DNA from: Ruditapes philippinarum
Lineage: Eukaryota
Assembly (NCBI RefSeq): GCF_026571515.1
Contig: NW_026862878.1
Span: 1-64,000 of the forward strand
Direction of reading: 5' to 3'
DNA length: 64,000 nt
This document shows, piece after piece, positions 1 to 64,000 of this stretch. Position 1 is the stretch's first letter, and every line of letters starts with the position of its first letter. The translations under genes and the position numbers were made by a program. The notes under the pieces are model-generated. The model was given only the letters and a program-made list of their open reading frames with translations, did not search any database and had not been told where the DNA came from.

Positions 1-12349: not shown

Positions 12350-14223
12350 TCAATTACCACGTATCAAAGTTCCAGAGAATGTGTTCCATCTGTCTGAACC
12401 ATGAAAAACCGTTAATGTTGAGAAACCGTTTGTCACTTTAACCCCGACGGGCTGGCCAACTGTCAAGACTTCTATCAAGGCAGCTGACTGACATGCAGCG
12501 TTTGATTGACTACGGAGAACTACCGGCTGGGTTGTTTGATCGTCCACCGTGATATCGATGTAAAGTCTTTGGCCGCTACTAACACAGAATATAACAGTAA
12601 ATAAGTACGTTCCATTTACAGGAACAGTAAATTTACCAGTGCTAGAATCGAATGCGCTTCCCTCGTTAAACATCGTGATCGGGAAAACTATATAGCGCCC
12701 GGTTGAAGCCGCCGTTAAGTGGGAATTAAGCCGTGCTTTAAATGCAACCGATGGTATTTTGGATTTGTCTGAAAAGAGAATATTTCTATACAAATTAAAA
12801 ATGAATTCAGTCCTGATCTACTATAATGTTCAACCAGTTTTCCTTGACATGTAGCGAACAACTTTACAATTCACATATTCATGTATTTTAGTACAATGTA
12901 TAGTATCTTAATATGTGAAAACATGTTATAAAGACTAATTAAGCAATCTTGTAGCAAAATAACATTATAATTCATTATTATATGTTTATTTTGTCATAAG
13001 GACTGAATCAAATCCATGAATAAATAACAAAACTATGACAATTTAAGCACATTTCAATTATTATTTCAGTAATAATTGACAATCAAAGTCGTATCAGAAT
13101 TATTCAACATGGTTTAGTCTTGGGTTTTTGTCCAAGTATGAGTCAAATATGTTAGTTCATTACAAAGTAATGGCAATTTGAAGAAGGCCAAGGTAAATTC
13201 AATGATAAGGTCAAATCAGAATAAATCAATGTGCCGCTTTTGCCTCAAGTATGAATCAAATCTGTAATAGCAAAGTTCTGACAATTTAAAAAAAAATCAT
13301 TAAAAGGTCAAATAACGGTAAAGGTCATTTTTGAATTATTCAACATACGGATTATGTCATATGGAATCCTTTGTTTAAATATAAATCAAATCAATTAATA
13401 ACTAGCAAATTTATGGCCAAATGTAACAAAATTTATTAATTTGACCTTAAGTTCCAAGGTCAAATCAAGGTCAAGTTCAATTAAACTTTCTTAATGTTTT
13501 TTTCCAAGGTTATATGTGCAAGGAAGACAATACATCCATTAATTACGAATAATTTTACATAATCCTTTGATCCATTTACACAGATTATATTATTCTTTAC
13601 GATCATGGTCAATTTTAAGCTTCAAAATCAATATAAACAACAGATATGCGAAATAAAAATCAAAACTATCGCAATTTTTCTCCATTTACAAAATCTGTCG
13701 ACAGATTCAAACATGTGCCTCGGCTTTCTTGTATTCAAATTTGAACGTGAGAACCAGCATGTCTAGAATCGAAACAAGGTTCTCACTTTCAAATCGCGTG
13801 CATGTTATAGACGTTGAAATATGATTTAAATAAAAAAAACAGCTTAAATTAAGTTGTGTTGTGGTATATAAGAAAATCAATTAATTAACCACATATACCT
13901 GCAATAAGATCCACTGTTTTCCGCAATTTACCAACTCTGACAGCAATGCTTTGCTCAAAAGAGTTTGCTTTTACTTTTAGACTCATCTCAAATTTATCCA
14001 TAGTTTTGTTCAATATCTCTAACGCTGATCGAAAATCGTCTTTCATTTTTGTTGCACTTTCCTCCCTTTCAATTCCTTCCAATTTCAGTTTTTCCATTTG
14101 ATATTCCATTCTAACTAATTTTTCCAAAATCTTCTCCTCAAAGTCATATTTAGAGCAGTGTTGTTCCTCTGCTTTAACCGTTAGCAAGAGAGTGATGAAA
14201 AGCGCGTAAGAAAACATTTTCAT
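12350..14223 (-). CDS. Secreted C1q-domain-containing protein, copy 1: join(14223..13899,12768..12350), 247 aa, signal peptide + coiled coil + gC1q
   Basis: MKMFSYALFITLLLTVKA signal peptide and heptad-rich region. C1q motifs VAFKA, FNEGSAFDSSTGKFTVPVNGTYLF and NTFSGTLI. Phase-1 GT/AG intron; 325+419 nt = 744 nt. Confidence 0.9.
13060..13520. repeat. Old TGACCT/AGGTCA-rich subrepeat array in the C1qDC intron (Helentron/HINE-like relic), present in all four introns
   Basis: About three ~120-bp subunits, TTATTCAA...CAAGTATGAATCAAAT...AAGGTCAAA. Confidence 0.5.
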
Positions 14224-14568
14224 GACGATCACTCTAATGATCCAGGATGCCGACCAGCAAGAAAATAAACCTAGACTAGAGTTTATAAACTTTAATAAAA
14301 CTTTAACATATCAAATAAAAGGGTTGTTTCGGATGTTCATACTGATATCTACTGTGATTATTTCATGGTTTTGTTCAAATCTAAAAAGCTTCTAAAAGTT
14401 CCAATTATTTTACATTTACAATGTATAACAAAGTGGTGCTATACGTTTTGTCGATTACCATATTAAATAACCTACACGTATTTAATTCTCGAAAAATTGT
14501 AAAAGTCATGCTTTAAAGTAAAACGGAAATAAAACAGAGAAATTGTCGACGCACTCAAACTTATTTTA

Positions 14569-15500
14569 TATTATTACCCCTCACTTTTTCGTAATGCTAA
14601 TTTCCCATAGGCATCTGGGAGTTATTTTTACTGTTAATGCAAGTGTACCACGTGACTAAGAATTTTGTACTGTTACATAGGTAACAGTATTTTTAACAGT
14701 ATAAAATCTGGTCACGTGGTCTATTTTCTAAATAAAATGAAATGAAATGGCCGCCATTTTTTTCTCGATTCATTCTTATTTTCGACGTTAAACACCGATA
14801 GAACATCAATTTCTTCTCAGGAGTAACAATGACACTCATAAAATTTAGTTGTTCGCACCCTGGTGTGCTTTTCGCGTATAAAATATCTTTTTGTTGAATA
14901 GACAAAAAGTGAACATCCGTTTTCAACGGAAGTAATTGTAATGTAAATAATTATGTGTCAAACTGGAACATGCAGACGATTTAAGCATACAACAAAGGAT
15001 TATTTCACAATTTTAATCAGTGAAATGTTACAGATATTGTGGACAGACATAGGATATCATCATTATTTTGTCAAAAACCATGCTAAGAATATTCTGGAAA
15101 CAGAAGGATCATATTTCACAGATCATAACCGTGTAAATGGGTTAGTGTTTTGTTTTCTAAATAAAACCTAGCTTATTGTATGTTTATGATTTGTAGATCT
15201 CATCACTTGCTTTAAGAATAAAAGAAAAAGAAAACTTCTCAAGTAGGCCTAAAGTACACTTAAAACTTAAAAGGTAAGGACAGTTTAGTTATTGTTACTC
15301 TTGGTTTATTTTTGTTACAGTTAGATTTAGTTGACAATTTCAGATCATCAAAGTATTTTTGTTCGGGGTAATAAAATAAATAACACATGGGTTTGTGAGT
15401 AACAGTAAATGCTGATACCCTCGGCTACGCCTCGGGTAACAGTATTTTCCTCGGGATGATATTTTTACTGTTACCCACAAACCCATGTGTTATTTATATA
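14569..15500. mobile_element. ~930-bp non-autonomous DNA element specific to unit 1, with a terminal long hairpin
   Basis: Absent at the equivalent site of units 2-4. TTATTACCCC (14571) is inverted to GGGGTAATAA (15365), followed by a hairpin with ~33-bp arms (TAAATAACACATGGGTTTGTG...) enclosing CCTCGGCTACGCCTCGG. Confidence 0.7.
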
Positions 15501-15543
15501 CTAGTACATGTATTTGAAAATATAAATGATAGTTTTTTTTGCT

Positions 15544-15818
15544 ACGCCTGATATACAACAAAGCAATCTTCTCCGATTGTATACGGTAAATCGCTCTGTC
15601 GCAATGTCCGAGCTAGTGCATATCGCCGAATTCCAGTGTCAACAAAGGTAGAATGTTGACTTATTATATACATGGTAAAGCATTCTTGTATTTTCTATCT
15701 CAAAACTATGTAATAAGGCAACATTTTACCTTTGTTGACTCTAGCGAAATGCACGGATAGAGCGACAGGGCGATTTACTGTATACCTCCAAAAGAGATAG
15801 CTTTGCTGTTACAGCCGT
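15544..15818. mobile_element. Foldback MITE with long imperfect TIRs, unit 1
   Basis: Left arm ACGCCTG..ACAACAAAGC..TATACGGTAAATCGCTCTGTCGC..GTCAACAAAGGTA is inverted to TACCTTTGTTGAC..GCGACAGGGCGATTTACTGTATA..GCTTTGCTGT. Confidence 0.75.
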
Positions 15819-17388
15819 GAATGCATGAGACGATTATCTGTTCTCACGTGTATTCCAATGGAATCAGCAGTGTTGGCATATATGTCTTATCTTGATATTG
15901 AAAAAGTAAAAGCAAGGATCATTTCTGATAATGGCTATTATGTCTTTTAGTGATATCCGACACGAGGTTACCCGTCGATTCTGCAAACATGTCAAATATT
16001 ATTTTCTTGGTGTATTCTACTATATTTCAAACATTTTGCCTCAATAACATGTTTATTCATATACATTTATTGTATTTCATATGTTACTATTTTCTTACGG
16101 GTTCATTCATAACGGCGAAATGACGTTACCCTATCTAAAGGCGCTACTAGGGTGGCATCAATGCTTATGTCGTATGACTTTACCACGTCATATTTACATA
16201 CACTGTTGTTTTATTTTTGCTATTTTATGAGTATAGAAAAGTTATCAGTATTGCTCTTAAGGTACTTTTTATTAAAAGATTGATATCTTAAGTTTAAATT
16301 TCTATTTGATTTAAAGCAGGCACCTATGAAGCATTTTTGTAATTGGGTGTGGGAGTGGGGCTTAATTCTATTTGGAGTGGAGGAGGATGGTCTGGTTGTC
16401 GTGCCCCCAGGACAAAAATCTACATATCAAATGGTGGCCTCTGGTATATTCCCAGGTGAAGATTTTAGTAAAATATGAATTATGTACAACCTTCTAAATT
16501 TACCCCTGGCACTATTTCGTAAGGGATTTTCACTAGACATTGATAAAATTATAACTGTACAAGGAGCATCTCTTCAGCCGTTTGAAATGCTTATCGGCTT
16601 ATATCTTACATTCATGCTTTTATTTCATATTAATATTTTAAAAATAAACCATATTTAGACACTGTATCGCTGACCATGGACTCTGCAATATGCAGTGTGT
16701 GACAATTTTAGCGTGTGACAAATACTATGGATTGCCCTGGCCGCCAACTTAATGATTTTTGATCACTATTTCCGCTGAAATGAGCACCCCCTTACTATCT
16801 TGCAAGATAACAAGACAATACAATAACTTTTGAACAACCTGAACAACCCTTGCCTGTTCTTATCAGAGGGTGTTTCTCTGTATACTGTTTTCAACCTATT
16901 AATAAATAAATTACTTCACATTGTTTTGCTCTTATCATTAATTACTTAAATTAGTTAGATTAGATATTATTACTTATTATGTATTATCACTAATACGGCG
17001 AACGCCCGGACATTCCATTGCAGGGCAGTTGACAAACAGCACCTGCTTCTTTTAAAACAAAAACAAATGCTGAAACTAAAGAAGAGATATTTTGGTAATT
17101 ACACCGCTCGAACTTTTAAATATTTTATTGTCTTTGTTTTTGACTTTTTTGTCATGACCCTCTCGTCGGCACCGTCATTGGTTCATCTTCATATTTAAGT
17201 ACATTTCTCAGAAACTTTCCAAAAAATTTCTCAAAAGTATTTTCAAATTCATGTGCGCTATCTTTAAACAATAAATCATCACAAACATACTAGATTGCAT
17301 GCAACCTATACCCATTAATTTCTTTTCACTCTTATGGCTTGTCCTATGGCTGCTGTTACCAGCTTGAAAGTTTTATGCGGTACATATA

Positions 17389-17646
17389 TTTTGGTTGAGT
17401 TTTATGAAACACCAACACTGTCATATGGCGACTTTCCAGCTTTACTGGTGAATGAAGACCTCGGGTGCCCTTCTGTGCATTATTTCGGGCACAAGCGGGC
17501 ACCTGAGTAGAACCACCGACATTATGTTAACTAGCTAATATAGCTGCCTCACATGGAAGAATCAAAGAATCGAGATTCGAACCTACAGCGGTTAGGGGCA
17601 AATGGTTTGCAGTCAACGACCTTAACCACTCGGCCACGGATGTCCC
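17389..17646 (-). mobile_element. tRNA-derived SINE (probably Meta-SINE type), unit 1
   Basis: Minus strand: A box GTGGCCGAGTGG, B box GGTTCGAATCT, body GTCGGTGGTTCTACTCAGGTGCCCG, LINE-like tail AAAGCTGGAAAGTCGCCATATGAC...AAACTCAACCAAAA. Confidence 0.8.
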
Positions 17647-20600
17647 TTACATATTTATCTAATAATGAAAAATAAGCATTGACTAGTATGTCCCAACATT
17701 CACTTCCAGATTTCTTATAAAATCTTTGCATCCAAATTTGGTTAGTCCTGCCATATTTACATTGAAATCAACTAAAATAGCCCTCAGTAAATTCAGGTAG
17801 GGTACGTATATAAATATAGATATACAAAAGTCAAATAAAATAGATTTAAAAAAGGGCGAAAACGCATTCTCAAAATTATTCTCGTCTGCTTTACTTTGTT
17901 TAGCAGTCATTATTAGATCAATAACTTCTAACGTAAATCAGAATTTTTTTTCAAATTTCATTTCATTTTATCGAGATTTACTTTTTTCCAGTGTGGAATA
18001 AATAAAAAGTCTGTTGGCAATATTTAGGTAGAGAACAGAAAGTGTCCTGTTATCATGTTGATGGTTAACATTTAGAGCATTTTGAGAAAGGTCAAAATAG
18101 TCTTTTTCTTTAAATTTTCCTTTGCAATTCATCTCAATATGTAACGTATATTTCCAGTGTGCAATTTACTAGTATATCAGAATAAAATTATGGAAAATTT
18201 AAATATAAATTTAGCAGTTACCAAACCACACCAATTGACAATTATTTTGATCACTTTATAATGACCAGTAGGTTGATATTGTTGTCTAAATCTCTTATTG
18301 TTCAATAAGGAGAAATGTGTTTTTCATATAAGGGAACTATCGGGCAAGCATGCCTTTATTAATCAGGTTGCTGTTTGTAAATATTGCAAATATCTGCTGT
18401 ATGACCTTAACTAAGTATATGTATCTATGAATTAAAACTAAAGAAATGATTAAAAAGAATTTTAGTTAAAATGAAAGTAGATATGATTTATTAAGAAAGT
18501 ACACAAGGAAGGGAGACAACTCATATTTTATGAGAGTTGCAATATGAACACATTTGTCTCCCTTATGATCAATTACTATGAAAACTACATATTAATATGG
18601 AAAATACAGAACGTATATATTTGTAATTTTCTTTCAGGGTTTTGCCATGTACATTTGTTCATATATTTGAATATAGATAATACCACTGTACATTGTTGTT
18701 GTATTTTTATATCTAGATTAATATGGATGGTGATCACTGATGAGGTTAATTAGGAAGTTTTAGAAACAGATTATATGGTTGTCATCTTTTTTCGCAACAG
18801 AACAAAATACATGTTTTTACACAAATTTATATATGTTAAGCAAGAATTTTAATATGCATACATATTTTACGCACTGGCAACTTTTGAATTATTACATTTT
18901 GAATTTCATTTTTAAATGCACGGCGGATATCCTACAGAACTCAATATTCAAAAAATTTGACGCTGCTACAGAATGTTCATCCTCTAAAAACACATAAGCA
19001 ACGGAAACATTTGTACCTTATGAAAAACAAATCTTAAATATTTAAGCAAGTGTGTCCCTTGACTGATCGGTTTAGTTTTTTTTCAGGACGTTAGATCAAT
19101 GTGTCAAGGAATCAAGGTAACTGTAGCTAAAATTGCGTATCTTTGCAGAACGTTTATTTGCAAGAAAACGCAATAACATGCACGACAAACGCACCCAAGA
19201 AAGAAAGAAATATAAAAAGATTTTATGTGTTTAAGGCAGTATGGCACAATTGATACGAAAGAGCTCCAAAATAACAGTTGTCACGGTTAACTAATCATTA
19301 TAAACTTTTATCTATCGAATGTACCTAACCTCTAAGGCAAAGATTAGTTATACAATTAATTTGCATTTTAATAGCCTAGCTTCAATGAAATTTTATTATG
19401 ATAATTAAACTGAAAAGTACTCATTGTATATTACACCGTTATGTTTCAATAATCTACTGTAAAGGATGTAATATTACCGGTATCCTAATAGCTATATTGG
19501 ACTGTTGAGAACAAAATGGATTTTTTTTGTATATGTGACGCCAAAGGTGCAAACCATGATATAGAGAAAAGTTTCGTCTTCCAGAATCGCATTTTGCTGA
19601 CGTTTCTTATCAAACTTACATTTTCAAAATGACAAGATTGAATTTCTTTTATCAAAAAGGTTGTTTAAAAGTGTTCTGTACATTACAGAATATATTTGGA
19701 GTTGTAACCTACACAGTTTGTGAAATAATATTGGATACGTTTAGCGTCTTAAATTCTCCCTCGTGGTTTCGTGAAAATATAATCTCGATATTAAATAATC
19801 GGTTAATTCATGGATGACTGTACACACAGTGTAGGAACGAAATCACTCACTACAAGTCAATGACACAATTCAATGCGTATGTGTTATTGTGATTACAGAC
19901 ACTTTTTGTTTCTTCACATCACTGTATCATTTATTGCAAGCTTAAACATTAATTTTGCATGATGTATCATATACTGCGATCACAGGATGTAAATAAAACA
20001 AGACATGACGGGTAGTTGTCTAGGAAATGTAGAGAGTCGATTTATGATTTTTTCAAAGATAGTTCAAATTTAAAGATAATAATTCAAAACTGTTATTAAT
20101 ATCACTCTCAAGCTACTTTATACTCGTATTGCAAAAAAACGACCTACAATTAAAAAACGTTGCAAGGTTTTCGCTCAAATCGGACTAAGAATAGTACACA
20201 AATACGAATTTCAGTTTATTCATATCATAGTTCTTATTAACCTTTTGCATATTTTGCTGTTTTAAGTGTCAAAGCTGATGTATGTCAGAAATTCAAATGT
20301 TAAAATTTTATGCTTTTTGACCTACTTGGAGTTCCGTTAAGTATAGAAATTAAAAGGCTTACTTCACGTTGACTCATTTATATAACCGTTAATATTCAGC
20401 AGTAGGTACGGCACGGAGGTACGGAAGTCAAACCTTTACGGTATCCATTTTTCTTTAAAAGACAATACAAAAAGGATAGATTTAAAAGCTCGCCACCGCT
20501 CCCACATAATTTTATGGACAATGTGCTAGCATTTCACACGTAACCAGTGACATAATCAGAACGTTTTAGGGAAGAGTGACATTTTTAATGTAAGTAGTTC

Positions 20601-21680
20601 AGTCATGTTAGTGATTTAATCAGATTATCAGACATACATGACTTTGAGCACAGCACCTCATCAGTAATCAGAAAACGTCTGGTTCAAAATTAAATCAAAA
20701 ATAATGTTTAATGTTAGACTGATACTTGGACATGATACCAAAAGAACGCATATGGGATGAAGATATTTTATGAACCAGGTCGAATTATATACCAAATATT
20801 TGCCATAAATGAATAACCCCAAAATGCATCCCTATATATTGTAGCAGTATTGTACTTCAAACGTCGATCGTTGCGTCACTTCCACAAAAAGACGAATCAT
20901 TTCATACACCATCAAAAAAGTTTTATATACACCCAGTTTATTGGATGATGCAAAGCATCTCTGTGCTATCTTCTAATTCTTCATTTCTATTCTTATATCT
21001 TAGTGTAAATAAAATAAATAAATAAAATAAATAAGCAATAAACATTACAATAAAATACACGTTTATTGAAAAAGCATATTACATGTTATTCTCGTTAACC
21101 CATTAAATTTATACTCGTTACGTATACATTTCATTAATGATATATATAGTATCATGAATTCATAAATGAATAAAGGTTAAACATTTATTTGTCAGTGTCC
21201 ATATAAACAATTTTGCATTTGATTATAATGTTTTAAGGTGTTTTAAAACACGAACAACAAATAGAACAGATACAAAGATTTGTAAAATGAAAGTATTTAA
21301 CCTTTAAAACTTTTGTTAACAAAAAATATGTGTCACAATTTAACGGCAAATTCCATATCCAGTTTGAAGTAGTTGTCACTGTTTGTGTTCAGACAGGTTT
21401 ACATGTATTTTTATATGCAGAAGTATAGTCATGCAATTTATATACACAAACGAATATCTGAAAAGTATATGTTTCATATGTTATATATGTACACACACAT
21501 AATCATAATTATTTAACAATTGCAAACAAAGTTTGATATTATGCATTTACTTAATAAATAATTCATATTATTATTTTATTATTACCACTGTAGCAAAATA
21601 AAACCTGAAAGTTTATTTATACCAGGACTTATTATAAGATGCAGATAGCTTTTAAAAGGAAAGAAGTACATTTGATGACA

Positions 21681-23587
21681 TCAATTACCACGTATCAAAG
21701 TTCCAGAGAATGTGTTCCATCTGTATGAACCATGATGAACCGTATGTGTTGAGAAACCGTTTGTCACTTTAACTCCGACGGTCTGGCCAACAATCAAGAC
21801 TTCTATCAAGGCAGCTGACTGGCATGCAGAGTTGACTTCACTACGGAGAACTATCGGCTGGGTTGTTTGACCGTCCACTGTGATATCGATGTAAAGGCTT
21901 TGCTTGCTCCAAACGCAGAATATAACTGTAAATAAGTACGTTCCATTTACAGGAACAGTAAATTTACCAGTGCTAGAATCAAATGCGCTTCCCTCGTTAA
22001 ACATCATGATCGGGAAAACTATATAGTCCCCGACGGAAGCCGCCGTTAAGTGGGAATTAAGCCGTGCTTTAAATGCTACCGATGGTACTTTGGCTTTGTC
22101 TGAAAAGAGAATATTTCTATATAAATTAAAAAATGAATTCAGTTCTGATCTATTATAATGTTCAACCATTTTTACTTGACATGTAGCGATACAATTTATA
22201 TATTCATACAGTACAATGTATAGTATCTTAATATGTAAAAACATTTTATAAAGACTAATTAAGCAATCTTGTAGCAAAATTACATTATATAACTTATTAT
22301 TATATGTCTATTTTGTCATAAGAGCTCTTTTTCCCTAGAATGAATCAAAGCTACGAAGAAATAACAAAACTATGACAATTAAAGCACATTTCAATTATAA
22401 TTCAGTAATAATTGACAATCAAAGTCATATCAGAATAATTCAACATGATTTAGTCATGTTTTTTTTTTCAAGTATAAATCAAATATGTAAGTTCATAACA
22501 AAGTAATCATTATGGCAATTTGAAAAAATCTCAATAAATTGACCTTGATGGCCAAGGTAAATTCAATGTCAAGGTCAAATCAGAATTATTCAATGTGCCG
22601 TTTTTGCCTCAAGTATGAATCAAATCTGTGAATAAAGAGCAAAGTTCTGACAATTTAAGAAAATTGCATTAGAGGTCAAATAAAGGTAAAGGTCATTTTT
22701 GAATTATTCAACATACGGATTATGTCATATGGAATCTTTTGTTCAAGTATAAATCAAATCAATAAATAACTAACAAATTTATGGCCAAATGTAACAAAAT
22801 TCATTAATTTGACCTTAAGTGCCAAGGTTAAATTAAGGTCAAGTTCAATTAAACTTTTTTAATGCCTTGTTCCAAGGTTAGTTGTGCAAGGAAGACAATA
22901 CATTCATTAATTACGAATAATTTCACATAATCCTGTGGTCCATCAACACAGTTCATATTATTCTTTACGATCATGGTCAATGTTAAGCTTCAAATTCACT
23001 ATAAACAACGGATAAGCGAAATAAACATCAAAAGTATTGCGATTTTTACTCCTTTTACAAAATCTCTCTACAAATTCAAACATGTGCCTCGGCTATTTTG
23101 TATTCAAATTTGAACTTGAGAACCAGCATGTCTAGAATCGAAATCAGATTCTCACTTTCAAATCGCGTGCATGTTATAAACGTTGAAATATGATTAAAAA
23201 ACCCAGCTTAAATTAAGTTGTGTTGTGGTATATAAGAGACTCAGTTAACTTACCATGTATACCTGCAATAAGATCCATTGTTTTCCGCAATTCACCAACT
23301 CTGACAGCAATGCTTTGCTCAAAAGAGTTTGCTTTTACTTTTAGACTCATCTCAAATTTATCCATAGTTTTGTTCAATATTTCTAACGCTGATCGAACCT
23401 CGTCTTTCATTTTTGTCGTACTTTCCTCCCTTTCAATTCCTTCCAATTTCAGTTTTTCCATTTGGTATTCCATTCTAACTAATTTTTCCAAAATCCTCTC
23501 CTCAAAGTCATATTTAGAGCAGTGTTGTTCCTCTGCTTTAACAGTTATGAAGAGAGTGATGAAAAGCGCGTAAGAAAACATTTTCAT
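21681..23587 (-). CDS. C1qDC copy 2: join(23587..23263,22099..21681), 247 aa
   Basis: Same exon sizes (325+419) and splice sites as copy 1; open frame. Confidence 0.9.
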
Positions 23588-23995
23588 GACGATCACTCTA
23601 ATGATCCAGGATGCCGACCAGCAAGGAAATAAACATAGCCTAGAGTTTATCAAACATTATAAACTTTAACATATCAAATAAAAGGGTTGTTTCGAAAGCT
23701 CATACTTACATCTACTGTGATTGTTTTATGGTTTTGTTCAAATCTAAAAAGCTTCTAAAAGTTCTCATTATTTTACATTTATTACAAAGCGATCTTGTCG
23801 ATTACCGTGTAAAATAAACTACATGAGTTTATTTCTCGAAAAAATGTAAAAGTCATGCTTTAAAGTAAAACGAAAAAAAAAAAAAAAAAAAAAAAAACAG
23901 AAAAAATGTCGACGCACTGCAATCTTATTTTATACTAGTTAGTTATACTAGTATAACTTATAATATACTATTAAATGTATTTGGCTACGCAAAAT

Positions 23996-24286
23996 GACGC
24001 CAGGTATACAATGGTATACAACAAAGCTATCTCTTTCGATTGTATACGGTAAATCGCTCTGTCGCAACGTCCGAGCTAATTCATGTCGCCGAATTTCAGT
24101 GTCAACAAGTTGTACATTGCTGACTTATTATATACATGGTAAGCATTCTTGTATTTTAATCTCAAAACTACATTATAAGGCAACATTGTACATTCGTTGA
24201 CACTAGCGACACGCACTAGCTCGGAAAGAGCGACAGGGCGATTTACCGTATACCCCCAAAAGAGATAGCTTTGCTGTTACAGGCGT
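23996..24286. mobile_element. Foldback MITE, unit 2 copy
   Basis: Same inverted arms as 15544-15818. Confidence 0.75.
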
Positions 24287-25971
24287 GAATGCATGAGTCG
24301 ATTATCAGTCCTCATGTGTTTTCAAATGGAATCAGCAGTGTTGGCATATATGTCTAATCTTGATATTGAAAAAGTAAAAGCAATGATCATTTCTGATAAT
24401 GGCTGTCATGTCTTTAGTTTGGCCCGTGATATCCGACGAGGGTACCCGTCGATTCTGCAAACATGTCAGATATTTTTTTTCTTGGCATATTCTACTATAT
24501 TTTAACATTTTACATCAATAAAACGTTTATTCATATACATTTATTGTATTTCATACGTTACTATTTTCTTACGGGTTCATTCATAACGGCGAAATGACGT
24601 TACCCTATCTAAAGGCGCGACTAGTGTGGCATCAATGCACATGCCGTATGACTTTACCACGTCATATTTACATAAACTGTTGTTTTTTTTGCTATTTTAT
24701 GAGTATGGAAAAGTTATCAGTAATTTATTTAAGGTACTTTTATTAAAAGATTGATATCTTAAGTTTTTCTACTTGATTTAAGGCAGGCTCCTAGGAAGCA
24801 GTTTTGTACTGGGCGTGGGGTTGGGCTAAATTCTATTTTGGTTGGAGGAGGGTGGTCAGGGGGTCGTCCCCAGGGGAAAAAATCTACATATTAAATGGTG
24901 ACCTCTGGTGCATTTACAGATGTAAATTTAAGTTAAGTATAAATGAAGTACAAACTTCTAAATTTCGCCAGAAATTTTCAAACTATAACCAATGCACTAT
25001 TCCTTATTGGAATTTTCACTCGACATTGATAAAAATGATAACTGCACATGGTACATTTTCAGCCCTTTGAAATGCTCACCGTCTAATATCATTATTTTTT
25101 TATTAATATTAAAACAGAACCATAATTTGGCACTGTGTTGCTGACAATGAACTCTCTTATATGCAGTGTGTGACAATGTGTGACAAATACTATGGATTGC
25201 CTAAGCCGTCAACTAAATGACTTTTTGATCTCTATTTCCGCTGGAATAAGCACCCCCTTGTTACTGTCTTCCAAGATAATCTTACAATAACTTTTGAACA
25301 ACCCCTGCCTGCTTTTATCAGAGGGTGTTTCTTCGTATACTGTTTCAACCTATTAATAAATAAATTATTTCACAAAGTTTTGCTCTTATCATTAATTACT
25401 TAAATTAATTAGATTAGATATTATTACTTATTATGTATTATCACTAATACGGCGAACGCCCGGACATTCCAATGAAGGGCGGTTGACAAACAGCACCTGC
25501 TTCTTTTAAAACAAAAACAAATGCTGAAACTAAAGAAGAGATATTTTGGTAATTACACCGCTCGAACTTTTAAATATTGTATTGTCTTTGTTTTTGAGTT
25601 TTTGTCATGACCCTCTCTTCGGCATCGTCATTGGTTCACCTTTATCTTTACGTACATTTCTCAGAAACTTTCCAATCTAATTTAACCACAATAGCACTTT
25701 ATAAATATTTGACGCCAAAATCAGAAGGGCAGATAATCATCATAAATTATGCCACTTTTTTTACTAAGGTGTTTTTGACACGGTTTCCTTTTTTGTTAAG
25801 GTTCATTTCTCAAAAGTATTTTCAAATTTATATGCGCTATCTTCAAACAATAAATCATCACAAACATACTAGATTGCATGCAATCTATACCCATTTATTT
25901 CTTTTCTCTCTCTTGGCCTTCACAATATATTTATATCTTGTCCAAGGCTACTATTACCGGCGCGGTAAATA

Positions 25972-26232
25972 TTTTTTGTTGAGTTTTATGAAACACCAAC
26001 ATTGTCATATGGCGACTTTCAAGCTTTACAGGTGGATGAAGACCTCAGGTGCCCCTATGTAAATTATTATTTTGGGCGCAAGCGGGCACCTGAGTAGAAC
26101 CACCGACATTCCGTAAACTAGCTAATATAACTTCTACACATGGAAAATCTAAAAATCGAGATTCGAACCTACAGCGGTAAGGGAAAAATGGTTTGAAGTC
26201 AACCACCTTAACCACTCGGCCACGGATGTCCC
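25972..26232 (-). mobile_element. tRNA-derived SINE, unit 2
   Basis: Paralogous copy at the same position in the duplicated unit. Confidence 0.8.
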
Positions 26233-27121
26233 TTACATATTTATCAAATAATAAAAAATAAGCCTTGACTAGTTTCTCCCAACATTCACTTCCAGATTTC
26301 TTATAAAATCTTTTCATCCAAATTTGGTTAGTTCTGCCATATTTACATTGAAAGCAACTTAAATAGCCCCGATATTTAAATGTGTTTTTTCAGAAAATTT
26401 AGGTGGGGTACGTATATAAATATAGATATACAAAATTAAAATAAAAAAGATTTTATAAAGGGCGAAAACGCATTCTTAAAATTATTCTAACTCATCTGCG
26501 TTACTTTGTTTAGCAGTCATTATTAGATCAATAACTTCTTACGTAAATCAGATTTTTTTTTCAAATTTCATTTCATTTGATCAAGGTTTACTTTTTTCAG
26601 TTTGGAAGAAATAAAAATTATATTGGCAATATTTAGGTAGAGAACAAAAAGTGTCCTGTTATCATGTTGATGGTTAACATTTAGTGTATTTTGAGAAAGG
26701 TCAAAATGGGTTTTTTATTGTACCGGACAATTCATCACACTTTGTAACGTATATTTTCAGTGTGCAATTAATATCAGAATTTAGCGGTTACCAAACCACA
26801 CCAATAAATTTTATTGGTTACTGGATTCACAATTAATTTGGTCGCTATATAATGACCAGTAAGTTGATATTGTTGTCTAAATCTATTGTTGTTGACTAAA
26901 GTCCAATAAGAGGAATGTGTTTTTCATATAAGGAACTATCGGACAAGCATGCCTTTAAGCAGGCTGTTTGTGCTGTTTGTAAATATTGCAAATATTTGCT
27001 ATATGAGCTTAACTATGTATATCTATGTTGAATTCAAACTGAAGAAAATGATTAAAAAGACGTTTAGTTAAAATGAAAGTAGATATAATGATAATACAAA
27101 AACAGCAAAATGACGTTTTAA

Positions 27122-27325
27122 AGGCCCATTATAAGCAGGAAATGCTTTAATTTTTATTTCTCAAAATATTTTTGTTATGGTGTCATGTTATGGTTTCTAA
27201 GTAATCTTTTGCTTATGTTGCCTTTTCGCAATTAGCACAGTTTGTGGTTAAGTATTTTGTATTTTACTTTGTTTATATTTGCTACTTTTATGAGAAATAA
27301 TGTCACATTCAGCGCACCTTACTTA
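27122..27325. mobile_element. Truncated Kolobok-like MITE related to 58411-58759
   Basis: TTAA|AGGCCCATTAT..GAAATGC..TTATTTCTCAAAATATTT matches the left part of the element at 58411. Absent from unit 1. Confidence 0.55.
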
Positions 27326-28235
27326 AGACGATAAGGATCTTACACGCATTCATACAGTACAAAAGTAAGAGAGACAACTAATATTTAAGGATAGTTGCAA
27401 TATGAACACACTTGTCTCCCTTTTAATCAACACAATTTAAGACCCCTGATAACTTCATAAGATAACATTTTTTTCCTGTGCTTTGCATGCACATTTGTTC
27501 ATATATTTGGATATAGATAATGCCACTGTACATAGTTGTTGTATCGTTATATCTAGAATAACATAGATGGTGATCACTGATGAGATTAATTATAAAGTTT
27601 TAGAAACAGATGTTATGGCTGTTATCTATTTTCGCCAAGTTTTAACATTGGACATTTTTCCTCAATATGTTTGATTGCTAACTTTACGTTAGTAATTATA
27701 CGATTATTCTCTTGCAAATTATGGAACATACCATTTGACACGAAATACAGAAAAAAATGTTTTACAATTTTATTCTAGGTATCTGAATTATTACGCATAC
27801 ACAGATTTTCATGATGCAAAATCATTTGTAATAAAGTGTAGGGGCAGAACCATGTCTTGTATGTGACACATTGTCCTTCATCTCTTCTCTTTATATAATA
27901 CAATCTTCGCTTTAAGCAAGTACCCCTCAGAACTGATTAAATCGTATTCACAGCGGTATACCGTTCCCCGGATATTGCTCGATATTATGAGGACTTTCAT
28001 TCCATTTCGCAACTTTCAACGGGGACCAAAGGTAAGTTCAGTACCTATATTTAGTCATTTTGAATTGGTTTGATATAAATTTTATAGAAAAAACAAATAC
28101 TTCGATAATTTCTCTAGTTACTGAAAACCCTAAAATGTTGAGAAATAGCTTTGATATGTAATAAAGAGGTTAAATACGTCTGTTTGCTCACGTGATAAAT
28201 GAGCTAGGATCAGTCAAATTTGATGTTTTCGTTAA

Positions 28236-28853
28236 CCCTTTCCCTCATGTGCATATTGTGAAAAATGGCCGTTTTCACTGAAAAGCCTCCTGTTACAAGT
28301 TCAAACTGCTATGAAACTATGAAAAATGCTTCAATACTAATCAGACTTGGCACAAATGACTTGACTGGACCATTGCCTTTGTAACGACATGCTCAGTCTT
28401 ACATTTCCTGTTACCATGGCAACGAGGGGACATCTCAAAATTGCCCAAAAACACTATTTTGCCTCGAATTTTCCATCAAAATTTATTTGAAAGTGCTGCA
28501 ACTTCTCAAGGGATCGAGAAAGAGTCAAAGGCTTTTCAGCGTTGGTTACACGTTACCTTATGATCGACCTGGGGTCATTTTTAGCCTCTCACAAAGCCAA
28601 AAATTTATTGGCGATGAGGGGGACTCCGCCCCCTACAAACCCCTCAAACAGAAGGGGGCACATTCCCCTTCTGGCAACCCCCTGATGTATCTTTTGGATG
28701 GGGGCGGCGCCGAAAAAGTTCTCACATTTTTATCAACATTTCTCAAACGAAAACATGTGTATGGGGCCCAAATAGGACACTTTTCACTATTTCAGGCCTA
28801 AAAAAAAGGGGGGGGGTCGAAAGTGCGTTGTTTCGCGTATATGTGGTAAAGGG
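28236..28853. mobile_element. piggyBac-like non-autonomous element
   Basis: TTAA|CCCTTTCCCTCAT ... ATGTGGTAAAGGG|TAAA: CCC...GGG ends with a TTAA-type target site and imperfect TIRs. Confidence 0.6.
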
Positions 28854-31234
28854 TAAAAAGACAAACTTAATTCGAGTGAAAAGTGATAACGATGATAATA
28901 TTTATGTTGTAAATGCTCAATCAACAACAGAATCTCAGATGTCAGCGTATTTTGAGAATAAATACACATGTCAGTGTACCGAGTATTGCGTTGGAGTTGA
29001 TCATCGGTGTCACGAGTATTGCTTTTTAGTGTAACGAGTATTGGCTATTAATATCGAGTTAATGCGAGTAATAAACACAGAGTATTTACCCCATTCAATC
29101 TTAAATATTTCTTATTGTGTATACTTATTGACTCTTCATGAGCAAAATATGCATAGTTCGGAGGTACTTTACTGGAAACATCTTCGATTAATCCATAGGC
29201 TGTGAGATTTTCATTTCTGCTCATGAAAAAACTCATTCGAACGAAGTCAGCATTTTCTGTGTTTACAAAGTTCTCGCTGCTATCGAAGCATCAACCTTTT
29301 CAGAATTCATTAATAATTATTGCATATCTTACTATAAATAGTAACAAAATTGTATTTTAAGAGAGTGCATTAATTCTGACTCAAGATTGTCAATATAAGA
29401 CGTATTGAGCAAGTGTGCCATATCTGAGATATGGTCATTCTGTTTTGCAATACACTGTACACTAAAATTGGGTTATTTTGTAATACTTTCTTGTATCTTT
29501 TTTGGCCTGTATCTTTTTGTATTTTCACACGTTTTGCCTGACATTTGGACTAAGCATACTTGGATTATGAATAAAAGAAAAGAAATGCTCATTTCAATTT
29601 TTTTTATCTTGGTCTGATAATTATTTCTAACGATTCCACAGTATCAGGGCAATATTTTCTAGTGAGCAGGTAGTTTAAAACATTTTGTAAATTTTACAAA
29701 TACCTGTAATACGTTGATGTCCTTTAAATTTGAAAAGTGTTGCCAGGCTTTTCGCTCAAATAGGACTAAAAATAGTACAAAAGTACGTTTTTCAATTTAT
29801 TCGGAGCATAGTTCTTAATAATTTTTGGCATATTTTTCTGATGTATACTAGAAATTCAAATGTTTTTATGCCTTGGGACCTCAGTGCAGTTCCTTTAAGT
29901 ATAGAAAAAAAGGCTTACTTCACGTTTACTCATTTATATAATCGTTTATATTCAGCTGTAGTTACGGCACGGATGTACGGGTGTCAAACCTTTACGGTAT
30001 CAATTTTTTCTTTAAAAGAAAATACAAATAGGAGAGATTTAAAAGCTCGTCATCGCTCCCACACAATTTAATGGACAAGACGTAATGTGTCAATCGTAAC
30101 TAGTGGCGCAATCAGTACTTTTAGGGAAGAGTTACATTTCAATGTAAGTAGTTCAGCCATGTTAGGTATATAATCAGATTGATAGACATAATGGGACTTT
30201 AAGCACAACACATCACTAGTAATCAGAAAACGTCTGGTTCAAAAATGATGTTTAACGTCTTAGGTTTGCTCGTAGACTGATCCTTTGACATCATACCAAA
30301 CAACACATATTGGATGAAGATGTTTTACGAACCAGATAAAATCACGTACCACATTTTTGCCATAAATGAATGACCATCAATGGCATCCCTATATATGGAA
30401 ACAGTATCGTACTTCAAACGTCGTACGTTGCGTCAATTCGACAACAAGACGTATCCTTTCAAACACAATCAAAAAGGTTTTTATATACACAGTTTATTGG
30501 ATGATGCAAAGCATCTCTGTGCTCTCTTCTAATTCTTTATTTCTATGTTTCTGCCTTGATGTTAATAAAATAGATAAATAAAATAAAAAAGCAAAAAACA
30601 TTACAGTAATATACAAGTGTATTTAAAAGCATATTACATGTTATCCTCGTTAACCCATTAAATTTTTACTCGTTACGTGTATAATTTCATTCATGATAAA
30701 TACAGCACCATGAATTTATACATGCATTAGAATTAAATTTCACGTCAATTTACATATAAACAATCTAACATCGGACTAATATATTTAAAGATGTTTTAAA
30801 ACACGAACAACAAATAGAACAGATACAAAGATTTGTAAAATGAAAGTATAAAACCTCTAAAACTATTGTTAACAAAAAATATGTGTAACAACGGTAAATT
30901 CCATATCCAGTTTGAAGTAGTTGTCACTGCTGTGTTGATTTTATCTTTTAGTGTTCAGACAGGTTTACATGTGTTTATATATGCAGAAGAATAGTTATGT
31001 ATTTTATATACACAAACGAATATCTGAAAAGAATATGTATCATATGTAGAACACACGCACACATTATTATATTGACACTTGCAATCAAAGTTTGATATTT
31101 TGTATTGACTAAACAAATTATTCATATTAATATAACCACTGTAGCAAAATAAAACCTGAAGGTTTATTTATATAAAACCTGAAGGTTTATTTATACCTGG
31201 ACTTATTTAAAATGCAGGAGTACATTTGATGATT

Positions 31235-33124
31235 TCAATTACCACGTATCAAAGTTCCAGAGAACGAGTTCCATCTATATGAACCATGATAAACTGTATT
31301 TGTTGAGAAACGGCTTGTCACTTTAACCCCGACGGTCTGGCCAACAATCAAGACTTCTAACAATGCAGCTGACTGACATGCAGCGTTGCCTTCACTACGG
31401 AGAGTTACCGGCTGGGTTGTTTGACCGTCCACTGTGATATCAATGTGAAGGCTTTGCTTGCTCTGTACGCAAAAGATGACAGTAAATAAGTACGTTCCAT
31501 TTACAGGAACGGTAAATTTACCAGTGCTAGAATCGAATGCGCTTCCCTCGTTGAACATCGTGATTGGGAATATTATATAGCTCCCGGTTGAAGCATCCGA
31601 TAAGTGGGAATTAAGCCGTGCTTTAAATGCAACTGTTGGTATTTTGGCTTTGTCTGAAAAGAGAATATTTCTATATAAATTATAAATGAATCCAGTCCTG
31701 ATCTACTATAATGTTCAACCAGTGTTTTTTTTACATGTAGCGAACAACTTTACAATTCACATATTCATGTATTTTAGTACAATGTATATATAAATATTTA
31801 ACATGTTATTTTATAAAGACTAATTAAGCAATCTTGTAGCAAATTTACATTATAATTTATTATCATATGTCTAATTTGTCATAAGGGCTCTTTTGCCCTA
31901 GAATGAATCAAATTCATGAATAAATAACAAAACTATGCCAAATAAAGCAAATTTTAATTATTATTTCAGTAATAATTGACAATAAAAGGCATATCAGAAT
32001 AATTCGACATGGTTTAGTCATGTATTTTGTCCAAGTATGAATCAAATATGTAAGTACATAAGAAAGTTGCAATTTGAAGAAATCTCAATTAATTGACCTT
32101 GACGGCCAAAGTAAATTTAGTGTCAAAGTCAAATCAGAATTATTCAATGTGCCGCTTTTGCCTCAGTTATGAATCAAATCTGTAAATAAATAGCAAAATT
32201 CTGACAATTTAAGAAAATTTCATTAAAAGGTCAAATAAAGGTAAAGGTCATTTTTGAATTATTCAACATACGGATTATGTCATATGGAATCGTTTGTTCA
32301 AGTATAAATCAAATCAATAAATAACTAATAAATTTATGGCCAAATGTAGCACAATTCATTAATTTGACATTAAGTGCCACTGTAAAATTAAGGTCAAGTT
32401 CAATTATTTTTTTTAATGTCTTGTTCCAAGGTAAGTTGTGCAAGGAAGACAATACATTCATTAGTTACGAATAATTTCACATAGTCCTTTGGTCCATCAA
32501 CACAGTATATAATATTCTTTACGATCATGGTCAATTTTAAGCTTCAATTTCAATATAAATAACAAATATGCGAAATAAACATCAAAAGTATTGCAATTTT
32601 ACACCTTTTACAAAATCTGTCGACAAATTCAAACATGTGCCTCGGCTTTCATGAAGGTGAGAACCAACATGTCTAGAATCGAAACAAGGTTCTCACTTTC
32701 AAATCGTGCATGTTATAAACGTGAAATATGATTTTTTAAACAGCTTAAATTATGTTGTGTTGTGGTATATAAGAGACTCAGTTAATTAACCACTTATACC
32801 TGCAATAACATCCACTGTTTTCCGCAATTCACCAACTCTGACAACAATGCTTTGCTCAAAAGTGTTTGCTTTTACTTTTAGACTCATCTCAAATTTATCC
32901 GTAGTTTTGTTCAATACGTCTATCGCTGTTCGAACCTCATCTTTCATTTTTGTCGTACTTTCCTCCCTTTCAATTCCTTCCAATTTCAGTTTTTCCATTT
33001 GGTATTCCATTCTAACTAGTTTTTCCAAAATCCTCTCCTCAAAGTCATATTTAGAGCAGTGTTGTTCCTCTGCTTTAACCGTTAAGAAAAGAGTGATGAA
33101 AAACGCGTAAGAAAACATTTTCAT
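31235..33124 (-). CDS. C1qDC copy 3: join(33124..32800,31653..31235), 247 aa
   Basis: Same exon sizes and splice sites. The 5' part of exon 2 (DKAKIPTVAFKARLNSHLSDASTGSY) is open although the ORF track starts later. Confidence 0.9.
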
Positions 33125-33392
33125 GACGATCACTCTAGTGATCAAGGATGCCGACCAGCAAGGAAATAAACCTAGCCTAGAGTTACAGAACTTTATAAAA
33201 CTTTAACATATCAAATAAAAGGGTTGTTTCGAAAGCTCATACTTATATATACTGTGATTGTATTATGGTTTTGTTCAAAATTAAAAAAAAACTTCTAAAA
33301 GTTCTTATTATTTTACATTTATTACAAAGCGGTCTCGTCGATTACCGTATAAAATAAGCTACATGTATTTAATTCTCGAAAAAATGTAAAAT

Positions 33393-33606
33393 AGATAAAT
33401 ACAGAATCCCTAAAGAAAGCCCAACACGGCAAAATTGAAAATGTTGCAGGCTCGGTTTGATTGAGCCTGTTCATGGACGGTACTGGAAAGTGCAAGTTAC
33501 CGTCCACGCCCCCTAGCACCGGCTTAAGCAGAATTCAACATTTAAACATGAAAAAGTAAAATTTTGAATTTAGAAACATCCGCAGATGTGTTCATACGGC
33601 GGTTAT
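33393..33606. mobile_element. ~210-bp insertion specific to unit 3, upstream of C1qDC copy 3
   Basis: Interrupts AAAATGTAAAA|GTCATGCTTT, which is contiguous in units 1, 2 and 4. Relatively GC-rich. Confidence 0.55.
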
Positions 33607-33733
33607 CATGCTTTAAAGTAAATCGGAAATAAAATAGAAAAAATGTCGACGCACTGCAATCTTATTTTATACTAGTTAATTATACTAGTATAACTTATTA
33701 TATACTAGTAAATTTATTAGGCAACACAAAATG

Positions 33734-34013
33734 ACGCCTGGTATACAACAAAGCTTCCTTCTTCGGTTGTTTACAGTAAATTGCTCTGTAGCAACGGCCG
33801 AGCTAATGCATGTCCCCCGAATTTCAGTATCAACAATGGTACAGTGTTGATTTATTACATACATGGTAAAGCATTCTTGTAATTTTGATCACAAACTATA
33901 TAATAAGGCAACATTGTACCTTCGTTGACACTAGCGACATGCACTGGCTAGGAAAGTGCGACAGGGCGATTTACCATATACCTCCAAAAGAGATAGCTGT
34001 GATGTTACAGGCG
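33734..34013. mobile_element. Foldback MITE, unit 3 copy
   Basis: Same inverted arms. Confidence 0.75.
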
Positions 34014-35691
34014 TGAATGCATAAGTTGATTGTCAGTTGTCACGTGTAATCCAATGGTATTAGATAAGCAGTGTTGGCATATATGTCTAATCTTGATATT
34101 GAAAAAGATAAAGCAATGATCATTTATTGATGTCTTTCTGTTCGGCCCGGAATATCCGATATGATGATGCACGTCGATTCTGCAATCATGTCTGCTTTTT
34201 TCTTGGCATATTTTACTATATTTTAAACATTTACCTCAATAAAACGTTTATTCATATACATTTATTGTATTTCATACGTTACTATTTTCTTACGGTAGGA
34301 TATGACGTTACCATAGGCACTCAGTTTCATTTTGAAAAAGCGACTTGTGTTGCATCAATGCAGATGCCGTATGGCTTTAACACGTCATATCTACATAAAC
34401 TATTGTTTTGCTATTTTATAAGTATGGAATAGTTATCAACGCATTAGCATTGCTCTTAAGGTACTTTTTATAAAAGACTGATATCTTAAGTTAAAATTTT
34501 TATTTGATTTAAGACAGGCACCTAGGAAGCATTTTCGTACTGGGAGTGGAGATGGGGCTAAATTGTATTTGGAGTCGATGAGGGTGGTCTAGGTTCGTCC
34601 CCCAGGGGGAAAATCTACATATTAAATGATGGCCTCTTGTGCATTTCTAGGTGCAAATTTAAGTTAAGTATAAATGAAGTACAAACTTCTGAATGTCCCC
34701 AGAAATTTTCAGACATGCACTATTCCTTATTGGAATTTTTACTTGAATGATTACTGTACAAGGAACATTTTCAGCCCTTTGAAATGCTTACCGGCTAATA
34801 TCTTACATTCGGGCTTTTATTTCTTAGAAATTTTTAAATAAAATAACCATAATTAGGCACTGTATTGCTGACCATGAACTCTCGAATATCAAGTGTGTGA
34901 CAATTTAGCGTGGATTTCCTTAGCCGTCAACTAATCGACTTTTGATCACTATTTCCGCTTGAATATGCACCCCCTTGTTACTGTCTTGCAAGATAATCTT
35001 ACAATAACTTTTGAACAACCCCTGCCTGTTCTTATCAGAAGGTGTACTCTGTATACTGTTTCAATAAATAGTAAATAAATTATTTCTCAATGTTTTGTTC
35101 TTATCATTAATTACTTAAATTAATTAGATTAGATATTATTACTTATTATGTATTATCACTAATACAGTAAACGCCCAGACATTCCACATTCTATTTATGG
35201 GCAGTAGACAAACAACACCTGCTTCTTATTAACTAAAAATTAAATGCTATAACTAAAGAAGAGATCTTTTAGTAATAACACCGCTCGTCCTTTTAAGTAT
35301 TTTATTGTCTTTGTGTTCGATAAGAGTTTTTGTCATGACCCTTTCGTCGGCACCGTCATTTGTTCTCCGTTACCTTTACGTACATTTCTCAGAAACTTTC
35401 CAATCCAAGTTAATCACACTTGCACTACGCCAAAGTCAGAAGGGCAGAAAATCATCATAAATTATGCCACTTTGTTGTTTAAGTTGTTTTTGACCCGGTT
35501 TTCGATTTTGTTAAGGAACATTTGTCAAAAGTATTTTCAAATTAATCTTTTAACAATAAATTATCACAAACATACTAGATTTCATGCAATCTATACCCAT
35601 TAATTTCTTTTCTCTCTCTTGGCCTTCACAATACATTTATATCTTGTCCAATAGCTGCTGTTACCGGCTAGGAAGTTTTATGCGGTACATA

Positions 35692-35956
35692 TTTTTGGTT
35701 GAGTTTTATGAAACACCAATACTGTCATATGGCTACTTTCAGGCTTTACTGGTAGATGAAGACTTTATGATCAGGTGCCCATCTGTGCATTATTTTGGGC
35801 ACAAGCGGGCACCTGAGTAGAACCACCGACATTCCGTAAACTAGCTAATATAGCTTCTACACATGGAAAAATCAAAGAATCGAGATTCGAACCTACAGCG
35901 GTAAGGGACAAATGGTTTGAAGTCAACGACCTTAACCACTCGGCCACAGATGTCCC
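35692..35956 (-). mobile_element. tRNA-derived SINE, unit 3
   Basis: Paralogous copy at the same position in the duplicated unit. Confidence 0.8.
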
Positions 35957-37296
35957 TTACATGTTTATCTAATAATAAAAAATAAGCCTTGACTTGTATC
36001 TCCCAACATTCACTTCAAGATTTCTTATAAAGTATTTTCATCCAAATTTGGTAAGTCATGCGTTACTTTCTTTAGAAGTCATTCATAGATCAGTAACTTC
36101 TTACGTTAATCAGGATTTTTATCTACAAAATTCATTTTATCAAGATTTACCCTTTTCCCGTTTGGAAGAAATAAAAAGTATGTTGGCAATATTTAGATAG
36201 AGAACAGAAAGTGTCCTGTTATCATGTTGATTGTTAACACATACATGTATATATTTCTTTATTGTACCGGTCAATTCATCACAATTTGTAACGTATTTGG
36301 ATATAGATAATGCTACTGTACATTTTTGTTGTATTATTATGAATGGTGATCACTGATGAGATTAATTAGACAGTTTTAGAAACAGATTTTATGGCTGTTA
36401 TCTGTTTTCGCCAAGTTTTAAAAATTACCGTTTTTTCTCAGTATGTTTGATTGCTAACTTTACGTTAGTAATTTTATGATTATTCTCTTGCAAATTACGG
36501 ACATAAAATACGGAAAAAATGTTTTACAATTTTATTCTGGGTATCTGAATTATTACGCATACACATATTTTGATGATGCAAAATCATTTGTAATAAAGTG
36601 TAGGGGCAGAACCATGACTTGTATGTAACCATTTGTCCTTCATCTCTTCTCTATATATAATACAATCGCTTTAAACAAGTACCCCTCAGATCTGATTAAA
36701 ACGTATTTAATACACAAATGTACACTTGTAAGAACAAGATCTTAATATTTTTATGCTACATATTTAATGAAATGGATACTACTGTAATTATGACATTTTG
36801 AATTTTTCAAGTTTTTTAATACACAACGGATATCCTACATAACTCAAAATGCACAAATCTTGCCGCTGCTAGGACGTTGGATCAATAGGGTGAAGGTTAT
36901 AGTTCATAGTTATAATTACATTTCTTCGTGGAACGTTCATTTACAATAAACCGCAATAGCATCCACAACAAACGCACGCTCCATCCCAACATAAATTATA
37001 AAAAATCAACAATTACAAGCGCACGCAGTTAGCACACACATAAGTATATGATATACATGTATATGGGTGTTTTATAATTAAGATTGTGTGTGCTTTCAGG
37101 AAATATGGGATTGTTCATATGATAAACTTAAAAAAGATAACATTTGTCACGGTTAGACATTATAAACCAATATCTATCTTACGAATATTTTACACCCATT
37201 AACCTCCGTGGTTCCGAACAATATTGACCTGGCACTTCATTAACTTTCGTAAATGTCACTTAATATATCGATACATCTGCTAATTTCACTCGTGAA

Positions 37297-37368
37297 TGAG
37301 GTGTGGTGTATTGGTATAGATGTCGGACTACCGATCTGAAAGTCTGTGGTTCGATTCCTTACCAACAC
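37297..37368 (+). other. tRNA-like Pol III unit (Arg-like arm), not a functional tRNA
   Basis: A box TGGTGTATTGG, arm TCGGA-CTACCGA-TCTGA, B box GGTTCGATTCC, T-run at 37379. Poor acceptor stem. Confidence 0.6.
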
Positions 37369-37653
37369 CAAGTAGTGATTTTTTTATTTACTTGCAAGAA
37401 TAACTTCTAAATCGTTTTACTACACCTGGATTTAGAATACCTTTTAATTAGTGGTGTTTTCATACAAAATTATATTTTTATTCATTACACTATCTTTTAA
37501 CGATTTTCTTTGTGACATTATATGTAATCGTATATTCTTTAGCGCATACACACTATAAAGTACTACACTGATATTACACACAACAAAACGTTTGCGACAA
37601 TTTTAAGAGAATGACAATTTCACATTAAAATAAAAAAGAAGAAGAAAAAGAAA

Positions 37654-37727
37654 TCGTTGAAATAGGATTCGAACCTACCAGTTTACGTCTACAAGTGAAA
37701 ACACTTTACCAACTGCTCTAACAGCGA
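37654..37727 (-). other. tRNA-like Pol III unit, minus strand
   Basis: Minus strand: TAGAGCAGTTGG A box, loop TTGTAGA, B box GGTTCGAATCC, followed by T-runs. Confidence 0.6.
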
Positions 37728-38851
37728 TTTTTCATATTCATCATTTTAACAATGTGATATTTATATTTATCGATTTACAAGTAGATCGTAAAGTTTACGG
37801 AATATACCTACTAAAAGGTCAAATGCAAGAGTGCCAGGTCAATGTTGATGGACAATCCCTGACCTCTAAGGTCAAGATTATTTATACCATCTATTTTACA
37901 CAGTTTGCATTCAAATAACTAGGCCTCAATGACATTCGATTTTGATATTTACACTTGTATATTTTAATGTTATGTTTCAGTAATCTACTCACGGTTAAAT
38001 TATCATTATAAACTTTTATATATCTTATGAATATTTGATACCCTTAAACCTCTGTGAAATGTTTCCGAATGTACCTAACCTCTAAGGTCAAGATTAGTTA
38101 CACTATTTATTTGCACGAAAATATCCCGGCTTCAATGAAATGTTATTTTGATAATTAAACTGAGAATTACTCATTGTATATTTCACTGTTATGTTTAAAT
38201 AGTCTGCTGTAAAATATATAATATAACCGATATCCTAATAGCTATATTGGACTGTTGAGAATTTCCGTGATAGACAAAAGTTTCGAAATAAAAGCGCCTT
38301 CCAGAAACGCCTTTTCCCGACGTTTCTTATCAAAGTTACACATTCAAATTCACAAGATCGCATTTCTTATATATATTAAAAAGGTTATTTAAAAGTTTTC
38401 TGTACATTACAGAATAAATTTTGACTTGCAACCTATACAGTTTGTGAAATAATATTGGATACATTTGGCGGCTTCAATTCTCCTTCATGGTTTCGTGAAA
38501 ATATAATCTCGATATTAAATAATCGTTCAATTCACGGATGACTGTACACACAGTGTAGGAACGAAATCACTCACACAATTCACTGTATCATTTACTGCAA
38601 GCTTAAACAATATAGCATGATGTATCATAAACTGCGATCACAGGAAGAAATCAAAGCACAAAATGGAAGGCGTTGAATTTATTTGGGTCTCAGAATGTCA
38701 GAAAGGTGAAGGTTGTGAGATTATAAACAAATTTGTTTTTGTGTAGTGCCAGCAATGCTGTTTCCAGTGTTATAATTGTAGTAAATTGACTATCGGGCTA
38801 ATTGCAACACTGATATTCAATCCAATGTTTATTTGGATTTAAAAAAAATGA

Positions 38852-38926
38852 GTTGCCTTAACTGGACTTTGAACTCCAAACGTCTCGCATCCTAGACGAG
38901 CGTGTAAACCCTGGACCACGGGGAAG
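38852..38926 (-). other. tRNA-Pro(AGG)-like pseudo-tRNA / Pol III head
   Basis: Minus strand: GTGGTCCAGGG, anticodon arm CTCGT-CTAGGAT-GCGAG, GAGTTCAAAGTCC, then T8. Confidence 0.55.
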
Positions 38927-41360
38927 TTATAAAAAACAGCCTGAAGCAAACCACATTATTCTTAATTTGGGTGTGTAATCCTTATTAATTCCGAATTAAA
39001 TTGAAATTGATTATCGATCGCCGACTGCCTAAAGTCGTTCCTGTCCTAGAGTCAACATCTTTACTTTATTTTTCAGAAAGTCCAAATAACAAATGTTTAT
39101 TTGGGCGATCACAATAATCCGAAGCTTTACGGAAAAAGCCGAGCAATTTTCATTGATGAAAATGATATTCATCCGCATAACAAAATTATTTGAATACATT
39201 ACCGGTAATTTGCGAAATGTGAAAGAATCACACAATATTATAAATCTTCGACCAATCGAGAAATATTTTTTTCTTCCCTGACATGGTTTGAAAATTATTG
39301 CGCCTGTCATTTGACAATCCTTATGCAGTGATCTCCCCTTCTTTTTTCGGCGTTAGTGTACTTATAAAGGGAAGTAACCGCTTCGAGGAGTTCGTGACGG
39401 ACAACTTGCAGAATTTGCGAACAAGCATATCAGGGTCTTAAATTTCGCTACCATTATTTGTTTGGTCTGACGACCCAAACAAATAAAAAACTGGAACAAG
39501 TAACAAGACATTACGAGTAGTTGTATAGGAAATGTAGAGAGTCAATTTCTGCTATTTTTTCAAAGATATTTCAAATTTCAAGATAATAATTTAAAATTGT
39601 TACTAATATCACTCTCAAGCTAGACTGCTGCATACACTTATTATAGCCGTTGACTAAGAACAAGCTGAACGCCAGTGCTCAATTTGACCAAGCCATGCAT
39701 AAAGAGACTTCACTAAGGTTTATTTACATGACTGGAAAAAATATATTTTGAAGATAAATGTTCCATTTGTTGTAGGTCTGGACTAATAACTAGGATCATT
39801 TTCTCTCATCGTTTTTTAGTATAATAGTCTATATTGCAAAAAACGACCTAAAATGGAAAAATGTTGCAAGGTTTTCGCTCAAATCGGACAAAGAATAGTA
39901 CAAAATACGATTTTCAGTTTATTCCGAGCAAAATTCTTACTAATCTTTTGTATATTTTTCTGTTTTAAGTGTCAAAGCTGATGTATGTCAGAAATTCAAA
40001 TGTTATGTTTTCATGCCTTTGGACCTCAGTAGAGTTCCGTTTAGTATAGAAAAAACAGGCTTACTTCACGTTGACTCACTTATATAATCGTTTATATTCA
40101 GCAGTAGTTACGGCATTGAGATACGGGAGTCAAACCTTTACGGTATCAATTTTTCTTTAAAAGACAATACAAAAAGGATTTAAAAGCTTGTCACCGCTCC
40201 CACATAATTTTATGGACAATGTGTTAGCATTTCACATGTAACCGGTGACATAATCAGTACTTGTTTAGGGAAGAGTGACATGTTTAATGTAAGTAGTTCA
40301 GTCATGTTAATTATTTAATCAGATTATCAGACATATTTGATTTTGAGCACAGCACCTCACCAGTAATCAGAAAACGTCTGGTTCAAAAATAATGTTTAAT
40401 GTTAGACTGATACTTGGACATGATACCAAAAGAACGCATATTGGATGAAGATATTTTACGAACCAGGTCGAATCATGTACCAAATATTTGCCATAAATGA
40501 ATGACACCAAAATGCATAGCAGTATTGTACTTCAAACGTCGAACGTTGCGTCACTTCCACAATAAGACGAATCCTTTCATACACCATCAAAAATGTTTTT
40601 ATATACACCCAGTTTATTGAATGATGCAAAGCATCTCTGTGCTATCTTCTAAGTTTTTATTTCTATTCTTATGTCTTAGTGTAAATAAAATAGATAAATG
40701 AAATAAATAAGCAATAAACATTACAATAATTTACACGTTTATTGAAAATCATATAACATGTTATCCTCGTTAACCCATTAAATTTGTACTCGTTACATAT
40801 TCATTTCATTCATGATATATATAGCACCATGAATTTATACATGAATAAAGGTTTAGCATTAGTATAAATTTCTGTCACGTCAATGTATATAATTATAAAG
40901 GACTAAAATGTTTTAAGGTATTTTAAAACACGAACAACAAATAGAACAGATACAAAGATTTGTAAAATGAAAGCATTAACCCCTTACACTATTGTTAACA
41001 AAAAATATGTATAAGAACGGTTAATTCAATATTCAGTTAGAAGTAGTTGTCACTGCTGTGTTGATTTTGTAATTTTGTGTTCAGACAGGTTTACATGTAT
41101 TTATATATGCAGAAGAATAGTCATTTATTTTATATACACAAACGAATATCTGAAAAGTATATGTTTATATGTTGTACACACACATTATCATAATTATTTA
41201 ACACTTGCAATCAAAGTTTGATATTATGTATTTACATTGTACTTAACAAATAATTCATATTAATATTACTACTGTAGCAAAATAAAAACTGAAGGTTTAT
41301 TTATACCAGGTTTTATTTATAAGATGCAGATAGCTTTTACAAGGAGTACATTTGATGGTA

Positions 41361-43251
41361 TCAATTACCATGTATCAAAGTTCCAGAGAATGTGCTCCAT
41401 CTGCTTGAATCATAATGAACCATATGTGTTGAGAAACTGACTAACACTTTAACCCCGACGGTCTGGCCAACAATCAAGACTTCTAACAAGGCAGCTGACT
41501 GACGTGCAGCATTGTTTTCATTACGGAGAACTACCGGCTGAGTTGTTTGATCGTCCACTGTGATATCGATGTAAAGGCTTTGGCGGCTACTAACACAGAA
41601 TATAACAGTAAATAAGTACGTTCCATTTACAGGAACAGTAAATTTACCAGTGCTAGAATCGAATGCGCTACCCTCGTTGAACATCGTGATTGGGAAAACT
41701 ATATAGTCTCCTCTTGAAGCCGCCAATAAGTGGGAATTAAGCCGTGCTTTAAATGCAACTGTTGGTACTTTGGATTTGTCTGAAAAGAGAATATTTCTAT
41801 ATAAATTATAAATGAATCCAGTCCTGATCTACTATAATGTTCAACCAGTTTTCCTTGACATGTAGCGAACAACTTTACAATTCACATATTCATGTATTTT
41901 AGTACAATGTATATAAACATTTAACATGTTATTTTATAAAGACCAATTAAGCAATCTTGTAGCAAATTTACATTATAATTTATTATCATATGTCTATTTT
42001 GTCATAAGGGCTCTTTTGCCCTAGAATGAATCAAATTCATGAATAAAGAACAAAACTATGCCAAATAAAGCAAATTTTAATTATTATTTCAGTAATAATT
42101 GACAATAAAAGGCATATCAGAATAATTCGACATGGTTTAGTCATGTATTTTGTCCAAGTATGAATCAAATATGCAAGTACATAAGAAAGTAATTGCAATT
42201 TGAAGAAATCTCAATTAATTGACCTTGACGGCCAAAGTAAATTCAGTGTCAAAGTCAAATCAGAATTATTTAATGTGCCGCTTTTGCCTCAAGTATGAAT
42301 CAAATCTGTAAATAAATAGCAAAGTTCTGACAATTTAAGAAAATTTCATTAAAAGGTCAAATAAAGGTAAAGGTCATTTTTGAATTATTCAACATACGGA
42401 TTATGTCATATGGAATCGTTTGTTCAAGTATAAATCAAATCAATAAATAACTAATAAATTTATGGCAAAATGTAGCACAATTCATTAATTTGACATTAAG
42501 TGCCACTGTAAAATTAAGGTCAAGTTCAATTAATTTTTTTAATGTCTTGTTCCAAGGTAAGTTGTGCAAGGAAGACAATACATTCATTAGTTACGATAAT
42601 AATTTCACATAGTCCTTTGGTCCATCAACACAGTATATAATATTCTTTTACGATCATGGTCAATTTTAAGCTTCAATTTCAATATAAATAACAAATATGC
42701 GAAATAAACATCAAAAGTATTGCAATTTTACACCTTTTACAAAATCTGTCGACAAATTCAAACATGTGCCTCGGCTTTCATGAAGGTGAGAACCAACATG
42801 TCTAGAATCGAAACAAGGTTCTCACTTTCAAATCGTGCATGTTATAAACGTGAAATATGATTTTTTAAACAGCTTAAATTATGTTGTGTTGTGGTATATA
42901 AGAGACTCAGTTAATTAACCACTTATACCTGCAATAACATCCACTGTTTTTCGCAATTCACCAACTCTGACAACAATGCTTTGCTCAAAAGAGTTTGCTT
43001 TTACTTTTAGACTCATCTCAAATTTATCCAAAGTTTTGTTCAATACGTCTAACACTGTTAGAACCTCATCTTTCATTTTTGTCGTACTTTCCTCCCTTTC
43101 AATTCCTTCCAATTTCAGTTTTTCCATTTGGTATTCCATTCTAACTAGTTTTTCCAAAATCCTCTCCTCAAAGTCATATTTAGAGCAGTGTTGTTCCTCT
43201 GCTTTAACCGTTAAAGAGAGTGATTAAAAACGCGTAAGAAAACATTTTCAT
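41361..43251 (-). pseudogene. C1qDC copy 4: exons 43251..42929 and 41779..41361; 2-nt deletion in the signal peptide gives an early stop
   Basis: Exon 1 is 323 nt against 325 nt in the other copies and reads MKMFSYAFLITLFNG-stop. The C1q exon is open but has a Cys->Arg change (AARQ vs AACQ). Could be a consensus error. Confidence 0.65.
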
Positions 43252-43615
43252 GACGATCACTCTAATGATCCAGGATGCCGACCAGCAAGGAAATAAACCT
43301 AGCCTAGAGTTACAGAACTTTATAAAACTTTAACATATCAAATAAAAGGGTTGTTTCGAAAGCTCATACTTATATATACTGTGATTGTATTATGGTTTTG
43401 TTTATTATTATTATTTTACATTTATTACAAAGCGGTATCGTCGATTACTGTATAAAATAAGCTACATGTATTTAATTCTCGAAAAAATGTAAAAGTCATG
43501 CTTTAAAGTAAATCGAAAATAAAATAGAAAAAATGTCGACGCACTGCAATCTTATTTTATACTAGTAAGTTATACTAGTACGAGTATAACTTATTATATA
43601 CTAGTAAATGTATTT

Positions 43616-43868
43616 AGTGCTCTCCAATTTTTTTAAGCCAATCACCGACGAGGATTTTTCAAATTTTCAGGTTTCAAATCTTAATAGAACAGATTTTATA
43701 TAAACTGGACGTTTTATATTATAAAACGCAAGTGGGCGGAGCACTAAGCCGGTTAGAGTGCATATTGGATGTTCTTCGTAAATAAGAAAGCTACAGTCGC
43801 TTCGCAAGCACCGCTCCTTTTTAGCTTTCTTATTTACGAAGAACACCCAATATGCACTCTAACCTATA
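43616..43868. mobile_element. ~250-bp insertion specific to unit 4, with a terminal long hairpin
   Basis: Absent in unit 3. TAGTGCTC (43616) is inverted to GAGCACTA (43739), followed by a hairpin with ~41-bp arms, GGTTAGAGTGCATATTGG..CTTCGTAAATAAGAAAGCTA / TAGCTTTCTTATTTACGAAG..CCAATATGCACTCTAACC, around GCTTCGC. Confidence 0.75.
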
Positions 43869-43885
43869 CTAGGCAACACAAAATG

Positions 43886-44133
43886 ACGCCTGGTATACAA
43901 CAAAGCTTCCTTCTTCGGTTGTTTATAGTAAATCGCTCTGTAGCAACGGCCGAGCTAATGCATGTCGCCGAATTTCAGTGTCAACATTGGTACAGTGTTG
44001 ACTTATTATATACATGGTAAAGCATTCTTATGTAATGAGGCAACATTGTACCTTCGTTGGCACTAGCTCGGAAAGAGCGACAGGGCGATTTACCGTATAC
44101 CTACAAAAGAGATAGCTTTGCTGTAACAGGCGT
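43886..44133. mobile_element. Foldback MITE, unit 4 copy (internal deletions)
   Basis: Same inverted arms with a shorter spacer. Confidence 0.7.
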
Positions 44134-46906
44134 GAATGCACGAGTCGATTATCAGTTCTCACGTGTATTCCAATGGAATCAGCAGTGTTGACAATATATA
44201 TCTTGATATTGAAAAAGTAAAAGCAATGATCATTTCTTGATAATGGCTGTCATGTCCTTTAGTTTGGCCCGTTAGATCCGACACGAGGGTACCCGTCGAT
44301 TCTGCCAACATGTCAGATTTTTTTTTCTTGGCATATTCTACTATATTTTAAACATTTTACCTCAATAAAACGTTTATTCATATACATTTATTGTATTTCA
44401 TACGTTACTTTTTTTCTTACGGTTAATTCATAACGGCGAAATGACGTTATCCTAGACACTCATTCTAAAGACGCGACTGCATATGTCGTATGACTTTACA
44501 ACGTCATATTTACATAAACTGTTGTTTTGTTTTTGCTATTTTATGAGTATGAAATACTTATCAACGCATCAGCATTGCCCTTAAGGTACTTCTTATAAAA
44601 AGACTGACATCTTAAGTTAAATTTCTATTTAATTGAAGGCAGGCTCCTAGGTAGCATTTTCGTTCTGGGAGTGGAGATGGGGCTAAATTCTATTTGGAGT
44701 GGAGGAGGATGGTCTGGTGGTCGTGCCCCCAGGACAAAAATCTACATATCAAATGGTGGCCTCTGGGGAATTCCCAGGTGAAGATTTTAGTAAAGTATAA
44801 ATTAAGTACAACCTTCTAAATTTACCCCTTGCACTATTTCGTATGGGATTTTCACTAGACATTGATAAAATGATTACTGTACAAGGAACATTTCTTCAGC
44901 CGTTTGAAATTCTTATCGGCTTATATCTTACATTCATGCTTTTATTTCATATTAATATTTTAAAAATAAACCATATTTAGACACTTAATTACTGAGCATG
45001 AACTCTCTAATATACAGTGTGTGAGAATTCAGCGTGTGACAAATATTATGGATTGCCTTAGCCGTCAACTAAATGACTTTTGATCACTATTTCCACTGGG
45101 GTAATCACCCCCTTGTTACTGCCTTGCAATATAATCTTACCATAACTTTTGAACAACCCTTGCTTGTTCTTATCAGAGGGTGTTTCTCTATATACTGTTT
45201 TCAACCTATTAGTCAATTAATTATTTCACAATGTTTTGTTCTTATCATTAATTACTTAAATTAATTAGATAAGATATTATTACTAATTATCATATAATGT
45301 ATTATCACTAACACAGTAAACGCCCGGACATTCCATTAAAGGTCAGTTGACAAACAACACCTGCTTCTTTTTTAACAAAAAAAAAATGCTGACACTAAAG
45401 AAGAGATTTATAGTTATTACACCGCTCGACGTTTTGGATATTTTATTGTCTTTGAAAAACAAGTAGAGTTTTTGTCATGACCCTCTCGTCGGCGCCGTCA
45501 TAAGTTCACCTTTTTGTTAAGGTATAGTTCCTCAGAAACTTTCAAATCCACTTCTTGATACACTTGCACTATAAAAAAATATTTGATACCAAAGTCAGAA
45601 GGGCAGATAATCATCATAAATTAGGCCACTTTTTTACTACGGTGTTTTCGACCCGGTTTACATTTTTGTGAAGGTTCATTTCTGAAATGCTTTCACAGAT
45701 ATTCCTTTCAAACTAAGAATGCTTTGCCCACTTTCAAAATATGGAAATGAGAAAGGATCAAATTAGAACGGTAACTCAATTTTTTGCCTTAAAATGTTTC
45801 TGTTATCATATTCTGAAATATTCAAAGTTAAAAAAAAATATATTGGACAGTTTTAATTTTGTCTATGTATCTAGTTCAATATGATAACTCCCGAAAACTT
45901 CATGAATACAAAATAAATAAATAAATAAATGAATAAATAAATAAATTTGTAAATAAATAAATAATCATAATGATAATCATGCAAGAAAAGTTTGCAAAAT
46001 ATATATACATGTAATCATATTAACATATTTATTACAAACTGATCATAAAAAATAAAAGGAAAAATGTTGTTCCAATTATGTAAGAAAAGTGACATAAAAT
46101 AATTATTTATGCGTACAAATTATCAAAATAGAATTAGAAATAACATGTTAAAATACCAAACAACATAAAAGACGTACTGGCGGATTCTCACTTTCAATAA
46201 ACAGGTACATTGCATACCTACTCCGGGAATAGCTGCCCGTGAAGTAAGAGAACATTAAAAAAGTATATACTTGTTATTATATAAAATAAATTCACTTGAT
46301 TTTTGTCAGTTTTACACCATTTTTAGCCAATATATTCATCTTTCTTAAATATTAATTGCAACAATCGATTGCAGGATTATTCCATATACAATAAAAACTC
46401 CCTAAATCGAAAATGCTCTGGACTATCATAAATTTCCGGTTTAGAAAGGATTTCGTATTGCGGATTTTTTTCTCTTTTGGCAATGAAATTTACTATACAT
46501 TAGGTATTATTTATATAGCATGAAAGTGTAGTAAAACCATATCTTTTTGGATAATAAACATTATGCTTTTATTTTTTTTGATTATTTTTCATTGAACTGA
46601 GTATTTTCATTTCCAGCTGGTCTATCCGCAACAAGCTGTTGTACGTACTACCTGTTCACGGGTGTGAGTGTAGCCGATTAAAACGAAAATACAGTGTAGG
46701 ATAACCGATATTTTTTGTACTTTCGATTTGAATGATTTGAGACTTGTTTGTTTATTATGATAACTGGGAAATTAAACTCTTACGACATGAGAATAGACTT
46801 TTATTATAACATTTCATATATCTGTCATGCAAGTAAGATATTTTCGTTTACCATACAAATGCGAAAGTAGACGTATTTTCGGAAAACAGATATCAAGAGA
46901 TACGTC

Positions 46907-47075
46907 GGAAATTCCCCTGATATATCAAATGGAAATTCCAAATTACGTAACCGTACATAATCAGAAAGGGTACATTTTTTGCAGGATTATAAGTAAGTAA
47001 CTGTTTAGTTTAAATTTTTATTCACTTATGACATAGTCCTGTGAACGCTGAAGATAACCCCGTAGGGAAAGTCCA
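46907..47075 (+). promoter_or_regulatory. NF-kB site cluster around a putative non-coding first exon of the helicase gene
   Basis: GGAAATTCCCC (46907; reverse complement GGGGAATTTCC), GGAAATTCC (46931) and GGGAAAGTCC (47066). Consensus donor AA|GTAAGT at 46993. Confidence 0.45.
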
Positions 47076-47869
47076 CCAATAATCGTGCCAGGAATCTGAC
47101 ACGCTCATATTTATTCATCGAACATGCCATGAAGTAAAGTGAAGCATACCTTGATAAAACTATATATAATCTGTTGAAAAGCCAAGGATGGACAAATAAA
47201 AATCTTATTACGAACATAAACTACCTAATAGTTTCCGACGGGTAAAAATTTCGGCACTTGGCCGCCATATTGCCAAAATGTTTGACCACGTGATTACGAG
47301 ATTGACCTTTATGAACCCTTGTGCCTCCAATATTTTTATAAATAACTTTTTTTTTTTAAAGATATTGAAAAAGGTGATTTACTGACTTTTATATTCAATA
47401 AAATCATATTTAAGCTCTTAAAAATTATGAAAATAAATAAAAACATTATCTTGAATAAAAACATCGAATCATGTCAACAAATATTCTAAATATAGTACAC
47501 TACTCTATTCAAATCTGTTCCCGCGAATGACGTCATACGAGGTCTCGCGTGACACCTGAATGTAATGGCGTAAATTGATGTTTTATAGTTAAATAGGCAA
47601 TTTTAATGACGGTATTAATATTTTGATACTTTAATTGGTATAGAACGATATTAAAATAAGTGTTTTATCGTAAAATGCACAAGAATTGATTGGGTCAAGT
47701 GTATTTGCAAGTGAAAAACAAGAATAAATCAACTTATGTTATTCTGGTTAGGTTTCGTAACGTGTCTAATCCAAAACTTTAATGCCGCATCAGATGAAAA
47801 ACAAAAATGTTAAATAGCGGCTTATAAAGTTTTGATGAACATTAACATATACTCAGCAGGCAGAGACAC

Positions 47870-47881
47870 ACTTTCACTTTC
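47870..47881 (-). promoter_or_regulatory. IRF-E/ISRE-like motif GAAAGTGAAAGT
   Basis: Plus strand ACTTTCACTTTC, an exact IRF consensus. Single motif, function untested. Confidence 0.35.
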
Positions 47882-48129
47882 AATTTACATTCATTTTTAG
47901 GGGGAAGGGGGGGGGGGGTGTTGTTACGACGCAACAATACAGTGAAGGTTGTATGTCGAATTCCAGCTTTACTGGTGAAGGGAGCAATTCCAATATGACA
48001 TTCAAATCACACGAGATCTTAAATCTGATACTTGTGTTTGCTATTGTTGTTATTATAAAAAAATTTATAACAGAGTGTTATATAGAAAAACCTTTTTTCC
48101 CAAACCCCAATTACTTTAAATGGCCTAGA

Positions 48130-49950
48130 CTGTGAAAAAGATAGGATATATCGTTTTGCTTATGTCGGTCTGTCTTCTGGTCTGTCTGTCGGTAGACCAC
48201 ATGATTTCCGCTGATTATCTTAGAAACTACTTATCACGAAGTCTTGATATTCCACACCCAGATTTTGGGGTCACTTGGTGAGAGGTCAAGGTCACAGTGG
48301 CCTCGAACATTAGAATAGTTTCCGCTCATTATCATGTAAACTTTCACAAAGTCTTAATATTTCATATGTTGATTGGTCATATATAGTAAATGACCCATGT
48401 TGATTTTGGGGTCAGTAATTCAAAGGCCAAGGTCACAGATGCCAATGTCAGAATAGCTTCCGCTTGAAAATTAGTTATCATAAGTTATTCATATTATTCA
48501 TATTGATTGTGATTGGTCTTATGTAGTAGATGACCCCTTTTGATTTTGGGGTCAGCCGGGTCACTAGTTCAAAGGTCATGGTCACAGGTGCATTAAATGT
48601 CAGAATGGTTTCCGATCGTTATCGTGAAAACTAATTATAACAAAGTCTTCACATTTCACATATTGATTGGTCATACTAGGAAGAAGATGAACTTTATTGA
48701 TTTTGGTGTCACTATTACAAAGGTCAAGATCACTGGGACCTTTAAATGTCAGAATGGTTTCTGCTCATTGTCTTGAAAACTATTTATCACAAAGTTTTCA
48801 TATCTCACGTATTGATTGGTCATATGTAGTTAATGACCCCTATATATTTTGAAGTCTCTAGTTTAAAGGTCAAAGGGACTAAATATATTAATTAAATCGA
48901 AGGTCAAGCTATTGCTCATTCAAAATGCTCGAACCCGTTGCTTTTTACAGTCATGAAACTTAACGTTGGTCATTATATTTTTATTTCTTTATTGATTGTC
49001 TTCATACGTGGATACAGCAACTCTTAGGAAAATACCTTTACGTACACAAGACTGAACTTGACCTTGACTCATTAATGAAGTTCTTGACTCATTAAAGACT
49101 TTGACCTTCAAGGTCAAGTGCTTGAATTTTGCTTGATTTTCACTATAATTTCATAACTTTGTTATTTATAAATGGATTGTCTTCATATTTGACTAAACAA
49201 TCTTTTGGGCAAGTCCTTAAAATAAATCAGATTGATTATTATCTTCACGCATCAACACGCATCAATGGCTTTGACCTTGAAAGTCAAAATAAATAATTTT
49301 GCTTGATTTTTGTTATAATTGGCTTTAACTTTGTAAGTAATGAATTGATTTATTCAGACTTATGCATAACAATCCTTATGACAAGACATTGAAGAAGGTT
49401 AAATTGAACTTGAACTTAATTTGACTTTGACACTAAATGTCAAATTATTGAAATTAGCTACAATTGGGCATAACATTGTTATTTATTTATGTATTTAATA
49501 TATACCGTGACTTTATGTTGATTTTTTAAATATGATTTTAACCTTAATTTAAATGTCCTTAAATTGTATAGCTGTATTGAAATATTTACAGATTTGATTC
49601 ATACTTGAAGAAACAAGCACATATGACAAAACCACAATGTTGAATTATTCTGATATTATGTCCTTGAACTTTAATTGGCATTGACTGTCAGAGTCAAATT
49701 ATTGAAATTTGCTGACAATTTTCCTTTTTTTATTTAGTCATTGATTTTGATACATCTTGGACAAAAGAGCACTTATGAAACAATTGACATCATAATTAAT
49801 TCAGTTGCAACCTTGACCAATGATCGTCAAGGTCAAATATAAGATAAAAAATTTTATTTGATACAAAAATTATTTTTGAAGTAGTACACTTAACTTTAAT
49901 ATTCTTTCTCTGATGTGTTTAATTTTTGAAATACGAAAAAGTCGAGCGTG
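48130..49950 (+). mobile_element. Helentron-associated (HINE/pearl-like) element(s) with internal ~120-130 bp tandem repeats
   Basis: (GTCT/GTCG)n head at 48164-48192, then repeats of ATTTTGGGGTCA...AAGGTCAAGGTCAC...AGAATGGTTTCCGCTCATT, then degenerate TGACCTT-rich units. Confidence 0.65.
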
Positions 49951-50107
49951 GTCCCCGCTAGGCTGTGACTGTTGTTAAGGACAAGGCATAGAGCTTAGAT
50001 ATTTGGTGTGTTGCATAGTCTAGTTAACTTCTACTTACAAAATTATTTTTATAAAACCGCAACAACTATGTTTTTACAGATTACAGTCGCAGTTGCATAT
50101 ATTCAGC

Positions 50108-53100
50108 ATGGCAAGTAGGCAAAGTAAAGAAGATGTTACTGACTGGCGGAAAAATTCAATGAGACATAACCATTCTTTTCAAAGGGAACAAACTATACCG
50201 ACAGAGAAGAATGTAAGAGGAGAGAAGAATGAACAGCCGTACAATAGGTCCGGAAAAGACACAAATGGCAGTGAAAGAGAAGATCAGCGAGGGAGAAGTA
50301 GTACAAAATCAACTCAAAGACATGATGAGGCTTTTCACGGTAGACAAAATGTGCCTAAGAAACACCAGGCTAAGAGAACAATCCTGTATGTTGTAACAGG
50401 TGACAAAGTAACTGAGAACAGAAACTTAAAAAGCTTTTTATTGTCTAGAATGGGCAACCCGAGAGAACTTGACTTTTTAGTGACAAAGGTCACAAATATC
50501 AAAAAAGATGGTAGAATAAAAAACGTTATCTACCTGGAGTTTGAAAGTTTTAACAAAGCTTCTCTTGGAAAACATTTACTCCATAAAAGTAATAGAAACG
50601 TACCAAATAAGCTTATTTGCTCCTTGGATAGGACAGAAGCGGAAGGAGAAGTTGTTGACACTGCTAAACAAAGACAGGAACAAATCGACAAAGCACACAA
50701 GGAAATTGTTGAACGAGCTGAATCTTTCATCGAGAGGCATGATGCGAAAATAAATGAAATTCGTGACAAACTCACTGACATTGATGCACAGCTTAGAAAT
50801 AAAAGCGGGGTTTCCCTTCCCGAGTTCGATAAACTAAGCAATGAAAAGTCTGCTTTTGAAGATAAGTTGGAAGAGTTTGCAAGACAGAGAAAAGAGTTTA
50901 ATAGATACATGCAATGTATGAAAGACAAGATGCAATCTCTCTTAAATTGTGACAAATTTGAGAAAGAATTGCAAGAGGTGAGAACAGCTTTTGGTGTTGA
51001 GTGTAGACGGTTTTCAACATCTTTACCTATGTACGCAAGACGTGAAGACATCCTTAATACGATCAAGGAAAACCAGGTGTGTGTGATACTCGGTGAGACT
51101 GGTTCAGGCAAGTCGACTCAGATGGTCCAGTATTTATATCAATCTGGGTTTGCAGGTAAATATAACCATATGAACCATATTACTAACGATCATCAATATT
51201 ATTGGTATAATTATATATACGTATAAATTCAAATACAACACTTCATAAGTATTAAGTTTTTTTAATGATGAACAGCAGCAAGAGAAGTATATGGACATAA
51301 TGTAATTTTCTTTGCGTCACGAAATGTGAATATTATGTTTGGTGACAAAGATTAAAAACGTTGAAGCTGTTCTCAATGAGTTAAGCACATTGTCTTATCT
51401 TCACATGCACGTTTTTCATTATTATAATTATGTTATAGAAAATATTGTACTTACCAGAACCAGTTTTGTACTTTTTTTATCTCTTTAGCAAAAGGACTCA
51501 TTGCCTGTACCCAACCTAGAAAAATAGCTGCAGTCAGTCTTGCGACACATGTTTCTGCAGAACTAGCATCGAGAGTTGGTCAGATTGTTGGTTATAAAGT
51601 TGGAATGCAAAAGAAATTGACAACGATAACAAAGGTTATGTATATGACTGATCACATACTTCTAAATGAATGCTTAGCTGATAGGGTTTTAAAACAGTAC
51701 TCGTGTATCTTAATCGATGAAGCGCACGAACGGAGTATTTACACTGATTTGCTTCTTGGTATGCTAAAGCAAGCTTTAAAGGAAAGACCAGAACTTAAAG
51801 TTATCATAACATCCGCTACGATAGAGCCAGATATATTTGTAAAATACTTTGGTGGAAAAGATCTTTGTCCTGTCCTAAAAGTCTCTGGGAGAGCATTTCC
51901 GGTAGATGTATATTGGGAATATGACTACTTTTCAGAAAGAGCCTTTCCGGAAGATTATGAATCAAAAGCTCTAAACAAGGCGATTGAAATTCATAATTCA
52001 ACAGCTATAGATGCAGGAGATATTCTTGTTTTTCTTACTGCTGTAGCTGAAATAGAAAGATGTGCAGAGAAATTATCTGAACGAGGAGATACTAATGTTC
52101 ATTGCCTGCAACTTCATGGTAGACTTAAACCAGAAGAGCAACAACTTGTCTTTGAAAAAACACCTAGAGGAAAGCGGAAGATTGTTTTTGCTACTAACAG
52201 TGCTGAAACATCTATTACAATTCCAGGCATAAAGTTTGTGGTGGATACAGGAGTTGTCAAGGAGATGAGATTTAACCCAAAGAAAAACATGAATTCGTTG
52301 AATGTCGTATCAGTCAGTAAAAGCTCAGCAAATCAACGTAAAGGACGTGCTGGGAGAACAACATCTGGCATTTGTTATAGATTGTACTCAGAAGAAGAGT
52401 ACAGTAATATGGAAACAACATCATGTCCTGAAATACTTAGAATACAAGTGTCACAGGCTTTACTTAAATTGTTAGAACTAGGGGTAGATCCAATGAAATT
52501 TGACTACGTCCAATCACCGTCACACGAAACAATGAAATCAGCCATGGACGAGTTGATGAGTATCGGAGCAACAAATAAAGCAGGCATAACAGAGCTTGGT
52601 AAATGGATTGCAAAATTGCCACTTGAGCCAAAACTCGGCTTACTTATAAAGAAAGGAATTGAATCTGATATTGTAAATGAAGCTCTCGTAGTTGCTTCTT
52701 GTTGTAATCAAAGTGGAATATTTTACCGTGTCGGAACACTGGAGGAGAAACGAGCAGCCGATTTAAAGAAGATGAAATTTTGTCATAAAGGAGGAGACTT
52801 ACTTACAATGCTGAATGTGTTTAGAGAATGGAACAAAATACCAGAAAAAGGGAAAGGCAGTTGGTGCGACAGCAACAGTATAAATGGAAAGGCAATAAAA
52901 GGGGTTCGAGATACGACAAACGAAATTTCATCAATACTTAAAAAAGATTTAGGTATTAAGATTAAGTATGAATTTAAGCAGCCTGAAAAAGTAGATCCAC
53001 AAATACAACGTTTAATATTTGACATTATGGTCGCAAATATTGGCTATTTCTTGGGACATGAAGGCGCTGGATATCTTATTGTAAACCGAAACCAGCGCGT

Positions 53101-55723
53101 GATGCTGCATCCTTCGTGCGCTATTTTAGCTTTAGGTCTCCAACCAAGCTGGGTGGTATTTAACAAAGTTCTGAAAACCTCTGAAGATTTTATGACAGAA
53201 GTAACACCAGTGTCAGACAAGGCTATAACAGACGCTATAGAAAGTCGAATTCTTAATGTCAATTTAACTGCTCTTGAAAGTCTGAGGTTGAAGCTAGCAC
53301 TGAAATTACCTGTTGGAAAACATGTTAAATGGAAGTTTGTTGGTCCACTCCATAAAAACCGCAGAAAGGTTGAAGAAGATATTTCAAAAGAATGTGATGA
53401 ATCTTTAGTCGTTGTTGAAGCAAATAACAGACGGGGAGATGTCAGTTTATTTTGTTTGTCACAATATGTTGAAAAGGCATCGGCACTGCTGAGGTCTGTC
53501 ATTGAACCAATGCCAGAACTTTTACGATATGAGTCAAGGGAAGAGCATATTGGAGATGAAAGAAGTGGTTTTAGAGCCGTTTTGAGGGAGGGAGGACGTG
53601 TTGTAGAAGTGCTCATGCCAAATGAATACCGATCCCTCAAAATAATTCTAAAGGAGTGCAATTTTAGAACTAAAATTGATGAAGGTAGCATTAGAAAACT
53701 GTTAATGCCTTACGGACCAATTGAACAGATTTGGAGACAAACTGGAAACAAACAGGGCAATAATCAGTTTTGGGGAAAAGTGACATTCACTCACCAAAAT
53801 GATGCTGTTGCTGCATTTCAACATGTTAATAATGACAGAAATGCCAAAATAAAGCTAGAACCAAATACATTTCAGAATACACTTGCTCAGCAAGGTTTTA
53901 CAATGAAACTGACGTGGTGCCGTCGGCCCTCCAAAGGACACTGCTTCGTCACAACAAATCGGCCTGAAGATCGCCCGATTCTTTTAATGTCGTCGCCAAA
54001 GGTCAACGGTGTCCCTGTTAGTATTTCTTTAAGCAAACAACAGTCAGATCTGTTTATAAAATATTTGCCTGCAGATGTCACTGATGAAAGTGTCAAAACA
54101 GCTCTAGGAGAAGTACTAGGCATATCCACCAACGCTTGCCAAGACCGGTTTCGTGTTGTTATCCCACGTACGAATGTAATTTGGAATGCAAATGAAAGGA
54201 CTAGGCAACAAGATGAATTGTATAGAGTTGTATCAAAGTTTGCAGACAGGGAATCTTTTCGGTTACATGTAAGGGAATATAGGCAACAAGCAGCTATTTG
54301 TGTAGCTTTCGTAACTTTTTCAGACCCACAATTATGCAATGATACTGCAATGAAATTGATTCAAAGTCAGGAAAAATGCGAGGGAAAAAAGATACAGGTC
54401 AGTTTGGAATGCAAAGCATCTTTGCACATCAAGAAGGGACTTTATGAACTTGTAAAAGACGATTTTCAAGGATTAATTGATGAGCATACGCATGCACATT
54501 CAAGTACGGTCTTAGACCTTAAAACATTGAAGTCGGGCCATTTTTCACTCGAAATAAGAGCTGATTCTCCATTAGAGCTTGCACAAGCTAAACTTAAGTT
54601 CCAAAATGTAATTGGTGGAGATACACTTTGTTGGGAAAGCACAAAAAACATTAAAGTAATGTTCACTAAAAATGGAAAGCAAAGGGCACAAGAGATTGAA
54701 AAAGAAACGAAGGCCATGATAATAGTTGATGAGAGAGACATGACAGTTACAATACAAGGTCTGATTTCAAATAGAAGGAGGGCTACTTCATTTATTGAAG
54801 AATATATGAAAATTCACTCTGGTACTGAAGAAACGGTAATACGTCTAAAAGGGGAAGACAATCCACCTGGTTTGATGAAAGTTTTATTAATGAAATATGG
54901 GATAACCTTTGATGACTTCAAAAAGGAAACCGATGTGTCAGGGGTAGAACTTAACTTGAGACTTCATGAAATCGCTATATCTGGGAGAAGTGAAGCCATT
55001 GGAAAAGCTCTTCAGCTCGTGAATAGCTTAAAAGAAGAATTGATAAAAAAGGAAGAGGGAAGAAAACACATAAATGACTTACCAGACTGTCCTATATGTT
55101 TATGTCCCGTTAAAGAATCTGACATTTGTAGTCTTGAGTATTGCGGTCATGCATACTGTAAAGTATGTTTGAAGTCATACATACGTCATGCTGTTACTGG
55201 TCGACAGCTTCCTGTGTCTTGCGCTGCTGAGAATTGCAACAAGCTACTCGTGATTAGAGATATTAATACACAAGTCAAAATGGGATCCATCAAGAGAAAA
55301 GATCTTCTAGATTCAGCTTTGTCATGCTTTGTTAATACACGAAGTAAGGATTTTCGTTTTTGTATAACACCGGACTGTGGTATGGTGTACAGAGTTACTA
55401 AAAATGGAAAGTTATTCTTTTGTCCGACATGTCGTATAAAGATTTGTACCACTTGTCATATTCCATATCACGAGGGTCTGACATGTTCAATGTATAACGT
55501 CGCCAGAAAAGAGGGAGACTCTATGCTCGAATGGATGAAAGAGGATCCTTCAAATAGAAAAGTATGCCCAAAATGCAACTATGGAATCGAAAAAACGGGC
55601 GGATGCAACCATATGCAATGTTCAATGTGTAGAGCAAACATCTGTTGGTCGTGTATGACATTCTTTTCAGAAGTAGGTGATTACATGAAGCATGTAGATT
55701 CTGTCCATGGTAACTTTGTATAA
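50108..55723 (+). CDS. DEAH-box RNA helicase - RRM/KH-like - RBR E3 ubiquitin ligase fusion (DEAH11/DEAH12-like): join(50108..51155,51489..55723), 1760 aa
   Basis: Helicase motifs GETGSGKST, TQPRKIAA, DEAH, SAT, ATNSAETSITI and QRKGRAGR, then HA2/OB-like region and RNP-like strands (GKVTF, LFIKYL, AFVTF). RING1 CPIC..CGHAYCKVC..C..C; IBR CITPDC..CPTC..C..C..H..C; RING2 CPKC..IEKTGGCNHMQC. Phase-1 intron GCAG|gtaaat...tttag|CA joins the two ORFs in frame. Confidence 0.92.
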
Positions 55724-56636
55724 AATAAATCATGCACAGTCAGTCGGATGTTTCCGGAAGAAGGTATGAATACAAAAATTTTCCTTTAGGCTATTCAAAA
55801 CAATTTGTTGTTCATATGGGATTAGAATATGGTTTGCTAGACTAAATGTATGTTAGTTTTTTCCATATTGATCGGAAGAGCCAAAGTATGAGATTTTTTG
55901 ACTCCCATAACCTCATATGGTTACACATATTTGAATTATATGTAATATCTATATAACTTGTTTATCATTATTATTGTTTATTTATTCAGATGAACTTTAC
56001 ATATTATACATTATTACTTTTCACGCAACTTGTTTTCTGTCAAATAGTTATTTAGAAATTGAAATATATGCCCCTACTCTAGGGTATTTAAACAAGAATC
56101 ATGACACTACATAATTATATGTTAGTCAGCATGTGCCCTTGACTATGTAAAAACCGTTTTAAAATGTGCCTCTAAAAGTGCTAAAGCTAGAGTCAACAAA
56201 CTTGATAAGACTGTTAATCTGCAACTGAAAATGTACACCCGTGGTTTTATTTTTTTATATAAAAGTTTTGTTCGAGTTATTGCAATTTTCAACTTGTGTG
56301 CCGTGCGTAGCTCAATAAGTATTTGACAGAGAGTCAAGAAACTTAACAAGAATGTTTGCCTGCAATTATACTCGTAGTTGTACATCCAGGGTTTTGCATG
56401 TTTTTTTTATGTATTTTAAGCATACTTGAGTTTTTAAAATTTAGATTTGAAATTCGTGCATCTCAATATGTGGATATATCAAGATGTCAACATTGGAAAG
56501 TTTAATGTCTTTTTTTATGCCCCAACCACTTAGGGGTAGGGGAGTCGAGTAGAATGTCCTTAGTCCGTATGTAATACTGTCCTACTGTACTGTCAGAAGA
56601 CTGATAACACAGTGGAATGTTAGAAAATGCATGTCC

Positions 56637-56970
56637 TATGGACATATTTCTAATTAGTTTTTGACAAGATTAGTTAGTTTTTGACATGATTTAGCATATT
56701 TGACAAATAATTGATTTATCATGTAAACATTATATGGACATATTTCTAGTTAGTTTTTGAAATGATTACTTTTTTGAAACGATTAATTTTTTTTTTGACA
56801 TGATTTAGCATAATTATTTGACAAATAATTGATTTAAATCATGTAAACATTCTATGGACATATTTCTAGTTTGTTTTTGAAATGATTACTTAGTTTTTGA
56901 CAAGATTAGTTAATTTCTGACATGATTTAGCATAATTGACAAATAACTGATTTAAATCATATAAACATTG
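56637..56970. repeat. Tandem repeat, 3 x ~100-120 bp built of ~20-nt TTTTTGAC/GAAATGATT subunits
   Basis: TATGGACATATTTCTA at 56637, 56733 and 56853. Confidence 0.75.
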
Positions 56971-57493
56971 TTTTGTGTACTTGGAAAAACACAAAATGCA
57001 TTAGTCTGTGGTTTTCTCACAGTCATAGTGAACATCAAAAATATATTCTATGATTCAAGGGTAGGTTGTAAATTTTATTTATCTATTGAGCGCTGTAACC
57101 CACATACATTGTTATAAGTTTTCAATTATATCGCTTATAGACAGAAATGTAGCCTTGCGGTGTAATATATCTCGATACATTTGTTTATGTATCAAACTTC
57201 CTTTAATGAAATATGCACATTGTATTAAAAGCATGTATGTTTGGCTATTTATGATAATGGTAATCTTGATTATTATAAAACTTTTAAAACTTTATTACAT
57301 TTTAATAATTTTAATATGTAGTTGATGTACATTTGGTAATCACGTTGGAATTTAACAATATAGTTTACGACATTGCCTTTGCTATTTTCATGACATGTTG
57401 CGTGATACTGTAGAAAGATTACTGTTTTGTTTCCTTGTACAATATTTATACACGCAAGTGTGTATCCCGCAGCTCATTTTGTTGCTTATTTGA

Positions 57494-58180
57494 TTTTTAT
57501 GCTCCTCGAAGGGAGATCATATAGTCGCCGCCTTGTCCGCCCATCCATCAAATTCTCGTTGTAACGGGAATAACTTTAAAAGGTTTGAAGGATTTTGAAT
57601 TAGACTACACACTGTGATGAAGACCAGTGATATAAATAACCTTCCTTATGTTAATAATACTTGCTTAACCGGAGTGTTATTTCCAAACTATGAATAATAA
57701 TTTATTGAAACTTCACATAGTTTTCATATTTAGTAGAAACATAAATTAGGTGGTCCTCTAACTTTTGGTTGAATAAGGAGACACTAAGGTAAGGTCACCA
57801 GTGCTAAAATAGAGTTTTATACTTTTTATACTACCTATTTTAATAGACCGAAGTTTTTCCTTTTTGGTAGGTAAAAGTCTTGGATGGTCTTATAAATTTT
57901 GGTGGAGAAAGTGGTCACATCCGTCATGGTCAAGGTTACGAGATTGATTAATTAAAATGCAGCCTTTATTTATTGACTGGTGTATTTCATAATTGATAGG
58001 TATATACATTGTATCTAGGTTGTCATCTTACTTAAGTTTATTAGGGGTCAAGGTCACTTGCGCTAAAATTAGATTTTTACACTTATTGCTTTATTTATAA
58101 ACTGATGTCTATTGAAATACATTGACAATTGTGCAGTTTCGGGGTGCATACATCGCTTTGTAAAAGTGATATTCTTGTTT
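57494..58180 (+). mobile_element. Helentron-associated (HINE-like) element
   Basis: Begins TTTTTATGCTCC...GTCCGCCCATCC, has internal GGTCAAGGTCAC units, and ends GGGGTGCATA + short hairpin + CTTGTTT. Confidence 0.55.
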
Positions 58181-58410
58181 GTCCTGTATTTATCAATTGA
58201 ATTTATGCTTATATGTGAATAAGAAGTTACCAAGTGATAGAAATGTGGTAAAGATAACTTATTGTTTTAAAAGAGCAACACCAATTCTAGATGTTCAGAA
58301 TTTTGAAAAAAACTCCGGTTTTTGTAAAATGAAGAAAAAAAAAGAAAAAAGAAAAGAAAATCATCAAAATTTAATAGATATGTAGTAAGATTGTTTCAAT
58401 ATGTTTTTAA

Positions 58411-58759
58411 AGGCCCGTTATGCCTCAGAAATGCCTTCATTCTTATTTCTTAAAATATTTCATTTTTTACAGATTCCCAAATATACTCATTTGCCACAAA
58501 GACGAACTAACGGTTCATTCTTTTGCTATGTTTGCAATTGATACAACTTTATTGAATTAATATTTTGTATAGAAGTCAAAATACTACTTGTTTACATTTT
58601 GCTACCTTAACGACACATTGCTTCACGTTCACCCTACTTTGTTAAGTAAACTTGTTAAACTTCTAACATGCTCTAAATTCATAATTCAAACATTATTAAA
58701 CACATATTTGAAATTGATAAAGAATTGAAAAATATGAATTTCTGAGGCATAATGTGCCT
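58411..58759. mobile_element. Kolobok-like MITE
   Basis: TTAA|AGGCCCGTTATGCCTCAGAAAT ... ATTTCTGAGGCATAATGTGCCT|TTGA (20/22 TIR match). Confidence 0.75.
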
Positions 58760-59857
58760 TTGAGTTGTTTTCTACCCTCAGTGAAGTATCATGTAATGTT
58801 ACTGTATAGTTTTATGTCCGTTAGCAAGTGTGTGCTACATTTTTCTTTAATGAACCACTAGATCGAAAAGCAATACACCTGTATAAAAATTTATTTTAAA
58901 TGAGAAAATTTGCAGACCTCTTATCTTCAAACGATCAAGTAATGATCTAGAGCAGAGTTAGCAAATTTTTGTCCTCTTTATCACTTATTTCTATGTTGTT
59001 TCTTTCAACATTATTATTACCATTAATCATATTTTAACATTGTTTTGAACTATATGGATATATATTTTGAGAATCTAGTGTGAAATTTTTATTGAATGTG
59101 TGTATAAAGGTTGATGTTTATATATAATCTAAATAAAATCTTGAACTGGTTTTGTTGTTGTTTTTCTTTTTACTTTGTGTTATTAAATTTGGTGCAAAAA
59201 AGTTCTTAAACGCTGAAACACTTCAGAAAGGTATTTAAATAAAGCATAGAATATGTATTAAGAAAATAAAGTAATGAATGTTATAGTAGACAAATCAAGA
59301 TGACTTTAAACAATACAAACAATTGTGCTAACAGTTAGTTTTCTATGATTGGATAATAACTGCTATTTTTGAATTCAAGAATGGAATATAGGGCATGTTT
59401 CATGTTAAAGAAAAGCATGAAATTGTCGGTGTACCATGTAAAATATAATACAAGTAATAGAAAGAGCATCGAAACACGAGATTATCTGATTTGTACGAGG
59501 GGGCGTAGTATAAATCAGATTGTCAAGTCTTTTGGTGTTCTTTCTCTTTTGTATCATAGTCAAACATAAAAACACGTTCCCTATTATCACAATATTAAAC
59601 CCCAGAAAAATGTTACAAATGAACGAGCATCTGAATATGCTTTCTCTGCAGTCACAATAAGTAAAGCCGAGCAAAAATGAACCAATCAATGGGTATGCTC
59701 TGGAGTGCGAATAACTAATACCTGCTGTCCAGTTAACGCACTGTGCATGTATATGTATACGATTTAACTTTGACACGTTTTAAACAGAAAGGTCCCCAAA
59801 CTTGGTTCAATAATTGTATGAGGTTAATATTCAAGTTTATCGGCCTTGCTAATACTA

Positions 59858-60056
59858 TAGTACGACAGAGTATCTCGCGCGCACCACTTAATTATCTCGT
59901 GCGCACGACTAAGTAACTCGTTGACACGACATAATGTATCGTGCGCACGACTTAGTAGCTAGTCACCACGACATATTATCACGTGCGCACTACTTAATTA
60001 TCTCGTGCGCACCACTTAGTAACTCGTGGCCATGACATAGTATCGCGTGCGCACAA
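59858..60056. repeat. ~21-nt minisatellite (TATCTCGTGCGCACGACTTA core), probably internal to a MITE
   Basis: About 9 degenerate units with a palindromic GTGCGCAC core. Confidence 0.75.
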
Positions 60057-61097
60057 AAGAAATAAAAAACACACACGTCACCTTTGTGCCACCGTAGATA
60101 TGGGCAAATTAAAATGTGTACATTTAACAGAATGTCTACCATCGGTAGACTTCCTTTCTTGCCGTTGACTTATTATTATTATTATCGGGTTATCTGGCAT
60201 ACTCTTTCCGGTTATTGCTAAGTTATGTACGATTCATCTCAAAATATCAGAAAATGTGAATACTGAAATTTAGATAGTTATTTTTTATTTGAATGGCCGG
60301 GAAATATACATATGTGGAAAGATAACCAACGTGAATGTAAAATAACATGTATTTCATTTAGAAGGCATTGCGAAAAAAGTCCAAAACCTGAGAAAAACAG
60401 ACAAGGTAAACTGTGTACTTAGCATTAATGATATATCTTTATTAATAGAAAATACAAATTGCTTAGCAAAAGTTAAACTAGCGTGTGTTTTTTTTTCCAA
60501 AGTTACAAGGAAATCGTCAAATTCCTCACAGTGATTAACAAGAGGATTGGAAAATTGTTGCGTTGGAGGGATTTTGCACCAAATAATGTACATTTTTCAT
60601 GTACATGTTTAACAATCTAATCTTATTATCGATTTATACATAAAGCTGACAAAATGTCACATGGTTTGCCTATCGTGTATATACATTGATCAATGACACG
60701 GCTAGATAAAACACCTACATTTTAATCAGTAGTAGGATAGAAAAAGATGAAAACCAAAAACATGTACGTGGATGTTTATTCGCCACATCTTAGGCCTCTT
60801 TTTCGGTCCAACTAATTTTGTTACGTGTTGAGATATTTTGCTATTTGATGCCCTGTAGAAACATTTTCTGCGGTGAAATATGCGCCATGATGTTCAAGGG
60901 CAAGCTTGAACTGTTCATATATTCATTTTTGATTATTTTTTTACAGTGCCTTTAAGATTAAACATTTCTACATAAATTTCATATTTTATTTATGAAAATA
61001 TTTGTAAGATAATGATTTTGATATAAAAAAATACACATGTACCATCAAAATAAAGATATAACTAAGCAGTTATATCTTTATTTTGACGGTATTTTGA

Positions 61098-61512
61098 TGC
61101 CGCGTGACAAATGCAGTGTTGATAGCTATTGTCGCGTGACAAAAACAGCTTTGATAGCAAATACAGTGTTGATATATAATGATAGCTATAATGTCGCGTG
61201 ACAAATACAGCATTGATAGCAAATACAGTGTTGATAGCTAATGTCGCGTGACAAATACTGTGTTGATAGCTAATGTCGCGTGACAAATACAGCGTTGATA
61301 GCAAATACAGTGTTGATAGCTAATGTCGCGTGGCAAATACAGTGTTGATGCCTAATGTCGCGTGACAAAACAGCTTTTATAACAAATACAGTGTTGATAG
61401 CTTATGTCGCGTGACAAATACAGTGTTGATAGCTAATGTCGCGTGACAAATACAGCGTTGATAGCAAATACAGTGTTGATATCTAATGGTAGCCAATGCC
61501 GCATGACAAATA
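61098..61512. repeat. Minisatellite, 32-nt unit GTGTTGATAGCTAATGTCGCGTGACAAATACA with 19-nt partial units, left part
   Basis: Direct inspection of the repeated unit. Confidence 0.85.
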
Positions 61513-62704
61513 CAGTAAAGTTTCGCTTTACGACCGATCCTAAATTACGGGCAATTCGATATTAGGACCGCTTTTTCCGGTCCCGATTTTTTGCCTATAT
61601 AATAATTAAATGGTCGTAAGGCCCGAAATTACGACCGACCCGCTACTACGTATTACGACCGCTTTTAAAGGTTCAAAATGTCACTTAACAATGCAAACGG
61701 GGTCCAATAAAACGGCCACTAATTAATTCTGCTCGCTAAATTGTACATGTCATCCATTATCTCCAATAAACAAACAATTTTACAACACTTAACGACAACC
61801 GCCATGAAGGTTTGAACGATTTGCGGTACACGGAAGAGACATTCAAAATATCAATTTACAGTTTGAATTTCAAGTGTCTATAGATGAGATATCAGTGAGA
61901 TTAGCAGTTTGTGATTAAAAGGAATTGGATTAAATGTGTCAACGTTCCTGTCAATTATTATTCTGGATTGATGCGAATCGTAGAAAGACGACCGATGCGT
62001 TAACAACACACACTTTCGGATAGGTAGATTATTTCGTCTATGTTGAATAAAAATAGATATTTTATAATTCGGAGTCAGAACTTTTACAGCTTTTGCAAAT
62101 TTAATAACAATTGTCTTTTGAAATAAAATTTAGAATCATAAACGGAAAATAATTAATTCAGAACAAAAAATAAAATTGATTTATGATGTTTTAAATGGAT
62201 GGCAATAGATCTTTTAACAATTATAGATACGATTTAATTTTACTTAAACTAAAAAACGTATTTTTTTTAATTTTAGGTCCGAATAACCCTGAAACAAAAG
62301 AACAATAGTGGTGGGGGAAATAATGCATCCAACAAAAAATGAGTATGCAAGAGATCACCAGAACTCAACAACTGAACAACAATGATTAAAATGATATTTT
62401 CTTGAGAAAACTGTTGAAAATAAAAAAATTCTTTTCGATGTCGTTTTTAGTTGTATAAAATGGTGCATAAAAGTGATAATTTCAATAAATAAATAATCTT
62501 TTTGTTGAATAAAATTCATGTTAATTGGTTTATGTTATTCAAACAGCTATGTTTCAATGATCCCAATCGCTAATGATATCCTCCTACTCCAGAATACATA
62601 TAATAGTAAAAATTAACATGGGTCTCCAAATTAAGACCGACTCGATAATAATAAGACCATTTTTACCAGGACCCCAAAGAGGTCTCAATAGCGAGACTTT
62701 ACTG
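61513..62704. mobile_element. Tc1/mariner (pogo/Tigger-type) non-autonomous element
   Basis: TA|CAGTAAAGTTTCGCT ... AGCGAGACTTTACTG|TA, with subterminal GACC repeats and no transposase ORF. Confidence 0.85.
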
Positions 62705-62888
62705 TACAGGGTTGATAGCAAATACAGTATTGATATCTAATGATAGCCAATGTAGCGTGACAAATACAGGGTTTATAGCAAATACAGTGTTGATATCTAA
62801 TGATAGCCAATGTCGCATGACAAATACAGCGTTGATAGTAAATACAGTGTTGATAGCTAACGAGGCGTGACAAATACAGTGTTGATAC
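62705..62888. repeat. Minisatellite, right part (continuation after the MITE)
   Basis: Resumes in register (TACAG.GTTGATAGCAAATACAG). Confidence 0.85.
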
Positions 62889-64000
62889 ACTGATATGACC
62901 GTGGTACTGCTTTACTGAGGAAATGCCGAGACCATCTTTGCATATTACATGTATATTCATTACATAAATTAATGTAAAGAGTAATGAGGATTACAATATT
63001 ATTTAATGGCAGCCGATGCACAACTTATTCGTAGTTGCCTGAGCGTGTATGTACTATTATTTGACTATTTGTCATTCATTTCTGAGACCGAGGGGTACAA
63101 GGTAAACATCAAAATGTTCCGGATGTCGTGCATTTGAAATAAAAATCGATATATTGAGGACTCGTAACTTTGGGAAAATATGTTCAACATGATAAAGGTT
63201 TATTTGTTTTTTTTTTTTTTGTTTTTGTTTTTTTTTTGCAAACGACCGACTTCCAAAAAGTTTGTGTTTGGTGCGTTTTATCCATTATAACTTAACGAAG
63301 ATAAAATTTATTGATTTATGATTAATATCATTTAAATTCAGTATAAGCAAGCAGATAATAGAATGTTGATACATTGTGTACTTTGGTTGGGTTTTAATAT
63401 CAACTTTGTTGATAAGAGACCACTTCTGTCCTTAGTGTACGTATTATTTCAGGAACGAGCGTGTCATCGGCCTTCCAAGAATGCGCGTGTCTCAAAACAA
63501 GAAACACAAAATTTACTGCTGGAATAAGGAAAAGAAGCCTGCATATCACAGCCAATCATTTAAAGTCAAATTAAAAAAGCAACATATTTTAGGAGCGATT
63601 TAATATTTTTAAATTTAAATTAAAGTTATTTTTAAACGGTTACTAAAACAAATCCCTTTAAGAAAATCGCTATATTGTAGAAAGCAAAACTCCAAGAAAA
63701 GACTTAATATACATGTTTCTCCATTTTATAACCTAACTATATTCTTTAACACTCCATCAGTACCATCAACAGTAATGTCTTTGTTAACACGACGTCTATA
63801 TCTTGAATAATTAAATTTATCAATTAAAATAAATCTTTAAGGAACATCATGCTTTTTTTTTGCATGATATCCTTTTTTAAATTTTAAATCTTGAGAACTT
63901 TTCAAGGAACTTTGTAGTTATCTTATCAAAGAGTACACGTGGGTTTTCATCTGTTGTAAAAAGTTAAACGTTTGACGTCATTTAAACTCACCAACACCGA

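Follow-up and report, generated by a model that had tools for sequence, protein, structure and literature searches.

The clam Ruditapes philippinarum carries an intact and spliced gene for a protein that joins a DEAH helicase core, an array of KH- and RRM-like domains and a RING1-IBR-RING2 (RBR) ubiquitin ligase module in a single chain, with all ATPase motifs and the catalytic cysteine present. Since viral RNA mimics, virus and cGAMP induce relatives of this gene in oyster and sea anemone, the clam enzyme is likely an overlooked antiviral protein, and we consider an immune role of helicase-RBR proteins in animals probable. The mode of action that we favor, and to which we give about an even chance, is that of an RNA clamp with an attached ligase, induced in the antiviral response, similar to ZNFX1 in action and unrelated to it by descent. 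Helicase-RBR proteins have been catalogued since at least 2010, and a function in animals was never assigned.

The gene lies on the forward strand of the window (the whole 64,000-nucleotide stretch of contig NW_026862878.1 that was analysed), begins with an ATG at position 50108 and encodes 1760 amino acids without internal stops. The position of its intron is common to the gene and its paralogues B and C, and spanning contigs of runs X1 and X3, both counted as RNA runs by an automated guess of library type, skip this intron, so that splicing is seen in transcript-type contigs. Read depth in the intron bin was 0 in X24, X3 and X8 and 2 in X1, depths that show the presence of the transcript and not its level. 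Pfam matches within exon 2 comprised Helicase_C, HA2_C, OB_NTP_bind, RRM_1, KH_DEAH11, KH_DEAH11_2nd, zf-RING_2, IBR and IBR_1; the domain mapping proposed in an earlier sequence-only reading of the window thus matched the helicase, RRM/KH and RING/IBR families alike, and reading frame, splicing and Pfam matches together bear out its description of an intact 1760-residue DEAH helicase-KH/RRM-RBR protein. The 4.2-kb single exon, which that reading had counted in favor of an immune role, drops out as an argument because exon length carries no functional information. The features of the gene are as follows.

50108..51155, + strand: exon 1 (349 codons plus 1 base), encoding the N-terminus through the start of RecA1; its product comprises a low-complexity N-terminus, a conserved segment of ~70 aa without Pfam match, a helical/coiled stretch and the RecA1 start
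51092..51118, + strand: Walker A/motif I, GETGSGKST
51156..51488, + strand: intron (333 nt, GT..AG, phase 1)
51489..55723, + strand: exon 2 (4235 nt), encoding the remaining helicase core, the KH/RRM array, the RBR module and the stop
51602..51607, + strand: hook-turn position, Gly388-Met389 (Arg-Phe in Prp22, Prp43 and DHX15)
51647..51655, + strand: motif Ib, TDH (TDG in Prp22 and Prp43)
51716..51727, + strand: motif II, DEAH (invariant, 122/122 rows)
52334..52357, + strand: motif VI, QRKGRAGR (114/122 rows)
52625..53227, + strand: HA2 ratchet-like and OB-fold domains (Pfam HA2_C and OB_NTP_bind; match to Prp43/Prp22/DHX8)
53291..53503, + strand: predicted KH-like domain 1 (aa 951-1021; secondary-structure order in models)
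53627..54430, + strand: three predicted RRM-like domains (aa 1063-1330; Pfam RRM_1, models)
54404..55057, + strand: predicted KH-like domains 2-4 (aa 1322-1539; Pfam KH_DEAH11 with E 2e-16, KH_DEAH11_2nd, KH_1)
55088..55237, + strand: RING1 (C3HC4 type)
55316..55486, + strand: IBR
55565..55708, + strand: RING2, including the probable terminal CxxC...HxxxxH zinc site
55604..55606, + strand: catalytic Cys1722 of GGCNHM, aligned with the GGCNHM cysteine of ARIH1

Judged by full-length and domain matches, the clam protein is a member of the Helicase (Plant I) RBR subfamily (DEAH11/12), to which Arabidopsis DEAH11 (At4g01020, identical with DCS4) and DEAH12 belong (Marin, 2010; PMC2904391). Proteins of Marchantia (P0243, E 1e-165, 31% identity) and Juncus (P0265, E 5e-145, 30%) match over ~1200 aa, both covering residues 2-1197 or more of a 1200-aa query. 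With the plant proteins the clam protein has in common the domain order, the KH Pfam families of DEAH11 type and the same loss of TDG and RF. The helicase-RBR architecture pointed out earlier as a feature of an animal protein is therefore real but not novel, since animal members of the subfamily, along with repeated losses, had already been reported. In contrast to the plant proteins, which have been tied to splicing and fibre growth, relatives in animals react to dsRNA, virus and cGAMP, and the clam has retained three paralogues in tandem that are older than its split from Mercenaria.

Among solved structures the helicase core is closest in fold to Prp43, Prp22 and DHX8 (E 1e-109, 33% identity), and its RecA1-RecA2-HA2-OB core and motifs I, Ia, II, III (SAT), V and VI, all intact in the clam protein, are like those of the spliceosomal DEAH helicases (Prp43/DHX15, Prp22/DHX8, Prp2 and Prp16). 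Unlike these, the clam protein lacks the RF hook-turn, reads TDHxLLNE instead of TDGMLLRE and QRKGRAGR instead of QRAGRAGR, adds the KH/RRM array and the RBR module, and evolves much faster. Motif Ib does read MTDH, as had been noted from the sequence, but this is no peculiarity of the clam gene, since TDH is a signature of the family that occurs in 110/122 rows and in the plant row P0265 as well. Across the helicase-RBR family the ATPase motifs hardly vary, which suggests that the nucleotide cycle matters to it, and the threonines of motifs Ib and V, known to touch RNA in Prp43, are kept in 122/122 rows. Arginine at the hook-turn position, on the other hand, was found in only 2/119 close and 1/77 distant family rows, while all seven housekeeping DEAH controls have RF. 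When RF was changed to GG in Prp43, RNA binding and ATP hydrolysis were kept and unwinding was lost; the hook-turn of Prp43 is also required for stimulation of the ATPase by RNA, so that its loss speaks against the usual RNA-to-ATPase coupling. Whichever role holds, the loss leads one to expect a DEAH protein that holds on to RNA but does not unwind it; being common to the plant members, the loss cannot serve as a sign of an immune role.

The array between helicase and ligase is the fastest-changing folded part of the protein. Its second RRM-like domain appears to be inserted within the third, a WCRRP motif is conserved in the RRM stretch, and the fold search gave a Z of 10.4 with an rmsd of 2.2 across 72 residues for RRM1, the structure model (1200 aa, pTM 0.60) being one that did not include RecA1. 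PF24471 and RRM_1 score above the Pfam cut-off in the clam array and PF24641 below it, and KH-like domains 2-4 are without the canonical GxxG loop. The nearest Atlas clusters are RBM43-like (NID, RRM_PARP14_3, KH_I_RBM43), with scores of 0.76-0.78 that serve as a lead only. RBM43, PARP14 and DTX3L likewise carry tandem RRM-like and KH-like domains ahead of a catalytic domain, a likeness of layout and not shown homology: PARP14-type Pfam matches were absent from the clam array at E up to 1, and fold searches with the array returned generic RRMs and were filled by RRM1, with PARP14/DTX3L absent among the solved matches listed. Comparison of the N-terminal segment with the array as a possible repeat gave an hhalign probability of 1.3%.

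These properties of core and array could also be read as those of a protein that is immune-induced and yet not an RNA sensor, its ligase being set by transcription or by a protein activator, its RNA-binding parts serving for localisation only, and its targets being signalling proteins whose activity it tunes. Such a protein would not need the hook-turn on which RNA stimulation depends in Prp43; its KH-like domains are without GxxG, and KH-like domains of PARP14/DTX3L are reported to bind proteins; and cotton DEAH12 binds a transcription factor, on which it acts in fibre development. We nevertheless regard this alternative as quite unlikely, given the nucleotide cycle implied by the near-invariant ATPase motifs and the complete retention of the RNA-contacting threonines.

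In RBR ligases RING1 takes the E2~ubiquitin and a RING2 cysteine passes the ubiquitin on. The clam protein has the zinc ligands of RING1, IBR and RING2 in order, and position 1722 is cysteine in all 117 family rows having a residue there, so that the full RING1-IBR-RING2 with its catalytic cysteine at 55604 recognized in the sequence-only reading is confirmed by the codon and by the alignment to ARIH1; the histidine two places further on occurs in only 83/117 rows. ARIH1 is the closest solved RBR (E 4e-16), and RING1, IBR and RING2, including GGCNHM, align with the Ariadne ligases ARIH1 and ARIH2. These carry an Ariadne domain after RING2, whereas the clam protein ends ~50 residues past the RING2 start, and consequently any off switch must sit N-terminal to the module or in a partner. 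The terminal CxxC...HxxxxH that had been pointed out is present but most likely forms the second zinc site of RING2 rather than an additional domain: the alignment pairs C1735 and C1738 with ARIH1 RING2, and the two histidines presumably complete the site, as judged from what is known of RBR zinc sites. The family alignment led us to reject the histidine pair as something special to the clam gene.

Helicase-RBR proteins were found in plants, placozoans, nematodes, arthropods, molluscs and corals, and a search for relatives outside the animals gave 45 rows, the named members of which were all corals. Family trees, which contained no named plant rows, indicate duplications in many lineages. Only three copies were found in the clam, old tandem paralogues each with an orthologue in Mercenaria. 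Between paralogue pairs dN is 0.31-0.37 and synonymous sites are saturated (pS 0.75-0.79), so that dN/dS is not estimable; there is no sign of a recent burst, and neither recent expansion nor positive selection was seen. Compared with DHX15, the family changes at a much higher rate: identity to a bat protein is 86% for the clam DHX15 exon, while the matching stretch of the helicase-RBR is 54% identical to oyster and 58% to coral, with 54-63% across other molluscs, a brachiopod, krill and coral. The single-copy, slowly evolving orthologue that the sequence-only reading had named as evidence against its proposal is thus not what the genome contains.

The ancient origin and the wide spread from plants to corals would also suit a general RNA quality-control ligase, which would mark proteins trapped on damaged RNA or on ribosomes that have stalled, and would be induced only through RNA stress. 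RNF14 is an RBR ligase acting in such quality control, a clamp-like core would suit stalled substrates, and the clam gene is transcribed in runs of several studies without known challenge. However, fast evolution and repeated duplication, a poly(I:C) induction that persists for 10 days, and a response to cGAMP and c-di-AMP, signalling molecules and not forms of RNA damage, make this explanation unlikely.

The induction of the relatives, seen in published tables of three data sets from two phyla, is the new element here, and no discussion of it was found in the open-access main texts. These relatives were identified from domain or name labels and not by sequence; published supplementary tables list InterPro entries for IBR, HA2, helicase-C and OB under the oyster genes CGI_10010105 and CGI_10021954, and in the supplement of Lafont (2020) the DEAH11/12 entry was found under a clipped name. 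After poly(I:C), log2 fold changes at 0.5, 1 and 10 days were 0.76, 1.49 and 1.40 for CGI_10010105 and 1.71, 2.44 and 2.07 for CGI_10021954; upon OsHV-1 challenge of unprimed oysters they reached 1.55 and 2.43 for the former and 1.91 and 2.77 for the latter, and oyster DHX8 stayed flat in the same tables (-0.5 to 0.3). The basal level of CGI_10010105 had a mean log2 fold change of -0.53 in a resistant oyster family relative to three susceptible families. In Nematostella, NVE8902 (best-hit label Y4102_ARATH) rose by a log2 fold change of 2.82 (padj 1e-39) after 24 h of poly(I:C), a set in which RLRb rose by 3.3 and RLRa by 1.9. The Nematostella DEAH12-like gene 116602118 responded to 2'3'-cGAMP (4.84), c-di-AMP (1.88) and 3'3'-cGAMP (1.17), with 2.88 in embryos; ZNFX1 and RNF213 rose alongside in the cGAMP response, which includes thousands of induced genes, and DHX8 (-1.76) and DHX15 (-1.37) fell. 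Supplementary tables on abalone HaHV-1 contained only viral helicase rows.

The same induction data would be compatible with a spliceosome-associated regulator, in which the core would grip pre-mRNA or snRNA and the RBR module would ubiquitinate splicing factors, infection raising its level to retune splicing or to handle nuclear viral transcripts. Arabidopsis DEAH11 (DCS4) was recovered, along with Prp8, Slu7 and CACTIN, in a cop1-6 suppressor screen, and Prp8 is found in its co-precipitates, so that the spliceosome association named in the sequence-only reading as counter-evidence does exist for one plant member, and for that part only. The nearness of the core to Prp43, Prp22 and DHX8 and the sharing of the motif changes with plant members point in the same direction. 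However, the DCS4 study found no orthologue in fly, mouse, human, yeast or Neurospora, which together with the frequent loss of the subfamily argues against a core splicing factor. Moreover, the helicase-RBR gene moves in the opposite direction to DHX8 and DHX15 upon cGAMP, and basic nuclear-signal-like runs are not enriched in the N-termini (28/94 versus a shuffle mean of 40), an enrichment that we had considered and rejected. A splicing role is therefore improbable in our view, though it deserves to be taken seriously.

For the inducible clamp plus ligase that we favor, the following course of events can be envisaged. Transcription would rise with that of ZNFX1 and RNF213 upon dsRNA, herpesvirus or cGAMP, as shown in the relatives and expected for the clam gene. 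By its motifs the core would bind single-stranded RNA and ATP and, in the absence of the RF hook-turn, would not translocate in the manner of Prp43, while the array may supply further binding of RNA or partners. As in other RBR ligases, RING1 would accept E2~ubiquitin and Cys1722 would hand the ubiquitin on. By analogy with ZNFX1, RNA loading would relieve the off state, and the active enzyme would ubiquitinate itself, RNA-bound proteins or the RNA, so that the particle might be sequestered or decayed; the RNA clamp would thereby direct the ligase at the far end of the chain and probably activate it. ZNFX1 is a precedent of an RNA-activated helicase-E3 whose activation has been shown (bioRxiv 10.1101/2025.09.05.674436; PMC13710534). 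Both proteins combine an RNA helicase and an E3 ligase in one chain, and in Nematostella ZNFX1 and the helicase-RBR relative are induced in the same cGAMP response, but ZNFX1 has an SF1/UPF1-type helicase, NFX1 zinc fingers and a RING-like transthiolating module, while the clam protein has an SF2 DEAH helicase and an RBR module, so that the likeness is one of working only. Direct gating of the ligase by RNA, suggested by this analogy, seems possible, with the balance tipping slightly against it. Counter-arguments to the clamp-plus-ligase reading are the tie of Arabidopsis DEAH11 to the spliceosome, the fibre-development role of cotton DEAH12, the lower basal level of CGI_10010105 in the resistant oyster family, the breadth of the cGAMP response, the bearing of the hook-turn loss on RNA-to-ATPase coupling, and the small number and old age of the clam paralogues. 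If gating by RNA holds, the protein would represent a new type of RNA-activated ubiquitin ligase and would illustrate how a helicase can switch an RBR, and its gene would become a candidate in the antiviral defence of farmed bivalves. A broader proposal, about which we are more doubtful, would make the family an ancient antiviral sensor-effector that humans, mice and flies have lost and that cnidarians, molluscs and further invertebrates share. Its DEAH core would have changed from an unwinding motor into an RNA clamp gating the RBR, by a logic that arose independently of ZNFX1, and the arrays of the paralogues would differ so as to read different RNAs.

The immune role put forward in the sequence-only reading is thus favored in part, by the induction of relatives, by the duplications and repeated losses and by fast evolution, but not by that reading's own arguments, which are weak. 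Its immune neighbourhood consists of four C1q-domain genes at least 6.9 kb upstream on the opposite strand, and was rejected as evidence because C1q is very common in the clam genome, with 1233 first-look candidates (150 were scored and 150/150 passed). Viral copies of the gene were likewise rejected: in 16 viral loci the match is confined to residues 1-275 of the query, its helicase part, and profiles for the array, the RBR module and the N-terminal segment found none of these in the 16 loci. One coral member of the family has an N-terminal TRADD-like match above the cut-off.

The helicase-RBR gene of the window (gene A) is as the sequence-only reading described it: translation gives 1760 residues with 0 internal stops, and the catalytic Cys (Cys1722) lies at 55604. 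Pfam matches cover helicase-C, HA2, OB, RRM, RING, two KH families of DEAH11 type and two of IBR type.

50108, forward strand: start of gene A
51156-51488, forward strand: intron of gene A, 333 nt, GT..AG
to 55723, forward strand: second exon of gene A, 4235 nt
55604-55606, forward strand: codon of the catalytic Cys, within GGCNHM

Gene A is transcribed and spliced, because contigs from sequencing runs X1 and X3 join its exons directly with the intron absent, and the intron bin is nearly empty (depth 0 in X24, X3 and X8, 2 in X1); X24 is RNA on record, X1 and X3 by the tool's guess only, and read depths over the gene are no measure of expression level. The repeat-rich stretch just upstream (48000-49700), which thousands of reads match only partly, is a high-copy element.

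Pfam and two AlphaFold models (residues 561-1760, mean pLDDT 82; residues 947-1540, mean pLDDT 89) recovered the helicase core, the RRM/KH modules and the complete RING1-IBR-RING2 that had been read from the sequence. Past the OB fold the models predict one KH-like, three RRM-like and three KH-like domains followed by RING1, IBR and RING2, the KH labels following secondary-structure order and Pfam; the canonical GxxG loop is absent from these KH-like domains. Fold searches matched the core (DHX8, Prp22) and RRM1 (Z 10.4) and scarcely probed the remaining domains, and the solved structures nearest to the RBR are ARIH1 and ARIH2 (E 4e-16). In a family alignment of 122 rows (119 from databases and our three copies) DEAH and SAT are unchanged throughout, and the catalytic Cys is kept in all 117 rows reaching that position, of which 83 have the His that comes after it. 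The N-terminal extensions of the family, of 0 to ~1000 residues, are polar and poor in hydrophobic residues; the database protein P0193 carries additional RRMs there, and P0184, a coral member (Oculina patagonica), has an N-terminal TRADD-like_N match at residues ~60-320 (26.4 bits against a cut-off of 23.7) and seems to carry it twice.

A DEAH helicase-RBR fusion in an animal, highlighted in the sequence-only reading, is not new, since database relatives exist and the Helicase (Plant I) RBR subfamily has been described as an ancient one that occurs in both unikonts and bikonts, with many losses in animals (Marin 2010, PMC2904391). A clam DEAH12 fragment has been used as a nuclear marker (PMC8765752). 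The protein search with gene A returned 1302 sequences at E up to 1e-30 from 7986 candidates, a count that may take in other DEAH helicases; the best 120 of these were for the most part full-length relatives, coming from molluscs, crustaceans and corals as well as a brachiopod and a nemertean. Searching without a word index brought in relatives from Trichoplax, a nematode, a spider, a crayfish, Marchantia and Juncus, with identities looked up for 20 of its 120 new rows. P0066, labelled as the crab Petrolisthes manimaculis, sits among scallop sequences in the tree, and is possibly a contaminant or weakly placed. What is new is that the family is tied to a conserved antiviral response and has lost the hook-turn; neither appears in any title or abstract of the open-access text searched by family names.

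At the hook-turn RF (Arg-Phe) of RecA1 in Prp22 and Prp43, gene A has Gly-Met, and it reads TDHILLNE and QRKGRAGR versus their TDGMLLRE and QRAGRAGR. The TDH of motif Ib, singled out in the sequence-only reading, is present but family-wide. The hook-turn Arg occurs in 2 of 119 close family rows and in just one of the 77 distant rows that include the RecA1 stretch, being missing in plant rows too, while RF stands in 7 of 7 housekeeping DEAH controls. RF has been called a motif of all DEAH helicases, and the Prp43 RF-to-GG mutant keeps RNA binding and ATP hydrolysis, with neither unwinding nor further stimulation of the ATPase by RNA (Tauchert 2017, PMC5262380). Since RF is lost here and that mutant binds RNA without unwinding, the core of gene A is predicted to be a clamp or switch rather than an ordinary unwinding motor. 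The loss is double-edged: the known route from RNA to ATPase stimulation is gone.

Helicase-RBR relatives in oyster and Nematostella are induced in antiviral responses. After poly(I:C), log2FC at 0.5, 1 and 10 days was 0.76/1.49/1.40 for oyster CGI_10010105 and 1.71/2.44/2.07 for CGI_10021954, and with OsHV-1 in unprimed oysters 1.55/2.43 and 1.91/2.77, respectively; seawater controls of these genes gave 0 to -0.78, DHX8 stayed close to zero, and the table places all three under an RLR/IFN-like label (Lafont 2020, PMC7064767). Both oyster genes are assigned to the family by domains, not sequence, their InterPro lists giving IBR, HA2, helicase-C and OB, and basal CGI_10010105 was lower in a resistant oyster family than in three susceptible ones (PMC6971885 and its supplement). 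Searches of two further supplementary data sets (abalone HaHV-1; Nematostella immune cells) returned no family match. The label Y4102_ARATH, the former name of At4g01020 (Arabidopsis DEAH11), is the best hit of Nematostella NVE8902. When poly(I:C) had acted for 24 h its log2FC was 2.82, not far below the 3.3 of RLRb (PMC8476169). The DEAH12-like 116602118, which may denote the same gene, reached 4.84 with 2'3'-cGAMP (a treatment inducing thousands of genes); its values for c-di-AMP, 3'3'-cGAMP and embryos were 1.88, 1.17 and 2.88. Genes for ZNFX1 and RNF213 rose alongside, and DHX8 and DHX15 fell (PMC8713801).

We consider the chances evenly balanced that gene A is an inducible antiviral RNA clamp with an RBR ligase. 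RBR ligases are normally autoinhibited. Because gene A has no domain past RING2, any off switch would need to be supplied by a partner or by the part of the protein N-terminal to the RBR. A search of an RBR review found the catalytic Cys of ARIH1 named and no match for autoinhibition (PMC3305615). The core would clamp RNA, which would gate the ligase towards its putative substrates, by analogy with ZNFX1, which traps viral RNA and has a ligase that responds to RNA and nucleotide with increased activity (bioRxiv 10.1101/2025.09.05.674436); a similar working is proposed, although the component parts are unrelated. An immune ligase free of RNA gating would suit the lost stimulation route and appears distinctly improbable.

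The main counter-evidence to the antiviral reading is that the family's sole biochemical link, made in plants, is with splicing: Arabidopsis DEAH11 is DCS4, a dominant cop1-6 suppressor recovered along with Prp8, Slu7, CACTIN and a homologue of DDX41. Pull-downs with each of the DCS proteins bring dozens of spliceosome components, and Prp8 is co-precipitated with DCS4 (PMC11180117). Spliceosome association, which the sequence-only reading counted against its RNA-activated ligase, is therefore reported for the Arabidopsis member; after screening fly, mouse, human, yeast and Neurospora, the authors described DCS4 as apparently plant-specific (PMC11180117). Knocking out DEAH12 in cotton gives viable plants, and the protein binds a NAC factor (PMC13407882). 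A spliceosome-linked regulator employed during infection would accommodate both this link and the induction, and we rate it as rather unlikely. The family evolves fast, unlike the slowly evolving orthologue that the sequence-only reading would have counted against its view: an 86-aa DHX15 exon of the clam genome shares 86% of its residues with a bat protein, while the matching stretch of gene A shares 54% with oyster, 58% with coral and a median of 61% across 121 rows. A general RNA quality control ligase seems quite unlikely. The architecture has long been known; a specific, cheap test of its function in animals is now possible.

Four genes upstream of gene A had been taken as an immune neighbourhood.

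12353-43223, reverse strand: four tandem two-part C1q-domain genes
2208-4935, reverse strand: major-facilitator transporter exons (MFS_1 matches)

The C1q genes are real, each with a signal peptide and coiled coil and then a globular C1q, spaced 9.3-10.1 kb and 80-93% alike across exon regions, but their proximity means little because the genome holds 1233 first-look C1q candidates. In the fourth copy the signal-peptide start lies in a different frame from the rest of the exon, from either a frameshift or an assembly error. The stretch 5400-8700 is of low complexity and very AT-rich, with a GC fraction of 0.09 over 6001-8000; it also contains six N runs and appears to be poorly assembled.

Gene A is not single-copy, the genome holding three helicase-RBR copies, all on the window's contig.

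50108-55723, forward strand: copy A, the window gene
65466-71071: copy B, intron position as in A
83641-90571: copy C, intron position as in A

The B protein is identical to P0007, a Ruditapes philippinarum protein per its source. The triplication is old, since each copy pairs with its own Mercenaria protein (100/100 support); synonymous sites among the copies are saturated (dN 0.31-0.37). The long second exon, once adduced for an immune role, is common to all three and so uninformative on function. Identity to the Mercenaria orthologues is 73-88% in the RecA domains and 52-75% in the RRM/KH array, and the tree shows independent duplications in mussels, oysters, abalones, limpets and corals. 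Sample differences cluster in RRM3-KH2 of gene A (54146-54691): run X8 differs from the window at 23 of 927 bases there, as against 12 of 1782 for the helicase core and 3 of 940 for the RBR, and 8 of the block's 18 listed codons are residue-changing (among 40 of 337 rows listed). The RNA-binding array may exist here as a divergent allele. Downstream of the three copies, locus L023 (G000:C11365:128400-132400) contains ORFs resembling, by eye, a Harbinger-type transposase and its DNA-binding partner.
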